A stretch of DNA of 62,102 bases, counting the filler, from Deltaproteobacteria bacterium (GTDB lineage Bacteria > JAUYMQ01), in the NCBI GenBank assembly GCA_030698575.1. It is 10 parts of 10 records of this genome, joined end to end, with 100 filler letters (N's around TTAATTAATTAA, not from the genome) between each part and the next. Parts side by side here need not be neighbours in the genome. Positions count along the whole stretch, not along the records: positions 59,543 to 62,102 come from JAUYMQ010000237.1; 9 more parts are not named here. The stretch is one strand, 5' to 3'. Positions 1 through 62,102 of the stretch are shown here, piece by piece. The notes under the pieces were generated by a model. It did no database searches and was not told where the DNA came from. It saw only the letters and a list, made by a program, of their open reading frames with translations. The translations under genes and the position numbers were made by a program. The first letter of the stretch is position 1. Every line of letters begins with the position of its first letter.

Positions 1-738
1 CTCGAGCACGCCGCCGCGCCCCTCCACCTCGTACCGCTCCCCTTCCGCCAGCGACTGCCGCAGGTAGTGGCCCGCCAGGATGGCGCGCACGACCTCGCGC
101 GAACCGAGCGCGAAGGCCAGCGAGACGCCGAGGCCGAAGGCCGCAAGGAGCGCCGTCACTCCGGTGACGAGTATCTGCGTGTCGATCCCAAGCTGTTCGG
201 CGCCCAGGATGCCCACGATGAAGATCGAGATGACGCGCGCCGCCGACCCGAGCTGACGCGGAAAGGCGAACTGCGCGGCGGCGGCGGCCGAGCTCGTCAC
301 GTTTCCCACGAAGCGGGCGAAGAGCAGCCCGATGATGACGATGAGCGCCGTCGCGACGAGTTTGGGGAGGTAGGCGATGAGGCGGTCGATGGTTCCCGTC
401 ACGGCCGTGAGATGAAGCGTCTCGAACGCCGAGAGCACGAAGATGAGCATCAGGAACCAGAACAGTACCAGCGCGATGAGATCCGAGAGTTTCCGTCCCA
501 CGCCAGCCCCGCGAAGCGTCTCGGCGATGCCCAGCCGCTCCACCGTGCGGTTCAGCCCCATGCGATCGAGCAGCCTCCGTGAAACGATCTCGAGGACCTT
601 CGAAACCCCCCATCCAACGGCGAGAATCGCGATGGCGCCGACGACGTTCGGCGCGAAGCCGGCCAGCGTCCGGCCCATCTCCGTGAACGAGGAAACGAGA
701 ATCTCGCGCCACGCCTCCAGATCGAACACGCCATTCAT
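1..738 (-). CDS. Small-conductance mechanosensitive channel family protein with TM-helix repeats (CmpX-like), 3' end off the window
   Basis: Not in the ORF track; hand-translated MNGVFDLEAWREILVSSFTEMGRTLAGFAPNVVGAIAILAVGW...IAYLPKLVATALIVIIG...LAFALGSREVVRAILAGHYLR. GGAGGTG RBS upstream; open to position 1. Confidence 0.8.
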   Translation of the reverse strand, partial: MNGVFDLEAWREILVSSFTEMGRTLAGFAPNVVGAIAILAVGWGVSKVLEIVSRRLLDRMGLNRTVERLGIAETLRGAGVGRKLSDLIALVLFWFLMLIFVLSAFETLHLTAVTGTIDRLIAYLPKLVATALIVIIGLLFARFVGNVTSSAAAAAQFAFPRQLGSAARVISIFIVGILGAEQLGIDTQILVTGVTALLAAFGLGVSLAFALGSREVVRAILAGHYLRQSLAEGERYEVEGRGGVLE

Positions 739-821
739 GTGGCACCTCCATGGGACAAGCGGAACCCACTGCTACAGAATAGTGTCACAAGCAGGGAATG
801 ATCAAGCAGGCCGCGGCGCTA

Positions 822-961
822 CGCATGTCATTGCGAGGAGGGCCGCCCGAGGACCCGCGCGACGCGCGGGCCGAGAAAACTCTTGGAACGCCCGACGAAG
901 CAATCCCCTTCGCGCTTGCCGGGAGATTGCTTCGTCGCTTCGCTCCTCGCAATGACATGCG
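822..961. repeat. REP/RPE-like palindromic element (GTCATTGCGAGGAG...GACGAAGCAATC family), full inverted pair
   Basis: CGCATGTCATTGCGAGGAG (822-840) is the reverse complement of CTCCTCGCAATGACATGCG (943-961); inner GACGAAGCAATC/GATTGCTTCGTC pair. Related copies at about 37255, 38711 and 51031. Confidence 0.85.
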
Positions 962-980
962 ACGGTGCGCATCCGAACGG

Positions 981-3656
981 CTAGCGCGGCGCGAGAAGCG
1001 CGACGGGGAGCGTGCGGAAGACGTCTCGCAGCGGCAGGGTGGGCGCGCCGTTCGCACTGTCGGTCTCGATCGCGGCGCCCGTCAACTGATCGATCCAGTG
1101 GCACGGCGCCGTTTCGGGAAGATCGATGCGCGCGTCTCCCCAGGCTTCGCCCGTCACCCGTCCGGTGACTTCGCCAGAAGCCCGGCCACCCGCTTCTGCC
1201 ACGCGCGTGAACATCCGCCCCGCGGCCGCCACGCACCACGCGCCTTCACGCGCGCGAGCGAAGCCGCACACGCTTCCTGCCTGCGCGCCGCGCGCCGTGA
1301 GCGGCAGGTAGTCGCCGCGGGCGTAAAGTGCTGCGTTCGCCCGCCGGTGGGCGAGTGCCGCGCGCATGACGTGAAGCTTGATCCGCCCGTCGCGCCAGGT
1401 GTGAAGCAGCCGGGCCGCCAGCGCGCCGCGATCGGCTTCCCCTTCCAGCGCTTCCACCGCCGCCCGGCGCGCCGCGTAATCCACGGGGCGACGGTTATCC
1501 GGATCGACCAGCCGGAAGTCCCAGAACTCGGTCCCCTGATAAAAATCGGGAACGCCGGGCGAGGCAATCTTGAGAACGAGCTGCGAGAGGGAGTTCAGCG
1601 CCCCCGGCCAGGCAATGCGATCGTGGAAGCGCTCCAGATCGTCGATGAACGGGCCGGCGCCGGCGCCGCCAAGAATGTCCTGGACAAAGCCGTCGACCGC
1701 GGCCTCGTAGTCCTCGCGCGCGTCGATCCAGCGCGTGTGGACCTTCGCCTCACGAAGCGCCTTTCGCATGAACTCCCGAATGCGGCCGGCGAACCGCTCC
1801 CGCGCGGCCCCATCCGGCGGCGTGAGGGGCCAGGCGCCCACGATGGTCTGGTAGAGCAAGTACTCCTCGTTCGCGTCCGGCGCGAGCCCGCCGTCAACTG
1901 CCCTTCTGAAACCCCGGTTCAGCTCCCGCCAGCGCCCCACCGCCGCCTCCCAGGTCTCGGGCATCTCGGTGAGCACGTCGACGCGCGCGCGCGTGTCTTC
2001 GCCGCGCTTGGTGTCGTGCGTGGAGGTCGCGAGCAGCCCGTCGGGCCAGCGCGCCCGGCGATGTGCGTTGCGCGCGTGGAACGCCCCGGGTGAGACGCCC
2101 GCGTGCGCGGGTTCGCCCCCGACTTCGTTCAGCGAGAGGAGCGCCACGTGCCGGTAGAACAACGTATCCTCCACGCCCTTGGCCATGATGGGCGCGGTGA
2201 GCTGCTGGAAGCGGACGACGAAGTCGAGGCGCGCGGCGCCCTCGTCCGACGAACTGTCGGGCGGCGCCGCGGGATCGATCGCGCGGGCGACGAAGTCGAA
2301 GGCCGCCGCGGAAACTTCGGCATGGCGTGCGCGCGCGGCGGCAAAGGCTTCCCGCACGTAGCCCTGCTCGGGCGCTGCGAACCCGGCGTCGCCCCGGCGC
2401 AGGTAGGTCCGGTAGACGGGAAAGCAGGCGATGACGGCGATGAGCGCAGCCCGCAGATCGGGCTCCGAAGGGGCGCCGCTGTCACGTCCGGGCCGTGGCA
2501 GCGCAGCCAGGCGGCGCACCAGCCCCGCCAGTTCGGCCGGAAAGCGCGACTCCAGGACCTCGCGCTTGCACGCGCGGGCGAAATCATCGAACGGCACGTC
2601 GCTTCCGGTGATCCGGCTGTAGGAGATCCGGATGGCGCGGGCGCCCTGCGGATCGACGAAGAGGCCGTTCAGATCGTTCAGGAACTCGTAGCCGGTCGTT
2701 CCGTGCACCGCCCAGTCGTCGCGCAACCGCTCTTCGCCGGCGAGAATCTTCTCGGCTACGACGTAGAGGGCGCGCGCGTCGCCGCCCCCGGGCAACGCGC
2801 TCCCCGCCGCCCGCGCGCAGCCCGCCTGCAAATCTCGGAAGTAGCCCGTCGGGTCGGCCAGCCCGTCGGGATGATCGATCCGGACGCCGGTAACCCAGCC
2901 CTCCCCCACCCAGCGAAAGACTTCCGCGTGTACGGCGGCGAAGACCTCCGGATCCTCGACCCGCAGGCCGGCGAGATGCGAGATGTCGAAGAAGCGGCGG
3001 TAGTTGATGCGTCGCAGGCCGTCGCGCCAGTAGGCCAGCACGTAGTGCTGCGCCGACAGGATCGACTCCAGCTCCTTGCCGCCGGCGCGCCCGTCCGCGA
3101 TCAGTTCGCGCAGCGCATCGGTGCTCTCCGGCGAGACCGGAAAGGGGCGATCGAAGTAGCGGATGACGGGCCGGTCACCCTCGAGCGCAGGCTTGAGTTC
3201 ACCCCGCGCCAGGACCTCGGCGAGAGGCGCGCCGAGCACCGGGAGCAGGACCTTCCCTCGAAGGGCCTCGTCGGGCGGGCGCCAGTCGATGTCGAAGTAG
3301 CGCGCGTACCGTGAGCCCTCGCCGTTCGTCAGCACGTCCTCCCACCAGGCGTTCGACGGATCGGCGATGCCCATGTGATTCGGAACGAGATCGAGCAGGA
3401 GCCCCATGCCGCGCGCGCGCAGCGCGCCGGCGAGGCGCGCGAGATCCTCCGGCGCGCCCAGCAGGGGGTTCAGGCGTCCGTAGTCGGTCGCATCGTAGCC
3501 GTGCGTGCTTCCGGCGCGCGCCTGGAAGAGCGGCGAGGCGTAGAGATCGGTGATTCCGAGCGATTCGAGGTAGGGCACGAGGCGCAGCGCCGCATCGAGC
3601 GGAAACTCGCCGTTGAACTGGAAGCGGTAGGTGGCGACTGGGGTGCGGACTGGCAT
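981..3656 (-). CDS. treY: Malto-oligosyltrehalose synthase (GH13)
   Basis: PVATYRFQ start, GSTHGYD, DLVPNHM, RIDHPDGL, KGVEDT, STHDTKRGED, PGVPDFYQGTE, LVDPDNRRPVD; adjacent to treZ. Confidence 0.95.
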   Translation of the reverse strand: MPVRTPVATYRFQFNGEFPLDAALRLVPYLESLGITDLYASPLFQARAGSTHGYDATDYGRLNPLLGAPEDLARLAGALRARGMGLLLDLVPNHMGIADPSNAWWEDVLTNGEGSRYARYFDIDWRPPDEALRGKVLLPVLGAPLAEVLARGELKPALEGDRPVIRYFDRPFPVSPESTDALRELIADGRAGGKELESILSAQHYVLAYWRDGLRRINYRRFFDISHLAGLRVEDPEVFAAVHAEVFRWVGEGWVTGVRIDHPDGLADPTGYFRDLQAGCARAAGSALPGGGDARALYVVAEKILAGEERLRDDWAVHGTTGYEFLNDLNGLFVDPQGARAIRISYSRITGSDVPFDDFARACKREVLESRFPAELAGLVRRLAALPRPGRDSGAPSEPDLRAALIAVIACFPVYRTYLRRGDAGFAAPEQGYVREAFAAARARHAEVSAAAFDFVARAIDPAAPPDSSSDEGAARLDFVVRFQQLTAPIMAKGVEDTLFYRHVALLSLNEVGGEPAHAGVSPGAFHARNAHRRARWPDGLLATSTHDTKRGEDTRARVDVLTEMPETWEAAVGRWRELNRGFRRAVDGGLAPDANEEYLLYQTIVGAWPLTPPDGAARERFAGRIREFMRKALREAKVHTRWIDAREDYEAAVDGFVQDILGGAGAGPFIDDLERFHDRIAWPGALNSLSQLVLKIASPGVPDFYQGTEFWDFRLVDPDNRRPVDYAARRAAVEALEGEADRGALAARLLHTWRDGRIKLHVMRAALAHRRANAALYARGDYLPLTARGAQAGSVCGFARAREGAWCVAAAGRMFTRVAEAGGRASGEVTGRVTGEAWGDARIDLPETAPCHWIDQLTGAAIETDSANGAPTLPLRDVFRTLPVALLAPR

Positions 3657-3669
3657 CACGCGTCGAGCC

Positions 3670-5538
3670 TCAAGCCGGCGCGCCCCCCTCCCGGCGGTAC
3701 AGCGCGCAGGAGAGCGGCGGGAAATCCACCTTGCAACCGGACCCGCCCGGCGGCGCTCCCGCAAGCGTTTCGGGCAGGGCACTCCCGCCGCCGCGCCAGG
3801 CGGGGTCGGCGCTGTCGAGGATCTTGCGCCAGCGCCCTTCCGGAACTTCGAGCGGAAGCGAGGCCGCGGCGCGGCCGAAGTGGAAGAACGCCGTCACGGC
3901 GTCGCCCCCGCCCCAGCGACGCATCGTGAGGAGACGTTCGGGATCTCGCGCGCGCGCCTCGAGCGCGCCCTCGGCGCCCGGCGCGAGCGCGGGAAGCGCG
4001 CGGCGAAGCTCAATCAGCCGCTTGTAGAAAGCGAGCAGCGTCTTGTGCGGCTCCTTCCCGCGAAGCGCGGGATCGGGCCGCGATCGTTCAAAGGTGGACT
4101 CGGCCTGGGGATCGGGCGCCTCGCCCGCCCAGGCGAAGGCGGCGAACTCCGCGCGCCTGCCGGCCCGCACGGCCTCGACCAGCGCCGGATCGCCGTGGCT
4201 CACGAAATAGAGGAAGGGCGCCGGGTCGCCGTACTCCTCCCCCATGAACAGCAGCGGAACGTAAGGCGAGAGCAGCACCGTGGCGGCGGCCAGCTTCAGC
4301 CCCTCGAAGGAGACGAGCGTGCCCAGCCGATCGCCGTGCATGCGGTTGCCGATCTGATCGTGATTCTGCGCGAAGACGACGAACTGCCGCGGCGGCAGAT
4401 CACGCGCCGGGTTTCCGTGGCGGCGCTTCCGGTAGATCGAGTGCCGGCCGTTGTAGACGAAGCGCTCACGGAGCGCCCGCTCAAGGTGCGCCGTCTCGCC
4501 GAAGTCCTCGTAGTAGCCCGCCGTCTCGCCGGTGAGCAGCGCGTGAAGCGCGTGATGGAAGTCGTCGCTCCACTGCGCGTCGAGCCCGAGGCCGCCCGCC
4601 TCGCGGGGGCGGATGACGCGGCTGTCGTTCAGATCGCTCTCGGCGATGAGCAGGACTTCGCGCCCGCACGCCTTCCCGTAGTCGTGCACGGCGTCGCCCA
4701 GCTCCCGCAGGAACGGCTCGGCGCTGAAATCACAAATGCCGTGGATGGCGTCGAGGCGCAGGGCGTCGATGTGGCAGTCGCCGGCCCAGTAGAGCGCGTT
4801 CTCGATGAAATAGCGGCGGACCTCGTCGCTCAACGGCCCGTCGAAGTTCAGCGCCCGTCCCCAGGGGGTCTCGTAGCGATCGGTGAAGTACGGGCCGTAC
4901 TCACCGAGATAGTTCCCATCGGGGCCGAGGTGGTTGTAGACGACGTCGAGCACCACGGCCATGCCGCGGGCGTGACATGCGTCGACGAGTCGCCGGAGCC
5001 CCGCCGGGCCGCCGTAACTGTTCTGGGCGGCGAAGGGGAAGACTCCGTCGTAGCCCCAGTTGCGCGCGCCCGGAAACTGCGCGACCGGCATCAGCTCGAT
5101 GGCGGTAACGCCCAGATCGCGCAGGGCATCGAGGCGCGGGATAACGGCGTCGAAGGTCCCCTGGGGCGTGAAGACGCCGACGTGAAGCTCGTAGAGGAGA
5201 TAGTCCGCGAGCGGAAGGCCGCCCCAGGCGACGTCGGTCCAGGCGAAGGCGCGGTCGTCGACCCCGGAGGGGCCGTGCACGCCTTCGGGCTGCAGGCGCG
5301 AGGCCGGGTCGGGGCGCTCGCGATCGCCGTCGAGGCGGTAGCGGTAGCGGCTGCCGGGCGGGGCTTCTTCGATTACGCCCTGGTGATAGCCATGCGCGGC
5401 GGCCGCCAGCGCGACCGCCCGGGGTTCGGGATGCTCGAAGACGACCTCGACGCGCTCCGCCGAGGGCGCCCAGAGACGGAAGGACGTCCGGCCGCTTCCC
5501 TCATGCAGCGCTCCGAGCGTAAGCGACGGCACCCTCAC
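3670..5538 (-). CDS. treZ: Malto-oligosyltrehalose trehalohydrolase (GH13)
   Basis: FRLWAP, PDPASRxQPEGVHGPS, YELHVG, RNWGYDGV, DVVYNHLGP, LRLDAIH, QNHDQIGNR, LFMGEEYG. Confidence 0.95.
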   Translation of the reverse strand: MRVPSLTLGALHEGSGRTSFRLWAPSAERVEVVFEHPEPRAVALAAAAHGYHQGVIEEAPPGSRYRYRLDGDRERPDPASRLQPEGVHGPSGVDDRAFAWTDVAWGGLPLADYLLYELHVGVFTPQGTFDAVIPRLDALRDLGVTAIELMPVAQFPGARNWGYDGVFPFAAQNSYGGPAGLRRLVDACHARGMAVVLDVVYNHLGPDGNYLGEYGPYFTDRYETPWGRALNFDGPLSDEVRRYFIENALYWAGDCHIDALRLDAIHGICDFSAEPFLRELGDAVHDYGKACGREVLLIAESDLNDSRVIRPREAGGLGLDAQWSDDFHHALHALLTGETAGYYEDFGETAHLERALRERFVYNGRHSIYRKRRHGNPARDLPPRQFVVFAQNHDQIGNRMHGDRLGTLVSFEGLKLAAATVLLSPYVPLLFMGEEYGDPAPFLYFVSHGDPALVEAVRAGRRAEFAAFAWAGEAPDPQAESTFERSRPDPALRGKEPHKTLLAFYKRLIELRRALPALAPGAEGALEARARDPERLLTMRRWGGGDAVTAFFHFGRAAASLPLEVPEGRWRKILDSADPAWRGGGSALPETLAGAPPGGSGCKVDFPPLSCALYRREGGAPA

Positions 5539-5737
5539 GAAGTCTTCCCGCCGGACTCTCCGGCCCCCTCNNNNNNNNNNNNNNNNNNNNNNNNNNNNNN
5601 NNNNNNNNNNNNNNTTAATTAATTAANNNNNNNNNNNNNNNNNNNNNNNNNNNNNNNNNNNNNNNNNNNNTTCGAGACCCTTCCCAACCTCCTCTGGGTC
5701 TAGCAGATCGAGCTCTGAAAGGACCGCCAGGGCCTGG

Positions 5738-7024
5738 ATCGTCGTAGTTGTCGGGGCCCAGTGGGGCGATGTGGGCAAGGGCAAGGTCGTCGACATCCTG
5801 TCGGTGAACGCCCGCGTCATCGTTCGCTTTCAGGGGGGGAACAACGCCGGCCACACGCTCGTCGTCGGCGGTGAGAAGACCATCCTCCATCACATTCCGA
5901 GCGGTGTCCTTCATCCCGACAAGCTGTGCGCCATCGGGCCTGGCGTGGTGATCGATCCGGAAGTCCTCCTGTCGGAGATCGATGCCCTTCGCGCCCGCGG
6001 ATTCCTGAAGGATCCCGGCGCGCTGCGAATTTCCTCCAACGCCCACGTCATCATGCCCTATCACCGCGCGCTGGATCTCGCCCGCGAGCAGGCCCGCGGA
6101 AAGGGAAAGATCGGCACCACGGGACGGGGCATCGGCCCTTGTTACGAGGACAAGATGGGCCGCAGCGGCATCCGGCTGAACGATCTCTTCGAGGCGAAAA
6201 CGCTCCGGGAGAAGATCGATCGGGCACTTCCCGAGAAGAACATCCTGCTCTCGAAGCTCTATGGCCAGGAGGAAATGAAGAGCGACGAGATAGCGGCGCG
6301 CCATGCCGCCTTCGGTGAGAGGCTGCGCCCCTTCGCCGATGACGTATCCGAGCTTATCGCCCGGGAGTCGAAGGCCGATCACTCCATCCTCTTCGAGGGG
6401 GCGCAGGGCGTGCTCCTCGATCTCGATCACGGCACCTATCCCTTTGTGACCTCCTCGAACACCGTGGCCGGGGGCGCCTGCACCGGCGCGGGCGTCGGGC
6501 CGACGCGCATCGATTCGGTGGTGGGGATCACCAAGGCGTACGCCACCCGGGTGGGCAGCGGGCCCTTCCCGACGGAGCTCGACGATGTGGTCGGGAAGCG
6601 GCTCCAGGAGCGAGGCAAGGAGTTCGGCTCCACCACCGGACGGGCGCGCCGCTGCGGCTGGGTCGACGCCGTGGCGCTCCGCTACGCGGTGCGCGTGTCC
6701 GGGATCCAGGGGTTCGTGGTGAACAAACTCGACGTGCTCTCCGGGATCAATCCGGTGAAGATCGCCACGGCCTACAGGCGCGACGGGGATATCGTCAAGG
6801 AGTTTCCCTCCACGCCGCGGGAGCTCGCGGCCTGCGATCCGGTTTACGAGGAGATGGAAGGTTGGAGCGAGGACGTCCGGAAAGCCCGCAAGATGAGCGA
6901 ACTGCCAGCCGCCGCGCGCCGGTATCTTGATCGCATCTCCGAACTTAGCGAGACAGGCATCCTCATGGTCAGCGTCGGCCCGGGCCGCGAGGAGACCATC
7001 CGCATCAAGAACCCCTTCGATTGA
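5738..7024 (+). CDS. purA: Adenylosuccinate synthetase (true start missing near the contig edge)
   Basis: IVVVVGAQWGDVGKGK, RFQGGNNAGHT, IGTTGRGIGPCYEDK, EGAQG, GTYPFVTSS, EFGSTTGRARRCGW. No in-frame start codon between the contig edge and the P-loop. Confidence 0.93.
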   Translation: MVVVVGAQWGDVGKGKVVDILSVNARVIVRFQGGNNAGHTLVVGGEKTILHHIPSGVLHPDKLCAIGPGVVIDPEVLLSEIDALRARGFLKDPGALRISSNAHVIMPYHRALDLAREQARGKGKIGTTGRGIGPCYEDKMGRSGIRLNDLFEAKTLREKIDRALPEKNILLSKLYGQEEMKSDEIAARHAAFGERLRPFADDVSELIARESKADHSILFEGAQGVLLDLDHGTYPFVTSSNTVAGGACTGAGVGPTRIDSVVGITKAYATRVGSGPFPTELDDVVGKRLQERGKEFGSTTGRARRCGWVDAVALRYAVRVSGIQGFVVNKLDVLSGINPVKIATAYRRDGDIVKEFPSTPRELAACDPVYEEMEGWSEDVRKARKMSELPAAARRYLDRISELSETGILMVSVGPGREETIRIKNPFD

Positions 7025-8913
7025 ACGCACGCAACCTCGCCCTTTCGCTCGTTTCACTCCTCCTGTGCCTCGCGCTCGTGGAAGGTGCGCTCGCGCTGGC
7101 GGGCTTCGAGCCTCCCGACACCGGGTACTTCCGTCGCGATGCCCGCCTCGGGTTCGTGCTGGAGCCCGGCGACTATCCCGAGGGCATCCACATCAACCCG
7201 GACGGCTACCGCGGCCCGGATCTGCTCCCCCCGAGGGAGGGGCGTGTCCGGATCGTGACGCTCGGTGACTCCTGCACCTTCGGCGTAAACATCCCGGACG
7301 AATCGCAAACCTACTCCCGTGTTCTCGAGCGGCTGCTGCGCGAGCGTGGCCTCGACGCCGAGGTCGTCAACGCGGGCGTCCCCGGGTACACGAGCTTCCA
7401 GGGAACGCTTCTCCTCCCCGAGCTGGAGCGTCTTCGTCCCGACGCGATCACGATCTACTACGGCTGGAATGATCACTGGCTCGGGGGATTTCTGAGCGAT
7501 CGGGCCATGGTGGAGAACCCCATCCTGCTGCGGGTGAATATCATCGCCTCGCAGAGCCGCGTGTACCACGCCATGAAGCGGGTACTGGGGGTCAGCCGCC
7601 CCCCAAGGGCGAAGGAGGCCATGATGGTTCCGCTGGGCCTCGGGGGCCTGATCCACCGGGCGGAGAGCTACCGGGTGCCGACCGATCAGTACCGGGAGAA
7701 TCTCGAAGAGATCGTGACCTGGAGCAAGAAGCATCGCGTGCGGGTGATCCTGATCACGGCGCCGGAGGGAATCGATCGCACGGGGGCGGGCGATGCGGCG
7801 GCCTGGCGGAAGAATCTGATCAAGCGGGAGGATTCGCTGCCGCTCCTCCACGCGGCTTACAACGATCGGGTGCGGTCAGTGGCCGATGGACGCCGCGTGC
7901 CGCTCATCGACGCGGCCGAGATTCTCCGGCGGGCGGGAAACGAATTCTTCATCCATCCGATCGCCGATCCGGTGCACCCCGCCGCCGCAGGGCACGCGCT
8001 CATCGCAGAGGCGCTGGCGGACGAGCTGGGCGATCTGGCGCCGCGGAAGGGCCCCGAAGAGGCTCGCGCCGCAGCGGTGGACCGGGCGCTGCGCCGGGCC
8101 GGCGACTGGTATCTGGCCGCGGGCGACACTTTCGTCTGCGATGACGAACCGCTCGATCGTAGCGACGCCAAGTACATGTGGTTCCTCTGGCGCGCCGCGT
8201 CTCTATCGGGAGACGAGCCCTTGAAGCGGATGCTCCTCCGGGCCATGAACGCATGCGCCCGTGTGGACGCGCGCTACGAGGTCTTCGAGCGGCTCCTCCC
8301 GCCCGAGGTGAAGCGGTACAGCTTCGGCATCGGCGCGCAGGTGGCGCTCGGCATCCACGAAGATTCGGCGCGCTGGGCGGTGAACTGCGAGCGATACACA
8401 CTGGGGGACGCCACGCGCGATCGGCTGCTTGCCACCCGCTACCTCTTCGAGCACGCGGGGAACCGGCTGAACCGGAAGAGCTACGCGCTCACACATATGC
8501 TCATGGCCTTCGTCTGGTTCAAGCAGACCGAGCCCGCGACGGGAGTCTGCGCCGAGCCGGATCTGGTCGACCGGCGGATACGCGAGGTCGCCAATCGGAC
8601 CGCCTGGGAGCACTACACGGGACTCGGCAATTTAGGGGGATACGAGGGCACGCGCCGACGCCTGCCCGAGGGCGGGGCCCGGTACGCGATGCAGGACATC
8701 ACGGGGCAGCGGATCGGGATCATTCTGGAATCGGGGCACCCCGAGCTTGTCCGCCCTGAATGGCTGGATCACCTCGTGGCCACCCAGAACCCCGACGGCG
8801 GCTGGAGCCCGAACGAGGGGCAGCCTTCCTCGCAGCACACCACGATGTGCGCCATGTGGGCGCTCGCTCAGGCGCGCCATACCTACGCGAAGGAGCTGGG
8901 CTACGCGCGGTAG
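7021..8913 (+). CDS. Membrane-anchored SGNH/GDSL hydrolase fused to a C-terminal helical domain with a QNPDGGW motif
   Basis: N-terminal TM helix; SGNH blocks GDSCT, NAGVPGY, GWND, DPVH; C-terminal YALTH...QNPDGGW...SSQHTT. Confidence 0.75.
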   Translation: MNARNLALSLVSLLLCLALVEGALALAGFEPPDTGYFRRDARLGFVLEPGDYPEGIHINPDGYRGPDLLPPREGRVRIVTLGDSCTFGVNIPDESQTYSRVLERLLRERGLDAEVVNAGVPGYTSFQGTLLLPELERLRPDAITIYYGWNDHWLGGFLSDRAMVENPILLRVNIIASQSRVYHAMKRVLGVSRPPRAKEAMMVPLGLGGLIHRAESYRVPTDQYRENLEEIVTWSKKHRVRVILITAPEGIDRTGAGDAAAWRKNLIKREDSLPLLHAAYNDRVRSVADGRRVPLIDAAEILRRAGNEFFIHPIADPVHPAAAGHALIAEALADELGDLAPRKGPEEARAAAVDRALRRAGDWYLAAGDTFVCDDEPLDRSDAKYMWFLWRAASLSGDEPLKRMLLRAMNACARVDARYEVFERLLPPEVKRYSFGIGAQVALGIHEDSARWAVNCERYTLGDATRDRLLATRYLFEHAGNRLNRKSYALTHMLMAFVWFKQTEPATGVCAEPDLVDRRIREVANRTAWEHYTGLGNLGGYEGTRRRLPEGGARYAMQDITGQRIGIILESGHPELVRPEWLDHLVATQNPDGGWSPNEGQPSSQHTTMCAMWALAQARHTYAKELGYAR

Positions 8914-10133
8914 CACCGCTTCGCGGCCAGCACGTAGATGGCCGCGGCCGGAACCAGCTTGAAGCCGTGCAGCGCGAGCGCCTGGGCCGCCGTCCAGCCG
9001 AACTCGGGGCTCCAGCTCTCGATGCCGCCGGTCGGCAGCAGCGCGTAGGGCGTCGGCAGGGCGAGCCACAACGCAGCCGCCGGCAGGACCCACCCGCCCG
9101 CGCCTCGCGCCGCAAGCGCCGCCGCGCCGGCGATCACCAGCAGAAAATCGGCCTCCCCGACGTCCACGCCCGTCGCAACCCACGTGCAGGCCCAGAGGGC
9201 CACGACGGCCCCGATCTGATCGCTCCGGCGCGCCCGCCAGGAGAGAAGGGCGGCCAGTCCCACCAGGGCGAAGACGGCGAGGCGCATGAGGATGAGCGTC
9301 AGAATGTTCAGATCGTAGATCACCCGCCCGGCGATCGGTATCGAGAGCGGCCGATCCGGGACCAGGTTCCTGAGTGCCGAGAAGAGAAAGGCCTGGAGCC
9401 CCAGGTTTCCCGGATAGGATTCTCCGTAGGGATGCCGCGTGAGGTAGCTCATGACGTCGTCAGGGTGCAGTGCGAGCAGGAGGGCGCTCGCGGCGATCGC
9501 GGCCGCCGCGCCGAGCATGTAGGGCCATCGCCGGAGGCGAATCAGCTGGAAGAGAAGCCCCAGGAAGAAGGGGCGCAGCGCGATGAGCGCCGCGTAGGCG
9601 GCCGCGCCGCCGCGCCCCTCGAGACATGCGGCCGACAGCAGCCCGAGCGCCGCAAGCGACTGGGGTGACTCGACCCCGAGCGAAACGAGGTAGGGCGTGC
9701 CGAGCGCCCAGGCGGACAGAAAGGCAAGCGCCGCCCCGCGGTGCGCGACGCGGCGCCAGATGAGCCGCGCGGCGAGAAGCAGCGCCAGCTCGTTCACGAG
9801 CAGCCAGGCGGGGAAGCGGCCGCCGTCCGGCAGCGGGGCGAAGGGCGCGCCGAGCAGCGCTATCTCCAGGGGTGTGGCGCGCGACGCCATGGCGTCGTAG
9901 GGACCGAAAGCGGGCGGAAGCGCCCGGGCGTCGTAGAGCCCCCGCCCCGCGAGCGCGCCGCGCACGCCTTCGACAAAGATTTGAATCGTGGTGGGGCGGC
10001 CGGGCTGAAAGCTCATCTCGAAGGAGAGCTGCCCGAGCGAGCCGCCGATGAGCAGTGCGAGCAGCAGCACGTGAGACGCGGCGATGCCTGCGAGCCACCG
10101 GCGCGTGTAGTTCTTCGAAGCAGGGGTGGTCAT
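8901..10133 (-). CDS. Polytopic membrane protein, GT87/DUF2029-like (GT-C) glycosyltransferase
   Basis: Many TM helices; GRGLYD...TPLEIALLGAPFAPLP...AWLLVN resembles the GT87 N-terminus; YPGNLGLQ segment. Confidence 0.5.
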   Translation of the reverse strand: MTTPASKNYTRRWLAGIAASHVLLLALLIGGSLGQLSFEMSFQPGRPTTIQIFVEGVRGALAGRGLYDARALPPAFGPYDAMASRATPLEIALLGAPFAPLPDGGRFPAWLLVNELALLLAARLIWRRVAHRGAALAFLSAWALGTPYLVSLGVESPQSLAALGLLSAACLEGRGGAAAYAALIALRPFFLGLLFQLIRLRRWPYMLGAAAAIAASALLLALHPDDVMSYLTRHPYGESYPGNLGLQAFLFSALRNLVPDRPLSIPIAGRVIYDLNILTLILMRLAVFALVGLAALLSWRARRSDQIGAVVALWACTWVATGVDVGEADFLLVIAGAAALAARGAGGWVLPAAALWLALPTPYALLPTGGIESWSPEFGWTAAQALALHGFKLVPAAAIYVLAAKRCYRA

Positions 10134-10404
10134 GGTGCGGGGATTATAGGGGCGAGGGGGGAACCTCACAATCGGGCCGGAGCGGGGCGGCGCGGCCGGC
10201 GCGTTGACATCCGCGCGCCGGGGTGGCATGGTCGAGCCGGAGAATCCCATCCGGCCGGCCGGAGCAGTGTCTGCGCATGCGATCCATACTGACCCGACCC
10301 CTCANNNNNNNNNNNNNNNNNNNNNNNNNNNNNNNNNNNNNNNNNNNNTTAATTAATTAANNNNNNNNNNNNNNNNNNNNNNNNNNNNNNNNNNNNNNNN
10401 NNNN

Positions 10405-10609
10405 GGGCGCGGATGCCGCCCTTGACCCAGTTGTTCCGCAGGATGAATTTCGAGTCCAGGCCCGCGATCACGCTGTCGCGTGCATCCTGCGCCGTCCGCG
10501 TAAGGGCGAGCGCCGAGGCGAAGGGGATCTGGTCTCGAATCACACGCTCGAGGAAGCGCGTGACGGGCTCGGTCTTGAACTCGACCGTAATTTTGAGACC
10601 GTCGGCCAT
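10405..10609 (-). CDS. Phage protein, minor tail/head-tail GpZ-like (partial)
   Basis: QIPFASALALTRTA motif typical of this phage gene family; GGGGAGG RBS; truncated by contig end. Confidence 0.6.
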
Positions 10610-10753
10610 GACCTCCCCTTCTCAAAAAGCGGCGGGCGAGAGCTAGAGAAAATCCCCCGCTTGCACGTTGGACTCTCCCTCCGGAGAGAGCCCCTCGCCC
10701 GCCTCCCCGGGTGATCGGCCCGGGGAAATCGTTTTCAGCCCTTCTGTGCCGAT

Positions 10754-10984
10754 TTACCAGTCATCGATCCCTTGGGCGCGCATTACCGCGCGGCCAGGCC
10801 ACGGGCCGCCGCCAGGACAGAGCCAGGGCTGCTCCGCGATCCAACGCAGCGCCGGCTTGATTATGATCTTCCCGTCTGCGTCAACGGGCATGCCTTGAGC
10901 GATCAGGCGGTAGAGATGGCCTCGTGAAAAACCGGAGCGGCGGGCGAAGGCGGCTTTGCTTTCGGTCTTCGGTTCACGCGGCAT
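10754..10984 (-). CDS. Small HTH protein resembling the terminase small subunit (gpNu1-like) N-terminal domain
   Basis: ESKAAFARRSGFSRGHLYRLIAQGMPVDADGKI...ALRW; GAGGT RBS. Confidence 0.5.
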   Translation of the reverse strand: MPREPKTESKAAFARRSGFSRGHLYRLIAQGMPVDADGKIIIKPALRWIAEQPWLCPGGGPWPGRAVMRAQGIDDW

Positions 10985-11114
10985 CTCTTACCTCAAAAGT
11001 GTTACACGTTTTTGAGACGGCCAGAGTGTGATCACCCAAAACGTCGCGCGCTGACCCCCTCTGCTTAAAGGCCAGGGAGGCCCCGCCGCTATAAAGCCTA
11101 GCAATATCAGCTAT

Positions 11115-11621
11115 TTACATCACGTCGAGCACGACTTCGAGATCCGCGTCCGGCCTGCGCCCGATGTCGATGCCCTCGTGCTCGAGCTGGCGCACGAGCT
11201 GCTCTTCCTCGACCTCCAGCTCGAGCAGCTTGGCGTCCAGCTCGGCGAGCTGCGCTACCTTGTCCGCCGGCGAGAGGGCGAGGGGGGCGGCTTCGTAGCA
11301 CTTGGCCAGCGCGTCTTGAAGCGCCTCCTTGAGCTGCTTGCCGCAGAGCCACGCGATGAACCTTTCCAAATCCCTAGCATCGAAGAGCGGCCAGTCGGGC
11401 ACGCCGCTGCCCATGAAGTTGCGGACGCGCGGCTCGTACTGCGCGGCCAGGGCGTCCACGCGCCGGCGAAGTGCGGCCACGGCGGTCTCCTGGTCCACGG
11501 GCGCGGCCTCGATGGCCTGGCGCTCGACCGTCAGCTCTCCGATCTTCTCGCGCAGCCGCTCGGTCCGAGCCCTCGCGCCGTCGCTCCCGTTGCGTGCCTT
11601 CACCTTTCGACTATGACCCAT
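11115..11621 (-). CDS. Hypothetical coiled-coil protein
   Basis: 168-aa ORF with E/L/A/R-rich heptads; GGAGG RBS; overlaps the upstream gene. Confidence 0.65.
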   Translation of the reverse strand: MGHSRKVKARNGSDGARARTERLREKIGELTVERQAIEAAPVDQETAVAALRRRVDALAAQYEPRVRNFMGSGVPDWPLFDARDLERFIAWLCGKQLKEALQDALAKCYEAAPLALSPADKVAQLAELDAKLLELEVEEEQLVRQLEHEGIDIGRRPDADLEVVLDVM

Positions 11622-11971
11622 CCGGTGGCCTCCCCCTGGGCGCGCCGCATCTCGGCCGCCATGTTGTCGATGTGCCCCTGTAGCTCGGCCGCCCGGCGTG
11701 CCTTGAGCGCCTGAACGTCGCGCTCGAACTCGGCGCGCAGCTGCTCCATGCTGGGCCCCTGTAGCTCGACCGCCGGCACGACACGGGCCGCACGTCCCCG
11801 ACCCGTGGCCTCGAACAAGACGGCGGTCTGCTCGCGGCGCGCTGCATGATAGCGAGCGCTCTGCTCACGAGTTACCCCCTCGCGCCCACCTGGCCCGGCA
11901 TCGATCTCGCCGAGCACCGCCGCCTCCTCGCGTACTGCTTGGTCGTATCGCTGGCTCTCTTCTCTGGTCAT
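11600..11971 (-). CDS. Hypothetical protein with an internal ~20-aa duplication
   Basis: MTREESQRYDQAVREEAAVL / VTREQSARYHAARREQTAVL; GGAGG RBS; ATGA overlap with the upstream gene. Confidence 0.65.
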   Translation of the reverse strand: MTREESQRYDQAVREEAAVLGEIDAGPGGREGVTREQSARYHAARREQTAVLFEATGRGRAARVVPAVELQGPSMEQLRAEFERDVQALKARRAAELQGHIDNMAAEMRRAQGEATGWVIVER

Positions 11972-12435
11972 AGTCGTGTCCTCCCCCCTCCTGGGCTGAC
12001 GACCGGCACGAAATCACGATCACGGGCCGGCGCCGGCGTGAATGGGCTCTCTTCGGCCGGCGGCTTGTCGTGGGCCTCCAGCTTGTTCAGCTTCACGTAC
12101 TCCTCCGCCGCGGTGGCGAGCCGGGCCGCGCGGTGCCACTCCTCCTGCAGTCGATCCCGCTCTTCGCGAAGGCGATCCATTTCGAGTTTGCGATCACGCG
12201 CGGTCTCTTCGTTTTTCGCCTGCCGCTTCGCGTCCGGGAACCTGCGCACCGGGCGACCCCCGTCGGTGTCCGGGTAGCGATTGCCGGTGTCGCGGATGGT
12301 GACTGCCTCCTTGTAGAGCTCTGAGGCCGCGCGCCACCGATCGCTCACGTCGCGCAAGATCAAGTTGATCCTCGCCGCCGTCTCCCGCAGCTCGACGAGG
12401 CGTCCGTGGGCGTACTCCGTCTTGAGCGTTTTCAA
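11968..12435 (-). CDS. Hypothetical coiled-coil protein
   Basis: 155-aa ORF; TTG start overlaps the upstream stop; G-rich RBS. Confidence 0.6.
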   Translation of the reverse strand: MKTLKTEYAHGRLVELRETAARINLILRDVSDRWRAASELYKEAVTIRDTGNRYPDTDGGRPVRRFPDAKRQAKNEETARDRKLEMDRLREERDRLQEEWHRAARLATAAEEYVKLNKLEAHDKPPAEESPFTPAPARDRDFVPVVSPGGGRTRL

Positions 12436-12647
12436 TCGAATACCCCCCCTAGTAGATTTTTCATCCGCGACCGCTCGATCACCCGGGTCATCCGCGCCTC
12501 GGCCTGGCGGTCCGGCGGCGGCTCGGGCATCGCGGGCCGTTGCATGTAGCTCGAGCGAACGACGCGGCGCAGGCGGCGGCGGGCGCGCAGGTGCTCAGCC
12601 GCTCGAGCGGCTTGTGTGATCGCGTAGGCCCAAGGCGTTGCTTTCAC
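12432..12647 (-). CDS. Hypothetical protein
   Basis: 71 aa; GTGA overlap with the MT-A70 stop; GGAGG RBS; stop overlaps the next start. Confidence 0.45.
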   Translation of the reverse strand: MKATPWAYAITQAARAAEHLRARRRLRRVVRSSYMQRPAMPEPPPDRQAEARMTRVIERSRMKNLLGGVFD

Positions 12648-13300
12648 GGGGTCGCCTCCTGCTCGAGCCTAACATCGTGCCCCGACTCTCTCCGAGTAGC
12701 TTCCACGTCCGCTTCGCTCGTGAGCTCATTTCCGATCGCATGCCACCCGTCGCGCCGCCGGCGGGCGAAAAGCTCCACGCGGCGATCCCTCCACTCGGGA
12801 TACATGGCCTCGATGATCTCGTAGGCGCGCTCGGGCTTCTCACTGTGCCGGCCGCGCGGGGCGAAGATGACAGACGGCGGGCGCCGGGCCTCCGGAGGCG
12901 TCGGCGGATTCCCGCGCGTGCCAATTAACAGCTGCTCGTGCTGTTGCCGCGCCCACCACCCCATGCCGATCTTGTCCTTCACCCAGACCATGCAGGTCCG
13001 GTAATTGAAGCCCCATGCCGAGAGGGCCTGGAGCCCCTCGGGCAAGAGCGGGCTCGGCACCCAGAGAAAGAGCACAGCATCGTCGGTTGCCAGCTTGCCA
13101 GCGGGGTAAGCGCAAATGTCCTCAAGGCTCATGGTCGGATACTGATTCTCGATCCGGCGGTTATCGGAGATCAGGTGCTTGTACTGCCAGGGGGGATCCG
13201 CCAGGAGAAGCGGGACCCGCGGCACGCCGCACTTTTCAATCTCGGGTGTCCTGATCGCCAGCCGGGAGATTTTCTCGGCGCGGCTCAGTCCGCGCATCAC
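12644..13300 (-). CDS. MT-A70 family adenine methyltransferase domain
   Basis: LLADPPW, YPTMSLEDI, DAVLFLW, AWGFNY, WVKDKIGMGWWARQQHEQLLIGTRG, HSEKPE, VELFARR. Confidence 0.9.
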   Translation of the reverse strand: MMRGLSRAEKISRLAIRTPEIEKCGVPRVPLLLADPPWQYKHLISDNRRIENQYPTMSLEDICAYPAGKLATDDAVLFLWVPSPLLPEGLQALSAWGFNYRTCMVWVKDKIGMGWWARQQHEQLLIGTRGNPPTPPEARRPPSVIFAPRGRHSEKPERAYEIIEAMYPEWRDRRVELFARRRRDGWHAIGNELTSEADVEATRRESGHDVRLEQEATP

Positions 13301-13548
13301 CTCGGGGATCGTCCGCCGCCCCGCTTTGATCTCCTCGAACTGATCGGGTGCCTGCTCGCGAATCGCCTTCGCGTCCTGGACGTACCGCGCGCCGCCTCCC
13401 AGCGGTGGCGGCCGTCGAGGATCTGCCCCGCGTGGACAAGGATCGGCTGGCGGATGCCGTGGGCGCGGATGTCGGCCACCAGGACCTCGAACTCGTCCGC
13501 CGGCATGCGCGGGAAGATGCTCACGATCTTGTGTAGCGTGAACGTCAT
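13297..13548 (-). pseudogene. ParB-like N-terminal domain, out of frame with the downstream MT-A70 (internal deletion)
   Basis: MTFTLHKIVSIFPRMPADEFEVLVADIRAHGIRQPILVHAGQILDGRHRWEAA; the MT-A70 frame picks up at about 13390 with ARYVQDAKAIREQAPDQFEEIKAG. Confidence 0.7.
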
Positions 13549-13823
13549 GCCCGCCCCCGAATCACGTCTTCGATCTGCTCGAGCTCGCGAATCAGCGCCC
13601 GCAACGCACGGCCCGGGATCTCGAGCCGCACGGGCGACTTGTTGAGTCCGCGGTGAAGCACGAGCGAGATCGAAAACTTCATCGCGCCTGACCAGCCCTG
13701 GGCGAAGACGGGCGAAGCCGTGATCTCGAGGGTGCGGCCCGAGCCGAGATCGATCTTGCGCGGGGCACGGGCCCGGGTGGACAGGGACGCGGCGGCTGCG
13801 AAATATCCAGAGCGCCTGGTCAT
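13545..13823 (-). CDS. Hypothetical protein
   Basis: 92 aa; ATGA overlaps at both ends. Confidence 0.55.
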   Translation of the reverse strand: MTRRSGYFAAAASLSTRARAPRKIDLGSGRTLEITASPVFAQGWSGAMKFSISLVLHRGLNKSPVRLEIPGRALRALIRELEQIEDVIRGRA

Positions 13824-14464
13824 GGGGATCCCCCCGCCTGGGCCTTGCGATCCTCACAACGGGCGCAAAATTCGCGGCGGCCGTCCGGGTAGTCCTGAAA
13901 TTCGTGGCCGCACGGGCACTGGATCCACTGCGAGGGGATCGGCCTCACGGTCTCGAGTCCCTTCGCCCGGGCCCGCCCATCCGTGCGCCGCTTTGCGGGT
14001 CCGGGGTCTTGGCCGCGCGGTGAGCGCGGGGCTGCTTTTTGATCAGTAGTGCCAGGAACAGTGCCAGGAGGCGGCGTTTCGTCGGCGTGCGGCTGGCGTT
14101 GCGTCGGCGGGTAGCCTTGTTTCTGTTGCCAATTTCGGACGCCAACGCGCCACTCACCGCCCGGTAGTTTCTTGATACTTACTCCGAGATCGGCCCGACT
14201 TCGGCCCGACTTCGGCCCGAGCTCGGCGAGAGCTCGGCGCAAGAGCCGGTCGGCGGCCGCGACGGTGCGCTTGCCGGCGATGGTCATGCGGGCGGTCGGG
14301 TGCAACAAGATCGCGCCGCCGTCCAGGTGTGCCTTGCGAGCGTTCAACTCGGCGTAGAGCGCGACCACGACGCCCAGGACCTCGCGGTCGTGGATCTCGT
14401 GGACTTCGTACTCATACAGGCGAAAATATCGGCGATGATCCGAAGGGCGGGCGGGCCGGCTCAC
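13820..14464 (-). CDS. Putative replication initiator-like protein with a C-terminal Zn finger
   Basis: GTG start after GGGAGA; YFRLYE N-terminus, VRNWQQKQ, internal 11-bp direct repeats, C-terminal CPCG...CARC; lies just after AlpA. Confidence 0.5.
   Translation of the reverse strand: MSRPARPSDHRRYFRLYEYEVHEIHDREVLGVVVALYAELNARKAHLDGGAILLHPTARMTIAGKRTVAAADRLLRRALAELGPKSGRSRADLGVSIKKLPGGEWRVGVRNWQQKQGYPPTQRQPHADETPPPGTVPGTTDQKAAPRSPRGQDPGPAKRRTDGRARAKGLETVRPIPSQWIQCPCGHEFQDYPDGRREFCARCEDRKAQAGGSP
14190..14243. repeat. Five 11-bp direct repeats (iteron-like)
   Basis: TCGGCCCGACT TCGGCCCGACT TCGGCCCGAGC TCGGCGAGAGC TCGGCGCAAG. Confidence 0.7.
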
Positions 14465-14705
14465 GGTCTCTCCCGCGTAGGGGCGAGTCTGCCGGTGCAA
14501 CTGGCTTGCTTCTGTCGCAGGTGTTGTTTATGCTGCATCGTCGTTCCGTTGTTGTTTCGCGATCGCGCCGCCTCAGCCTGGGGTCCGGCGCGTTCGCATT
14601 TTCAGGTTACAGAAAAAGGGGCCTATCGCAGATGCGACAGAGCCCCCTTTCCGTTGGGCCCCTTCACTCGCCCCGGGGATCAGCCGGGCGCTCTCGTTCA
14701 GCTGC

Positions 14706-14984
14706 TCACGCCGCCGGCGCACTCGCCTGGGGCGCCGACGGGACTCTCGCCTTGCCTCTGAACGCGGCAGGATCGGCGAGCCATCGATCGACTTCAGCCC
14801 GACGAAACACGACGCGGCGCTGCGCCCACTCGACGCGCGCAGGAAAACGGCCCTCGTTTTCCATTCGCCACAACGTCACGCGCGACACGGGCACAAGCTC
14901 GAGCACCTGCTCGATCGAAACGAATCCTTTGGGCGGCCGGGTCCTTGCTGCTGGGGGCTGCGCTTGCGCGCTGTTCTTTTTCAT
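14706..14984 (-). CDS. AlpA-family transcriptional regulator/excisionase
   Basis: FVSIEQVLELVPVSRVTLWRMENEGRFPARV...RRVVFRRAEVDRW. Confidence 0.85.
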   Translation of the reverse strand: MKKNSAQAQPPAARTRPPKGFVSIEQVLELVPVSRVTLWRMENEGRFPARVEWAQRRVVFRRAEVDRWLADPAAFRGKARVPSAPQASAPAA

Positions 14985-15052
14985 AGTGTCCCTGAAATAT
15001 CGTGAACAGCGGAGGCGGTCAAAACTAATTAATGCAGGGGTAAATGCGGTAA

Positions 15053-15274
15053 TTACTTCGCAGCACGTCGGAGCGAGATAAGGCCGGGCTTTTTCAGCGC
15101 TTCGCGCATTGTGCTTTCGAGCGTGTCTTTCGTGACCCAGCATCCGGGGAGCTGGCCCAGGGTGATGTTGAGGGCATTAAATAAAGGGCCTCCGTACTTG
15201 GTTCTCTCTGCATTGTGCCAGGGCATGGATACCTCGCCGCCGGCGTCCCCAACGATCAGAGCGGCGGCCTGAAC
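15053..15274 (-). CDS. Hypothetical protein, 3' end only
   Basis: Hand-translated open frame from the contig edge: VQAAALIVGDAGGEVSMPW...KYGGPLFNAL...RRAAK*. Confidence 0.4.
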   Translation of the reverse strand, partial: VQAAALIVGDAGGEVSMPWHNAERTKYGGPLFNALNITLGQLPGCWVTKDTLESTMREALKKPGLISLRRAAK

Positions 15275-15376
15275 ANNNNNNNNNNNNNNNNNNNNNNNNN
15301 NNNNNNNNNNNNNNNNNNNTTAATTAATTAANNNNNNNNNNNNNNNNNNNNNNNNNNNNNNNNNNNNNNNNNNNNA

Positions 15377-15550
15377 TGGGCGTTGGGAGAGAACTGGCCG
15401 TTCTCGCCCCGCGAGTTCGACTGGGAGAGAGGCGAGGATCTCGACGGAGCGCGCCGCGATCTCGCCCGCCTGGTGGCCATGATGGAGGCGGGACGCGGGG
15501 ACGAACTCCTCCTGGATCCTCACACCCGAAAGCCTCTTCGCGCAGGATAG
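15377..15550 (+). CDS. Hypothetical protein, 3' end only
   Basis: Open frame from the contig edge: WALGENWPFSPREFDWERGEDLDGARRDLARL...LRAG*. Confidence 0.35.
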   Translation, partial: WALGENWPFSPREFDWERGEDLDGARRDLARLVAMMEAGRGDELLLDPHTRKPLRAG

Positions 15551-15621
15551 AATGAACCTGGAAATCCTGGAGGCTGATTTCGGCGACGCTGCGAAATTTA
15601 ACCAATGCCACGCGCAGAGGA

Positions 15622-16188
15622 ATGAACGTGCAGGACGACCTCATTCAGCGATTCCATGCGGCGCTTCCCGAAGTCGTACAGTGGATCGACGCGCTATTGG
15701 ACGAGCACCGCGGACGGGCCCGTGCCGTCAGCACCCTGGGCTGCAAGCGGCTACCGGCCTGTTTTCCACCTGAAATCCTGGAGCGCGCCAGGGCGGTCAC
15801 CGTGCCGCGGGTTCCTTTCCCTCCGATCGATCGTTTCGGCCTGCCGGAGCTGGCGCCGGTGCAACAAATGTCGTTCGCGGGCATCACATTCAAGGACACC
15901 TTCTTCCTGCTGGAAGATCAAGCGTCCGAGAGGCTGTACTTTCACGAACTGGTCCACGTCGTTCAGTGGGCAAGGCTGGGCGTGCGCAACTTCCTCCTGG
16001 CCTATGGCATCGGGCTCATTCAGTTCGGATACAACCAGAGTCCCCTCGAGCAACTCGCCTACACCTTGGAACGTCGTTTCGAGGACGGGAGCCCGCCAAA
16101 AGATCTCGTGCGCTTCATAGAGACACGCACAGACGACGTTTGGGCCGAGGTCGCGCCTATCATTCAAGCAGGGGACAGGAGCGCGTGA
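15622..16188 (+). CDS. HExxH-motif protein (DUF4157-like zinc metallopeptidase)
   Basis: AGITFKDTFF, YFHELVHVVQW, YNQSPLEQLAY; GAGG RBS. Confidence 0.65.
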   Translation: MNVQDDLIQRFHAALPEVVQWIDALLDEHRGRARAVSTLGCKRLPACFPPEILERARAVTVPRVPFPPIDRFGLPELAPVQQMSFAGITFKDTFFLLEDQASERLYFHELVHVVQWARLGVRNFLLAYGIGLIQFGYNQSPLEQLAYTLERRFEDGSPPKDLVRFIETRTDDVWAEVAPIIQAGDRSA

Positions 16189-16205
16189 GAGGGAGGTCCT
16201 TCGGC

Positions 16206-16582
16206 ATGGCCTCGTTTTCGTCTTTGCTAACCGATGTTCGAGCCTGCACCCTCTACAAAGCTGACTTGCCTCTCGGTCCCCGGCCTGTCCTTCAGTTACA
16301 CCCGGCGGCAAGGATTCTGATTGCGGGGCAGGCCCCTGGCAGAAAGGTTCACGAATCTGGCGTGCCGTTCGATGACGCCAGCGGCGACCGGCTGCGCGAG
16401 TGGCTGGGCGTGACCCGCGAGGAGTTCTACGACCCGAGTGCGCGCCGGCCTGGCGGCCGCACCTGGTTCCGCTCCCGCATCCCAGCCCGAGAAACAACCT
16501 CTGGCTGCGCCGGAATCCGTGGTTCGGGGTCGAGCTGCTGCCGTCGCTGCGGAAACGTGTCTCAAAGATTCTTGCCGGGTAA
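16206..16582 (+). pseudogene. Uracil-DNA glycosylase family protein with two internal deletions and a frameshift
   Basis: GPRPVLQ...ILIAGQAPGRKVHESGVPFDDASGDRLREWLG...FYDP; then in another frame PECAPAWR joined directly to PHLVPLPHPSPRNNLWLRRNPWF. Confidence 0.8.
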
Positions 16583-16771
16583 AGAGGGCAAGAGAAGCCC
16601 TATGCCGAACAAAGAGCCTATCCGCTGCCGCGTGGCCGCCTGCCGTGAATCGCTGGACGATGGAAAGGTATGGAGCCTTTTCCTCTCACCCGGCCCGCTC
16701 ATTTGAACTGGCGGCGGGGCGGGCTTATCATCCCATCAGCCATCCGACCGTTCGACGGGGAGGGACCCGGC

Positions 16772-17167
16772 ATGATCAAGCCCATTCGCCAGAGCGTCAC
16801 GTTGCCAACCACGGCCGAGCAGCTCTACGGCATGTACCTCGACCCCAAGTTGCACGAGACAATCACGGGCGCGCCCGTCACCATCAGCGCGACTCCGGGG
16901 TCGCCCTTCAGCGCCTTCAACGGAATGCTCTCCGGGAAGATGCTCCATACCGTGCACAAGCATCTCATCGTTCAGACCTGGCGGTCGAAGAAATGGAAGC
17001 CGGAAGACATCGACAGCGTTCTCATCCTCACGTTCTGGCCGTCGAAGCAGGCGGGGCGCATCGATCTCGTGCATGTCAACGTTCCCGAGCACGACGTCGA
17101 CGGCGTGACGAAAGGTTGGGAGAACTACTACTGGACTCCCTGGCGGCGCTATCTGGAAGAGAGCTGA
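16772..17167 (+). CDS. SRPBCC/AHSA1-like (START) domain protein
   Basis: IRQSVTLP...LYGMYLDPKLHE...LIVQTWR...GWENYYWTPW. Confidence 0.8.
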   Translation: MIKPIRQSVTLPTTAEQLYGMYLDPKLHETITGAPVTISATPGSPFSAFNGMLSGKMLHTVHKHLIVQTWRSKKWKPEDIDSVLILTFWPSKQAGRIDLVHVNVPEHDVDGVTKGWENYYWTPWRRYLEES

Positions 17168-17178
17168 GCGCGCATCCC

Positions 17179-17688
17179 ATGCCCATGTCCGATCACATCC
17201 GCCGCCTGCGCGAGAAGGTGGGCCACGCCCGCCTGCTCCTCCCCTCGGTGACTGCGCTTATTTTTGACGAGGCCGGCCGCGTGCTGCTCGTCGAGCACGC
17301 CGACGCGCGGCGCTGGGTCGCGCCCGGAGGGAGCATCGATCCCGGCGAGATACCCGCCGACGCCCTGGTGCGCGAAGTGTGGGAGGAGACGGGGCTCCAC
17401 GTAGCGCCTATTCGGCTTCACGGCGTCTATTCGGGTCCCGAGTTCACTGTTACCTACTCGAACGGCGACGAAGTCACCTACGTGATGGCCGTCTTCGAGT
17501 GCCGCATCCTGGGCGGCAACATGCGTCCCGATAACGTCGAGACGCTGGACGTGCGTTTCTTCTCGCAGGACGAAATGTCCGGAATCGTCGTCGCCCCCTG
17601 GCTGGCGCTGGTTCTCGCGGACGAGACGCGCCAAGACGGAAAGAGTGGCTATCAGTCGCCCTCCTGGCGACCGCCCGCATCGAAGTGA
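17179..17688 (+). CDS. NUDIX hydrolase
   Basis: PGGSIDPGEIPADALVREVWEETGL NUDIX box; MSDHIRRLREKVGH; YSNGD. Confidence 0.9.
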   Translation: MPMSDHIRRLREKVGHARLLLPSVTALIFDEAGRVLLVEHADARRWVAPGGSIDPGEIPADALVREVWEETGLHVAPIRLHGVYSGPEFTVTYSNGDEVTYVMAVFECRILGGNMRPDNVETLDVRFFSQDEMSGIVVAPWLALVLADETRQDGKSGYQSPSWRPPASK

Positions 17689-17748
17689 ACCGATCCCCCC
17701 ACCCTTATCGCGGCCTTTCGAGGCCGCCCTATCCCGAGCCCTGCAGCC

Positions 17749-18309
17749 ATGCGTGACATCGTCGTCGAGGTCTCGGGCAGCGTGCGCGCAACGCTGGAGA
17801 CGACCTTCGACGTCTTCGCGCCGATCGATCTGCGCCTCATTTTACGGGGCTACGGCCCGCTCCCCGCCGTGGCATCGGTCGAAGATCAGACTGGCGCCTG
17901 GGATGCGCCGGGTCAGACACGGACCATCCGTCTCTCTGACGGAAGCGGCATGCGAGAGGCGTTGACGCTCGTCGAGCGGCCGCGTCACTTTGCCTATGTG
18001 ATCGATGAACTCACCGGCCCTTTCCGGTTTCTGGTGCGCGGCATGCGGGGAGCTTGGTGGTTCGAGCCTGTTCCGGACGGCGCGTCAGGCTCAACCGCGG
18101 CCGCGCAGCAAACGCGGGCGCGCTGGCGCTACGCCTTCGAGCCGCGCTCACGCTTCACCCGCCCGCTGGCCGCCTTCATCGTAAAGGTCCTCTGGCGTCG
18201 AAACATGCAGCGCGCGCTCGCACTCGCGCGCGCCCATGCTGAGGCAGCGGAACAATCGCGGGCCAGACCCGCCGCCGGTGGCGACGTGCCGGAAAGCGTG
18301 CAGCATTGA
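17749..18309 (+). CDS. SRPBCC/polyketide cyclase-like protein
   Basis: GYGPLPAV...WDAPGQTRTIRLSDGSGMRE...GAWWF...RWRYAFEP. Confidence 0.7.
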   Translation: MRDIVVEVSGSVRATLETTFDVFAPIDLRLILRGYGPLPAVASVEDQTGAWDAPGQTRTIRLSDGSGMREALTLVERPRHFAYVIDELTGPFRFLVRGMRGAWWFEPVPDGASGSTAAAQQTRARWRYAFEPRSRFTRPLAAFIVKVLWRRNMQRALALARAHAEAAEQSRARPAAGGDVPESVQH

Positions 18310-18478
18310 GGGTGCGCACGCTCCCAGACTTTTAATCCTGGACAGCCTGTGGCATTCTCTCCGTGCGCTCTCTGAACGCGCGCTTATGCGCATTGGAGAC
18401 GGGCGGGCGGCCCGAACCGCGCACAGAGGATTCAAAGAGGACGCGTGGCCTGTTCCGCGTGCCGGGCAGTGTGGAGGG

Positions 18479-18751
18479 ATGCATTTGCGCGCACAGGTGC
18501 TTGTCATCATCCTCATCCTGATCGGCGCGGGGTTCGTCCTCGTCACGCTCGGCCGGCGCAAGGACGAGCAGCTCCGAAACTCCGGCGTCTATCCCCGGGA
18601 GGGCCAGGAGACCGGCGCCGACGTCGACCGCCTCATCCTGTTGGGTCACAAGATCGAAGCCATCAAGGTCTACAGGAAGTTGCACGGGGTCGGGCTGAAG
18701 GAAGCCAAGGAAGCCGTAGAGAAGCGCCAGTCGGAGATTGGCGTGAAATGA
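18479..18751 (+). CDS. Small membrane-anchored protein with a ribosomal L7/L12 C-terminal-like domain
   Basis: N-terminal TM helix; GHKIEAIKVYRKLHGVGLKEAKEAVE; GGAGGG RBS. Confidence 0.7.
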   Translation: MHLRAQVLVIILILIGAGFVLVTLGRRKDEQLRNSGVYPREGQETGADVDRLILLGHKIEAIKVYRKLHGVGLKEAKEAVEKRQSEIGVK

Positions 18752-18786
18752 GCACGCCGCAGCAACCTCCCATCATAGAGGTCCCC

Positions 18787-19209
18787 ATGCAGTCGAGCTC
18801 GGCCAGAACCACCCGCGTGCTCATGCCGCGCGTCCCCGCAATCTTCGCGCTCTCGATCATCTTCCTGCTCGCCTGCGGCCCCGCGGCCGAACCCGGCGCG
18901 GTGATCTCGCGCGAGGAGCTATCGCGGCGGCTGGAAGCCGGCGATGCGCCCCTCGTCCTCGACGTCCGCACGGCGGACGAGTTCGTATCCGGCCACATTC
19001 CCGGCGCGGTGAACATTCCCCATGACGAGCTAGCGAACCGGATGGACGAGCTCGGAGGGGCGAAGACTGACGAGATCGTCGTTCACTGCCGCAGCGGCCG
19101 GCGTGCCGCGATGGCGGAGGAGGTGCTTGCCGGCGCCGGCTACACGAACGTGCGAGATCTCGAAGGCCACATGCAGGGCTGGCAGGACGCCGGCCTCCCC
19201 GTCGAGTAG
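18787..19209 (+). CDS. Rhodanese domain lipoprotein
   Basis: Lipobox FLLAC; LDVRTADEFVSGHIPGA; HCRSGRR; LEGHMQGW. Start could be 18748, 18787 or 18823. Confidence 0.85.
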   Translation: MQSSSARTTRVLMPRVPAIFALSIIFLLACGPAAEPGAVISREELSRRLEAGDAPLVLDVRTADEFVSGHIPGAVNIPHDELANRMDELGGAKTDEIVVHCRSGRRAAMAEEVLAGAGYTNVRDLEGHMQGWQDAGLPVE

Positions 19210-19348
19210 CCCGCCATCCGGAGCCCCCTCCCATGCAACGACGTCTCGCCCCCGGCTTCACCCTCTCGCACCTCCGGGCCTTGAACTCACCCGCCCTGGT
19301 CGAGAAGATGACAGAGGGATGGCGGACGGCCGGCTGGCTACCGCCCGA

Positions 19349-20098
19349 ATGAGCGCGCGAGTGCGCATTGTGGGTTCCTACCTCTCGCCCTACGTGCGGA
19401 AGGTTCTGGTCTGCCTTCACATGAAGGGTGTTCCTTATGAGATCGATCCCATCATTCCCTTCATGGGCGATGACCGCTTCTCGAAGCTGAGTCCGCTGCG
19501 GCGAATACCCGTGCTCATCGACGCCGACGTGACGCTTTCCGACTCCACCGTCATCTGCGAATACCTCGAGGAGCGCCATCCCGAGCCCGCGCTATACCCG
19601 CGAGGCGTCGCAGAAAGAGCCCGCGCGCGCTGGCTGGAGGAGTTTGCCGACACCCGCATGGGCGAGGTGTTCATCTGGCGGCTGTTCAACCAGGCTGTCA
19701 TCAATCCCTTTGTCTGGCGCAAGAAGACCGACACCGCGATCTTGAACCGGACGTTGACGGAGGAGATCCCGCACGTTCTCGACTATCTCGAAGGCGAGTT
19801 GCCTGCGGAAGGCTATATCTTCGGCGATCCCACGGTCGCCGACATCGCCATCGCGAGTTTCTTTCGCAACGCGCGCTTCGCCGGTTTTCGCGTGGACACA
19901 GAACGCTGGCCGCGGACGGCGGCCTTTGTCGATCGCACGCTCGGGCTCGCCGGCTTCCAGGCTGTGAAGTTTTTCGAGGACCGGCTCATCCGGACGCCGC
20001 TGGCCAAGCACCGCACGGCGCTCGCCGAGATCGGTGCCCCACTCACGGAAGACACCTACGGCACGCCGGCACCCCGTCGCGGAATGATGCAGACCTGA
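19349..20098 (+). CDS. Glutathione S-transferase family protein
   Basis: LSPYVRKV, SPLRRIPVL, DSTVICEYLE, PTVADIA. Confidence 0.9.
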   Translation: MSARVRIVGSYLSPYVRKVLVCLHMKGVPYEIDPIIPFMGDDRFSKLSPLRRIPVLIDADVTLSDSTVICEYLEERHPEPALYPRGVAERARARWLEEFADTRMGEVFIWRLFNQAVINPFVWRKKTDTAILNRTLTEEIPHVLDYLEGELPAEGYIFGDPTVADIAIASFFRNARFAGFRVDTERWPRTAAFVDRTLGLAGFQAVKFFEDRLIRTPLAKHRTALAEIGAPLTEDTYGTPAPRRGMMQT

Positions 20099-20143
20099 TC
20101 GCGCTGCTGGGTGCGCAGCCGGGATCGATCGACAGGGGCGGCC

Positions 20144-20788
20144 ATGACATCCACCGTTGACAAAATGAGTGAAGAAATTATCGCGTTCTGGTTCAGCGAC
20201 GCGTGCCGCTCGCCGGAGGCGCTCAAGGCGCGGGCGGCGTGCTGGTTCACGCGCGACGACGCCTTCGATCGTGAAATCGCGGATCGCTTTGGCGCGCTCC
20301 CAGAGCGCGCCGCGGGAGGCGAGCTGGACGCATGGTCGGATGCGCCGCGTTCAGCCCTCGCACTGATCCTCGTGATGGATCAGTTTCCCCGAAATCTCTT
20401 TCGCGAAAGCGGGAGCGCCTTCTCCTACGACGAGAACGCGCTCCGCGTTGCGCTCGAAGCCGTGCATAAAGGCTTCGACCAGGCGCTCCACCCGGTGGAG
20501 GCCTACTTCCTGTATCTTCCCTTCGAGCACGCAGAGGACCTCGCGCTGCAGGAACGCTCCGTCGCCCTCATGGAGGCCCAGGTGGCGCGCGCGCCGGCGG
20601 GGATGGCCCCGTCTTTCGAGTCCTTCGCCGACTACGCCCGGCGTCACCGGGAGATCATCGAGCGCTTCGGGCGCTTTCCCCATCGAAACGCCGTGCTCGG
20701 CAGGCCCTCCACCCCCGACGAAGATGCCTACCTGCGAACGGGGGGTGAGACTTTCGGGGGAGCGGCACGAAAGGAAGAGAGCCCCTAG
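20144..20788 (+). CDS. DUF924 family protein
   Basis: [42 protein letters not shown]. Confidence 0.9.
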
Positions 20789-20795
20789 GAGACCG

Positions 20796-21248
20796 ATGCA
20801 GATCTGGGTCGATGCCGACGCATGCCCGGCGGCCATCAAGGAGATTCTCTTTCGCGTGGCCGCACGGACGGAGATTCCGGTCATCCTCGTCGCGAATCAG
20901 CCGATCCGCACGCCACGCTCGCTCTACATCCGCAGCATCATCGTGTCTGGGGGGTTCGACGTGGCCGATCAGCACATCGCGCAGCAGGTGGAGAAGGGCG
21001 ATCTGGTGATCACCGCCGACGTTCCGCTGGCCGCCAGGGTCATCGAGCGGGGCGGACAGGCGCTGAATCCGCGCGGCGAGCTTTACACCGCGGAGAACAT
21101 CGGCGAGAGGCTTTCGGTGCGCGATTTCATGGACGAGCTACGAAGCGGCGGGACGATCACGGGCGGCCCAGCGGCCTTCAGCAAGCGCGATCGCGAGGCG
21201 TTCGCCAATCAAATCGACCGCCTGCTCGCCAGCCGCGCGAGGGAGTAA
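20796..21248 (+). CDS. YaiI/YqxD (UPF0178) family protein
   Basis: [37 protein letters not shown]. Confidence 0.92.
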
Positions 21249-21302
21249 CGCGCGGCCCGCGGCGCTATAGTCCGGCGCTACCAACTCTCCAGGAGGCCAT
21301 GC

Positions 21303-22178
21303 ATGGAGATCCAGGGAAAGACAGCCGTCGTGACGGGCGGGGCGAGCGGTATCGGCCGGGGAATCGCGCACGCACTTGCCGAGAAGAAGGCGGCGGTGAT
21401 CGTGGCCGACCTCGACGAGAAACGGGCCGTGGTCGTCGCCGGCGAGCTGGAGGCGACGGGCGTTCGCGCCCTCGGTGTGGCCTGCGACGTAGCCGACGAG
21501 GCGCAGGTGGAGGCGCTGGCCGATCGTGCCTGGCGTGAATTCGGGCGGGTGGATCTTCTCTTCAACAATGCCGGTGCGGCCGGGGGGGCCGCGCTGCTCG
21601 ATTCCCGCGCGGAGGATCTGGCCTGGCTTTTCTCGGTGAACGTCTTCGGCCTCTGGTACGGCTGCAAGGCCTTCGGGCGCCGCTTCCGCGACCAGGACAC
21701 CCCCGCCTGGATCGTGAACACCGGTTCAGAGCACAGCTTCGGCGTTGCCCATCTCTTCGCCGGCTTCTACACGGCGAGCAAGCACGCCGTGCTCGGCCTC
21801 TCGGACGTTCTTCGCCGCGAGCTTCCCGACCACGTGGGCGTGAGCGTTCTCTGCCCCGGCCTCGTCGACACGGAGTTCTGGAAGGCCGCAGAACGGCGCC
21901 CTGGGCAGTACGGCGGGCCGAGCGATCCGCAAGCCATCACGCGCGCGATCATGGCGCGCGGCACCAACCCGCTCGATGTGGGGCGGCGCGCCGTGGCCGG
22001 CGTCGAGCGGGAGGACTTCTATATCGTGACGCACGCGCACGCGCGCACATTCGCCGAGGAGCGGTACCGCGAGATCATGGCGGCCTTCGAGAGCCAGGCG
22101 CCCGCCCAACCGGGCGACGAGCGCTACGATGTGGGCACCATCATCCGGGATCTGCTTTCGAAAAATACCGGGGTCTGA
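21303..22178 (+). CDS. Short-chain dehydrogenase/reductase
   Basis: TGGASGIG, NNAG, YTASK, VLCPG. Confidence 0.92.
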   Translation: MEIQGKTAVVTGGASGIGRGIAHALAEKKAAVIVADLDEKRAVVVAGELEATGVRALGVACDVADEAQVEALADRAWREFGRVDLLFNNAGAAGGAALLDSRAEDLAWLFSVNVFGLWYGCKAFGRRFRDQDTPAWIVNTGSEHSFGVAHLFAGFYTASKHAVLGLSDVLRRELPDHVGVSVLCPGLVDTEFWKAAERRPGQYGGPSDPQAITRAIMARGTNPLDVGRRAVAGVEREDFYIVTHAHARTFAEERYREIMAAFESQAPAQPGDERYDVGTIIRDLLSKNTGV

Positions 22179-22222
22179 GGGGGACTGCACACCCCTCCGC
22201 CGCCGACGGAAGGTCCGCCCTC

Positions 22223-22825
22223 ATGCAGCAAGAGGAACGCACGCTGGATCTGTCACCCGTCACGCTAGAGGGCATGCACGTCCGGCTGGAGCCGTTGACG
22301 AAAGCCCATCGCGACGCGCTCGTCGAGGCCGCCCGAGACGGCGGGCTTTGGAAGTTGAACGTTACCCGCGTGCCGTCGCAGAAAACGATGGCGGCTTACA
22401 TCGACGCCGCGCTTGCGGCCCGGGATGAAGGGCGCCAGCTTCCCTTCGCCATCATCCACCGGGGCTCCGGGAACGTCGCGGGCAGCAGTCGGTTCTGCCA
22501 CATCGAGCCGGCCGATCTTCGCGTGGAGATCGGCTATACCTGGCTGGCCGCAACCTTCCAGCGCACCTCCCTCAACACCGAGGCCAAGCTCCTCATGCTG
22601 ACCCACGCTTTCGAAACCTGGGGGTGCGTGCGCGTCGAGTTCCTGACCGACGTTCTGAACGAGCGTTCGCGCAACGCTCTGGTCAGGATCGGCGCCAGGG
22701 AAGAGGGCGTGCTCCGCTACCACATGATCATGCCCGACGGCCGCTACCGCGACTCGGTCTGCTACAGCATCATCGCGCCCGAATGGGCTGCGGTGAAAGC
22801 AGCGCTGCGCGCCAGGCTTCGCTAG
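22223..22825 (+). CDS. GNAT (RimJ/RimL-like) acetyltransferase
   Basis: LEGMHVRLEPL, EIGYTWL, QRTSLNTEAKLLMLTHAFE, RDSVCYSI. Confidence 0.9.
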   Translation: MQQEERTLDLSPVTLEGMHVRLEPLTKAHRDALVEAARDGGLWKLNVTRVPSQKTMAAYIDAALAARDEGRQLPFAIIHRGSGNVAGSSRFCHIEPADLRVEIGYTWLAATFQRTSLNTEAKLLMLTHAFETWGCVRVEFLTDVLNERSRNALVRIGAREEGVLRYHMIMPDGRYRDSVCYSIIAPEWAAVKAALRARLR

Positions 22826-22839
22826 GGGATATACCGGCC

Positions 22840-23553
22840 ATGGCGTTGCGCGCCCTCATCGGTGATGAGTTCAGGCTGCTGACCTTCCAACCTTTCACCC
22901 CGAGCCGAGGCGTGCACTGGGGCGGCTATCTCGCCTTCGGCTTGTTCTTCACCTGGCTGGCTGGCATGGGGCGCTACTGGGACAACCCGCGCGCCGCAAT
23001 CTGGCAGCATCTCGGCCTCGGATCCGTGGCCTACGTCTTCTGTTTCTCGCTCCTTCTCTGGGCCATTCTGGCGCCCCTCAAACCCGAGCGATGGCGCTAC
23101 CGCAACGTGCTGGTCTTCGTCGCGCTCACCTCTCCTCCCGCGCTCCTCTACGCCATTCCGGTCGAGCGGTTCATGCCGCTCGGCGCTGCCCAGTCGGTGA
23201 ACGCCTGGTTTCTCGCCGTGGTGGCGGCCTGGCGGGTCGCCTTGCTCGTGCTCTTTCTCAGGCGATCGGCGGGCCTCGGCAGATTCACGATTCTGATTGC
23301 CGCCTGTCTCCCGCTGGTTCTGATTGTCAACTTGCTCACGATGCTCAACCTCGAGCACGTCGTCTTCGATTTCATGTCGGGCGTGCGGGAGAGCCAGCGA
23401 TCACCCAATGACACGGCCTACGGGGTGCTCTTCATGATCACGGCTCTTTCAACACTGCTCGCCCCCGCCCTGCTGGTATCCTACGGCTGGCTGGTCTACC
23501 GTGTGAGAAAGTTCCCTGACCCGAACTCGGCTGGTCGGCTTCCCGGAGGCTGA
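22840..23553 (+). CDS. Conserved hypothetical membrane protein
   Basis: TWLAGMGRYWDNPRA...LGLGS...TSPPALLYAIPVE; several TM helices. Confidence 0.75.
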   Translation: MALRALIGDEFRLLTFQPFTPSRGVHWGGYLAFGLFFTWLAGMGRYWDNPRAAIWQHLGLGSVAYVFCFSLLLWAILAPLKPERWRYRNVLVFVALTSPPALLYAIPVERFMPLGAAQSVNAWFLAVVAAWRVALLVLFLRRSAGLGRFTILIAACLPLVLIVNLLTMLNLEHVVFDFMSGVRESQRSPNDTAYGVLFMITALSTLLAPALLVSYGWLVYRVRKFPDPNSAGRLPGG

Positions 23554-23557
23554 AACG

Positions 23558-23953
23558 ATGAGCGAGCACCCGAACGCAGCGCGCATCCGCGCGCTCTTTG
23601 CCGCCTTCCGCGAGGGTGACATCGCGACGATTCAGAATTCGCTCGCCGAGAACGCCGTGTGGCACTTCCCCGGGCGGGACGGCAAGCTCGCGGGCTTGCA
23701 CGCGGGGCACGCGGGAATCTTCGCATTCCTGGCGCGAGTGCCGCAACTCACCGACGGCAGCTTTCATCTCGATCTCGAGGAGGTGCTCGCGAACGACACG
23801 CACGCGGTGGCGTTCTTTCGGGGGCACGGCGAGCGGGAGGGACGCAAGCTCGACAATCCGACCTGCCTCAAGATCCGGCTCGAGGGTGGCCGCGCCGTCG
23901 AGATCTGGGAGTTCGTCTGGGATCTGTACGCGGTCGACGCGTTCTGGTCCTAG
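23558..23953 (+). CDS. SnoaL/NTF2-like protein
   Basis: MSEHPNAARIRALFAAFREGD...VWHFPG...DAFWS. Confidence 0.85.
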   Translation: MSEHPNAARIRALFAAFREGDIATIQNSLAENAVWHFPGRDGKLAGLHAGHAGIFAFLARVPQLTDGSFHLDLEEVLANDTHAVAFFRGHGEREGRKLDNPTCLKIRLEGGRAVEIWEFVWDLYAVDAFWS

Positions 23954-23966
23954 CAAGGGATGGAGC

Positions 23967-24335
23967 ATGGCGACGGTGGTGACGGTCCTCTTCGTGGTCG
24001 CGGGGCTGATCAATCTGGTCCCGGTCGTGGGTGTGATCTCGGCGGGCCACATCGAGCGACTCTACGGCATCCGCAGCACGGACCGGAACCTCCTCGTGCT
24101 GCTACGGCACCGGGCTGTGCTTCTCGGACTGCTGGGAGCGTTCCTGATGCTTGCCGGCTTCTGCGCCTCGCTCCAGACCGTCGCGGGTGTGGCGGGGCTC
24201 GTGAGCATGGCCTCCTTCGTGATCCTCGCACCGCCTTCCGCGCCGCTCTCGGACGACATCAGGAAGGTCACCCGGGCGGACATCCTGGCTCTCGCGCTTC
24301 TCATCGCCGCGATGGCCATGAAGCCCTTCGCCTAG
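23967..24335 (+). CDS. Small membrane protein
   Basis: AGLINLVP...IERLYGI...LLRHRAVLLG; four hydrophobic segments; GGAG RBS. Confidence 0.7.
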   Translation: MATVVTVLFVVAGLINLVPVVGVISAGHIERLYGIRSTDRNLLVLLRHRAVLLGLLGAFLMLAGFCASLQTVAGVAGLVSMASFVILAPPSAPLSDDIRKVTRADILALALLIAAMAMKPFA

Positions 24336-24342
24336 GCGCGCC

Positions 24343-25448
24343 ATGCCCCTCTCCATTGAAACCAAATACACGGACAGCCGGATCGGACGCATCGGCTACC
24401 AGACGATCGGCGACGGCCCGTTCGATCTCGTCATGTCGCCCGACTGGACCAACTGCATGGAACTCATGTGGGAGGATCCACGGTTCGAAAGCTACCTGCG
24501 CGAGCTGGCCTCCTTCAGTCGCCTCATTCTCTTCGATCACCGGGGCTGCGGCATCTCCGATCCTCCCCCTGTAACCGCCGTATCCATGGGCCTGGCAGTG
24601 GAGGGCGGCGCCGAGGAGATCGAGGCGGTCATGGATGCGGTGGGTTCGGAACGGGCGTCCCTTCTGGGACTCAACCTCGGAAGCTGGGCCATCATGCTCT
24701 TCGCGGCGACGGCGCCCCGCCGCGTGCGCTCGATGGTGCTGGTCGACACGAGTGCCCGCATCGCCGCGGCGCCCGACTACCCCTTTGGCGCGACGCCCGA
24801 GCAGCTCACGCGGCTTGTGCAGTTCCTGAAGCGCACCCGGGGAACGGTAGAGGGTCTTCGCCTCAGCGATCCCAAGGCCGCCGGCGACCCTCAGTTCGCC
24901 CAGTGGTACGCCCGCTACGTGCGTCTCTCGATTTCACCCAGCTTGTTCGATGCTTGCTGGGACACCGTCGAGGAGGCCGATCTGCGTCCCGTGCTTCCGG
25001 CCATCACGGCGCCGACCCTCGTCATTGGTCACCGCGACAGCCGCGCCTATCCCGTGGAGACCGGCCGGTACATCGCCGAGCACATCCCCGGCGCCGCGTT
25101 CAGGGAGATGCCGGGCGGCGACGCGCTCTTCTTCAGGCGGAGTCCCAATCTCGCGCTGCAAGAGGTCCGGGAATTCCTCACGGGCGACCGGGCGGAGCCG
25201 GAGGTTGATCGCATCCTCGCCACCATCCTCTTCACCGACATCGTCGGCTCGACCGAGAAAGCGGCGGAGCTGGGCGATCGCGGCTGGGCCGAGCGGCTCG
25301 TGCGGCACCACGCGCTGGTGCGCCACGAGCTGGAGCGGTTTCGGGGCACCGAGGTCGACAACGCCGGCGATGGCTTCTTTGCCACCTTCGACGGGCCCGC
25401 GCGGGCCATCCGCTGCGCGATGGCCATCCGGAATAGCGTCGAGTCGAT
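24343..25448 (+). CDS. Alpha/beta hydrolase fused to a class III adenylate/guanylate cyclase (LipJ-like), partial
   Basis: FDHRGCGISD; ATILFTDIVGST; AGDGFFATFDGPARA; runs off the contig end. Confidence 0.9.
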
Positions 25449-25548
25449 NNNNNNNNNNNNNNNNNNNNNNNNNNNNNNNNNNNNNNNNNNNNTTAATTAA
25501 TTAANNNNNNNNNNNNNNNNNNNNNNNNNNNNNNNNNNNNNNNNNNNN

Positions 25549-26887
25549 GCTCCGGCGCGCGCGCGGCCGTCTGCGGCCAGACGCGCACGCGGCCGACCCG
25601 GCGGCCGTCCATTTCCAGGATCTCGAATGTCGCGCCCTGGACGGTGACGCGATCGCCCACCTTGGGCAGCCGGCCGAGCCGGCCGAACAGCATTCCGCCG
25701 ATGGTCGTGTAATCGGCGTCATCGAGGGGCAGCTTCAACGCGCGGCTGACGTCGGCGACGTCGGTGCCGCCGGAGAAGATCGGCGGGCCGCCTGATGCCG
25801 CCCCCGCCGCGGATCCGGGGGCGCTCGCCTGATCGTATTCGTCGTAGATCGGCCCCACGATTTCCTCGAGCAGGTCCTCCATCGTTACGAGCCCCGCAGT
25901 GCCGCCGAACTCGTCGAGCACGATGGCGAGGTGGACCTTTTGCCGTTTCATGTCGGCCAGCACGTCTTCGACTTCGCGGGTGCCGGGAACAAAGAAGGCC
26001 GGCCGGGCGATGTCGCGCACGGCGAAGTCTTTGCCTTCCCGCAGTCCGCGCAGCACGTCTTTCGCGTGCACGGTGCCGATGACGTCGTCGATGGATTCGC
26101 CGATCACGGGGTAGCGGGAGCGCCCGGCGGCGGCGATTTCGTCCGCCGCCTGCGCCAGGCCGTGGTCTCCCGACAGCGCGATGATGTCGGTGCGCGGCGT
26201 CATCACCTCGCGCGCGTTCTTCTCGCTGAACTCGAAGACGCCTTCGAGCAGCCGCGCGTCGCCGGCGCGCAGGCCGCCGGTGCTGCGGCTCTGCTCGACG
26301 AGCATACGCAGCTCCTCGGGCGAGTGCACGCGCTCCCGCTCGGTTTGCGGGCGGGCCCCGAACAGCCGGAGCAGGGCGTTGGCCGTGCCGTTGAGGGCCC
26401 AGATGAACGGATTGGTGGCGGCGGTGAAGAGCATGAGCGGCGGCGCCACCCACCGGCTGGTCGATTCGGGATGCAGCAGCGCCACCGCCTTGGGGGCGAG
26501 CTCGCCGAGCACGATGTGCAGGAACGTGATCGCGGTGAACGCGAGGGCGGACGCCACGCTGTGGGTCGCGACCGCGTCGAAGGGCGCGGGGAACCCGGCA
26601 AAGAGGTGCTCGATCGTCGTCGCGACCGCCGGCTCGCCGATCCAGCCGAGCCCCAGGCTCGCCAGCGTGATGCCGAGCTGGGTGCCTGAGATGTAGCGGT
26701 CGAGCGACAGGAGCGCCTTCCGGACGACGACGGCCTTGCGGTCGCCGCGCCGCGCCCAGGCATCGATGCGCGTGCGCCGCGACGCGACGAGCGCGAACTC
26801 CGCGGCGACGAAGAACGCATTCGCCGCCACGAGCAGCAAGACGGCGCCGAGACGCAGCGCGATGGCGCCAAACGAAGGTTCAGTCAT
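25549..26887 (-). CDS. Hemolysin-like CNNM/CBS/CorC domain protein (stop just beyond the contig edge)
   Basis: NAFFVAAEFALV, QLGITLASLGLGWIGEP, GELAPK, VMTPR, DEFGGTAGLVTMEDLLEEIVG. Confidence 0.92.
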
Positions 26888-26913
26888 CCGGTCCCGAAAC
26901 AACCTATTATGTT

Positions 26914-27807
26914 TTGACGGTGCTGCCAGTCGAAGCGCATTGCACGTATCGCGCGCCCATCAATCCCGAGACGCGGCGCCGCCTCACCCTCGCCCTCGCC
27001 ATCACCGCCGTCGTCATGGTCGTCGAGGTCGTGGGCGGGTGGCTCGCCGGCTCGCTCGCCCTCCTCGCCGACGCCGGCCACATGCTCGCGGACGCCGCGG
27101 CGCTGGCGCTCGCCCTGCTCGCGGCGCGCATCGCGCAGCGCCCCGCGACGGCCGAGCGCTCGTTCGGGTTCCTGCGGATCGAGATTCTCGCCGCGTTGAT
27201 CAACGGCGCCCTCCTGATCGCGATCGCCGGGGCTATCGGCCTCGAGGCCGTCCAGCGGCTGCGCGTGCCCACGACGGTGGACGCCCCGCTGCTGCTGGGC
27301 GTGGCCGGCGTGGGGCTGGTGGCGAACGTCGCTGCCGTGGCCGTCCTGCATCGGGGACATCAACATTCGCTCAACCAGCGCGGGGCGTACCTCCACGTCG
27401 TGAATGACCTGCTGGGCTCGGTCGGCGCGCTGGTGGCGGGAACCGTCATCCTGCTTACGGGGTGGACGGCGGCGGATGCGCTGATCTCCCTCTGCATCGG
27501 AGTGCTGGTGCTGATCAGCGCATGGCGCCTGGTTCGGGAGAGCGCGGAGGTCCTGCTGGAGGCGGCGCCCGCCCACATCGCACTCCACGACGTCCATGAC
27601 CGCATCGCGTCGGTTCCCGGCGTGGACTCGGTCCACGACTTGCATCTGTGGACCGTCACGAGCGGGGTGGTCGCGATGAGCGGTCATCTGGTGGTCAAAA
27701 ACCCCGCTGACAACCAGCCCATATTGGAAGAGGTGCAGGGGCGGATGCGGGCGCTGGGGATCGCGCACGTGACCGTCCAGGTGGAGCGCGAGCCGACCTG
27801 TACCTAG
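26914..27807 (+). CDS. Cation diffusion facilitator (CzcD/ZitB-like) transporter
   Basis: SLALLADAGHMLAD, GAYLHVVNDLLGS, VHDLHLW, HVTVQVE. Start could be TTG 26914 or GTG 26920. Confidence 0.92.
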   Translation: MTVLPVEAHCTYRAPINPETRRRLTLALAITAVVMVVEVVGGWLAGSLALLADAGHMLADAAALALALLAARIAQRPATAERSFGFLRIEILAALINGALLIAIAGAIGLEAVQRLRVPTTVDAPLLLGVAGVGLVANVAAVAVLHRGHQHSLNQRGAYLHVVNDLLGSVGALVAGTVILLTGWTAADALISLCIGVLVLISAWRLVRESAEVLLEAAPAHIALHDVHDRIASVPGVDSVHDLHLWTVTSGVVAMSGHLVVKNPADNQPILEEVQGRMRALGIAHVTVQVEREPTCT

Positions 27808-27906
27808 GGGGCGCGGCCTGCCGCCCCCCCCCCCCGCCGCCCTTGTTTGGGTCCAGCCACCCATTTATACTGCCGCCCTCATTTACGGGACCAAGGACTT
27901 AAGTCA

Positions 27907-29757
27907 GTGAAGATCCGCAACATCGCTATCATCGCCCACGTCGACCACGGCAAGACGACGCTCGTGGATCAGATGCTGCGCCAGGCCGGCGTGTTCCGCG
28001 CCAACCAGCAGGTCGCCGAGCGCGTCATGGATTCCCACCCCCTGGAGCGCGAGCGCGGCATCACGATCCTGGCGAAGAACACGTCGGTGCGCTGGGGTGA
28101 TACGAAGATCAACATCGTGGACACGCCGGGGCACGCCGACTTCGGGGGGGAAGTCGAGCGGATTCTGCGGATGGTGGACGGCTTCCTGCTGCTCGTCGAT
28201 GCCGCCGAGGGGCCGATGCCGCAGACGCGGTTCGTGGCGGGGAAGGCGTTGGCGCTCGGTCTCAAGCCGATCGTGCTGGTCAACAAGATCGACCGGCCCG
28301 ACGCCGAGCCGCTGCGGGTGCACGACGAAGTGCTCGAGCTGCTCATGGATCTCGATGCCTCGCACGAGCAGTTCAGCTGCCCCTTCCTCTATACGTCGAG
28401 CCGCCATGGCACGGCGACGGTGGAGATGGAGCACCCGGGCACGGCTTTGACGCCGCTCTTTGACGCGATTCTGGAGACGATCCCGCCGCCGCAAGCGAAC
28501 GCTTCGGGACCGTTCCAGATGCTGATCTCGACGCTCGACTATTCATCCTACCTGGGGCGGATCGGCATCGGCCGCATCGAGCGGGGCGAGGTGCACGTCG
28601 GCGACACGGTCGCCCTGCTGCCGATCGGCGAGCCGGGTCCGGTGGGTGAGGGGTCGTACGATCAGGCGCGGATCGTCAAGCTGTTCGCGTTCGAGGGGCT
28701 GGAGCGCGCCGAGCTCGAAAGCGCGCAGGCCGGCGAGATCGTCGCCATTGCCGGCATCGCCGGGGTCGAGATCGGCAAGACGGTGACGGCGCCGGACCAT
28801 CTCGACCGGCTGGCGGGCATCGCGGTGGAAGAGCCGACGATCTCGGTGGACGTCCTGGTGAACAACTCGCCACTCGCGGGCCGCGAAGGCAAGTTCGTGA
28901 CGGGCCGCCAGCTGCGGGAGCGGCTGTATCGGGAGCTCGAGCGCAACGTCGCGCTGCGGGTGGAGGACACCGATACGCCGTACGCCTTCACGGTGTCGGG
29001 CCGGGGCGAGCTGCACCTCGGCATCCTGATGGAGACGATGCGGCGGGAGGGCTACGAGTTCCAGGTGAGCCGGCCGCGGATCATTCCGCGCGAGGACGCC
29101 GAGGGGCGCCAGCTGGAGCCCTACGAGGAGCTGATGATCGATTGCCCCGAAGGGTACGTTGGGGTAGTCATGGAGAAGCTGGGGCCCCGGCGGGCGACGA
29201 TGCTCGACATGAAGAATCCGGGGTTGGGGATGGTGCGGATGCGCTTCAAGATTCCGGCACGGGGCCTGCTGGGCTACCGGTCGGAGTTCTTGACGGATAC
29301 GCGCGGCACGGGGATCATCCACCATCGCTTCTTCGAGTACGATCTGTGGGCCGGCCCGTTGGCGGGGCGGAACCGCGGGGTGCTGGTGGCGGATCGGGAA
29401 GGGGCCGTCGTGGCGTTCGCCCTCTTCAATCTGCAGGAGCGCGCCACGCTGTTCGTGCAGCCCGGCGATCCGGTGTACGAGGGTATGATTATCGGCGAGC
29501 ACGTGCGGGCGGGCGACCTCGACGTGAACGCCACGAAGGAAAAGAAGCTGACGAACATGCGCACGACGGCGTCGGACGAGATGATTATCTTGGAGCCGCC
29601 ACGCCAGGTGACCTTGGAGCTGGCGTTGGAGTACATCGAAGACGACGAGCTGATCGAAGTCACGCCGTCGTCGCTCCGGTTGCGGAAGCGTGTGTTGGGC
29701 GCGACCGGCCGCCGCAAGCTGGCCCGCAGCGAGAAGCGGGCCTCGATGGAGGAGTAG
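27907..29757 (+). CDS. typA: Translational GTPase TypA/BipA
   Basis: IRNIAIIAHVDHGKTT, ERERGITILAKN, DTPGHADFGGEVER, GRGELHL, KKLTNMR, EDDELIEVTP. Confidence 0.97.
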   Translation: MKIRNIAIIAHVDHGKTTLVDQMLRQAGVFRANQQVAERVMDSHPLERERGITILAKNTSVRWGDTKINIVDTPGHADFGGEVERILRMVDGFLLLVDAAEGPMPQTRFVAGKALALGLKPIVLVNKIDRPDAEPLRVHDEVLELLMDLDASHEQFSCPFLYTSSRHGTATVEMEHPGTALTPLFDAILETIPPPQANASGPFQMLISTLDYSSYLGRIGIGRIERGEVHVGDTVALLPIGEPGPVGEGSYDQARIVKLFAFEGLERAELESAQAGEIVAIAGIAGVEIGKTVTAPDHLDRLAGIAVEEPTISVDVLVNNSPLAGREGKFVTGRQLRERLYRELERNVALRVEDTDTPYAFTVSGRGELHLGILMETMRREGYEFQVSRPRIIPREDAEGRQLEPYEELMIDCPEGYVGVVMEKLGPRRATMLDMKNPGLGMVRMRFKIPARGLLGYRSEFLTDTRGTGIIHHRFFEYDLWAGPLAGRNRGVLVADREGAVVAFALFNLQERATLFVQPGDPVYEGMIIGEHVRAGDLDVNATKEKKLTNMRTTASDEMIILEPPRQVTLELALEYIEDDELIEVTPSSLRLRKRVLGATGRRKLARSEKRASMEE

Positions 29758-29800
29758 GGCAGTCAGGGCCGTTCCCAGGCAACCCGAGCCGGAGGTGGCA

Positions 29801-30046
29801 ATGCAGGCCCGCGACACGTCGGCCCACTGGTCGCTCAAGCGGAGGAGCGACGAGGTCGACGAGGAGTTCGGAGAATTCGAAGAGGACAAGGAGCTCGACG
29901 AAGACTTCGATGACGAGCTGGACGAGGACGAGCTCGACGACGAGGATCTCGAGGACGACGACTACGACGATCTCGACGACGAGTTCGACGAGGGGGATGA
30001 CGACGAGTTCCGGCCGAAGAAGGGGCCGAAGCGCGAGTGGGAGTGA
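29801..30046 (+). CDS. Small, extremely acidic protein
   Basis: GGAGGTGG RBS; 81 aa with a long D/E tract punctuated by L/F and a basic tail RPKKGPKREWE. Confidence 0.6.
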   Translation: MQARDTSAHWSLKRRSDEVDEEFGEFEEDKELDEDFDDELDEDELDDEDLEDDDYDDLDDEFDEGDDDEFRPKKGPKREWE

Positions 30047-30053
30047 AGACGGC

Positions 30054-30117
<64 letters not shown>

Positions 30118-30127
<10 letters not shown>

Positions 30128-30264
30128 TTGCAGCGAACTGCGAGCCCCGCTTGGTGTTACGGCACTGGGCGGGGTTCCTGCTTTGGTGGAATTGGAGCCG
30201 TGGTGTCGATTCGTGGTGTCGATTCGGCTAGATCCGAGTGAATCCCGTCAGCCGCTTCCGGCTC
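30118..30264 (+). repeat. att region plus integrase 3' end, copy 1 of a 147-bp direct repeat
   Basis: Aligns without gaps to 32849-32995 (14 mismatches by hand count); contains a tandem 13-mer CGTGGTGTCGATT x2 (30199-30224) resembling arm-type sites. Confidence 0.88.
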
Positions 30265-31394
30265 GCCAGCGCCTCGCGCATGGTCCCCTCGTCGGCCCGC
30301 TGGTAGCACTTGAGCACGGTCTGCGGCTCCTTCCACCCGCCCAGGTAGCACAGGTCCTTCAGCGGCGTGTGCTTCAACTCCGTCGCGAACTTCCGGCGGA
30401 GACTATGCCACCCGAGACCCTTCACACGTGGTACGCCGGCCGACGCTTCCGCCCGCTGCCACCAATCGCGCACCAGATGCCGCGAGCAGGGCTCGGCGGG
30501 GTTCCCCGGGGAGGGGAAGACCCATGCATCGCCGATGGATTGCTGCTCCTGGCGTGCGCGCTCGAGCGCGTCCAGCGCCGCCTCGGTGACGACCGTCTCG
30601 TGTTCAAAACCGATCTTGTCGTTCTCGGCACGCCACCGAATCTTCCCGTGCTCGAAGTCCATGTCCGACCACCGCAGCCTTCGAATCGACCCGATCCGAT
30701 GGCCGGTTTCATGGGCCAGGATGAGCGCCAGCTTGAACAGCGGGCTGACGTGCCCGCCGATCGCGAGCATGGCTCGATACTGCTCGTCGGTGACGATGGG
30801 CCGACTGGGGTTTGACTCCTTCGGGAAGGGAAACCCTTTCAGGGGGTTCCGCTCGAGCAGGTATCTGCCCGTCCCGTCCCCTGCCATCGTCGCCCAATTG
30901 AGCACGGCGTGCAGGAATTTCAGGTTCTGAGTGATCACGCGGTCCCCGACCGGCTTTCCGTGGACGCGACCTGCACGTCCGTCGCTTCCCGCCCGTCGCC
31001 GCCGCATGAAGGCATCCCAGTCGCGGCGGTTGAGCGTCGCCACCTGGCGGTCCGGTCCGAACAATTCGAGGAACAAGTTCGCCGCGCGGCGATCGTGGCT
31101 CTGGCTGCTCACACTCTTCTGCGGGGTCACCTCACGCAGGTAGTTGTCAAAGAGCGTTTGCAGCTGTAGCGCGGCGCCGAGCGGCGGCTCCTGCCGCCGC
31201 AGCGCCATGGCCACTTCCTCGGCCTTCGCCTTCGCGGCTTCGCGGTCGCGGTGCTGCAGGGCGATCCGCTTGCGCCTGCCGTCTTCATACAGCTCGAGGA
31301 AGATGCGACCGGTTTGCGGGTGCTCGAACGCGCGCACCCGGTTCCGGCCGCGCTCGCCGGTGGAGAAACTCCACCGCGTGGTTACGTGGGTCAT
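30228..31394 (-). CDS. Tyrosine recombinase/integrase
   Basis: TGHRIGSI (R), ENDKIG (K), WHSLRR (HxxR), LGGW, KCYQ (Y); faces the tRNA 3' end. Confidence 0.93.
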   Translation of the reverse strand: MTHVTTRWSFSTGERGRNRVRAFEHPQTGRIFLELYEDGRRKRIALQHRDREAAKAKAEEVAMALRRQEPPLGAALQLQTLFDNYLREVTPQKSVSSQSHDRRAANLFLELFGPDRQVATLNRRDWDAFMRRRRAGSDGRAGRVHGKPVGDRVITQNLKFLHAVLNWATMAGDGTGRYLLERNPLKGFPFPKESNPSRPIVTDEQYRAMLAIGGHVSPLFKLALILAHETGHRIGSIRRLRWSDMDFEHGKIRWRAENDKIGFEHETVVTEAALDALERARQEQQSIGDAWVFPSPGNPAEPCSRHLVRDWWQRAEASAGVPRVKGLGWHSLRRKFATELKHTPLKDLCYLGGWKEPQTVLKCYQRADEGTMREALASRKRLTGFTRI

Positions 31395-31783
31395 CGTGGA
31401 TCTCCTGGTTTGGAGGTCACGACAGCCCGCGCGATCTGCCCGGGTGTTGCACCTACAAGCTTGACGGTTGTTCCCGACCGCCGCAACCCGGTTGCCTTCC
31501 GCGGAAGGTCCGCGCGGCGAATCTTCGGGGCGCTCGGGCGGCCCACATTGGCAATTATTCCGCTTCGCACCAGGCGCCCCAGGTGTCCCGCCGAGTAGCC
31601 CGATTCTCGGGCCGCCTCGGTGAGTGTGAGGGCGTCATGCTCCTGGGACCGGAAGAGCGCCTCGGCGTCGGCCAGCACTTCGTCCAGCAGCTTGGCCGGA
31701 TCGACCAAGGCGCCGAGCCGTTTCAGTCGCTCGCATTCGGCTCGCCAGCGGGACAGGAACTCTTGCCGGGTCTCGACGGTCAC
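31391..31783 (-). CDS. HTH protein, excisionase-like
   Basis: LTLTEAARESGYSAGHLGRLVRSGIIAN...PKIRRADL; ATGA overlap with the integrase. Confidence 0.75.
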   Translation of the reverse strand: MTVETRQEFLSRWRAECERLKRLGALVDPAKLLDEVLADAEALFRSQEHDALTLTEAARESGYSAGHLGRLVRSGIIANVGRPSAPKIRRADLPRKATGLRRSGTTVKLVGATPGQIARAVVTSKPGDPR

Positions 31784-31867
31784 TCTCGCTTGTGCCTTCC
31801 AACCCGCCCCAAAGCACGAAGCCGCGCGAATCGCGCGGCTGGAACTGCGGGGCCGTATCGCAGGGCC

Positions 31868-32218
31868 CTAAAGGCCGTGCTGCATATAGGTCGCGTAGTC
31901 GAAGTCATCGTGGTCTTCTTCGGGCCAGTGGAGCGCCAGCGCGTTGAGGGCCCCGATCGCCTGGTCGATCACGTGCGCATCGACCGCGGCATCCTCGAAC
32001 ACCTGCACGAGCTCGTCCCGGCTCCGGAGCAGGCGGAGCTGCAGCCACCGCGCGTGTTCCGGGAGATCCAGCGCCTGCCCGTGCTCCTTCGGGAGCATCA
32101 GTTGCCGAGCCGCTTCGGCCAGGGTGATGTCGGCCCGGGCCGCCCGGCGGCGGATGGCACGAGCCACGTCGAGCGGGAGACGGAGGAGCTCAGAAGAGCC
32201 GAGCCGGGGTTTGCGCAT
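31868..32218 (-). CDS. Putative ribbon-helix-helix-like regulator
   Basis: SSELLRLPLDVARAIRRRAARADITLAEAARQLM has a beta-helix-helix pattern; preceded by a sigma70-like promoter. Confidence 0.5.
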   Translation of the reverse strand: MRKPRLGSSELLRLPLDVARAIRRRAARADITLAEAARQLMLPKEHGQALDLPEHARWLQLRLLRSRDELVQVFEDAAVDAHVIDQAIGALNALALHWPEEDHDDFDYATYMQHGL

Positions 32219-32224
32219 GGAAGG

Positions 32225-32254
32225 ATGTTAACATTTAGCTACTCCAAAAGTCAA
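32225..32254 (-). promoter_or_regulatory. Sigma70-like promoter, probably giving a leaderless transcript
   Basis: TTGACT-N18-TAACAT with extended TG; the -10 box ends 6 nt before ATG 32218; palindrome ATGTTAACAT overlaps the -10. Confidence 0.55.
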
Positions 32255-32324
32255 GCTACAATATGACAAATTGTTCCCATTGAGGGGGCAGACTGGTCCC
32301 TGGCTGTGGCACTGGAGAGTGCTT

Positions 32325-32827
32325 CTCCACCGGCCTCTCCACCGGGCTCTGCACCTAGATCTCCACCGAGATCTCCACCAGGGTTTCCGACCCGGGGTTA
32401 AGAGAGTGATGCGGTTCTCTACCGCGTGCGAGCGACCACCAGCGCAACTTGGGTGGAGCGTCCTGGTTCGATCCTGTCTGCGTTCCCACCTGCGTTCCTA
32501 CGTGGTGTCCCATTCGCGCGTCTCGCCTGGGAAACCAACCTGAAACCCACGCTGAACGCCGTACTGCAGGCCGTACTGAGCGGCGTACTGAACGCCTTTG
32601 AACGCCGTACCCGCCGTTCGGGGCGTCGTTCGGCGGATCGTTCGGGCACCCGTTCGGCTACCTGTTCGGCGCCCCGTTCGGCAAAAAGCCCCGGTAGACG
32701 TTCCGGTGGACGTCCCGGTACACGTCCCGGTGAGGTGGGAAACACCGGAGGAAAGTGCAAAGGAAACAACGTAGGAAACGGATTGGAACCGCCGGAGGAA
32801 CCGGTGGAGGAACCCGCGGAGGAATCG
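32325..32827. repeat. Array of seven different 12-bp-period tandem repeat blocks
   Basis: CTCCACC-N5 x5; CTGCGTTCC-N3 x2-3; CTGAACGCCGTA-like x5; CGTTCGG-N5 x6; CCCGGTNNACGT-like x4; GGAAA-N7 x4; GAACCNNNGGAG x3-4. Confidence 0.85.
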
Positions 32828-32848
32828 CCTACCCCCGGCCGGCCTCCT

Positions 32849-32995
32849 CCCGGGCCCATTGTTTGGAAGAGCGAGCCTCGCTTGGTGCTACGGCACTGGG
32901 CGGGGTTCCTGTTCTGTTGGAGTTGGAGCCGTGGTGTCGATTCGTGGTGTCGATTCGGCTAGATCCGAGTGAATCCCGTCAGCCGTTTCCGGCTC
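32849..32995 (+). repeat. att region plus 3' end of a second, related integrase (copy 2)
   Basis: About 90% identical to 30118-30264, including the integrase stop codon and C-terminal RKRLTGFTRI; the contig ends here. Confidence 0.88.
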
Positions 32996-33095
32996 NNNNN
33001 NNNNNNNNNNNNNNNNNNNNNNNNNNNNNNNNNNNNNNNTTAATTAATTAANNNNNNNNNNNNNNNNNNNNNNNNNNNNNNNNNNNNNNNNNNNN

Positions 33096-34410
33096 CGGTC
33101 ACGCTCCGGCGGAAGTCGAGGTCGTTCGCGACGGCCTCAATGCGGTCGTACATCGTGAGGAGATTGCCGGCGATCGTGATCTCCTCGACAGGATAGGCCA
33201 GCTCGCCGTTCTCGATCCAGAAGCCGGCCACCCCGCGCGAATAGTCGCCCGTCACCGGGTTCACGCCGAAGCCGATCAGCTCGGTGACGTAAAGCCCCGC
33301 CTTGACCGACCGGATCAGATCCTCCGGAGTTTCGGTTCCGGGCTCGAGGAAGAGGTTGTGCGAACCGACGCTCGGCGAGCTCGAGATGCCCCGCTGCGCG
33401 TTTCCGGTCGAGCGGAGGCCGAGCTTGCGGGCGCTGTAGGTGTCCATCAGCCAGGTCCGGAGCACGCCTTTGTCGACGACGACGTTGCGCCGCACGGGCA
33501 GCCCCTCCGCGTCGAAGGGGCTCGAGCCGAGCGCGCCCGGAAGAGTGCCGTCGTCGACGACCGTCAGGCGTTCGGGGCCGATCTTCTTACCCACCTTGTC
33601 GATGAGGAAGCTGACGCCCTTGTACACGCTCGTTCCCGAGACGGCCTCTCCCAGGTGATCGATGAGCGAAGAGGCGGTGTCGGCGTCGAATATCACGGGA
33701 AGCTTTGCGGTTCGGATCTTCCGCGCCCCCAGGCGGCGGAGCGCCCGCTCGCCGGCAATGCGTCCGAGCTTCTCGGAATCCTCGAGCCGGGAGACCTTTC
33801 GCGCTGCCGTGAAGTTGTCGGCGCGTTGCATGGCGCCGTTCTCCTCGGCAATCGGCGCCACGTAAAGGAAGAACTCGGTGCCCGCGACCTCGCCCACGAA
33901 GCCGTGGGAGTTGGCGAGCACCCTGCGCGACTCGCGCCCCTCCCAGTCGGCGGCGTCCATGTTCGTGACGCGGGGATCCACGGCCCGTGCCGCACCTTCG
34001 GCCCGGCGGGCGCGCTCGATCTGATCCTCGACCGAGAGCGATGCGCCTTCGGGATCGTGCAGATCGAGATCCGGCAGCGCTCCGTGGGCAAGCTCGGCGG
34101 GGTCGGGAAGGGATGCGTGGGGATCCTCGGCGGTCACGCGCGCCAGCGAGCAGGTGTCCTCGACGAGCTGATCCAGCGAGGCCTTCGAGAAGTCGCTGGT
34201 GCTCGTGTTCGCGGAGCGGTGCCCGAAGAACACCCGCAGGCCCAGCGCCCGCTCGCTCGCGGTCTTCAGCTTGTCGACCGAGCCCAGGTAGATGGACGCG
34301 CTCAGCGCCCGCTCCACCACCGCCATGACGTCGGCGGCGGTGGCGCCCCGCTTGCCCGCCGCCTCGATCACCCGGGTGGCGGCTTCTTGAAGATCGAGTT
34401 CGCTCTTCAT
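33096..34410 (-). CDS. pmbA: TldE/PmbA family protein (3' end truncated)
   Basis: SSPFDAEG, STGNA, GVNPVTGDYSRG, YPVEEITIAGNL; directly downstream of tldD. Confidence 0.93.
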
Positions 34411-35867
34411 CACTGGGTGCCTCCCACGGTAATGCCGTCGATGCGTATCGTGGGCAGGCCCACGCCCACCGGCACGCTCTGGCCGTCCTTGCCGCAGGTG
34501 CCGACCCCCTCGTCGAGCCCGAGATCGTTCCCCACGCGCGATACCCGCGTGAGCACGTCGGGGCCGTTGCCGATGAGAGTCGCGTCCTTCACCGGGCGAG
34601 TCACCTTGCCGTCTTCGATGAGATAAGCCTCGCTCGCGCTGAAGACGAACTTCCCGTTCGTGATGTCCACCTGGCCGCCGCCGAAGTTCACGGCGTAAAG
34701 CCCGCGCTTGACGCTCCGGATGATGTCGGCCGGGTCGTCCTCCCCGGCGAGCATGAAGGTGTTGGTCATGCGCGGCATGGGAATGTGCGCGTAGCTTTCG
34801 CGGCGGCCGTTGCCGGTGGGCTCCATTCCCATGAGCCGGGCGTTGAGCTTGTCCTGCATGAAGTTGCGGAGGATTCCCTTCTCGATGAGCACCGATCGCT
34901 GGGTGGGCGTGCCCTCGTCGTCGACATTGAGCGAGCCGCGCCGATCGGCGATGGTGCCGTCGTCGACGACCGTGCAGATGTCGCTTGCCACCCGCTGGCC
35001 CAGCTTGCCGGCGAAGGCGCTGGTCTTTTTCCGATTGAAGTCCCCCTCGAGACCGTGGCCGATGGCCTCGTGGAGCAGAATGCCCGGCCAGCCCGGCCCC
35101 AGCACGACGTCCATCAGACCGGCCGGCGCATCGACGGCGTCGAGGCCGAGGATCGCCTGCCGCGCTGCCTCGCGCACGAAGTGCTCCCAGCGCGGCCGAC
35201 CGTCACGATCGGCGCCGAGCCACTCGAAACCGAGGCGCCCGCCGCCCCCGTACACCCCGTAGCGCCGCTTCTCTCCGTCCTCCGCGATGCAGACCACGTT
35301 GAGGCGCAGAAGCGGCTGCACATCGGCCACGTAGGTTCCGTCGGAGCCGACCATCATGACGAGCTTCTGCTCGCTTCCCACTGTCGCGATGACGTTCTTG
35401 ATCCGCGGGTCGCAGGCCCGCGCCAGCTTGTCGATGCGATCGAGCAGTTCGACCTTCTCGGTAACCGGGACGTCGGTGGCGGGCTTTGGCACCTGATAGA
35501 GATTCCGGGCCGGAGCGTTGGGCGTGCCGACGGAAACGGCCGCGCTCTCGGAGGCGCCCTCGGCGATCGCGCGCGCGGTCTTCGCGGCAATCTGGAGGTT
35601 CTGCACCGTGATTTCGTCGGAGAAGCCGTACCCTGTCTTCTCGCCCGCCTGCGCGCGCACACCCGCTCCCTGATTGATGGCGCGGGTGGCTTTCTTCACC
35701 AGCCCTTCCTCGAGCTGGATCGATTCGTTCACCCGGTACTCGAAGTACACGTCGGCATAGTCGATGGAGCGCCCCAGCGCGCCGCCGAGGCCTTTCTGGA
35801 GGGCTCCGTCGTCGAGTCCGAACTTGTCGAAGAAGAACTTTTCCGGCCTGGCGGGCGAATCTGCCAT
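34410..35867 (-). CDS. tldD: Metalloprotease TldD
   Basis: GPGWPGILLHEAIGHGLEGDFNRK, TGNGRRESY, PRMTNT, GTCGKDGQSVPVGVG. Confidence 0.96.
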   Translation of the reverse strand: MADSPARPEKFFFDKFGLDDGALQKGLGGALGRSIDYADVYFEYRVNESIQLEEGLVKKATRAINQGAGVRAQAGEKTGYGFSDEITVQNLQIAAKTARAIAEGASESAAVSVGTPNAPARNLYQVPKPATDVPVTEKVELLDRIDKLARACDPRIKNVIATVGSEQKLVMMVGSDGTYVADVQPLLRLNVVCIAEDGEKRRYGVYGGGGRLGFEWLGADRDGRPRWEHFVREAARQAILGLDAVDAPAGLMDVVLGPGWPGILLHEAIGHGLEGDFNRKKTSAFAGKLGQRVASDICTVVDDGTIADRRGSLNVDDEGTPTQRSVLIEKGILRNFMQDKLNARLMGMEPTGNGRRESYAHIPMPRMTNTFMLAGEDDPADIIRSVKRGLYAVNFGGGQVDITNGKFVFSASEAYLIEDGKVTRPVKDATLIGNGPDVLTRVSRVGNDLGLDEGVGTCGKDGQSVPVGVGLPTIRIDGITVGGTQ

Positions 35868-35896
35868 TCAAAAATCCTTTCTGTTCCCGTGACCCA

Positions 35897-36901
35897 TCAG
35901 TTCGCGAGGTCGCTCATGTACTTCTCGAGCAGCTTCTGCTCCATGCCTGCCGGATAGCTCACGATCGGGTTCGTCACACCGGCTGCGCGGAAGACGTCAA
36001 GCTTGGCTTTCACGACCTCCATCGGGCCGACGGCCGATGTCGCCTCGACCAGTTTATCGTCGACGGCCATGTTCGCCTCGTCGCGCTTTCCCTCGTCGTA
36101 AAGCTGCTTCACGCGATTCACCTCTGCACCGTAGCCGGCGCGCGTGAGCATCTGCGAGTAGAACTTCCCCATGCCTCCGATGTAGAAGCCCATCGGCTGC
36201 TTGGCGATCACCTTGGCCATCTCGACGTCGTCCATGGCAATGGTCGTGATGTAGGGGGCCACGTCCACCTCTTTCGGATCACGGCCTGAGCGCGCGACGC
36301 CGGCCTCGATCCACTCGATCCCCTCCTTGTACATCTGGATCGGCCAGAAGGTGGGGATCCACCCATCGGCGATCTCGCCCACCATCTCGACGCTCTTCCT
36401 TGCCAGGCTCGCGATGTAAATGGGGACGTTCTTCCGGACGGGCGTGAAGGCGAGTTTGAAGTGCCGCATGTCCTTGTAGATCTCCCCCTTGTGACTTGTC
36501 AGCCGTTCGCCCGCGAGGAGAAGGCGGACGATCTCCACGTACTCGCGGAGCCGGGTGAGCGGCTTCGAGAAGGGGATGCCGTGGAACCCCTCGATGACGT
36601 TCTGCCCGCTGGTGCCGAGACCGAGGACGAACCGCCCTTCGCCTATCTCGTCCAGGGTCGCCGTCGTCATCGCCACGAGGGCGGGGCTCCGGCTGAAGCA
36701 GTTCATGATCCCCGTGCCGACCTTGATGCGCTTGGTGTTGAGCAGGATCTCCGTGATGATCGGCACCAGATCGTAGGACCAGGCCTCGGGGATCCAGAGC
36801 GTATCGATGCCTGAATCATCGGCAACCCGGGCGGCGCGGACCATCTCCTTGCGGTCGACCCCCATCCAGAAAATCACCATCGATGTCTTCCTGTCCGCCA
36901 T
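35897..36901 (-). CDS. LLM-class flavin-dependent (possibly F420) oxidoreductase
   Basis: LWIPEAWSYD, IKVGTGI, RSPALVAMTTATLD, GRFVLGLGTSG, GEIADGW; GAGGAGG RBS. Confidence 0.9.
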   Translation of the reverse strand: MADRKTSMVIFWMGVDRKEMVRAARVADDSGIDTLWIPEAWSYDLVPIITEILLNTKRIKVGTGIMNCFSRSPALVAMTTATLDEIGEGRFVLGLGTSGQNVIEGFHGIPFSKPLTRLREYVEIVRLLLAGERLTSHKGEIYKDMRHFKLAFTPVRKNVPIYIASLARKSVEMVGEIADGWIPTFWPIQMYKEGIEWIEAGVARSGRDPKEVDVAPYITTIAMDDVEMAKVIAKQPMGFYIGGMGKFYSQMLTRAGYGAEVNRVKQLYDEGKRDEANMAVDDKLVEATSAVGPMEVVKAKLDVFRAAGVTNPIVSYPAGMEQKLLEKYMSDLAN

Positions 36902-37254
36902 GAAATCCTCCTCAGAATCTCGAAAATTGCTGTCGCGCCTCTCCAAGGCCCGGGCAGTATACCCACCCGCGTCTCGGTGCGAAAGCATGCGAGCAACCCG
37001 GAGGGTGCCCCGTCGCTTCCGCGCTGTGCCCCGGCATCCCGTCGCTTCCGTGCTCGGCGGGCCCTGTCCCCGCGCGGCGCGACGGCGGCGCACCCCCTCG
37101 CGCGCCAGCGAAGGTCGCGCGGGTGACGTCTGGAAGCGGACCCCTGCACGGCGACTGGTCGCTGGCGCGCTTCGGGCGCCGCCTTTCACGCCAAGCGCGC
37201 GGGGACTTCCACCTGCGCGCGGAAGCGACGGGATGCCGTGACGTTACGCAGCCG

Positions 37255-37300
37255 GGGGATTGCTTCGTCGGGCCTGCGGCCCTCCTCGCAATGACATGCG
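37255..37300. repeat. REP/RPE-like element half copy
   Basis: GATTGCTTCGTCGGGCCTGCGGCCCTCCTCGCAATGACATGCG. Confidence 0.8.
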
Positions 37301-37321
37301 GCGCGCCGAGCGCGCCGCATG

Positions 37322-37855
37322 TCAGTCGCCGAGCCAGTAGCGGGCGAATTCCTGAAGATGGGTCAGAGTGCGGAAATCGTGCATGCGATCGAGGTAAACC
37401 TTGCCGTCGAGGTGATCCACCTCGTGCTGAATGACCCGCGCGAAGAAATGCTCTGCCTGGAGAGAGATCGGATTCCCTTCACGATCGAGCGCGCGCAGAT
37501 CGAGCGCCGCGTGCCGGGGCGTCTTGCCGCGAAGCCCCGGAACGGAGAGGCATCCTTCCCAGTCCTCCTCCATCTCGCTCCCGACGGGCGTGATTTCGGG
37601 GTTGATGATGACGAGGAGCGGAACCTCGGGGGCGTCGGGGTACCGCGGGTTTTCGCCGACCTCGATGGTTGCCACGCGCCAGGGCACGTGCACCTGGGGG
37701 GCGGCGAGGCCCACGCCGTCGTACTCCCGCATCGTCTCGATCATGTCGTCGATGAACCGCTGGAAATCGGGCGTGCAGATCTGCTTCTCGGGAACACTCT
37801 GGGAGGGTTCACGGAGGACGGGATGCCCCAGCTGCGACACCTTGAGGATGGCCAT
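37322..37855 (-). CDS. def: Peptide deformylase (second copy)
   Basis: GVGLAAPQ, EGCLS, QHEVDHLDG. Confidence 0.95.
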   Translation of the reverse strand: MAILKVSQLGHPVLREPSQSVPEKQICTPDFQRFIDDMIETMREYDGVGLAAPQVHVPWRVATIEVGENPRYPDAPEVPLLVIINPEITPVGSEMEEDWEGCLSVPGLRGKTPRHAALDLRALDREGNPISLQAEHFFARVIQHEVDHLDGKVYLDRMHDFRTLTHLQEFARYWLGD

Positions 37856-37871
37856 CGAAAGGTGTTCCCCT

Positions 37872-38453
37872 TCAGGGCTGAGGTGGGGCGAGCTGGATGT
37901 CGACGCCCGATTGTCCGGCCTCCGCGGGGTTGGCGCCGAACGCGCCGACGAGATCACCCGCCTCTCGCGTGCTCGCGTTTCCGTCGGTGTCGAGTCGAAC
38001 GGTTACATTGACACGTCCCTGGAGGGGCTGTCCGGGCGCCATCGAGTCGGCGGCCGTGAGCGCGTACGTGAGCGGAAATTCGGGTGCGGCGATTCGTTTT
38101 ACGGCGACGGGTGGCCCGCCGGGGCCTCCCGCCGGCCGGGCGATGATGAAGAGGACGGCGCCCGGCTGCGCCTTCGCATCGGGCGCGAGCCCGATCACGC
38201 CGCGGATGGAAGCACCGGGATCTTCGGTGGTTTGCGGAGCGCGGGCCAGCGGCTGGGGCTTGGCCACCGGCGCATTCGCGCGTGGCGCCCACGCGGGGGC
38301 CTCCGGGCCGTCTCCCGGAAGGTACTCGGAGACGTCGCGCCGGGAAGCCGGCTCATCCGGGGCGGGCTCGGTGCGTTGCTCCGTGCAGGCGGGGAGCGCA
38401 ATCAGGACGAGCAGCACCGGAACGAGCAGGAAGCGGAAGTCGGGGGCGGTCAT
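37872..38453 (-). CDS. Lipoprotein with a CcmI/CycH C-terminal-like domain
   Basis: Lipobox LPAC; VLFIIAR...GPPVAVKRI...FPLTYALTAADSM...VRLDTDGNA...GDLVG. Confidence 0.7.
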   Translation of the reverse strand: MTAPDFRFLLVPVLLVLIALPACTEQRTEPAPDEPASRRDVSEYLPGDGPEAPAWAPRANAPVAKPQPLARAPQTTEDPGASIRGVIGLAPDAKAQPGAVLFIIARPAGGPGGPPVAVKRIAAPEFPLTYALTAADSMAPGQPLQGRVNVTVRLDTDGNASTREAGDLVGAFGANPAEAGQSGVDIQLAPPQP

Positions 38454-38472
38454 ATTGATTACTCCTGTCGCG

Positions 38473-38643
38473 TCAGACGGGGTTCACCCTCTTGATCTCG
38501 CCGGGCAGCAGCACATCCTTCACGGCGAACTTCAGCCGCTTGCGGTTCAGCAGTCTGTGAGCCTTCAGGCAGAAGGGGGAGATCGATTCGAGCGTGTCAG
38601 TCCCGGGGAACTGGTAGAGGACGACTTCCGGGGTTTTGGCCAT
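38473..38643 (-). pseudogene. Truncated GST N-terminal (FAX/metaxin-like) fragment
   Basis: GGAGG RBS; VVLYQFPG...SISPFCLK...VNPV then a stop where GST continues NPxGKLP; 56 aa. Confidence 0.55.
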
Positions 38644-38710
38644 GAATACCTCCGCGGGCACGGGAAGGCGGCTACCATAGCACCGGGGCCGTAAAATGGG
38701 GAGGCGCCTC

Positions 38711-38748
38711 GGGGGGATTGCTTCGTCGCTTCGCTCCTCGCAATGACA
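38711..38748. repeat. REP/RPE-like element half copy
   Basis: GGGATTGCTTCGTCGCTTCGCTCCTCGCAATGACA. Confidence 0.8.
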
Positions 38749-38851
38749 GTGGCGGTCGGCACTTGACCCCCCCTTCGAGCCCCGCTTATCATGGCGCAGC
38801 TTTTTCTCCGGGCGCCGCACTGCCCGCCTAACTCCATCCAACGGAGCGATC

Positions 38852-39484
38852 ATGGCTCACGACACGGCCTCGAAAACCGGGCGCGCCGCCGACGCGCGGC
38901 GTCCCGGCGCTGAGGAAATTTTCGGACCGGCGATGACGCGGCGGGGATTCCTCAAGGGAACAGCGGGTGGAACGCTCGTACTGGGCGCAGCGAGCCTGCT
39001 ACCGGCGGGATGCGCTGACTATCCGGCCGCACCGCCGGATCTGAAGGTCTTCAACGCCAAGGAGTACGCGATCATCAACGCCGCCGCCCCGGCTTACCTC
39101 GGTGTCGACCCTGCCACCGAGGGGGTTGACGTTGCGAAGTTCTTCGACGGTCTCGCCGAGAACTTTCCGCCTCAAATCCTCGATCTGATCAAGCAGGGCC
39201 TGGCCGTATTCGAGCACGCGACGCTGCTCTTCTGCTTCTCGCTGAAGAGCTTCACGCAGATGGACCTTGAGGCGCGAACCTCCTACGCGGAGAGCTGGGC
39301 GACCAGCGGCCTCGGCTTCCGGCGCGCGCTCAACATAGCCGTCCGGAGCATTTGCCTGGCGGGGTACTACCTGCAGCCGGCCACCTGGAAGGAAATTCAC
39401 TACGACGGGCCGTGGCTCGGCAGGGTCGAGGTTCCGCAAGTCGTACAGAGGTTCCCGCTCGACGAAGGGAGTGTGAAGACATGA
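38852..39484 (+). CDS. Tat-signal protein, gluconate 2-dehydrogenase subunit 3-like partner of a GMC oxidoreductase
   Basis: MTRRGFLK twin-arginine motif; C-terminal YYLQPATWKEIHYDGPW; ATGA overlap with the GMC gene. Confidence 0.75.
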   Translation: MAHDTASKTGRAADARRPGAEEIFGPAMTRRGFLKGTAGGTLVLGAASLLPAGCADYPAAPPDLKVFNAKEYAIINAAAPAYLGVDPATEGVDVAKFFDGLAENFPPQILDLIKQGLAVFEHATLLFCFSLKSFTQMDLEARTSYAESWATSGLGFRRALNIAVRSICLAGYYLQPATWKEIHYDGPWLGRVEVPQVVQRFPLDEGSVKT

Positions 39485-39585
39485 TTTACGCGCAGAGCGC
39501 CACCCCCAAGGATCTCGATCTGCGCGTGGACGTTTGCATCGTCGGCAGCGGCGCAGGCGGGAGCGTCATTGCCAAGGAGATGGCC
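39481..39585 (+). CDS. GMC family oxidoreductase, N-terminus only
   Basis: DVCIVGSGAGGSVIAKEMA FAD-binding motif; truncated by the contig end. Confidence 0.75.
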
Positions 39586-40089
39586 NNNNNNNNNNNNNNN
39601 NNNNNNNNNNNNNNNNNNNNNNNNNNNNNTTAATTAATTAANNNNNNNNNNNNNNNNNNNNNNNNNNNNNNNNNNNNNNNNNNNNAGAAATCCCCCATCC
39701 GGGAATCGGCAGAGCCCGGGGAAAACTATTTCCCACTATGGGCAAGCCCCTTCCCCGGCGGCTCCACAACCAGAGGCAGGCTCGCAGCATAGCCATTGTA
39801 TCGAAAGTGACCGCTCCCGGGTAATGGTGTCACCCGAAAGAAGCCCCTCCCCGGCCCTGACGCCACCGGGCGACGGGACCGGACTGCCCTGCCCGGCCTT
39901 GGCAGCCAGGCAGATTTCTTGAACGATTTCAGGCAGTTAAACTCTCCCCGGCGAAATCTTCAAGAGCCCTCCCACGGCGGACCCGAACCCCCCGAAAATA
40001 GTTTGATTTTTCTTCTCTTGCCCCTGCCACGCACCGCGGCCCCGGTGCACTAAGGAGGTAGGACTCCTTCTCCGATAAGGCTGCTAGAC

Positions 40090-41418
40090 ATGCGATTTGG
40101 CCACGACACAATGATGACGCTCCTTGTTCGCGGGGCGAGCACCCTTCTGGGGATAGTTTTCTCCATCATCACGGTCCGCCTGCTCGGAGCGGAGGGGCGG
40201 GGAATCCTGACTCTCGTCTTCCTGATCCCCTCGGTCGGCGTGACCCTTGCGGGCTTCGGGCTCGGTTCGGCCAACGTCTACTTCCTCAATCGCGGCGGCG
40301 TTGCCCGTGAGACCCTCTTCGCCAACAGCGTGGTGGCCGCGCTCGGCTTCTCGATCCTCTCGATCACGCTGTTCTGGGCGGGGTGGCAATGGTTCGGCCC
40401 CCGGGTTCTGCCCGGGGTGACACCGGTCCTCGCCCTGATGGGCCTGACGGTCATCCCGCTGGCGTTGCTGAACGGGCACATCCTCTCGCTTCTCCAGGGA
40501 GCGCAGCGCTTTCTCCGGATGAACCTGCTCATCCTTTCGGCCCAGGTCATCGCGCTTGTGACGTTGGTCGTGGCGCTGGGGGTCTTCCACGCAGGTGTCG
40601 GGGGGGCCGCCCTCGCGCAGCTGCTCGCCGCAGTGCTCGCCCTTGGGCTCACCGTCTACATGTTCATGGGCCCCGGGGATCGCTTCAAGTCCCTGAGGCC
40701 GAATCTCGACGTCTTCCGGCGCTCTCTCTCCTACGGCCTCCGGGAGCATGTCAGCAACATCGCGATGCTTCTGTCGTACCGCATCGACATTTTCTTCATC
40801 GCCGCCATGGCCGGGGCGCGGGCCGTCGGGCTCTACGCCGTCGCCGTCATGGTCGCGGAGTTGTTCCTCTACCTGCCCCGGGCCGTGTCCACGGTGCTCG
40901 TCCCCCGCGTAGCAAACGGATCGGTGAGGGATGGCGCCAACAACGTGGCGCGGACCGCCAGGGTGGTTTCGGTGATAGTCGGCGCCTGCGTGCTCGTCGT
41001 GGGGGCCATCGCACTACCGCTCGTGCGTCTGGTCTTCTCGAGCGAATTCAGCGAGGCGGCGCCGGCGCTGGTCGCGCTGCTTCCGGGGATCTACGCCCTC
41101 AGCATCTCGCGCGTGCTCTCCGCCTACTTCACGGGAACGCTCGGCCAGCCGGGGCTCAGCGCCAAAGCAGCCACGGTGGCGCTCGGACTGAACCTGCCGC
41201 TGAACCTGCTCCTCATCCCGTCTTACGGCATCACCGGCGCCGCGGTCGCGTCTTCCGTCGCTTACGGCGCGCACTTCCTCATCTCGCTCTGGATGTTCTG
41301 CAGCCGGAGTGGCTACGCCCCGCGGACGGTGCTCGTTCCCTGTGGGGCCGACCTCGACTGGATCGTGGCCTGGCTCCGCGAAGCGCGGCCGGTTCGCTGG
41401 AGGGTCAGCCCCGTCTGA
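40090..41418 (+). CDS. Wzx-like flippase / polysaccharide biosynthesis protein
   Basis: About 12 TM helices; RLLGAEGRG, YRIDIFFI, VGLYAVA, LNLLLIPSYGITGAAVASSVAY. Confidence 0.88.
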   Translation: MRFGHDTMMTLLVRGASTLLGIVFSIITVRLLGAEGRGILTLVFLIPSVGVTLAGFGLGSANVYFLNRGGVARETLFANSVVAALGFSILSITLFWAGWQWFGPRVLPGVTPVLALMGLTVIPLALLNGHILSLLQGAQRFLRMNLLILSAQVIALVTLVVALGVFHAGVGGAALAQLLAAVLALGLTVYMFMGPGDRFKSLRPNLDVFRRSLSYGLREHVSNIAMLLSYRIDIFFIAAMAGARAVGLYAVAVMVAELFLYLPRAVSTVLVPRVANGSVRDGANNVARTARVVSVIVGACVLVVGAIALPLVRLVFSSEFSEAAPALVALLPGIYALSISRVLSAYFTGTLGQPGLSAKAATVALGLNLPLNLLLIPSYGITGAAVASSVAYGAHFLISLWMFCSRSGYAPRTVLVPCGADLDWIVAWLREARPVRWRVSPV

Positions 41419-41634
41419 CGGGGAACCCCTCTGGATTCTCCCCCCTTTCACTCAGTATCCCGCTGAAATTACAGCGAATTTCTTCAAGAACACCCTCGCC
41501 TGAAATGAATGCGCGCGCCCGGCGCCACCCGGCCCGTCCCCTGACCACTGAATGAATGAAGGAAGGCTGAACCCGGCGGTTTCCCGGTTGGAGACCTGCC
41601 GCCGGTACGGCCGTAGCGCGACTTGGGAGCGAGC

Positions 41635-42675
41635 GTGCCAAACAGGAAAAGAGCGAAGAGCATCGCGGCGCCGACGGCGGGGGAACTCGTCCTCGAGGCG
41701 CTGGAGCGCCTTAGCTGGGCGTCGCTGCGCAGAGCCGCCGGCCCGGTCGCTCTTGCCGCGACGACGCTGGCCGGACTCCTTGCGCTGCTGATGGCCGCCA
41801 CCCTTCTGGCCGCGCATGTCGAGGAGTCGCGCCGCATCGAGGGACTCGCGCAGCAAGCCACGCAAGAAGCCGGCACGGATCGGCAGCGCTTCGAGATGGT
41901 GGGCGCGTTCGTCCACGGCGCCGTGGAGCGCACGCGCGCCGACCGGACAGCCGACCCCAGCGCATGGATCCAGGCGCCGCCCGGCCCGCTCGGAGTGCTG
42001 GCAACGCGCTACCCCGCCGCCGGACGGCTTCTCAAGCCTTTCTTCGAGCCTCCCTACGCGAGCTTCCTGAAGCCAGGCGCCCTCCAGGCCTACTTCTACT
42101 ACCCCGACTGCGCGGGCGCTTCGCGGCTCATGATCCGCATGCTCGCCGCAATCGGCATCCAGTCCTCGAAGCTCTGTCTTTACGATGGGGCCGGCGTCGG
42201 CAGGCACGCGGTCGTCGAAGCCGAAGTGGACGGGCGGCGCGCGATCGCCGACGCCAACCATGGAATCGTCTATCACCTGAACGATGGTCGCCTCGCGACG
42301 GCCGCGGATCTGGCACGCGATCCGGGGGTCGCGATGGCGCACATCGGACCCGAAGACGACCCCGTCATCGCCGACTACCGGAACGCGAGGTCGATGAACT
42401 GGTCGAAGATCCCCGTGATCATGCCGCTCGCACACGATCTGCTGCAGCGCCTGATCGGCGATCGCGTGAACCGCATCCCGCGTCCGGCATTCGTCGAGCT
42501 GCCCAAGGTCATTTCCGCCTGCGCCTTTCTTTTCCTCGGCGCCCTCCTGCTCCTGCCCGCGGCGGCAGCCCCCACCCGCCGCCTCCTCGCGCGCTACTCA
42601 GGCCCGGCTTCCCGGCCTTCCATCATTCCTTCTTCCGCCAGAGTCCGTTCGATATCCTCCACCACCAGGGCGTAG
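41635..42675 (+). CDS. Membrane-anchored transglutaminase-like (Cys-His-Asp) protein
   Basis: TM helices near both ends; DCAGASR...HAVVEAEVDGRRAIAD triad pattern; start approximate. Confidence 0.55.
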   Translation: MPNRKRAKSIAAPTAGELVLEALERLSWASLRRAAGPVALAATTLAGLLALLMAATLLAAHVEESRRIEGLAQQATQEAGTDRQRFEMVGAFVHGAVERTRADRTADPSAWIQAPPGPLGVLATRYPAAGRLLKPFFEPPYASFLKPGALQAYFYYPDCAGASRLMIRMLAAIGIQSSKLCLYDGAGVGRHAVVEAEVDGRRAIADANHGIVYHLNDGRLATAADLARDPGVAMAHIGPEDDPVIADYRNARSMNWSKIPVIMPLAHDLLQRLIGDRVNRIPRPAFVELPKVISACAFLFLGALLLLPAAAAPTRRLLARYSGPASRPSIIPSSARVRSISSTTRA

Positions 42676-43988
42676 CCTGCCTCTCGCGTGTGATAGCGGT
42701 CGGGGAAAAACAGATCCTCGCGCGCGCTACCCATGAAGGAGAGCGGCGTCGGCACGATCGGCACGCCGAGCCCGATGGACACCTGCTGCATGAGCGCGTT
42801 CATGGTGAAGGGGCGTAGGGAGAGAACCTGATTCAGGAGCGCGAGGGCCCTGGCATCCTGCCCGTCGAGCTGCAACGCGAGCGCCAGCTGGTAGGTGGTC
42901 ACGGCATCTTCGGGGCGCGCCGCGTGAGACAGAGCAAGGAGGGCGACGGCCTCGCCGGATTTGCCAGCCTCGACGAGCGTGGCTGCCCGCAAATTGGCTT
43001 CCCGCTCGGGCGCGGGAAGAAGATGGAGCAGCTCCTGGTAAGCGCGCCTGGGCTGCAGCACGAAGATCACCGCCGCCCCCGTCTGGCGGCAGCGGCGCAC
43101 CGTCTCCTCGAGATGGGTCACGTAGGCCTCGAGAACGTGGTTGTGCTCCACGTGGACCCGCAGCGGCCTGTAAATCAGCTCCGGCTCCCGGCGATAGGCC
43201 ATCGCGAGAACACGCGAGGCGAGGCGGCTCGACTTCAGACCGCCCCAGACGCGCTCGCTCCCCTGCCGGAAGAGGTGAATCCCGTGCTGGAGCAGCAGGT
43301 AGAACCGGACGTTCCGGGGGAAGTCACGGAACCGATCAGAGAAGCGGGGGGCCGGCATCGCGTCGTCGGGGACAGGCGGGGCCACACGGCTCCGTTGCGC
43401 GTCGCCGATGGCGTGCACCCAGAGCTGGCTCTCACGGGCGTCGTAGTCATAGTGCGGAGCGCCGGGCCCGGAGCCCAGCTGCTCGTTGTAGCCAAAGCTC
43501 ACCAGCACGATATCAGGCTTCCAGGAAAGCCCCTCGGAAACGAGGAAGCCCAGGCCGTTGCCGCTGCTCCAGCCTGGCGTCCCGGCGTTGATCACCTCGA
43601 CACTGCGCCCGGGTAAGCGTGCTGCGAGCGCCTGCTCCAGCCGCTCCGGGTAGGATTCCTCGGGGCTGACCCCGTAGCCAAAAGTCGAGGAGTCGCCCAG
43701 CGCCAGGACCCGCGGGCCACCCGGCGGGCGCGGGGTCACGATCTCCGCCTCGCGGAATCCCCGGCTATTGGTCCGCACCAGGGCCCCACCCACTTCAGTG
43801 TAAGTGTGTTTCCCACGTAGCCGGAAGCCGGTGGCCGCGTCGGCTATCCCGGGTCTGGGCTCGCCGTCGCTCCGGAGAAGCAGCGTCGCGATCCCCTCAG
43901 CCAGGATCAGAAAAACCGCGAGGCTCCCCGCGGCCAGCGCCAGGTTCCTCAGGATCGATCTCGAGGGCCTGGTGCTACCCGTCGTCAT
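42594..43988 (-). CDS. SGNH/GDSL hydrolase with a TPR-like insert
   Basis: TM anchor; LGDSSTFG, INAGTPG, FGYNE, DRYH; TPR-like helices before block V. Confidence 0.8.
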   Translation of the reverse strand: MTTGSTRPSRSILRNLALAAGSLAVFLILAEGIATLLLRSDGEPRPGIADAATGFRLRGKHTYTEVGGALVRTNSRGFREAEIVTPRPPGGPRVLALGDSSTFGYGVSPEESYPERLEQALAARLPGRSVEVINAGTPGWSSGNGLGFLVSEGLSWKPDIVLVSFGYNEQLGSGPGAPHYDYDARESQLWVHAIGDAQRSRVAPPVPDDAMPAPRFSDRFRDFPRNVRFYLLLQHGIHLFRQGSERVWGGLKSSRLASRVLAMAYRREPELIYRPLRVHVEHNHVLEAYVTHLEETVRRCRQTGAAVIFVLQPRRAYQELLHLLPAPEREANLRAATLVEAGKSGEAVALLALSHAARPEDAVTTYQLALALQLDGQDARALALLNQVLSLRPFTMNALMQQVSIGLGVPIVPTPLSFMGSAREDLFFPDRYHTREAGYALVVEDIERTLAEEGMMEGREAGPE

Positions 43989-44844
43989 CGCCGCCTCGTC
44001 CCTTCCGGAGGATGAGCCCCAGGCGGTAGGCCTCGGCCCGTGGCACCCCCAGGGCCCGCGCCACCTCGCGCGCCGCGCCTGCGAGCGTGGCTCCCTCGCC
44101 CAGTCGCGCGGAAAGCGCGCGCCGGATTTCCGCCTCCCCGGCAACGCGCGGCGGCGCATCTTCCGGCCCCAGCACCACGACATACTCGCCGCGGCCGGCC
44201 CCGCTGCCAACCCGGTCCGCAACCTCCGCCAGCGTTCCCCGAACTGCCTCCTCGTGGAGCTTCGTCACTTCCCGAAAAACGGCGCAGTCCCTGCCGGGCG
44301 CAACGCCAGCCATCGCGAGCAGGAGGGGGCCGATGCGGCGGGGCGATTCGAACAGGACGGCGGTCTCCGGCGCCTCGGCCAGAGCACGGATCGCCGCGGC
44401 ACGCGCCCTGCCCGATGCCGGAAGGAATCCGTGGAAGCGAAAACCGTCAGCGGAAAAGCCCGAGGCGGAAAGCGCAGCCGTCAGGGCGGAGGGGCCCGGA
44501 ACGGGGATGACACGGGCCCCCGCGTCGAGGGCGGCCCGCACGACCCGGGCTCCGGGATCGGCGATCGCGGGGGTTCCGGCGTCGGTGACCAGCGCACCCC
44601 GCTCTCCCCGCGCGAGCCGCTCTGCGATCTCCCCCGACCGCCGCGCCTCGTTTCCCGCAAAGCAGGAGAGCATCGTCGGCGTGCGGACACCCAGATGGCT
44701 CAGGAGCTTGCGCGTTTTGCGCGTGTCCTCCGCGGCGATGAAATCGGCCTCCGCCAGCGCGCGGCGGGCGCGGGGTGAGACGTCCTCGAGATTGCCGATG
44801 GGCGTCGCCACAACGTACAGTATGCCCGCATCGCGATGGGTCAC
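43975..44844 (-). CDS. rsmI: 16S rRNA (cytidine1402-2'-O)-methyltransferase
   Basis: LYVVATPIGNLED, AAEDTR, DAGTPAIADPG, FESPRR, REVTKLHEE. Confidence 0.96.
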   Translation of the reverse strand: MTHRDAGILYVVATPIGNLEDVSPRARRALAEADFIAAEDTRKTRKLLSHLGVRTPTMLSCFAGNEARRSGEIAERLARGERGALVTDAGTPAIADPGARVVRAALDAGARVIPVPGPSALTAALSASGFSADGFRFHGFLPASGRARAAAIRALAEAPETAVLFESPRRIGPLLLAMAGVAPGRDCAVFREVTKLHEEAVRGTLAEVADRVGSGAGRGEYVVVLGPEDAPPRVAGEAEIRRALSARLGEGATLAGAAREVARALGVPRAEAYRLGLILRKGRGGDDDG

Positions 44845-44852
44845 CCTTCACC

Positions 44853-44917
44853 CCGCTGGATTGGCCTGCTGGATTGGCCCTCTGAATCGGCCCGCTGGAT
44901 GAGCCCACCGGATTGGA
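44853..44917. repeat. Five degenerate 13-bp tandem repeats upstream of rsmI
   Basis: CCGCTGGATTGGC CTGCTGGATTGGC CCTCTGAATCGGC CCGCTGGATGAGC CCACCGGATTGGA. Confidence 0.75.
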
Positions 44918-45142
44918 TTGATCGCGGCGCGAATGTTAACACAGCAGCGGCGGCGCCGGGCCAGGCGCTTTCATCGCCAAGCGCCGTTCTGCTAGTCTCT
45001 CCGGCATCGTCGACCATGAAGACGGCCTGAAAATCGCGGAGGNNNNNNNNNNNNNNNNNNNNNNNNNNNNNNNNNNNNNNNNNNNNTTAATTAATTAANN
45101 NNNNNNNNNNNNNNNNNNNNNNNNNNNNNNNNNNNNNNNNNN

Positions 45143-45361
45143 CTCGACGACGGAAACCACGGCGGGCTCGGGATCGGACTCTCGCTCGTCCGATCGATCG
45201 TGGATCTTCACGGAGGGCGAACCTGGTCCGAGAGCCCCGGCCGGCTCACGGACGGTACACAGACCCGGGGCGCTTCCTTCTATTTCACCATCCCGCTGCC
45301 CGTCCCCGAGGAGGCGTCGCGGTCCGGCACGCCGACCGAGACCCCTCACGCCGGCGCGTAA
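45143..45361 (+). CDS. Sensor histidine kinase, C-terminal HATPase fragment
   Basis: Hand-translated [25 protein letters not shown]...GASFYFTIP (G2 box). Confidence 0.85.
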
Positions 45362-46431
45362 AGTGTCACGCAGTTCTTCCCGAGCGCCTTCGATTGGTAC
45401 ATCGCCGCGTCCGCCTCCCGCAAAAGCTGCTCCTTCCCCCCTCCGTCGCCAAGCCGCGAAAGGCTCTGCACGCCGACGCTCGCCGTAACGCAGCCCGCGA
45501 TGGCGTGCGCAGCAACCATCCGGCTCGACTCGGCCAGGAAGACGAAATCTTCGATGCTCTTGCGCACCGTTCCCCCCACCGCCATCGCCTCTTCAGGCCC
45601 CGTCCCCGGCAGGATCACCACGAACTCGTCTCCGCCGTAGCGGGCCAGCGTGGCCTCAGGCGCCGTGACCACGCGCGCAAGCAACCTCCCCGTCTCGTGA
45701 AGCGTGCGGCTTCCGGCAAGGTGCCCGAAGCGATCGTTCACGCTCTTGAAGTTGTCGAGATCGAAGAAGACGACGGAAAGGTCGCGATCGTCCCCGCGCG
45801 CCGCCACGATCTCGTCCTCGAGGTGGTGGTGGAACCAGCGGTCGTTGAACAGCCCCGTCAGATCGTCGCGCCGGGCCATCTCGTTGAACAGCCGCGCGTC
45901 GAGGATGTTCCGGATCGAGGTGGAAATGTAGCTGGCGAAGATCTCGAGCAGGCCCATCTCGGCTTCGCTGAAGCGCTTCACCTCGCGCCGGTTCAGAAGC
46001 TCGATGACGCCCAGGATCTCCCGGTCGATGCGAATGGGAACGCAGATGATCGAGCGCGTGGGGAATCCGATAGCCGCCGCGAACTCCTTGGCGAAAAAGG
46101 CGTCTTCGTTGACTTCCCGGCTGATGTACGACTTGCCCGACTGAAGGGTCTGACCGACAATTCCCTCGGCGGCCGAGATGCTCCGTCCGAGCAGGTCCGC
46201 TGATTTTTCTCCGAAGCTCGTGACGAATACGAGGCGGCCTGCGCCGCCAGCGGCGCCGGCCGGATCTAGCAGCAGGATCGAGCCCGCCTCCGACGGAACG
46301 AACTCGTTGGCCTTGGCGAGGATCTGGCAAAAAAACGTGTCGAGATCGGCGCCCGCCTCGAGATCGCGCTCGCCCTGGAGGCCCTCGAGGAATCGGGTGA
46401 TTTCCCTGCCTTCCAGTGAACGAAGATCCAT
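45346..46431 (-). CDS. GAF-GGDEF diguanylate cyclase
   Basis: GAF segment TRSIICVPI...[46 protein letters not shown]. Confidence 0.93.
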
Positions 46432-46492
46432 GGCTGGCCGCCTCGGTGGCTTGCGCCGGCGGGTGATCCGGCCGCGACGCGGGCGATGCCGC

Positions 46493-47182
46493 TCAGGATT
46501 TCCCGAGCTGCTCCCGCATGGCCGCGATCGTGCCGCGGTAATCCTTGCTGTCGAAGACCGCCGAGCCCGCCACGAAGACATCCCCTCCCGCGCGGGCGAT
46601 TTCGGCGATGTTGTCGGTCTTGACGCCGCCGTCCACCTCGATGTCGACAGAGAGCCCGTCGGCATCGATGCGATCCCGAAGTGAGCGGATCTTCTGGAGC
46701 ACGGCGGAGATGAACTTCTGCCCCCCGAAGCCGGGGTTCACGGTCATCAGCAGGACGAAGTCAACGTCACCCAGCACCACGTCGATGACCGAGAGCGGCG
46801 TTCCGGGATTGAGGGCGACGCCCGCGCGCGCTCCCGATTCCTTTATCTGCTGAACCGTCCGGTGGAGGTGCGTGCAGGCCTCGGCGTGAACGCTGATCCA
46901 GTCAGCGCCCGCCTTCCGGAACTCTTCGACGTAACGCTCAGGGCGCTCGATCATCAGGTGGACGTCGAGGGGAAGATCGGTCACGCGGTCGAGGCAGGCG
47001 ACCACCGGCTGCCCGAGGGTGATGTTGGGCACGAAATGGCCGTCCATGACGTCCACGTGGATGAGATCGGCCCCCGCCCCGGCCACCGCGCTCACCTCCT
47101 CGGCGAGTTGCGAAAAATCGGCCGAGAGAATGCTGGGGGCAATGCGCCCTGCCGGCCGCGGCCTCGCCTTGCTTCCGCCCAT
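46493..47182 (-). CDS. rpe: Ribulose-phosphate 3-epimerase
   Basis: IAPSILSADF, HVDVMDGHFVPN, DVHLMI, MTVNPGFGGQKF, EVDGG. Confidence 0.97.
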   Translation of the reverse strand: MGGSKARPRPAGRIAPSILSADFSQLAEEVSAVAGAGADLIHVDVMDGHFVPNITLGQPVVACLDRVTDLPLDVHLMIERPERYVEEFRKAGADWISVHAEACTHLHRTVQQIKESGARAGVALNPGTPLSVIDVVLGDVDFVLLMTVNPGFGGQKFISAVLQKIRSLRDRIDADGLSVDIEVDGGVKTDNIAEIARAGGDVFVAGSAVFDSKDYRGTIAAMREQLGKS

Positions 47183-48576
47183 CAGCCCCTCCTCCTCATG
47201 CGCACCGCGAAGAAGGCGTCGGTGCCATGGCGCTGCGGCCAGGTGCTGAGGGCCCAGCCGAAGGACGCCCGTTCCATCATCTCCCGGCAGTCTTCACCGA
47301 GGACCGCCTCCGGACTTTCTACCACAAAATCACCCGTCTCGCCGAGCAGTCCCTCGATCACTCCGATCGTCTCCTCGGGCGCGAAAGTGCACACGCTGTA
47401 AACCAGAACACCGCCCGGACGGACGAGCGTCCGGGCCCGCGCGAGAATCTCGCTTTGCAGGCCGGCCAGACGCGCGGGCGCATCAGGGGTCATGCGCCAG
47501 CGAGCATCTGGATTTCGCCGCAGCACGCCGAGGCCGGTGCAGGGCGCGTCGGCGAGGACGCAATCAAAACCATCACCGGCCACCGTCTGCGGCAGCCCGC
47601 GCGCGTCGCCCATAACCGTCTCTACGTTGTCCAGCCCCATTCGCCGGCAAAGCGCGGTCACGAGATCGAGACGCGCCGCGTTCGCATCCAGCGCGACGAC
47701 GCGGCCCTTGGGCCCCACCTGCTCCGCGAGGTGCGCCGTCTTTCCGCCGGGCGCCGCGCACAGATCGAGCACGCGCTCACCGCGCGCGGCGCCGACGAGC
47801 AGACTCACGAGCTGCGACGCCTCATCCTGCACGGCGAAGCACCCCTCGGCGAAACCTGGCAGCGCGCCCGGCGGCGCGCGCTCGACCAGCACCACTGCAC
47901 CCGGCGCGTAACGGCCCGCGCGCGCCTCGAAACCCGCATCGGCCAGTCGCGCGATGAGTTCCCCTGGCGTGGTCCGCCCCCCGCGAACGCGAAGCGTGAG
48001 CGGAGGCACAACGTTGTCGGCCTCCATGAAGCGAACGGCCTCTTCGTGGCCGAGCTGTTCAAATAGCCGCTCGACGATCCAGGGAGGATGGGCGTGGCAT
48101 GCCGCGGCATGCCCCACCGGATCCCGGTCGGGGTCAGGGAAGGAGAGGTTGTCTCGCTCGCGATTCAGCCGCCGCAGCAGCGCGTTCGCAAAACCCGTGA
48201 GGCGCTCCATTCCGAGCGCGCGCATCGCCTCGACGGTCTCCCCGACCGCCGCGCGAGGTGGAACGCTCCGGGAGTGAAGCAGCTGGTAAGCGCCGGCGCG
48301 CAACGCCGCCCGCGCCTGCGGGGGCAGGGCGTCGATCGGGCGCTCCGCCCGCTCGTTCAGGAGGTAGTCGAGGCGGCCTCGCCAGCGCAGCGTGCCATAG
48401 ACCAGATCGGTGGCAAAGGCGCGGTCGCGGGCGTCGAGGGACGAACGGGAAAGCTCCGCATTGAGCGCAAGATCCGCGTATGCGTCGTCGGCATCCACGC
48501 GCCGCAGGACCTCGATCGCGATCGCCCTCGCCGATCCGTACCACTTCGGATCGGGAGGGCGCGTCGCAGGTGCCAT
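47182..48576 (-). CDS. rsmB: 16S rRNA (cytosine967-C5)-methyltransferase
   Basis: NusB-like N-terminus; VQDEASQ, DLCAAPGGKT, DAPCTGLG, YSVCT. Confidence 0.95.
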   Translation of the reverse strand: MAPATRPPDPKWYGSARAIAIEVLRRVDADDAYADLALNAELSRSSLDARDRAFATDLVYGTLRWRGRLDYLLNERAERPIDALPPQARAALRAGAYQLLHSRSVPPRAAVGETVEAMRALGMERLTGFANALLRRLNRERDNLSFPDPDRDPVGHAAACHAHPPWIVERLFEQLGHEEAVRFMEADNVVPPLTLRVRGGRTTPGELIARLADAGFEARAGRYAPGAVVLVERAPPGALPGFAEGCFAVQDEASQLVSLLVGAARGERVLDLCAAPGGKTAHLAEQVGPKGRVVALDANAARLDLVTALCRRMGLDNVETVMGDARGLPQTVAGDGFDCVLADAPCTGLGVLRRNPDARWRMTPDAPARLAGLQSEILARARTLVRPGGVLVYSVCTFAPEETIGVIEGLLGETGDFVVESPEAVLGEDCREMMERASFGWALSTWPQRHGTDAFFAVRMRRRG

Positions 48577-48587
48577 CTTTTTCTTCT

Positions 48588-49436
48588 TCAGAGTCCGCCG
48601 CCGGTGAGGCGCATCAGGCGCTCAACCCGGTCCGCGGTGGGGGGATGTGTGCTGAAGAGTTTACTGATGCCGCCGCCCCTGAGCGGGTTCACGATGAACA
48701 TGTGGGCGGTCGCGGGGCTCGGGTCCTGCATCGGAACCGCGTCGGATCCGGCCTCCAGCTTCTGGAGCGCGCTGGCCAGCGCCGACGGATCGCCCGTGAG
48801 CTTCGCGCCCGCCTCGTCCGCCGCGAATTCCCGCGTGCGGGAGACGGCGAGCTGAACGATCATCGCGGCGACGGAAACCACGACGCTCACCAGAAGCGTG
48901 AAGATTACGTTCCCGCCGCGGTTCTCGGAGCTGCCGCCGAAGATGGCGCCCCAGCGGAACATCGTGCCGATCCAGGAGATGGCGCCCGCGATGGTGGCGG
49001 CGATGGTTCCGATGAGAATGTCCCTGTTGAAGACGTGGGACAACTCGTGCCCCAGAACACCGGTCAGTTCCCGGCGGTCGAGGATTCGCAGGATGCCGGT
49101 CGTGCAGGCCACAGCGGCGTGATTCGGGTTGCGGCCCGTCGCAAAGGCGTTGGGAGTCTCGCTGGGAATGATGTAGAGGCGCGGCATCGGGATGGATGCT
49201 CGCTGCGCGAGGTCGGCCACGATGTGATAGAGATCCGGAGACTCGCTCTCGGTTACTTCCTTGGCCTTGTACATCCGCAGAACGATCTTGTCGCTGAACC
49301 AGTAGCTCACGAGATTCATGACGCCCACGATCACGAGCGCCATGGTCGCGCCGCGAGGGCCGCCGATCATGCTCCCGAGGCCCACGAGCAGCGCCGAGAG
49401 AACCACCAGGAGCGCGATGGTCTTCACTCCGTTCAT
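48588..49436 (-). CDS. htpX: Zinc metalloprotease HtpX (M48)
   Basis: PNAFATGRNP, GHELSHV, SRTREFAAD, FSTHP; GGAGG RBS. Confidence 0.95.
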   Translation of the reverse strand: MNGVKTIALLVVLSALLVGLGSMIGGPRGATMALVIVGVMNLVSYWFSDKIVLRMYKAKEVTESESPDLYHIVADLAQRASIPMPRLYIIPSETPNAFATGRNPNHAAVACTTGILRILDRRELTGVLGHELSHVFNRDILIGTIAATIAGAISWIGTMFRWGAIFGGSSENRGGNVIFTLLVSVVVSVAAMIVQLAVSRTREFAADEAGAKLTGDPSALASALQKLEAGSDAVPMQDPSPATAHMFIVNPLRGGGISKLFSTHPPTADRVERLMRLTGGGL

Positions 49437-49514
49437 CGAGTATCCTCCCTTTCCCCTCATTAGCCGTCGCAGGAATATAGAGCCGCCCCCGGAGCCGGGC
49501 AACGGCAATCGCCC

Positions 49515-50456
49515 TTATCCCGCGCCGAGCAGTGCTCCCGCTTCGACCCGCGTCCCTCTCAGGAACTCGCTGGCGCCGAGGCGCCTTTTCCCCGCCATCT
49601 GAAGTTCCAGAAGCGCCACCGCGCCGCCGTCCCCCGCCGCTACCACGATACCGCGGGCATCAGCACGAAGCACCGTGCCGGGCGCCGCGCCGGCGCTTTC
49701 TCCTTCAACAGGCCCCGCGCTCCAGACGATCAGATGCCGCTTCCCGAGCGTCGTGAAGGCGCCGGGCCAGGGCGTGACGGCGCGAATACGGTTGAGAATC
49801 TCCCCCGCCCCCTCCGCCCAGCGGATCCTGCCGTCGTCCTTCTGAAGGCGCGGCGCCAGGGTCGCCAGGGCCGCGTCCTGCGCCCGTCCCGTCACGGTTC
49901 CCGCCGCGAGGCCGTGAATTGTTTCGACGAGCAGGGCCGGGCCGAGGCGCGAGAGCCGGTCGGAGAGCGCCCCTGCCGTCTCATCCGGCAGAATGGGCAC
50001 TTCGCGTGTGAGCAGGATGTCGCCGGCATCCATCTGCTCATTCATGTACATCGTGGTGACGCCGGTGATCTTCTCGCCGCGGAGTAGCGCCCACTGGATC
50101 GGCGCCGCGCCGCGATACTTCGGAAGCAAACTCGCGTGGAGGTTGATGCACCCGAGAGGGGGAACGTCCAGGAGCGAGCGCGGCAGGATCTGCCCGAAGG
50201 CGACCACCACGATCAGCTCGGGTGCGATCGCGGACACTGTTTCGATGAAGGCTGGATCGCGCACCCGCTCGGGCTGGAGCAGTCGCACGCCCGCGCGCCG
50301 GGCGACCTCAGCCACAGGTGGCGCCGCGGACCCGAGCCCGCGCCCGCGGGGGCGATCTGGTTGCGCCACCGCCGCCGCAATTTCCTGACCGTCGGAGAGG
50401 AGCGCCTCGAAGGAAGGGACGGCGAAGGCGGGCGTGCCCATAAAGACGATCCGCAA
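49515..50456 (-). CDS. fmt: Methionyl-tRNA formyltransferase
   Basis: RIVFMGTPAFA, INLHASLLPKYRGAAPIQ, MDAGD. Confidence 0.96.
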   Translation of the reverse strand: MRIVFMGTPAFAVPSFEALLSDGQEIAAAVAQPDRPRGRGLGSAAPPVAEVARRAGVRLLQPERVRDPAFIETVSAIAPELIVVVAFGQILPRSLLDVPPLGCINLHASLLPKYRGAAPIQWALLRGEKITGVTTMYMNEQMDAGDILLTREVPILPDETAGALSDRLSRLGPALLVETIHGLAAGTVTGRAQDAALATLAPRLQKDDGRIRWAEGAGEILNRIRAVTPWPGAFTTLGKRHLIVWSAGPVEGESAGAAPGTVLRADARGIVVAAGDGGAVALLELQMAGKRRLGASEFLRGTRVEAGALLGAG

Positions 50457-50499
50457 CGAGCCTCCCCCCTTCTCCCAGGCGCGGGCCGGCGCAGGCAGA

Positions 50500-51006
50500 T
50501 CAGCGCCCCGCAAGCTCCTTGCGGCGACGCTTCACGTATAGGCTGCGCTTGAGCCGGCTGATGCGATCGATGAAGAGCATGCCGTCCAGGTGATCCAGTT
50601 CGTGCTGAAAGCAGACCGCCTCGACCCCCTCGGCGTCGACCTCGACGGGCTTGCCGTCCGGATCCAGGGCCCTCACCACGACCCGCGATGCGCGCTTCAC
50701 CTCAGCCTGGTACTCGGGGACCGAGAGGCACCCTTCCTCGAAGTCGATCCTCCCGTCCGAAAACACGATCTCCGGATTGATGTAGCCGCGGGGACTACGT
50801 TCCTGCTCGCGCCAGTTGACGTCCACGACGATGATGCGCCGCGAGATGCCGATCTGGGGCGCCGCAAGTCCGATGCCAGGCGCGTCGTACATGGTGTCGG
50901 CCATGTCGCGCAGCAGCTTGCGAACAGCCTCGTCGACCTTGTCGACGGGCTCGGCGACCTTCTTCAGGACCGTCTCCGGAAATTCGATGAGCGGCAGCAC
51001 GGCCAT
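50500..51006 (-). CDS. def: Peptide deformylase
   Basis: GIGLAAPQIG, EGCLSVP, QHELDHLDG; directly upstream of fmt. Confidence 0.96.
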   Translation of the reverse strand: MAVLPLIEFPETVLKKVAEPVDKVDEAVRKLLRDMADTMYDAPGIGLAAPQIGISRRIIVVDVNWREQERSPRGYINPEIVFSDGRIDFEEGCLSVPEYQAEVKRASRVVVRALDPDGKPVEVDAEGVEAVCFQHELDHLDGMLFIDRISRLKRSLYVKRRRKELAGR

Positions 51007-51020
51007 GGATATCCTTCCCG

Positions 51021-51095
51021 ATGTCATTCTATGTCATTGCGAGGGGCACCCATTCGCATGTCATTGCGAGGAGCGCAGCGACGAAGCAATCTCCC
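51021..51095. repeat. REP/RPE-like element with partial duplications of its start
   Basis: ATGTCATT / ATGTCATTGCGAGG / ATGTCATTGCGAGGAGCGCAGCGACGAAGCAATCTCCC. Confidence 0.8.
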
Positions 51096-51211
51096 GGCTC
51101 CCCGGCGTTCTGCGCGGCGCGCGGCCTTCCCGTGCTCGGCGGGGCCCCGTCCCCGCCTGCGCGCGGAAAGTCCGCGCGCCCGTGAGTGCAACCTACCGCC
51201 GGTACTCGATT

Positions 51212-53713
51212 TTATAGCACGCCCACCGGATCGACGTCCACGGCCACGGAGGCGCCGCCCCCCTCGCGCGCGCCCGCTGCCAGGGCCGCCAGCGCCAGGC
51301 GGCGAAGCCCCGCGAGCCGGCTTCCCTTCAGCAGAAGCTGCCAGCGCCAGCGGTTGCGCACGCGCGCGATGAGCGCCGGCGCCGGGCCCAGCACCTCTGT
51401 CCCGGCCAGATCCGCTTCGCCTCGCCCCAACGCGTCGCGCGCCGCCGCGGCGCATCGCGCCGCGCAGCTCTCGGCCCCCGCGGCCGTCGGCGCCGTAACG
51501 CGCACGCTCACCAGCCTGCAGAACGGCGGCCAGCGCGGCTCTTTCCGATGCCCAATCTCGTCTCGGAAGAAGCCGTCGTAATCGTGGGAGCGGACGTGCA
51601 GCAGGCAGGCGTTGTCGGGGTCAAAGGTCTGCACGAGGACGCGGCCTGGCGCATCGCCACGGCCGGCTCGACCGGCCACCTGCGTCAGGAGCTGGAAGGT
51701 TCGCTCCGGCGCCCGGAAATCGGGAAAGTACAGGCTCGCCTCGGCCGAGATAATCCCGACCAGCGTCACGCCGGGGAAATCATGCCCCTTTGCGACCATC
51801 TGGGTCCCGATGAGGACGTCGGCCTTCCCGTCGCGGAGCCGCGCGAGGATGCGCTCCTGAGAGCCGCGGCGGGACGCGGTATCGCGATCGAGCCGCGCCG
51901 TGCGCGCGCCGGGGAGCGCCGCCTGCACCTCCTCCTCGACGCGCTGGGTTCCGAGGCCTCGGGCCTCGGTATGGGCGCCCCCGCACTCAGGGCAGCGGGC
52001 GGGAACCTCGGCGTGGTGATCGCAGGCGTGACAGCGGAGATCGGTCCTTCCGGACGCGCCCCGCCGGTGGAGGACCAGCGAGACGTCGCAGTTGGGGCAA
52101 CGAAAAGCGTGCCCGCAGTCGCGGCAAAAGAGGAAAGTGGCGAAGCCGCGCCGGTTGAGAAAGAGGATGGCCTGCTCGCCCCGCTCGATCGTGGCGCGAA
52201 GCGCGTCGCGAAGGGCCGTCGAGAGCGCCGGCAGTTCACCGCCGGCGGCCGGCGGCTCCTTGCGCATGTCGACGAGCGTGACCTCCGGCAGCGGGCGCGA
52301 CGCCACGCGCTCCGGAAGATCGAGGCGCCGGTAGCGGCCCGTCTCGGCGTTCCGGAAACTCTCCAGCGACGGCGTAGCCGACCCGAGGACCACGATGCAG
52401 CCGGCCATCTTGCCGCGCATCACGGCTACGTCACGCGCGTTGTAGAGAAGGTTTTCTTCCTGCTTGTAGGCCCCCTCGTGCTCCTCGTCGACGATGATGG
52501 CGCCGATCCCGTCGAGCGGCGCGAACACCGCGGAGCGGGCGCCGATCACGATCGGCAGCTCGCTCCGGCGCACGCGACGCCACTGATCCGCGCGCTCGCG
52601 GTCGGTGAGGCCCGAGTGCTGAACCGCAACGCGGTCGCCGAAGCGCGCGCGGAAGCGGTGGACGAGCTGCGGTGTCAGCGCGATCTCGGGCACGAGCACC
52701 AGCGCGCCCTGTCCGGCGGCAAGTGCCCGGTCGATCACCCGCAGGTAGACCTCGGTCTTGCCGCTCCCCGTCGCTCCATAAAGCAGAAAGGGCTCGAAGC
52801 CGCCCTCGTCGAGGCGCGCGTGCAGAGCCTCCACGGCGGACGCCTGCGCGGCGGTGAGAGAGGGCGGCGTGTCGCGCGCCACGGGCACGCCCATGAAAGG
52901 ATCGATCTCGGCGGCCACCTCCTCCCTCAGGACCAGGCCCTTCCGGGCGAGCGCACGGAGCGCCGCGTCGTTGAAACCCGCTCCTTCCGGTATCGCGCCG
53001 CCGGAAACCGGTCCGTGGGCCGCGAGATGGGCGAGTGCGGCGCGCTGGCTGCGAGCCCGGGACGGGAGCGCCTCCAGAGCTTCCTCGGGGGATCCGGGTT
53101 CGGGATTGAGGCGCCATTCGATGCGCGTGGGCGCGGAGGTCTGCCGGACCTGATCCTCGAGCGCCGCCCATCCGCGCTCAGAGAGCGCAGCCACCGCGGC
53201 GCGCCCGAAGCGCTGGGCGAGCGCTCGCTCGGCAACGCGACGGCGGCGCGCGAGATGCGCGAGCGCCTCGGCGGGCAAGCCCGTCTCGCCCACACCTGTG
53301 TCCACCATCTCGCGTCCGGCAGGGGTCAGCACGATGGTTCGGCGGCTCGAAGCAACGAGCGCCGTGGGGAGCGCGGCGCGAAGCGTAAGGCCCAGGGGAT
53401 GCAGGTAGTAGTCGGCCACCCAGCGAAGCAGCGCGATGATCGATTCGGGCAGCGCGGGAAGATCGTCGTCGAGCACGTCGAGGATTTCGCGGAGCGCGAC
53501 GTCGCGCGGCGCCCCGCCCTCATCGCGGCGCCCCTCACCGAGGGCGATACCCGTGAGCCGCCGCCGGCCGAAGGGCACCAGGATTCGCGCGCCCGGCCGA
53601 ACCCGCGCGGCCAGCCCGGGCGGGACCGCGTAAGTGAAGGTCCCCGCCGGCGGCGCGAGAACGCCCACCTCGACCGTCGAGGCCCGCGAAACTTCCCTGC
53701 GCTTGGACATCAC
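51212..53713 (-). CDS. priA: Primosomal protein N'
   Basis: GATGSGKTEVY, LVPEIALTPQ, DEEHE, SATPS, four CxxC pairs, GTQMVAKGHDF, QVAGRAGR, VDVDP. Confidence 0.97.
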   Translation of the reverse strand: MMSKRREVSRASTVEVGVLAPPAGTFTYAVPPGLAARVRPGARILVPFGRRRLTGIALGEGRRDEGGAPRDVALREILDVLDDDLPALPESIIALLRWVADYYLHPLGLTLRAALPTALVASSRRTIVLTPAGREMVDTGVGETGLPAEALAHLARRRRVAERALAQRFGRAAVAALSERGWAALEDQVRQTSAPTRIEWRLNPEPGSPEEALEALPSRARSQRAALAHLAAHGPVSGGAIPEGAGFNDAALRALARKGLVLREEVAAEIDPFMGVPVARDTPPSLTAAQASAVEALHARLDEGGFEPFLLYGATGSGKTEVYLRVIDRALAAGQGALVLVPEIALTPQLVHRFRARFGDRVAVQHSGLTDRERADQWRRVRRSELPIVIGARSAVFAPLDGIGAIIVDEEHEGAYKQEENLLYNARDVAVMRGKMAGCIVVLGSATPSLESFRNAETGRYRRLDLPERVASRPLPEVTLVDMRKEPPAAGGELPALSTALRDALRATIERGEQAILFLNRRGFATFLFCRDCGHAFRCPNCDVSLVLHRRGASGRTDLRCHACDHHAEVPARCPECGGAHTEARGLGTQRVEEEVQAALPGARTARLDRDTASRRGSQERILARLRDGKADVLIGTQMVAKGHDFPGVTLVGIISAEASLYFPDFRAPERTFQLLTQVAGRAGRGDAPGRVLVQTFDPDNACLLHVRSHDYDGFFRDEIGHRKEPRWPPFCRLVSVRVTAPTAAGAESCAARCAAAARDALGRGEADLAGTEVLGPAPALIARVRNRWRWQLLLKGSRLAGLRRLALAALAAGAREGGGASVAVDVDPVGVL

Positions 53714-53776
53714 ATGCCCTCTCGCCAGCCCGCGGGCCAGGATAGCAGCGAGATCCGACAGCCCAGCGCGCCGGCC

Positions 53777-54634
53777 TCAGGTCCAGATGCTCTTTCGTTT
53801 CTTCAGGATGCCGTTGAGCATGCGGCGGATGGCGTCCTTCACCTTTTCGACCTTGACCGCCAGCTTTGCGTCGTCTTCGTCGGGATCGCCCTGAAAACGC
53901 AGGGGGGCGCCGAAGCGGATGTGGAACTTGGCCGGGAAGGGAATCATCCCGAGGGGCCCGAGCCAGGGGAAGGTGGGCGTGATGGGAAAATCCGGTGCGC
54001 CGACGAGTTTCGCCAGCACCTTGCTCGTGGCGATGCCCGGGGATTGTTCCTCGCTCCCCACGATGGCCATGGGGACGATGGGCGAGTTCGTTGCGAGCGC
54101 GAGCCGCATGAAGCCCTGGCCAAAGCGCTGGAGCTGGTACCGCTTGGCGTAAGTCTTCACGAACCCGTGCCGCCCCTCGGGGAAAACCATCAGCGCTTCG
54201 TCCGCCTCGAGCAGCCGCCGCGCGTTCTCGGGCCGCCCCACGATGGAACCCAGGCGGTGCATGAGGACATTGAAGTAGGGGATTGTCGGCAGGTAGAACT
54301 CCGCCATCCCGCGGAGCGGCCGGGGCGGATTGGCCTCGAGCACGGTGGCCGTGCCGGCCATCGCCCCGTCCCACGCGAACGTGTTGCCGGCGTGGTTGCC
54401 TATGACGATCATCCGGCCGGAAGGGAGATTCTCGAGCCCCGTGGCCTCCACCCGGAACCAGTACTTGTAGATGACGGCCATCGTCATCATGACGGGCTTC
54501 ACCCACTGCGGGCTGTAGCCCCAGGGATCGAAACCGAATTCGTTGATGTTCCGGGACGGAAAGCTCTCGATCTGCTTGTCGACCTGCTCGGACAGCTCTC
54601 GAAGCGCCTGCGGCGTGGGGATCTCGATGGCCAA
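53777..54634 (-). CDS. Lysophospholipid acyltransferase family protein
   Basis: FGFDPWG, GNHAGN...D, VFPEG, PIVPMAIVGSEEQ. Confidence 0.88.
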   Translation of the reverse strand: MAIEIPTPQALRELSEQVDKQIESFPSRNINEFGFDPWGYSPQWVKPVMMTMAVIYKYWFRVEATGLENLPSGRMIVIGNHAGNTFAWDGAMAGTATVLEANPPRPLRGMAEFYLPTIPYFNVLMHRLGSIVGRPENARRLLEADEALMVFPEGRHGFVKTYAKRYQLQRFGQGFMRLALATNSPIVPMAIVGSEEQSPGIATSKVLAKLVGAPDFPITPTFPWLGPLGMIPFPAKFHIRFGAPLRFQGDPDEDDAKLAVKVEKVKDAIRRMLNGILKKRKSIWT

Positions 54635-54742
54635 GGGGGCTCCCGTGCGCGCCGGGCGGCGGGATCGGCCCGGCGTCGTCAGCGGAGAGGATATCCCAAC
54701 CCGGCGCCGGTTTCACCCGGCAGCCACGAGGCCGCGCAGGAG

Positions 54743-54877
54743 TCAGGGGGCAGGCGGCGGGTCGGCGGCGTAAGGTGGATCCTGGTAGACGAAGTGGTGG
54801 AGGTACGCGACGAGGTCCCAGCGCTCAGATTCGCTCAGCTTGTCGTGCCACCCTTTCATCGGCGTGTCCGGAATGCC
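54743..54877 (-). CDS. c-type cytochrome, C-terminal fragment
   Basis: Hand-translated GIPDTPMKGWHDKLSESERWDLVAYL (distal Met region). Confidence 0.65.
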   Translation of the reverse strand, partial: GIPDTPMKGWHDKLSESERWDLVAYLHHFVYQDPPYAADPPPAP

Positions 54878-54978
54878 GNNNNNNNNNNNNNNNNNNNNNN
54901 NNNNNNNNNNNNNNNNNNNNNNTTAATTAATTAANNNNNNNNNNNNNNNNNNNNNNNNNNNNNNNNNNNNNNNNNNNN

Positions 54979-55823
54979 ATCGACGAAGCGAAGATCGGCG
55001 GGATGACTCCCGCGGTGTTCACGCGGAGCGGAAAGTAGGTGCTCCGTCCCCCATAGACCTTGCGGCCGACGATCTTCTTGGCGTACTGGATCGGGATCCT
55101 GCGCTGCGCCCCCTCGAAAAAGACGATCGCTGCGACAACCGCCACCATGAGGGCGGTCAGAATCAGGAGTGTCGGAACCCTCAGCTCGCCTTGCTCCATG
55201 AGCCGGTAGGTTGTCGTGATGGCGCTCGGGACGCCGACCACAATTCCAGCGAAAATGATCAGCGAAATTCCGTTGCCGATGCCCCTCTCGGTGATCTGCT
55301 CGCCGAGCCACATGATGAAGGCGGTCCCGCTGGTCAGCGTGAGAATGGTCATCGCCCGGAACTGCCAGCCCGGATCCATCACGGTGTCAGGGCCGAAGGT
55401 GCCCTGTTCCAGGGTGAAGCTCAGGATCATTCCCTGAATAATCGCCAGGACCACCGTCCCGTAACGGGTGTAGTTGGTAATGACCTTCCGGCCCGCCTCG
55501 CCTTCCTTCTTGAGCCGGTCGAGGGCCGGGACGACGACGGTGAGCAGCTGGAGAATGATGCTTGCGCTGATGTAGGGCATGATGCCGAGCGCAAAAACCG
55601 AGAACTGCTCGAGCGCACCTCCGGTGAACAGATTCATGAGGCCGAAGACGGAGCCCAGGCCGCCCGAGGCGCGGGCAAAGAACGCCGCGATCGCCGTCGC
55701 GTCGACACCCGGCACCGGGACCGCGCAGCCTACACGGTAGACCGCGAGCATCCCCAGCGTGAAAAGTATCCGCTTCTGGAGCTCGGGCACCTTCCCGATG
55801 TTTCCAATACCGCCTGATGCCAC
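54979..55823 (-). CDS. secY: Preprotein translocase SecY (partial)
   Basis: [48 protein letters not shown]. Confidence 0.97.
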
Positions 55824-55835
55824 GCTGGCCCCTTC

Positions 55836-56282
55836 CTAGATCGTTTCCACCGTTCCGCCCGCCGATTCAATCTTGCCCCGGGCCTTTGCGCTGATGGCCT
55901 GGACCTTCACGGTGATGGCATTCTTGATCTCGCCATCGCCGAGCACTTTGACCGCGCCGGCAGCGGAGCGGATGAGGCCCGACTGCTCGAGAGCTGTCGC
56001 GTCGACGATGCTCTCGCTCGCGAATCCCGCGAGATCACCCACGTTCACGACCTGCACCTTCCGCTTGAAAATGTTCGTAAAACCCCGCTTGGGGAGACGG
56101 CGCTGAAGCGGCATCTGACCGCCTTCGAACCCAGCCTTGTTGACGCTGCCGGTCCGCGCGCCTGCGCCCTTGTGCCCCTTCGCCGCGGTCTTCCCGGTTC
56201 CAGAGCCTGGTCCCCGCCCGATCCGCTTGCGGTCTCGCACGGCGCCCGGAGGCGGCTTCAGCTGGTCGAGAATTCCCGGCAT
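55836..56282 (-). CDS. rplO: 50S ribosomal protein L15
   Basis: GRGPGSGTGKT, GFEGGQMPLQRRLPKRGF. Confidence 0.97.
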   Translation of the reverse strand: MPGILDQLKPPPGAVRDRKRIGRGPGSGTGKTAAKGHKGAGARTGSVNKAGFEGGQMPLQRRLPKRGFTNIFKRKVQVVNVGDLAGFASESIVDATALEQSGLIRSAAGAVKVLGDGEIKNAITVKVQAISAKARGKIESAGGTVETI

Positions 56283-56322
56283 GCCTCTATCCCTTTCCTG
56301 CAGCCTCCGAAGAGGCCGGCTT

Positions 56323-56547
56323 TCAGTCTCCGGCTTCCACCCGAAGGAGATGGATCACGTTCTGAATCATTCCGCGCACGGCGGGCGTGTCGGGCACGTC
56401 GACGGTCTGATGCAGCCGGCGCAGCCCAAGCCCCCTGACCGTGGTCCCCTGGCGCTTGTTGCGCCCGATGGCGCTCCGCACCCAGGTCACCCGGATGGTC
56501 TTGCCGTCCTTCTTGGCGTTCTTCGCACCCTTCGCGTTCTTCGCCAT
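56323..56547 (-). CDS. rpmD: 50S ribosomal protein L30
   Basis: IRVTWVRSAIG...GLGLRRL...DTPAVRGMI; Lys-rich N-terminal extension. Confidence 0.93.
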   Translation of the reverse strand: MAKNAKGAKNAKKDGKTIRVTWVRSAIGRNKRQGTTVRGLGLRRLHQTVDVPDTPAVRGMIQNVIHLLRVEAGD

Positions 56548-56597
56548 GATCCCTCTAACCTTCATCCATCAGGGTGCGCATCCGGCGCCCCGCGGTA

Positions 56598-57065
56598 TCA
56601 GCTCGCTTCGGCCTCGACGGCCGCTCTCAGCTGGGCAAGTCCCTCGAGCGTGGCTTTCACAACGTTGTGCGGGTTGTTTGAACCCAGGCTCTTCGTGAGA
56701 ATGTCCCGGATGCCCACCGACTCGAGCACGGCCCGGACCGATCCGCCCGCGATGACGCCCGTCCCCTGGGAAGCGGGCCGCAGCATGACGGAACCTGCGC
56801 CAAAATGCCCGATCACCTCGTGGGGAATGGTGGCCTTCACAAGAGGGACCCGGATGAGGCTCTTGCGGGCCTGCTCGATCCCTTTCTTGATGGCGTCCGG
56901 AACCTGGTTGGCCTTACCCATCCCGACACCCACAAGGCCCGCGCCATCCCCTACCACGACCAGCGCGCTGAAGCTGAAGCGCCTACCGCCTTTCACCACC
57001 TTCGCGACACGGTTGATGTGAACCACTCGATCCGTCAGGTTCTTGTCTGAGAGGTTCAGGTTCAT
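56598..57065 (-). CDS. rpsE: 30S ribosomal protein S5
   Basis: [42 protein letters not shown]; start approximate. Confidence 0.96.
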
Positions 57066-57147
57066 CGATCGAAGCTTGCGATCTTTGTGGTGCACACGAC
57101 GACCCAAAGAAATCCCCTTGACGCGCAGGCCCCCTGGCCTGCGACGA

Positions 57148-57534
57148 TCAGAAATCGAGCCCGGCCTCGCGCGCGGCATCCGCCAGCGCCTTGACTCGCC
57201 CGTGGTAGAGGTATCCGTTCCGGTTGAACACGACCCGGCGATAACCTTTCTCGATGGCTTTCTCGGCCACCAGCTGGCCCACCTGCTTCGCCGCGCTGAT
57301 GTTTCCCGTTGACTGGCTCAGCGCCCGGAACTCTTTCGACCGGGTTGAAATGCCGAACAGGGTGTGCCCTTCGGGATCAGAAACCTGAGCGTATATATGA
57401 CGCGCGCTTCTCGAAACGCTCAGTATGTGACGATCGCCGGCGTGCAGCCGAACCTTGGCTCCGATCCGGCGCCTGCGCTTTTCCGCCGCGAATTTCGTGC
57501 TCTTGAAAACCGTTCCCACCGTGCTGTCTCCCAC
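57148..57534 (-). CDS. rplR: 50S ribosomal protein L18
   Basis: [36 protein letters not shown]; start approximate. Confidence 0.95.
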
Positions 57535-57578
57535 CCGGTGTTTCGTCCGGGCAACGGGCCTGGATTACCTGACTCCCG

Positions 57579-58130
57579 CTATTTCGCGCCCGCAGAGGCG
57601 CCGGCCTTGCCCACCTTCCGGCGGATCCGCTCATCGGCGTACTTGACACCCTTGCCCTTGTAAGGATCGGGCGCGCGGATGCCCCGGACGGTGGCGGCAA
57701 ACTGCCCGACTTCCTGTCGGTCCGCACCCTCGATGAGGAGCACCGTCGGCCGCTCCGCTTTGATCGCCAGTCCCTTGGGGATCGGCATGCGGATCGGATG
57801 CGAAAAGCCGAGGGCGAGGACAAGATCTTTTCCCTGGACCTCGGCGCGGTAGCCGACGCCCACTATCTCGAGACGCTTCGAGAAGCCCTCGGTCACTCCC
57901 GTTACCATGTTGCTGATGAGAGTCCGCACGAGCCCATGGGCTCCGCGTGCCTCACGGGACATGTCGTTCCGGGACACGAGCACGTTGCCGCCTTCGACCG
58001 TGACTCCGACGCCTTTCGCAATGGACTGGAACAGCGTCCCCCTGGGGCCCTTCACCTCGATGCCCCCGGACTTCATCGTCACGGACACGCCGGAGGGAAT
58101 GGTGACAGGCTTTTTTCCAATTCGTGACAT
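57579..58130 (-). CDS. rplF: 50S ribosomal protein L6
   Basis: MSRIGKKP, GVGYRA, LGFSHP, PDPYKGKG. Confidence 0.97.
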   Translation of the reverse strand: MSRIGKKPVTIPSGVSVTMKSGGIEVKGPRGTLFQSIAKGVGVTVEGGNVLVSRNDMSREARGAHGLVRTLISNMVTGVTEGFSKRLEIVGVGYRAEVQGKDLVLALGFSHPIRMPIPKGLAIKAERPTVLLIEGADRQEVGQFAATVRGIRAPDPYKGKGVKYADERIRRKVGKAGASAGAK

Positions 58131-58157
58131 CCGCTCTTCCTTATGAACCGTGCCGCG

Positions 58158-58550
58158 CTACCAGAGGGAACAAAGCAACTCGCCGCCCACGCCAGCCGCG
58201 CGCGCCTGGCGGTCGGTCATGACCCCGGAGGAAGTCGAGAGAAGCGATCTCCCGATCCCGTTCAAGACCGGCGGGATCTCATCGGAACCGACGTAAACAC
58301 GCCGCCCCGGCCGGCTAATGCGCTTGATCCCCGTAATCGCGGCGCCCTCTTTGTTGTAGCGGAGCCTGATTTTCAAAACCCCCTGCCGCCCGTCCGCGAT
58401 CAGCTCGTGCCCTTCGACGTAACCCTCCGCGGTCAGGATTTCCGCGATCCGCACCTTGAGCTTCGATGCGGGCAGCCCGACTTCCTTGAGGCCTGCGCGC
58501 ATGCCGTTACGGAGGCGCGTGAGCAAATCCGCGATCGGATCGGTCATCAT
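58158..58550 (-). CDS. rpsH: 30S ribosomal protein S8
   Basis: MMTDPIADLLTRLRN, RISRPGRRVY, GVGGELL. Confidence 0.97.
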   Translation of the reverse strand: MMTDPIADLLTRLRNGMRAGLKEVGLPASKLKVRIAEILTAEGYVEGHELIADGRQGVLKIRLRYNKEGAAITGIKRISRPGRRVYVGSDEIPPVLNGIGRSLLSTSSGVMTDRQARAAGVGGELLCSLW

Positions 58551-58617
58551 GAGCAGTTAACTCCTTCTCTTACCGTGCATCGAAGCCGGACCACGACATC
58601 CTGACGAGTCCGGCGCG

Positions 58618-58806
58618 CTACCAGCTCGCCTTCGTGACGCCAGGGATCCGGCCCTGCAGGGAAAGGGTCCGGAAACAAATCCGGCACATGCCGAACTTCC
58701 GGTAGTAAGCCCTGCTGCGCCCGCAGATTCGGCAACGGTTGTACGCGCGCACCTTGAACTTCGGCTTTCGCAGGAAGCAGCGCGCCATCTGTGATTTCTT
58801 CGCCAA
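58618..58806 (-). CDS. rpsN: 30S ribosomal protein S14, short Zn-binding type
   Basis: [17 protein letters not shown]...CRICFR...[11 protein letters not shown] start. Confidence 0.95.
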
Positions 58807-58857
58807 GCCAAGCCTCGCTGGTTGCCCACCCACCGCCCCGGGGGGCCGTGGAACAGG

Positions 58858-59442
58858 TTAGTTCCGGAAGGGCACTCCGAAGCACTTGAGGAGCGCCTTC
58901 GCCTCCTCGTCGGTCGAAGCGCTTGTCACGATCGTAATATTCATCCCTTTGACCTTCTCGACGGTGTCGATGTCGATCTCGGGAAAGATCAGCTGCTCCC
59001 GAATGCCGAATGTGTAGTTACCGCGGCCGTCGAAGCTCTTGCGGGAAACACCCTTGAAGTCGCGAACCCGCGGCAGCGCCACGTTCACAAGCCGATCCAA
59101 AAATTCGTACATGCGATAACGCCTGAGGGTCACCATCACGCCAATGGGAAGGCCCTCACGCAATTTGAAGTTCGCAATGGCCTTTCGCGCGCGCGTAACG
59201 ACGGGCTTCTGGCCGGTGATCGCGGCCAGATCCTTGACCGCGGCCTCGATCAGCTTGACGTTGTCGATCGCTTCGCCGAGACCGATGTTCGCCGTAATCT
59301 TGTGGAGCCTGGGCACCTGGGCCCGATTCGTGTAGTTGAACTCCTTCATCAGGAGCGGGACGTACTCCGTCTCGAACAGCTTCTGAAGGCGCGGGCGGTA
59401 ATCCTTGCGGAGAACTTCCTCCGGCGCGGCTTCCTTCCGGGC
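58858..59442 (-). CDS. rplE: 50S ribosomal protein L5 (5' end beyond the contig edge)
   Basis: [38 protein letters not shown]; frame open to the contig edge. Confidence 0.96.
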
Positions 59443-59542
59443 NNNNNNNNNNNNNNNNNNNNNNNNNNNNNNNNNNNNNNNNNNNNTTAATTAATTAANN
59501 NNNNNNNNNNNNNNNNNNNNNNNNNNNNNNNNNNNNNNNNNN

Positions 59543-59892
59543 GCTCCGATCATGTGCCCCTTGCCGCGGTTCGGGTTGCTGTTCTTCTGGAGCAGGAACG
59601 CAGCCAGGCCCCCGATGGCGCCTCCGACGAGTGGGAAGGCCGACTTGACGATGTCCGGCAGGTCCAACGCGAGCTTGCTCGCCGCGAGCTGAGACAAGCC
59701 AACGCCAGCCAGGCCGATGCCAACGCCGAGCAGGACGTCAGTCGAGTTCACCTCGTAGTTCATGACGCCGTACTCCCCGAGGTCGGGCAGGACGGAGACG
59801 GCGTGCTCCGGCCCTGACTCGGGCGCGTAGCGGGAGCAGCGGAGGCCGCTGGCGGTCTTCTTGAAGGCGAGACACTTCTTGGTGGTGTTCAT
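59543..59892 (-). CDS. Membrane protein with a Cys-pair N-terminus (partial)
   Basis: AAAGGA RBS; MNTTKKCLAFKKTASGLRCSRY...DLGEYG, then two Gly-rich TM segments. Confidence 0.75.
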
Positions 59893-59952
59893 GTGTTTCC
59901 TTTCTTTCTGGTGGGTGCTGCGACCGGGCGGGAGCGCCGACCGGAAGGTTTA

Positions 59953-60144
59953 CTAGGTAGAATCCTTTGGGTGACGAACGTCATCGATCTCGAAGATGAC
60001 GCCGATGCGCTTACAGACACGGATGCACTCGCCCCTGAGACGAGACTTTACGGCGAAGCCGGCCCGTTTCAGACGCTTGGCCTCCCGCTCGCACATGGCG
60101 CGGCAGGAACGTTGAAGCCGATTCTTGAAGGAACGCTTCGTCAA
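59953..60144 (-). CDS. Small basic protein with two CxxxC pairs
   Basis: GGAGG RBS, TTG start; KRSFKNRLQRSCRAMCE...GECIRVCKRIG. Confidence 0.55.
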   Translation of the reverse strand: MTKRSFKNRLQRSCRAMCEREAKRLKRAGFAVKSRLRGECIRVCKRIGVIFEIDDVRHPKDST

Positions 60145-60149
60145 TGGAA

Positions 60150-60305
60150 CTACTTCCTCCAGGCGCGGCGCAGGCACTTGCCGAAGTCGCCCTTCTTGGG
60201 CAGGTGGCCGGCGCGGAGCTTGGACATGCAGGTTCGGGCGATCCTCGCGAACTTCGCCTTGTGCGCGCTGCCGCTCTTCCGGTGACGCTTGATTCGACGG
60301 GCCAT
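60150..60305 (-). CDS. Small, very basic protein
   Basis: AAGGAG RBS; MARRIKRHRKSGSAHKAKFARIARTCMSK...FGKCLRRAWRK (51 aa). Confidence 0.7.
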   Translation of the reverse strand: MARRIKRHRKSGSAHKAKFARIARTCMSKLRAGHLPKKGDFGKCLRRAWRK

Positions 60306-60345
60306 GGGCTTCTCCTTCATCGCCCGCGAGCGGGCAGGGGTTGGA

Positions 60346-60582
60346 CTACTTCTGCTTCCGCAAACAGGTGGACATGCACGGTCGGAACGGGCCGTTGCGC
60401 TTGCACTCCTTGACGCAGTGCTTGAGCTTCGCCTGCTGGCGCTTCTGCGCGGGGGACGAATGCGCCCGCTTGCGGTGGGCCTTCTTCGCCCTCGGCGCCT
60501 GGCCGATGACGCGATGGGCGCCGAGGTCTTCGTACCCTCCGGCATTGTAATTCTCGAAGATGGCTATGCGGTTGCGAGGCAT
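60346..60582 (-). CDS. Small basic Cys-rich protein
   Basis: TGATG overlap with the upstream gene; GGYEDLG, then KKAHRKR...HCVKEC...PCMSTCLRKQK. Confidence 0.7.
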   Translation of the reverse strand: MPRNRIAIFENYNAGGYEDLGAHRVIGQAPRAKKAHRKRAHSSPAQKRQQAKLKHCVKECKRNGPFRPCMSTCLRKQK

Positions 60583-60722
60583 CAGCGACTCCTCGAAGCG
60601 AAGATGAACGCCAGAATCCCGACGACCAAGACCCCGCCGCCGACCAAAGCGATCGTCTGAGGCAGCTCGAAGATGCCCCCAGGCGAGGTCTCGCCATATC
60701 CACGTAGCCGACGGACGATCAT
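60582..60722 (-). CDS. 46-aa single-TM protein with an MIVRR...YG leader
   Basis: Below the ORF track cutoff; hand-translated MIVRRLRGYGETSPGGIFELPQTIALVGGGVLVVGILAFIFASRSR*; ATGA overlap upstream, TGATG overlap downstream. Confidence 0.75.
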   Translation of the reverse strand: MIVRRLRGYGETSPGGIFELPQTIALVGGGVLVVGILAFIFASRSR

Positions 60723-61030
60723 CGGTGGCGCCTTCCGTAGCCAGCCAACCGCTTCGGCCGCTTCACGGCCGCGATGACCCCGCCGAGCACAACGATGCCA
60801 ACCACGCCCGCGATGGCCATGTACTTGACCGCGCCAGCGCTCGACTCCGCTTCCTGCGCACGAGAGGCAGCGGCAGCGGCAGCGGCAGCGGCTTGTGCCT
60901 GAGCAGTCTTCGCCGCACTGCCGCCGAGGATGTTTCCGGCAACATCCATGGACTTCATGATGAGGTCTAGGATGTCCCCGTAGGCGGGGCGATGGCCGAT
61001 GCGGCGGGCTGCGGAGCGCGAGACGATCAT
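60719..61030 (-). CDS. Single-TM protein with an MIVSR...YG leader and an Ala-rich stalk
   Basis: MIVSRSAARRIGHRPAYG-DIL...AAAAAAAA...YMAIAGVVGIVVLGGVIAAV-KRPKRLAGYGRRHR; ATGA overlaps at both ends. Confidence 0.78.
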   Translation of the reverse strand: MIVSRSAARRIGHRPAYGDILDLIMKSMDVAGNILGGSAAKTAQAQAAAAAAAAASRAQEAESSAGAVKYMAIAGVVGIVVLGGVIAAVKRPKRLAGYGRRHR

Positions 61031-61227
61031 GTTTTCACCGCCACGTAGAGGAGCCCGCCGACGACCGCGAGCCCTGCAAGGCCGCCCGCGACGTAGAGCC
61101 CAGTGTTGGATGACTGCTGCGGCATCTGGATCTGCGGCGCGGCCTTGGGGTTCATCATCTCCATGATCGCGGGGATGAACTGAACCCAGCCGTAGCGGCC
61201 ACGAGCGTATGTGCGCCGGACGATCAT
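61027..61227 (-). CDS. Single-TM protein with an MIVRR...YG leader
   Basis: MIVRRTYARGRYG-WVQF...LYVAGGLAGLAVVGGLLYVAVKT; ATG overlaps the TGA of the upstream gene. Confidence 0.78.
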   Translation of the reverse strand: MIVRRTYARGRYGWVQFIPAIMEMMNPKAAPQIQMPQQSSNTGLYVAGGLAGLAVVGGLLYVAVKT

Positions 61228-61760
61228 TCGAGCCACGCTGTCAAAACATGCCCGCGCGGAGGTTCCCACCCCACGAAGGATTCGGGGACGGTCGTGTCAA
61301 GCCCAACGACCTGCTTCGGGTTCCGCTTCGGGAGCGCGGCTACGGCGTAGACGTGAACGAATTCGTCCGTGTTCTCTGGACCCCACGCGCGGAGCCCCAT
61401 GCGGAAGCCGAGCGAGCCGGCCAACGAAGTGACCAGCGCTGCGTGGTCGTCACAGTCTGAGCCGCACGAGCCACGCTGACACATCTCGAGCGCCCTGAAC
61501 GGTGCGATGAAGAGGTCTGCAAGCCGTGGGTCGGCGACGTACCGGAAACCGTTTTTCAGGCCCGGAACCTTGCTGCTGCCGTGCTTGACGGCATTGAAGA
61601 TGGCTTCCAGCTCACCAGCATCGTCGCGGGCACGGAGGTCATTGGTGATGGCCCCGGCCGCCTCGCGGATACGAGGGTGGAGCGTCGACCTTTCGGCCAA
61701 CTCGGCGAGCTTTTTGAGAGCCGCCTTCTGATCACCGACGCTGACTAGCGACAGACGCAA
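61224..61760 (-). CDS. Transglutaminase-like (papain-fold) Cys-His-Asp enzyme, putative protease
   Basis: RYVADP...SDCDDHAALVTSL...LGF...FVHVYA...LDTT...GWE; GGAG RBS before TTG. Confidence 0.8.
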   Translation of the reverse strand: MRLSLVSVGDQKAALKKLAELAERSTLHPRIREAAGAITNDLRARDDAGELEAIFNAVKHGSSKVPGLKNGFRYVADPRLADLFIAPFRALEMCQRGSCGSDCDDHAALVTSLAGSLGFRMGLRAWGPENTDEFVHVYAVAALPKRNPKQVVGLDTTVPESFVGWEPPRGHVLTAWLE

Positions 61761-61821
61761 GCCGACTCCGCAACTTCGGAATCAGCCGGGAACATTGGTC
61801 ACTTCAACGCCGCCTAGAAGA

Positions 61822-61851
61822 AAGCTAGCGGAGTGGGGCAGAGGGTGTCAA
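61822..61851 (-). promoter_or_regulatory. Sigma70-like promoter for the transglutaminase operon
   Basis: TTGACA-N18-TAGCTT, about 60 nt upstream of the TTG start. Confidence 0.5.
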
Positions 61852-61892
61852 GTGCGATCCCTTGGCGGGCCAGAAAACATGGTTACGGGGCG

Positions 61893-62102
61893 TCAGTCGA
61901 ATGGGACTTGGCCCTGCTGGCGCATAGAAGTGTGACCAACGGCAGTGATGATGATGTGGTCAGTGATCTTGAGCCCGAGGATGTGGGCACCGTCCAGAAG
62001 TTGCCGTGTCAACGCAGAATCAAGCGCAGAAGGTTCCAAACTCCCGGAAGGATGGTTGTGAACAAGCGCGATCGATACGCACCCAGCCGCAATCGCGGCC
62101 CC
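61893..62102 (-). CDS. RadC-like JAB domain protein, C-terminal part
   Basis: Not in the ORF track; hand-translated IALVHNHPSGSLEPSALD...LGLKITDHIII. Confidence 0.9.
   Translation of the reverse strand, partial: GAAIAAGCVSIALVHNHPSGSLEPSALDSALTRQLLDGAHILGLKITDHIIITAVGHTSMRQQGQVPFD

Follow-up and report, generated by a model that had tools for sequence, protein, structure and literature searches.

The locus is occupied by a 2.7-kb tyrosine-integrase element situated at the tRNA-Ile gene of a Gemmatimonadota bacterium (Table 1). The analyzed window, i.e., the whole 62-kb stretch of DNA, is composed of MAG contigs strung together by N linkers, and the contig carrying the element stops at position 32995. 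The element comprises an integrase gene, two small genes (hth130 and orf116), and a right arm of about 500 bp, which consists of consecutive, non-coding 12-bp repeat blocks spanning 32325-32828. The sequence-only reading had regarded this array as the only cargo; it is indeed the sole content beyond the integrase, except that the two small genes must be added to it. The statement that the element has no rep gene was upheld, since integrase, hth130, and orf116 are its only genes and no Rep family match was obtained.

Table 1. Features of the integrative element, its repeat blocks, and its flanks (window coordinates).
Feature	Coordinates	Strand	Remarks
tRNA-Ile (GAT), integration target	30054..30127	+	ARAGORN; Rfam tRNA 71 bits
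Direct-repeat copy 1	30118..30264		147-bp match to 32849-32995, 90.5% identity
Two tandem GTGGTGTCGATTCG units, 13 bp apart	30200..30226	+	Between tRNA and integrase stop codon
Tyrosine integrase, 388 aa	30228..31394	-	PF00589 E=4e-18; phrog_1 integrase E=1e-40
hth130, Xis/BldC/MerR-like winged-helix protein	31391..31783	-	4-bp overlap with integrase start
orf116, conserved small protein of unknown fold	31868..32218	-	52 homologs of ~119 aa, none with a Pfam domain
Divergent promoter/leader region	32219..32310		Homologous to L027
Block 1	32325..32384		CTCCACC-N5, 5 units
Block 2	32478..32513		CTGCGTTCC-N3, weak: 2 good units and 1 poor
Block 3	32541..32612		TGAACGCCGTAC-like, 4-5 units
Block 4	32613..32684		6 units; constant core, then variable spacer
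Block 5	32685..32732		CGTCCCGGTR-like, 4 units
Block 6	32733..32780		GGAAAC-N6, 4 units, ~48% G+C
Block 7	32781..32828		GGAGGAACC-N3, 4 units
Direct-repeat copy 2	32849..32995		Predicted attR / second attL core, hairpin 32873-32908, 14-mers 32931-32957

The element is flanked by a 147-bp direct repeat, which begins with the last 10 nt of tRNA-Ile. Copy 1 contains a predicted attL core (GGCCCATTG, recognized by eye), a hairpin at 30141-30176, the two tandem 14-mers, and the 3' end of the integrase gene; 11 of the 12 nt CC(A/G)GGCCCATTG are common to both copies, the hairpin is a copy of the terminator-like hairpin at 32873-32908, and an exact GTGGTGTCGATTCG pair is found again at 32931-32957. 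Pairs of the GTGGTGTCGATTCG type with 0-3 mismatches occupy the same place in nine of 13 relatives (L001, L002, L003, L004, L016, L019, L027, L031, and L033) and also occur in L028; these tandem units are probably arm-type integrase sites. The PF00589 integrase beside the tRNA gene and the repetition of the tRNA 3' end at the far end point to tRNA-targeted integration. Among the relatives, no far-end att copies were detected within the flanks examined, except in L012 and L024. The second copy of the repeat, originally taken for an att site, turned out not to be a simple one, being instead a 147-bp copy of the left end that includes the 3' end of another integrase gene, whose final 37 nt occupy 32959-32995. 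Judging from the sequence, a second, 90%-identical element starts directly after the first and is cut by the contig end. In the Logan assembly, contig record 8 spans 32423-32946, and record 7 of the same run represents the second integrase allele, at a depth of 6.1 compared with ~10 for the first element. Runs containing a small share of the stretch probably include no more of it than the conserved end with att and integrase.

Related integrases were identified in 26 + 56 loci, mostly beside tRNA-Ile in Gemmatimonadota, and the related elements form a family in a poorly studied phylum, in which the region is reshuffled block by block. The hth130 gene is present in 26 related loci, and its product matched the Pfam families HTH_17 and AbiEi_4 below the cut-offs. 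AlphaFold2 modeling (pLDDT 94-95 over residues 50-90) revealed a strand-helix-helix-wing core; the best Foldseek row was BldC-DNA (probability 0.99, rmsd 2.1 A over 46 columns), followed by Pukovnik Xis, P2 Cox, lambda Xis, and Tn916 Xis, with weak E-values of 0.1-1.4 in all rows. The hth130 protein is the candidate recombination directionality factor (RDF). The orf116 product was modeled with a pLDDT of 71 and gave no Foldseek match; the RHH label initially attached to it was not confirmed by Pfam, PHROGs, or Foldseek, an N-terminal RHH-like pattern being visible by eye only. The orf116 family had no match in the five genomes of the loci or in 401 sampled genomes of the phylum, an empty answer that is uninformative.

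In the region between orf116 and the array, a promoter scan located a promoter-like site on the minus strand (32254-32225); on the plus strand, TTAGCT-16-TACAAT at 32237-32264 points into the array, and was recognized by eye and not called by the scan. Homology of this leader with that of L027 ends at 32269 according to BLAST and trails to ~32305 in a global alignment. The array begins ~60 bp beyond this conserved, promoter-like stretch, and its far end lies at the att core. By eye, TGGCAC-N6-GTGCT at 32308-32324 resembles a sigma-54 promoter with a spacing one base too long. The att-like heptamer CCCATTG (32280-32286) was considered as a sign that the array forms a separate att-flanked mini-unit; this idea was dropped because the heptamer aligns with CCCCAAG of the conserved L027 leader.

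The succession of seven 12-bp-period blocks with a switching consensus, as first read from the sequence, was confirmed by lag-12 identity, Tandem Repeats Finder, and 12-mer stacking. Over 32301-32848, lag-12 identity amounts to 0.507, which is the strongest 12-bp periodicity within the window, compared with a mean of 0.268 (sd 0.019, maximum 0.33) in 2000 mononucleotide shuffles; the runner-up among 1102 other 548-nt windows of the same 62 kb, with 0.397, is a coding, Asp/Glu-rich gene. Tandem Repeats Finder reported period-12 arrays at 32324-32379, 32552-32596, 32614-32682, 32690-32731, and 32785-32829, and stacking of 12-mers made all seven blocks with their different cores visible. The array totals ~32 units of seven kinds over 500 bp, with a period of 12 bp in every one of the seven blocks. 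Phased exact 6-mers, defined as three or more copies with a constant spacing between 9 and 15 bp, were found in the window at no more than two further places and are rare elsewhere in 435 kb of related loci. The array is reproduced in separately assembled contigs: a Logan assembly of what is probably the source run, made independently, matched 30225-32451 and 32423-32946 without difference, and a second run of the same study contains 32294-32454 exactly. In a run from another study, 32448-32564 is present with five differences; as this divergence (5/117 positions) is approximately equal to that of the coding left module (33/1053), the array is not hypervariable at short range.

Block 4 is the best case for a constrained core: GTTCGG is exact in all six units and CGTTCGG in five of them, and six consecutive columns are mismatch-free (p=0.0002), so that the core is fixed and the spacers are scrambled. 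A contiguous core run was also found in block 6 (p=0.02); the remaining five blocks were not significant singly in the contiguous-core test, and a period-3 mismatch pattern is absent from all seven. The proposal that conserved bases form contiguous cores thus has statistical support in blocks 4 and 6. Neighboring units of block 1 are near-identical, spacers included, and blocks 6-7 carry GGA-rich units 12 nt apart. The third unit of block 2 (GTGGTGTCCCATTCG) resembles, by eye, the arm-type 14-mer. A circular comparison of consensuses yielded three of 55 pairs at p≤0.05, about the number expected by chance, and in the absence of any demonstrable relation between blocks the description of their consensuses as unrelated was borne out. 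Cores that seemed common by eye (CGTTC in blocks 2-5 and CCGGTGGAG in blocks 1, 5, and 7) were rejected on the same comparison. The match of blocks 6 and 7 at 8/12 positions (p=0.04) and the sharing of CGTTC in the same register by blocks 4 and 5 are weak hints of a relation. Block 7 is an inverted partial match of block 1, and the inverted matches are nested (block 1/block 7, 76% over 21 nt; block 2/block 6, 88% over 16 nt).

The recurrence of arrays was assessed in those related elements, 30 loci in all, whose sequence extends 1.2 kb or more upstream of the integrase. Arrays of 11 or 12 bp were detected in four of them, in the anticipated place in L027, L016, and L005 and near the right end in L002, and no array was detected in the other 26. 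L027, whose integrase is 95% identical, carries 5.5 copies of CGTTCTAGCGG at 11 bp in the same spot; L016 has five to six copies of (G/A)TTCCACGG at 11 bp, L005 a GCACCAT array at 11 bp, and L002 ~15 units at 12 bp, the spacing of the window array. The L027, L016, and L005 arrays are located just beyond the small regulator genes adjoining the integrase, near the starting point of the window array. In L027 and L016, the array follows a divergent intergenic region and is located in a gene leader, that of a 116-aa ORF and of a PspF-like sigma-54 activator, respectively. No rep gene was found among the proteins scanned in the array-bearing relatives other than L005. Between L027 and the window, orf116 is 87% identical and the hth130 recognition region is near-identical, yet the array cores are not shared. 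Comparison of k-mers with the four arrays of the relatives (L027, L016, L005, and L002) showed no sharing above background (p=0.12 to 1.0), and searches of the array DNA and its translations against 82 related loci returned low-complexity noise only. The inverted L027 array aligned with block 3 at a score of 31 (shuffle maximum 27), which was discounted because arrays inflate such alignment scores.

As 12 bp equal four codons, the array could represent a gene for a tetrapeptide-repeat protein, real or recently decayed, although we consider this very improbable. A period divisible by three is seen in the window, in L002, and in P0053; blocks 2-7 are traversed by two open frames (ORF178, plus strand, 178 codons; ORF146, minus strand, 146 codons), and P0053, the single homolog of ORF146, encoded on a 3590-bp ENA contig, is itself open over 199 codons and has a strong residue periodicity at lag 4. 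Individual blocks reach a positive score in one frame or another, e.g., block 4 with +0.43 in the frame reading xFGx. However, the positive frames vary from block to block, occur on both strands, and in several cases contain stops, and over 32301-32848 all six frames score between -0.31 and -0.47 bits/codon, compared with +0.37 for the integrase and +0.47 for orf116, real genes never falling below -0.09 per 540 nt. GC3 is 0.61 in ORF178 and ORF146 versus 0.85-0.89 in genes; no ORF178 homolog was found among 5.8 billion proteins; neither ORF is recorded as a called protein, whereas orf116 is; and the 11-bp arrays of relatives cannot be coding repeats. The two long ORFs across the array are not genes.

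The match between P0053 and ORF146 requires two frame changes: the exact stretches of P0053 fall in two minus frames, with FAERGAEQVAER, PERSAERRPER, and RRNAGG in one and RSAWVSGWFPRR in another. RRNAGG, the translation of 32485-32502 in block 2, is common to the window and P0053, and the translation of block 4 matches P0053 in two exact stretches of 12 and 11 residues with one differing residue between them. P0053 retains blocks 4, 2, and 7, and other 12-bp-period blocks replace blocks 5 and 6; matching in two different frames, together with the replaced blocks, indicates that the homology lies at the DNA level and that blocks swap as modules. The modular variation expected among relatives is therefore seen in this one case. 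In the P0053-matching frame, all six Glu codons of block 4 are GAA, as read from the sequence, where GAG would be expected from the GC3 of the genes. Negative coding scores and the frame switching of P0053 bear out the view that the information resides in DNA (or RNA) and not in protein; a conserved tetrapeptide-repeat protein, which would have spoken against it, is not supported, as no intact frame combines the codon usage of the genome with in-frame homologs.

We tentatively interpret the array as phased binding repeats for an oligomerizing recombination or regulatory protein, with fast turnover by slippage and block replacement; our confidence in this possible reading is middling to low, and neutral minisatellite drift is its main rival. 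In this view, the 12-bp blocks make up the extended right arm of a small element integrated at tRNA-Ile and would also serve as its transcribed leader. With repeats about one helical turn apart, an oligomerizing DNA-binding protein could assemble head to tail, the obvious candidate being the element's own Xis/BldC-like hth130, which may act together with the arm-binding domain of the integrase or with orf116. The resulting complex would govern how active a rightward promoter is, and would also bend the arm for excision. Turnover of the blocks would proceed by slippage, local homogenization, inversion, and whole-block replacement, and as a result of this rapid turnover neighboring blocks and close relatives would share the period and not the core. 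Apl is described as binding cooperatively to seven direct repeats between pR and pL and to five at attP, in both cases 10-11 bp apart (PMC7498355), and RdfS and BldC as forming head-to-tail filaments with one protomer per DNA turn and no strict consensus (PMC11963761). Several findings count against the binding interpretation: the L027 array has no core in common with that of the window despite the similarity of hth130 and orf116, the 12-bp period departs from the 10-11 bp known for RDF sites, a significant core/spacer pattern is lacking in five of the seven blocks when these are taken singly, and no array was detected in 26 of the 30 related loci. To our knowledge, ~32 units of seven kinds in 500 bp far exceed any described recombination arm or operator. 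The same core would be expected for the same protein, and this is seen neither among the mostly unrelated blocks nor in L027; the failure is softened by RdfS and BldC, which are reported without a strict consensus (PMC11963761).

Alternatively, the array may be a neutral minisatellite, i.e., a variable non-coding end shaped by slippage, in which one ancestral 12-bp array diverged into locally homogenized domains without function. The constant period with different cores would fit this explanation, as would the weak relations of block 4 with 5 and of block 6 with 7, the near-identical units of block 1, the lack of core conservation between close relatives, the whole blocks replaced in P0053, and the array-free relatives. 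Nevertheless, we regard it as the less likely explanation: uniform neutral decay would not yield the block 4 pattern of a core intact in six units between randomized spacers, five elements with a dozen or more independent blocks between them all keep to a period of 11-12 bp, the position of the arrays beside a conserved promoter region recurs, and the other-study run shows no short-range hypervariability. A function in RNA, for which the array would be transcribed rightward into a ~600-nt non-coding RNA whose repeats bind or titrate an RNA-binding protein or fold on themselves (block 1 pairing with blocks 7 and 5, and block 2 with block 6), appears improbable. It would make use of the by-eye plus-strand promoter, the closing hairpin at 32873-32908, the nested inverted matches, and the GGA-rich units of blocks 6-7, and the folding z-score of the plus strand is -2.2, with 0/100 shuffles folding equally well. 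This score is modest, however, and similar on the other strand (-2.1, 5/100 shuffles as good); the promoter was not called by the promoter scan, an Rfam scan returned no match but the tRNA (no family at E≤1 in the array), and the stretch was found in no RNA run searched.

The sequence-only reading had proposed another explanation, namely that each block may imitate the iterons of a different phage or plasmid, so that the rep-less element could be replicated by helpers or titrate their initiators; other binding arrays, such as packaging sites, could be imitated likewise. Genes for replication or transfer are absent from the element, its blocks are exchanged as modules, and the cores vary between blocks and relatives while the element proteins stay the same, which would suit binders supplied in trans. 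We give this explanation very little credence, and neither the mimicry itself nor a helper-hijack or decoy mechanism gained support from the searches or from the relatives. BLAST of the array found nothing in 50,697 phage records and a single 45-bp match, inside a gene, in 72,556 plasmid records, in collections without phages and plasmids of this host group. A pattern scan of IMG/VR, in which the consensuses of blocks 1 and 4 were sought, hit mostly long coding frames from unrelated organisms and of unrelated G+C content; open frames of at least 150 aa contained 72 of the 80 block 1 loci and 20 of the 34 block 4 loci. Moreover, the 12-bp period does not agree with the length and spacing of classical iterons, the blocks are not accompanied by an AT-rich unwinding region (the minimum for any block is 48% G+C), and the arrays adjoin regulator genes in L027, L016, and L005, those of L027 and L016 sitting in the leaders of ordinary genes. 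It is also quite improbable that the only cargo of the Gemmatimonadota mini-elements consists of exchangeable transcribed modules that dock different DNA- or RNA-binding proteins supplied in trans, making the element a multi-specific decoy or hitch-hiker; the suppliers would be helper phages, co-resident elements (e.g., the tandem neighbor), or the host.

A few phased binding repeats are a known feature of the attachment-site arms and switch regions of integrative elements, and here such a region is enlarged to ~32 units of seven kinds in elements of a poorly studied phylum. If the blocks are binding platforms, they would provide a natural series for how oligomerizing Xis/BldC-type proteins read low-consensus DNA and how such sites evolve; if they are neutral, the array would be a clear case of a domain-structured minisatellite in a bacterium. 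In practical terms, ORF178 and ORF146 should not be counted as genes.

Several known systems invite comparison. Classical iterons have units of 17-22 bp at ~22-bp spacing, and the 12 bp of the array are about half of that spacing; several phased direct repeats with a conserved core are shared with iterons, whereas the element differs from iteron systems in having a 12-bp unit, neither a rep gene nor an AT-rich region, and no match in the phage and plasmid collections. The arrays of Xis, Cox, Apl, RdfS, and BldC are short-core direct repeats about one helical turn apart in an attP arm and at promoters, and a loose sequence specificity is possible in such systems (PMC7498355, PMC11963761). The array of the element resembles them in position, between a promoter-like region and the att core, with a spacing of 12 bp here and in L002 and of 11 bp in L016, L027, and L005. 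RDF arrays are bound cooperatively by a small winged-helix protein encoded beside the integrase, according to the same sources, and the element is predicted from modeling to encode such a protein, hth130 being a small winged-helix RDF-like gene that adjoins the integrase. In contrast, RDF arrays contain 3-7 units of one type at 10-11 bp, whereas the element has ~32 units with seven core types at 12 bp, its cores are not common to L027 despite the same protein, and binding is here only predicted. The ParR-parC, TubR-tubC, and StbA-stbS systems likewise place short direct-repeat blocks upstream of a gene for a small DNA-binding protein, overlapping its promoter, and tubC is split into blocks with two kinds of iteron, both recognized by a single protein, which spreads on the DNA (PMC6009700); the element, however, has no ParA, ParM, or TubZ motor gene, is integrative and not a plasmid, and carries seven core types. 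Finally, tandem integrase modules at tRNA genes resemble the present arrangement, with two related modules head to tail at one tRNA gene and conserved arm repeats in each, the difference being that the arm of one module has here grown into a 500-bp multi-block array.

The repeat array lies on the contig at 25549-32995, within an integrative element at tRNA-Ile whose integrase relatives come nearly all from Gemmatimonadota MAGs. The MAG contigs that make up the window are linked by N44-TTAATTAATTAA-N44 (5571-5670, 10305-10404, 15276-15375, 25449-25548, 32996-33095 and four more), and features near these linkers, including the 'second att site', are truncated at contig ends. The gene order typA, acidic ORF, tRNA-Ile was found again in many related loci; the acidic ORF has a 12-bp (tetrapeptide) periodicity of its own.

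Features of the element and its surroundings, in window coordinates
Feature	Coordinates	Strand	Remarks
11-bp-period run	14190-14220		3 units of TCGGCCCGA; only other strong phased short-repeat run in the window
typA			upstream of tRNA-Ile
Asp/Glu-rich ORF	29690-30046		118 aa; between typA and tRNA-Ile
tRNA-Ile(GAT)	30054-30127		
14-mer pair	30200-30226		GTGGTGTCGATTCG-like, 13 bp apart
Tyrosine integrase	30228-31394	-	PF00589; phrog_1
hth130	31391-31783		4-bp overlap with integrase start
orf116	31868-32218		
Divergent region	32219-32300		A+T-richer; repeat region next
TGGCAC-N6-GTGCT	32308-32324		directly before block 1
147-bp copy of 30118-30264	32849-32995		90.5% identity
14-mer pair, second copy	32931-32957		GTGGTGTCGATTCG-like, 13 bp apart
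pmbA/tldD-like genes	33040-35867		contig after the element's; no relation to the element

The 147-bp copy contains, in order, the tRNA's final 10 nt, a hairpin, two tandem 14-mers and the last 37 nt of an integrase gene, in which 11 codons encode identical residues and differ by a single synonymous change. The copy therefore marks where another, related element begins in tandem, and is no plain att site. In the Logan assembly built from the probable source run, a second integrase allele was present on a separate contig at a similar depth (6.1 versus ~10 for the first element). The first element is thus ~2.7 kb long (~30118 to 32858) and comprises three genes and the repeat region, nothing else. 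The 14-mer pair, located between tRNA-Ile and the integrase stop codon, is kept at the same position across the element family (related loci L001-L004, L016, L019, L027, L028, L031 and L033) and probably constitutes arm-type integrase sites.

The seven successive 12-bp blocks described in the sequence-only reading are all visible in a 12-mer stack, block 2 being weak with two good units, and TRF called five period-12 arrays in the region. Lag-12 identity over 32301-32848 reached 0.507, compared with 0.268±0.019 (maximum 0.33) in 2000 shuffles and no more than 0.397 in any of 1102 further 548-nt windows across the 62 kb. The contiguous cores claimed for all blocks were borne out in block 4, where a six-column run has no mismatch while spacers differ in almost all units (p=0.0002), and in block 6 (p=0.02); the remaining five were not significant when tested singly. 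A period-3 mismatch pattern was absent from all seven. The assembly of the array is supported by identical Logan contigs of the source run, one of which spans 32423-32946, and 32294-32454 recurs exactly in a run of the same study. In a run of another study, 32448-32564 shows 5 differences, a divergence similar to that of the coding left module in the same run (33/1053 positions).

Two long open frames, ORF178 (178 aa, plus strand) and ORF146 (146 aa, minus strand), cross the array. Trained on 19 long genes from the window, a codon log-odds model scored the integrase at +0.37 bits/codon and orf116 at +0.47, versus -0.31 to -0.47 for each of the six frames across the array; no real gene dropped below -0.09 per 540 nt. 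GC3 of both frames is 0.61, against 0.85-0.89 in genes. Individual blocks score positively in some frame, with frame and strand varying by block and several containing stops. No homolog of ORF178 was found among 5.8 billion proteins, and ORF146 had exactly one: P0053, which matched at E=3e-10 in a search of 1.84 billion representatives and was the sole hit in a further search. P0053 is an ORF of 199 aa, carried by an ENA contig of 3590 bp. Exact stretches common to P0053 and the window are spread over two different minus frames; since a single ORF matches both, the window carries frame-changing indels relative to P0053, and the homology is at the DNA level. P0053 has a strong 4-residue periodicity, with 39 residue matches at lag 4 and 31 at lag 8, twice that lag, compared with 5-14 at lags 1-3 and 5-7. 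It retains block 4 (23/24 residues) and, in part, blocks 2 and 7, with other tetrapeptide-period stretches at blocks 6 and 5 (SSxV and GxST replacing xFPx and PGRx). The earlier proposal of DNA-level information agrees with the codon scores, and P0053 shows the kind of modular variation that was suggested there as a test.

Some related elements carry different arrays. L027, with a 95% identical integrase, aligns to 26995-32269 at 82% identity, where the alignment ends (a global alignment trails to ~32305), and at the spot of the window's array contains CGTTCTAGCGG x5.5 (11 bp) and GATTTCCTC x2-3, followed by a ribosome-binding site with a 116-aa ORF, an AAA+ gene of the sigma-54 type and, in truncated form, a secretin gene. 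L016 (integrase 71%) has (G/A)TTCCACGG x5-6 (11 bp) past its divergent promoter region, followed by a PspF-like activator (Sigma54_activat + HTH_8) and type II secretion genes. In both (L016:928-3943, L027:1760-3471), the PspF-like activator is receiver-less and accompanied by type II secretion/pilus genes (GspE, GspG, secretin); that of L027 is truncated and adjoins the truncated secretin ORF. The TGGCAC-N6-GTGCT motif of the window resembles a sigma-54 -24/-12 promoter with spacing one base too long, and may be of note since arrays of relatives adjoin sigma-54 activators. L005 carries a GCACCAT array (11 bp), and L002 has, immediately inward of its right end, ~15 units with a 12-bp period and the core ATCYSC, adjoining sequences like the arm-type 14-mer. 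Of the 30 loci that reach 1.2 kb or more upstream of the integrase, these 4 thus have short-period arrays; none was detected in the other 26 by detectors that miss degenerate arrays. Elsewhere in the loci, 435 kb in all, exact phased 6-mers are rare. K-mers common to the window's and relatives' arrays were at background level, and core consensus comparisons at chance level.

In the hth130 model, an N-terminal helical hairpin precedes a strand-helix-helix-wing core, and residues 50-90 reach pLDDT 94-95. Its best Foldseek rows were DNA-bound BldC, MerR-type domains, Pukovnik Xis, P2 Cox, lambda Xis and Tn916 Xis; fits were good (rmsd ~2 A, 44-46 columns), with weak E-values because the domain is small. 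The orf116 family comprises 52 proteins of ~119 aa with an invariant RLP.DV..A.R.RAA..D.T...AAR.L, and was not found among 401 sampled genomes of the phylum. It had no Pfam or PHROG match, and its model (pLDDT 71) no Foldseek match, leaving the earlier 'RHH' label unconfirmed.

We favour the array as candidate phased protein-binding repeats with fast turnover, given its location, with a promoter-like region on one side and the att core on the other, its comparable period and the constrained core of at least block 4, although this reading has serious weak points. The repeats would be docking sites for an Xis/BldC-kind protein at the promoter and attP arm, turning over quickly. Counting against this, L027 encodes the same proteins (hth130 recognition region near-identical, orf116 87% identical) and shares no core with the window. 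Neutral minisatellite evolution with local homogenisation accounts equally well for the common period and differing consensuses; it fails mainly on the constrained core of block 4 and on arrays recurring at one position. The array could instead act as RNA, for which the evidence is modest: inverted matches that are nested, and a z-score of -2.2 for folding. There was no Rfam match.

The tests made gave nothing in favour of the initial proposal, now an unlikely one, that the blocks may imitate iterons of several phages or plasmids as a decoy. Matches to the phased core patterns in IMG/VR fell for the most part in long open frames whose G+C content is unrelated, with frames of at least 150 aa in 72 of the 80 listed matches for block 1 (at least 80 loci) and in 20/34 loci for block 4. 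BLAST turned up nothing among phages and a single trivial hit among plasmids, in collections without phages or plasmids of this host group. The element has neither a rep gene nor an A+T-rich region, and the equivalent arrays of L027 and L016 stand in gene leaders.

For the favoured protein-binding repeats, PMC7498355 and PMC11963761 describe cooperative head-to-tail binding of Xis/Cox/Apl/RdfS/BldC-type proteins to direct repeats spaced by about one turn of the helix, in attP arms and promoters. Apl has seven sites between pR and pL and five at attP, 10-11 bp apart (PMC7498355), RdfS and BldC need no strict consensus (PMC11963761), and TubR centromeres are divided into blocks with two different iterons (PMC6009700). 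The window's array lies exactly where Xis/Cox/Apl-type sites would be expected; its seven core types, ~32 units and 12-bp period are among the serious weak points of the favoured reading.

Follow-up and report, generated by a model that had tools for sequence, protein, structure and literature searches.

To our knowledge, proteolytic maturation among jelly-roll viruses has so far been linked with eukaryotic members (adenoviruses, giant viruses, virophages and Polintons). The proteases of adenovirus, poxvirus, African swine fever virus and the virophages are packaged cysteine enzymes that recognise short Gly-containing motifs, and their substrates are structural, membrane and basic DNA-core proteins of particles with jelly-roll capsids and, in some cases, internal membranes; in the adenain clan the catalytic His precedes the Cys (His-Glu/Asp-Cys). 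In the tailed phage T4, a short N-terminal leader common to unrelated internal proteins targets them to the particle and is then cut off by the head protease gp21, which is a serine protease with specificity for Glu. LapG is a periplasmic, sequence-specific protease that takes an N-terminal piece off one dedicated substrate, a giant adhesin, by cutting at a di-alanine site; acidic residues flanking its catalytic Cys bind calcium. PeiW and PeiP of Methanothermobacter phages are pseudomurein endoisopeptidases with cell-wall-binding repeats, which act on archaeal walls during lysis. The only cultured phage in contact with the group described below is the unclassified Salisaeta phage SSIP-1, which is reported to be tailless with an internal membrane and to have a 44 kb genome, unusually large for this type (PMC6356626, PMC6260650). 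The account in PMC6260650 traces the protease of eukaryotic jelly-roll viruses to recombination between a PRD1-like phage and a transposable element of eukaryotes, the latter being the source of the protease.

Gene layout of the contig and properties of the enzyme

The locus lies on one contig (59543-62102, 2,560 bases, genes on the minus strand) of the window, by which we mean the whole 62,102-nucleotide stretch of DNA that was analysed. Since the contigs in the window are merely chained by N44-TTAATTAATTAA-N44 linkers, the enzyme contig has no physical link to the preceding ribosomal-protein operon. Upstream of the enzyme gene, the contig end truncates a RadC-like JAB-domain gene, of which the last 69 codons are present (61893..62102; Pfam RadC, 3.8e-18); it gave the sole above-threshold match when the eight proteins of the contig were scanned against Pfam and PHROGs. 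The enzyme gene (61224..61760) has a TTG start and encodes 178 aa with the motifs SDCDDH, HVY and GLD. It is followed by s1 (61027..61227; 66 aa), which starts MIVRRTYARGRYGW, has the leader MIVRRTYARGRYG and carries a C-terminal membrane anchor with an LYVAGG motif; by s2 (60719..61030; 103 aa), which starts MIVSRSAARRIGHRPAYGD, has the leader MIVSRSAARRIGHRPAYG and consists further of an Ala-rich middle, a C-terminal anchor and the tail LAGYGRRHR; and by s3 (60582..60722; 46 aa, GC3 0.74), which starts MIVRRLRGYGE, has the leader MIVRRLRGYG and contains one membrane segment. The start patterns of s1-s3 are thus MIVRR..RYG, MIVSR..AYG and MIVRR..GYG, and each protein has one C-terminal hydrophobic segment. 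The junctions enzyme/s1, s1/s2 and s2/s3 are ATGA overlaps and s3/b1 is a TGATG overlap, in agreement with the initial annotation, which had described an enzyme gene followed by three ATGA-coupled single-TM proteins and had pointed out that s3 was missing from the ORF track; the mechanical ORF list shows s3 only at a minimum length of 30 aa.

The remaining genes encode basic proteins and a membrane protein. In b1 (60346..60582; 78 aa, pI 10.8) a conserved N-terminus, NRIAIFENY..GGYEDLG, precedes a polybasic, Cys-containing half, while b2 (60150..60305; 51 aa, pI 12.0, 42% K/R/H, two Cys) starts MARRIKRHRKSGS and has GAAGGAGAA upstream of its ATG. A possible 63-aa basic Cys protein, b3 (59953..60144; GC3 0.72), would begin at a TTG after GGAGGAAG, its start being uncertain with a GTG at 60177 as the alternative. 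The contig ends within the M4 membrane protein gene (59543..59892; first 116 codons), whose product has a basic, Cys-containing N-terminus, the motifs DLGEYG and NSTDVLLG, and hydrophobic segments. GC3 was 0.69-0.92 across all ORFs of the contig, which is of coding type. The motifs behind the earlier suggestion that YG/LG marks domain boundaries are all present, LAGYG at the C-terminus of s2, GGYEDLG in b1 and DLGEYG in M4; the suggestion fails for a protein of about 500 aa encoded in related loci, for which conserved [YF]G cut sites were considered and rejected (10/25 members have no [YF]G, and there is no conserved alignment column).

The catalytic candidates of the enzyme are C103, H136 and D155, and D102, C103, D104, H136, V137, Y138 and D155 are invariant in 21 aligned homologs. 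The enzyme thus has the triad of the transglutaminase-like superfamily (PF01841), in which Cys, His and Asp follow one another on a papain-like core. Transglut_core (PF01841) was matched by 4/21 homologs with a best E of 2.2e-7, the window's own enzyme falling below every Pfam threshold, and 2/115 enzyme relatives carry a precomputed Transglut_core annotation. The AF2 model has a pLDDT of 92, and among the matches listed putative proteases outscored isopeptidases. Triad conservation, the homologs' Transglut_core matches and the structural matches thus agree on the transglutaminase-like fold that had been claimed. Moreover, inteins are inserted exactly at the catalytic Cys in 8/8 long homolog representatives examined, which agrees with an active site that is needed by the virus. 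Searches of PDB chain sequences with the enzyme sequence and the enzyme profile returned nothing meaningful.

With regard to the described systems, the enzyme has no match in PHROGs, known prohead protease families included. Its acidic D-C-D-D is reminiscent of the calcium-binding residues of LapG; however, it has neither a signal peptide nor a membrane segment, the motif and the viral setting are different, and the LapG Pfam family was absent from the matches listed. PeiW and PeiP scored below putative proteases among the matches listed and have another gene context. Adenain-like proteases differ in fold and in catalytic order (Cys-His-Asp in the enzyme), and no adenain-like structure was found among the 50 structural matches listed; if the protease reading is true, the likeness to adenain-like maturation would be convergence and not kinship.

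SSIP-1 and the virus group

The nearest known relative of the enzyme is gp34 of SSIP-1, a distant homolog. The top BFVD match of the enzyme is 304 aa long (E 3.3e-9), gp34 being a 304-aa protein annotated as 'structural protein' and having no annotated function. Aligning the enzyme family with gp34 by hhalign gave 98.1% (E 1.1e-13), and blastp of gp34 against the enzyme of a related genome, G005, gave 29.9% over 134 aa. The link is visible only by structure and profile comparison: tblastn with the enzyme against 50,697 GenBank phage records, SSIP-1 among them, gave no match at E 1e-3. Besides the homologous Cys-His-Asp core, SSIP-1 shares with our locus small tail-anchored proteins after gp34 and then an MIV-starting structural protein, gp37, which begins MIVQRS and lies 193 bases past the previous gene with no overlap. 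In contrast to the window enzyme, which is a bare 178-aa soluble core, gp34 is extended at the N-terminus and ends in a membrane anchor. Just 3/33 SSIP-1 proteins tested have a blastp match in G005, six other family profiles (including the capsid-like, M4 and ~500-aa families) reached at best 10.8% against 33 SSIP-1 proteins in hhalign, and no G005 counterpart was found for the Walker-A structural protein gp40. In the literature, nothing was found linking SSIP-1 to a transglutaminase.

Relatives of the enzyme are encoded in 24 IMG/VR loci and 80 metagenome loci; the searches gave 115 clusters for the enzyme and 184 for the capsid-like proteins, the contigs of which cluster at 54-89 kb. The conserved gene order begins with the ~500-aa protein and the enzyme, continues with small proteins that bear leaders, polybasic Cys proteins and a membrane protein whose N-terminus is Arg-rich, and ends with a putative jelly-roll protein and three paralogs with DUF2961-like models. 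In at least 30 loci the enzyme gene sits in the middle of a structural module, flanked by the gene for the ~500-aa protein on one side and by the capsid-like genes on the other, a syntenic context that bears out the viral nature proposed for the locus. By tblastn, RadC was matched in none of the 112 related loci; there, the ~500-aa protein is encoded upstream. When genome contigs were searched with the profile of a narrower alignment, a single locus turned up, in a Chloroflexi MAG. Atlas members with a known phylum are mostly labelled Uroviricota.

The other genes of the contig also have relatives in these loci. By tblastn, b1 matched locus L001 (1.2e-5; a family of 18 in the related loci), and M4 (30 members) matched the gene immediately preceding the putative jelly-roll gene in L001 (6.7e-9), L003, L004, L002 and L005, while very basic Cys mini-proteins akin to b2 are present in L054, L074 and L110. 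Single-anchored small membrane proteins comprise s1-s3 and M4 here and, in G005, genes 70, 73, 85, 88 and 95 and many others; we infer that they are located in the virion membrane.

G005 (75,450 bases, 123-base terminal repeat, 100% complete by CheckV) was used to look for hallmark genes. No PHROGs match to terminase, portal, HK97 capsid or tail tube was obtained for the 86/102 called proteins that were scanned, and the Pfam models TerL_ATPase, Phage_capsid and Phage_portal matched nothing in six-frame translations of G005 and four other records (0/5). The portal and HK97-fold capsid genes that adjoin the prohead protease genes of tailed phages (HK97-type, ClpP-type, T4 gp21) were therefore not found in these five records, and the gp21 type of maturation differs from the present case also in its tailed-phage setting. 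A single sub-threshold P-loop match to Terminase_6N (11.6 bits) lay within a UvrD-like helicase ORF of G005. Lack of tailed-phage hallmarks in this complete relative and the SSIP-1 structural protein as nearest named relative both speak for the tailless-type virus that had been suspected. We interpret the contig as a piece of the late, particle-building module of an uncultured dsDNA bacterial virus group with genomes of roughly 58-89 kb, of which the enzyme appears to be a core gene; the group probably has tailless, icosahedral particles assembled around an internal membrane. None of the titles and abstracts listed in literature searches describes this group.

The initial annotation had also named a double-jelly-roll capsid gene and an FtsK/A32-type packaging ATPase as genes to look for. 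As to the former, DUF2961-like models do occur in the homologous loci, and the Atlas model of the 340-aa paralog resembles DUF2961/GH172 with TM values of 0.53 and 0.51, a lead only; capsid-fold scores were in the middling range of the tool or likewise leads, and the double-jelly-roll assignment stands as a weak structural lead. The DUF2961 family is described as having a double-jelly-roll fold (PMC8812541). A Foldseek search of the 233-aa protein model against PDB gave no match under E 0.01, the 233-aa and 340-aa family profiles found nothing in PDB sequences and Pfam, and the ~500-aa, 233-aa and four ~300-aa proteins had no match in Pfam and PHROGs. The packaging ATPase was looked for in the related genomes and not found: FtsK_SpoIIIE searches gave sub-threshold P-loop matches alone, in helicase-sized ORFs, and the six Walker-A proteins of G005 are a thymidylate kinase, a UvrD-like helicase, an SMC-like and a Sak4-like protein, a 222-aa signal-peptide-like protein and a 66-aa ORF. 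The ~500-aa protein was rejected as packaging ATPase or portal, having no Walker A and a mostly coiled, Pro-rich sequence. Some jelly-roll viruses are described as having no packaging ATPase of the FtsK/HerA (A32) type (PMC8812541).

Leaders, the proposed protease and its alternatives

The YG leader motif that had been noted on s1-s3 is present in the homologous loci as well, in the form of a recurring N-terminal enrichment of [YF]G; on this point the refutation that the initial annotation had envisaged did not occur. With genes called by a GC3 heuristic made for this analysis, 26/50 MI[VILFM]-started ATG ORFs on the enzyme strand of related loci had [YF]G within 28 residues, as against 3/38 on the opposite strand. 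[YF]G occurred at residues 3-24 in 119/603 virus-locus proteins and at residues 25-46 in 53/589, and at residues 3-24 in 3/73 control proteins from the window's other contigs. The extended motif [RKH]{2}[YF]G was seen 37 times, compared to 10.6 ± 3.2 expected from 200 within-protein shuffles, and 28/37 started within the first 25 residues and 21/37 were followed by D or S; it should be underlined that these leader counts include homologous proteins uncollapsed and are not independent, which inflates the p-values. The motif was found on at least four unrelated families, among them soluble helical proteins (family 6), and several enzyme homologs bear a short N-terminal extension containing [YF]G. 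When families with at least three members were considered, the motif was present in at least half of the members for only 5/29, and one of these five has it within a membrane segment. In the M4 family conservation continues past [YF]G (..DPVISMPSFG, ..SxVxIPGLG), and here [YF]G may belong to a structural element rather than to a disposable leader. A search for s2 homologs among 5.8 billion proteins matched s2 itself alone, the leader being the one part of s2 with counterparts in other proteins. Arg-rich N-terminal arms are able to bind DNA uncut, which counts against leader removal.

Fold and triad, viral syntenic context, homology to SSIP-1 gp34 and leader recurrence, taken together, are results in which we have high confidence. 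The whole explanation, in which the contig comes from the late module of a probably tailless membrane virus and the enzyme is its leader-cutting virion protease, we hold at slightly less than even confidence. The enzyme would then be a virion-associated cysteine protease, presumably present in its own particle, recognising two related kinds of leader: tail-anchored membrane proteins would carry M-I-[VIL]-x-[RDNSH]...[YF]-G, whereas M-A-[RK]n-[YF]-G-[DS] would be the leader of further membrane proteins and of helical proteins. Cleavage would take place after Gly during assembly. The S2 pocket would accommodate the leader's aromatic residue, as it does in papain-like enzymes, and the basic leader would lie opposite the acidic rim that D-C-D-D forms about the catalytic Cys. 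Complex prediction for the enzyme and the first 45 residues of s2 scored 0.01 in a run that had no controls and points neither way. Counting against the proposal are the enzyme's failure to reach any Pfam threshold, the ~500-aa protein's failure to follow the [YF]G idea and the missing packaging ATPase.

Several other explanations have to be weighed against the leader-cutting protease. The leaders could be by-products, with MI arising from ATGA coupling, basic residues serving as positive-inside signals or DNA-binding arms, [YF]G being accidental and the enzyme having its target elsewhere. The second codon must indeed begin with A under an ATGA overlap, the genomes are Gly-/Arg-rich (GC 0.58-0.72), and both the non-independent counts and the limited family-level support (5/29) fit this account; we nevertheless judge it improbable in view of the opposite-strand control, the excess over shuffled proteins, the N-terminal concentration, the motif on family 6, the MIV start of gp37 outside any overlap and the [YF]G-bearing extensions on several enzymes. 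Cross-linking or other modification of capsid, membrane or core proteins by a transglutaminase or other acyl-transfer enzyme, which would stabilise a large particle, is given a similarly small chance: the superfamily does use the same triad for transfer reactions and the SSIP-1 homolog is annotated as virion-associated, but the leaders have no conserved Gln (the transglutaminase acyl donor), the bare core has none of the extra domains of the eukaryotic enzymes, and bacterial matches of proven activity are mostly hydrolases.

A cell-wall peptidase for virion entry or lysis, accompanied by virion-membrane or holin-like small proteins and with leaders unrelated to the enzyme, is unlikely in our estimate, less so than the two preceding accounts. 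An enzyme gene followed by overlapping genes for small membrane proteins has the look of a lysis cassette, gp34 is annotated as structural and has a C-terminal membrane anchor, and PRD1 and other membrane-containing phages carry lytic enzymes in the particle. Against this stand the gene's position within the structural module, the better scores of putative proteases noted above, and a separate membrane-anchored lytic-transglycosylase-like protein elsewhere in G005 (PHROG endolysin, 6.8e-5; similar to SSIP-1 ORF54); the shared leaders on non-membrane proteins would also be left without explanation. Small shared-leader peptides next to a Cys enzyme, finally, recall a non-viral, bacteriocin- or RiPP-like system in which a dedicated cysteine peptidase processes small exported peptides, much as papain-like C39 peptidase domains cleave off double-glycine leaders. 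Such a system, which the initial annotation had kept in play, was set aside as scarcely credible, because neither a transporter nor a modification enzyme is encoded, every long locus examined is a viral genome with the module beside capsid-like genes, and the homolog in SSIP-1 carries a virion-protein annotation.

The leader-cutting protease can be extended into a broader reading, which we offer tentatively and consider somewhat unlikely: that an abundant, undescribed tailless internal-membrane lineage (about 58-89 kb) with a jelly-roll capsid set has independently arrived at adenovirus- or African swine fever virus-style maturation by a packaged transglutaminase-fold protease. The capsid would consist of one protein with a single jelly roll together with three double-jelly-roll-like paralogs. 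Leaders of the Arg-rich or MIV type, ending in [YF]G, would be removed from membrane proteins, protamine-like DNA-core proteins and the enzyme itself, and until cut they would act as assembly or DNA-tethering signals. In the titles and abstracts listed by literature searches, no transglutaminase-like capsid-maturation protease of a phage was described. If the reading is true, a bacterial counterpart of different fold would mean that large membrane-containing capsids have reached the same solution twice, and with a simple cleavage code. Mechanism aside, the contig gives access to a widespread virus group, in the searched records of which no tailed-phage hallmark genes were found, and it provides the first functional lead for gp34 of SSIP-1, the group's sole cultured contact point.

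The enzyme module and its catalytic site

The window consists of several contigs separated by nine N44-TTAATTAATTAA-N44 junctions (5571-5670, 10305-10404, 15276-15375, 25449-25548, 32996-33095, 39586-39685, 45043-45142, 54879-54978 and 59443-59542), and because the contigs are separate, adjacency across these linkers is meaningless. The enzyme module fills the last piece, 59543-62102, an entire contig of 2,560 bases; the ribosomal-protein operon before 59543 belongs to a separate contig and is therefore not a physical neighbour. All genes of 59543-62102 lie on the minus strand: a RadC-like fragment (62102-61893, Pfam RadC 3.8e-18), the enzyme (61760-61224, TTG start, 178 aa), the small proteins s1 (61227-61027, MIVRRTYARGRYG), s2 (61030-60719, MIVSRSAARRIGHRPAYG) and s3 (60722-60582), the basic proteins b1 (60582-60346, with a conserved N-terminus and a polybasic Cys half), b2 (60305-60150, 51 aa, pI 12.0) and possibly b3 (60144-59953, start uncertain), and the membrane protein M4 (59892-59543), truncated by the contig end. 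GC3 is 0.69-0.92 across all ORFs. The initial annotation had described an enzyme gene followed through ATGA overlaps by three small membrane proteins, and this was confirmed at 61760-60582: such overlaps join enzyme/s1, s1/s2 and s2/s3, a TGATG overlap joins s3/b1, and s1, s2 and s3 each have a single hydrophobic segment near the C-terminus. The MIV-type YG leader was likewise found on s3 (MIVRRLRGYG, 46 aa), and the secondary motifs LAGYG, GGYEDLG and DLGEYG are all present.

The RadC-like JAB gene (61893-62102) lies directly upstream of the enzyme in the window contig only, and in none of 112 related loci. b1-b3 have pI values of 10.6-12.0, 28-42% K/R/H, and cysteines. Tiny, very basic Cys proteins (pI up to 12) form runs between the enzyme and M4 in the window (59953-60582), as they do downstream of the enzyme in the related virus loci L054, L074, L110 and L041. 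They look protamine-like and are possibly DNA-condensing core proteins or zinc ribbons.

The window enzyme itself gave no match over threshold in Pfam, PHROG or PDB sequences. Apart from its own entry, 115 clusters are homologous to it at 39-68% identity, and 622 proteins of an exhaustive representative library match it at E<=1e-3. D102, C103, D104, H136, V137, Y138 and D155 are invariant in an alignment of 21 members, and 4 of these 21 aligned homologs match Transglut_core (best 2.2e-7). The AlphaFold model is confident (pLDDT 92, pTM 0.89), and its structural matches included the putative protease 3kd4 (score 13.6), the putative Cys protease 3isr (10.8), Factor XIII (10.7), TG2 and PNGase (both 10.1), LapG (9.8), and PeiP and PeiW (9.1). 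The transglutaminase-type fold is secure.

Eight long enzyme representatives of 304-527 aa (P0118, P0120, P0122, P0123, P0142, P0145, P0147 and P0158) align in two pieces with a break at window-enzyme residues 102-103, and these, together with L110:6-1550, carry inteins. Intein_splicing matched (E<=0.01) in all five forms scanned, namely four of the eight and the 514-aa form in L110, with three above the Pfam cut-off; LAGLIDADG remnants occur in some. In P0118 the intein sits between ..GGD and CDDH..., and the catalytic Cys is therefore the first residue after the intein. Inteins usually occupy indispensable active sites, and their position here speaks for a virus that depends on a functional Cys103. 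In this type of genome inteins have one more host, the GP88-like gene 11 (L028:8195-10513) of the complete related virus genome G005, whose intein has a LAGLIDADG domain.

Viral setting and relationship to SSIP-1

Relatives of the enzyme are encoded on 24 IMG/VR contigs (21-138 kb), 80 metagenome contigs and a single Chloroflexi MAG contig. Genes of the related loci were called by a GC3-based heuristic that often leaves start codons uncertain. Among the IMG/VR loci, the five closest share the order 465-563-aa protein, enzyme, small proteins, M4 homolog and 225-255-aa protein, followed by three 291-362-aa proteins that are paralogs of one another and then by another protein of ~300 aa. The ~500-aa protein lies upstream of the enzyme in 30-37 loci. 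It (L005:7939-9516 and homologs) has a small globular N-terminal part followed by coiled, Pro/Gln-rich and acidic stretches, contains no Walker A motif, and may serve as scaffold, in a tape-measure-like role or in membrane remodelling. GC3 is highest (0.89-0.97) for the 225-255-aa protein in four of the five closest loci, the M4 homolog being higher in L001; the family of the 225-255-aa protein comprises 184 clusters, the longest contigs of which bunch at 54-89 kb.

G005 is 75,450 bases long, has a terminal repeat of 123 bases and is 100% complete by CheckV. It encodes an integrase, a family-A DNA polymerase fused to UDG, a UvrD-type helicase, a primase, thymidylate synthase and kinase, methyltransferases and the intein-carrying GP88-like protein. 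In a PHROGs scan of 86 of its 102 called genes, particle-related hits were limited to families named 'virion structural protein', 'tail fiber protein', 'lytic tail fiber protein', 'tail protein' (7e-5) and 'endolysin' (6.8e-5); terminase, portal, HK97-type capsid and tail tube were not among the families listed (25 of 33 in one case). Six-frame searches of five records, in which the control genomes gave hits, found TerL_ATPase, Phage_capsid and Phage_portal in none, and Terminase_6N only as an 11.6-bit P-loop match inside the helicase. G005 gene 94 (L031:9839-11116) hits PHROG 1645, 'virion structural protein' (4.6e-43), and is ~30% identical to proteins of T4-like cyanophages, with which it probably has a receptor-binding or fibre domain in common.

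Among viral structures, the enzyme is nearest to a 304-aa BFVD protein (E 3.3e-9, TM 0.73, rmsd 2.1). From its length and from profile and blastp tests we infer that this is gp34 of SSIP-1, a cultured Salisaeta phage whose accession we take to be JN880423; gp34 (304 aa) is annotated there as 'structural protein'. The enzyme-family profile matches gp34 with a probability of 98.1% (E 1.1e-13), blastp aligns it to the G005 enzyme at 29.9% identity over 134 residues, and it contains ..ADCDG.., ..DHVYVVY.. and ..LDPT.. together with a hydrophobic C-terminal anchor. It is the closest named relative of the enzyme and has no annotated function. ORFs 35, 36 and 39 of SSIP-1 are likewise tail-anchored, and gp37, a structural protein starting 193 bases past the previous gene, has the N-terminus MIVQRS. 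The only other links between SSIP-1 and G005 are ORF54 (transglycosylase-like) and a weak ORF13 match. Excerpts of two papers describe SSIP-1 as tailless and icosahedral, with an internal membrane, T=49, a diameter of ~100 nm, a circular 44-kb genome and major capsid proteins of two types ('single jelly roll?') (PMC6356626, PMC6260650).

The model of the 233-aa protein is a single jelly roll (pLDDT 79.5), for which Foldseek gave no match under E 0.01. One of the three paralogous proteins, of 340 aa (ESM Atlas model), aligns to DUF2961/GH172 proteins with TM 0.53 (237 residues) and 0.51 (245 residues), a likeness that matters because DUF2961 has the double-jelly-roll fold. The nearest Pfam-bearing clusters for the two proteins are PM2 P2 and PRD1 P3, with scores of 0.76-0.78 that serve as leads only. 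According to excerpts of PMC8812541, the cellular proteins of double-jelly-roll fold are DUF2961, PNGase F and PHM, SPV1 is basal among the single-jelly-roll capsids, and a packaging ATPase is missing from some such viruses; our searches of related virus genomes for this ATPase, which the initial annotation had named as a check, found none. The element is a virus and the enzyme module is structural. The tailless jelly-roll architecture first proposed is probable. The virus group looks undescribed, no description appearing in the titles and abstracts of the papers found.

Leaders ending in [YF]G

Across some 30 loci, the proteins encoded downstream of the enzyme showed three recurring N-terminal forms. 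Form A, on tail-anchored proteins directly after the enzyme, reads M-I-[VILF], a few residues and [YF]-G (MIVRDLRGFG, MIFNSYRGFG, MILRKSPDGMSYG, MIVHDYGRFHGFG, MIIKHTYGVYG). Form B, rich in M-A-[RK] and ending in [YF]-G-[DS], occurs on the M4 membrane proteins (MARHRRRRRYGDP, MARRRRRRFGG, MAKRRRYGD) and on helical proteins that form a family of ~100-aa members (MARRRRKRYGDP, MARRKRKRFGDP). Form C, of the b1 family, has the N-terminus ..IAI.EGY.., followed in some members by an embedded MARRRRRRYGSP unit. This unit is complete after ..IAILEGYT in b1-family genes of L071, L068 and L081, as though the leader could move as a module or marked an internal start. Several enzymes themselves have short extensions, e.g. 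MSNFGYDNP, MPFGFVSG and MRSSYGD.

In counts that include homologs, [YF]G fell within residues 3-24 in 119 of 603 virus-locus proteins, within residues 25-46 in 53 of 589 of the same proteins, and within residues 3-24 in 3 of 73 proteins of the window's other contigs. ORFs starting MI[VILFM] had [YF]G in their first 28 residues in 26 of 50 cases on the enzyme strand and 3 of 38 on the opposite strand. [RKH]{2}[YF]G occurred 37 times, whereas 200 shuffles gave 10.6 +/- 3.2 and no more than 20; 28 of the 37 begin within the first 25 residues, and D or S follows in 21. Our anchor pattern is present in 19 of 30 M4-family members, with [YF]x0-1G upstream in 17, and reading the remaining 11 by eye gave [YF]x0-1G in 9. 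A search for homologs of s2 returned only s2 itself; the leader is the sole feature common to these small proteins. The proposal of shared YG leaders thus holds as to their recurrence and N-terminal enrichment, but among 29 families with >=3 members the motif reaches at least half of the members in only 5, of which one (family 8) carries it inside a membrane segment, and it is not conserved in the ~500-aa protein.

Besides the N-terminal leader, [LM]-Y-[VI]-[GA]-[LAG]-G opens the C-terminal anchor of otherwise unrelated tail-anchored proteins: s1 (61027-61227), G005 genes 70 and 95 (L030:14723-15166, L031:11127-12689), L034:1947-2228 and L054:7248-7481. In a distant clade (L008-L022, IMG/VR, 30-138 kb, 28-35% identity) the enzyme has an N-terminal membrane segment, many proteins around it start ML....[YL]G, and several paralogs have short variable leaders ahead of a conserved N-terminal VGVAPGTTT, perhaps another leader code.

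Possible functions of the enzyme

The dedicated protease with YG-leader substrates of the initial annotation is retained as a tentative reading, with a little under an even chance for the mechanism as a whole: the enzyme would be a virion-associated protease that removes the leaders by cutting after Gly, a cleavage that we infer. The reading draws on the top structural relatives being (putative) proteases, LapG being a proven sequence-specific one, on the enzyme gene belonging to the core of the structural module, with inteins inserted in it and a homolog annotated as a virion protein, and on the leaders accompanying the enzyme both in this group and, in part, in the divergent SSIP-1. Papain-like active sites suit a small residue at P1 and an aromatic one at P2, as the leaders offer, and the invariant acidic D-C-D-D rim of the enzyme would suit basic leaders.

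The fold alone does not decide between hydrolysis, transfer and isopeptidase chemistry. A virion or lysis cell-wall peptidase is a less likely but appreciable alternative, and a cross-linking or acyl-transfer enzyme is improbable. That the leaders are by-products or uncut DNA/membrane-binding arms has a similarly small probability; the conservation of M4 residues after the [YF]G motif counts against the leader reading, and the N-terminal enrichment of the motif speaks for it. A non-viral leader-peptide system is highly improbable given the virus genomes that encode the enzyme.

No paper of the library searched combines SSIP-1 with transglutaminase, and none of the papers found describes, by title and abstract, a phage whose capsid is matured by a transglutaminase-like protease. 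By fold, LapG is the nearest enzyme that has been characterised. While the system is a member of neither, since catalytic order and fold differ and hallmarks are absent, the adenain-type maturation of jelly-roll viruses of eukaryotes and the T4 system of gp21 and capsid-targeting sequences would, if the leader-removing protease reading is right, be its closest counterparts by way of working.
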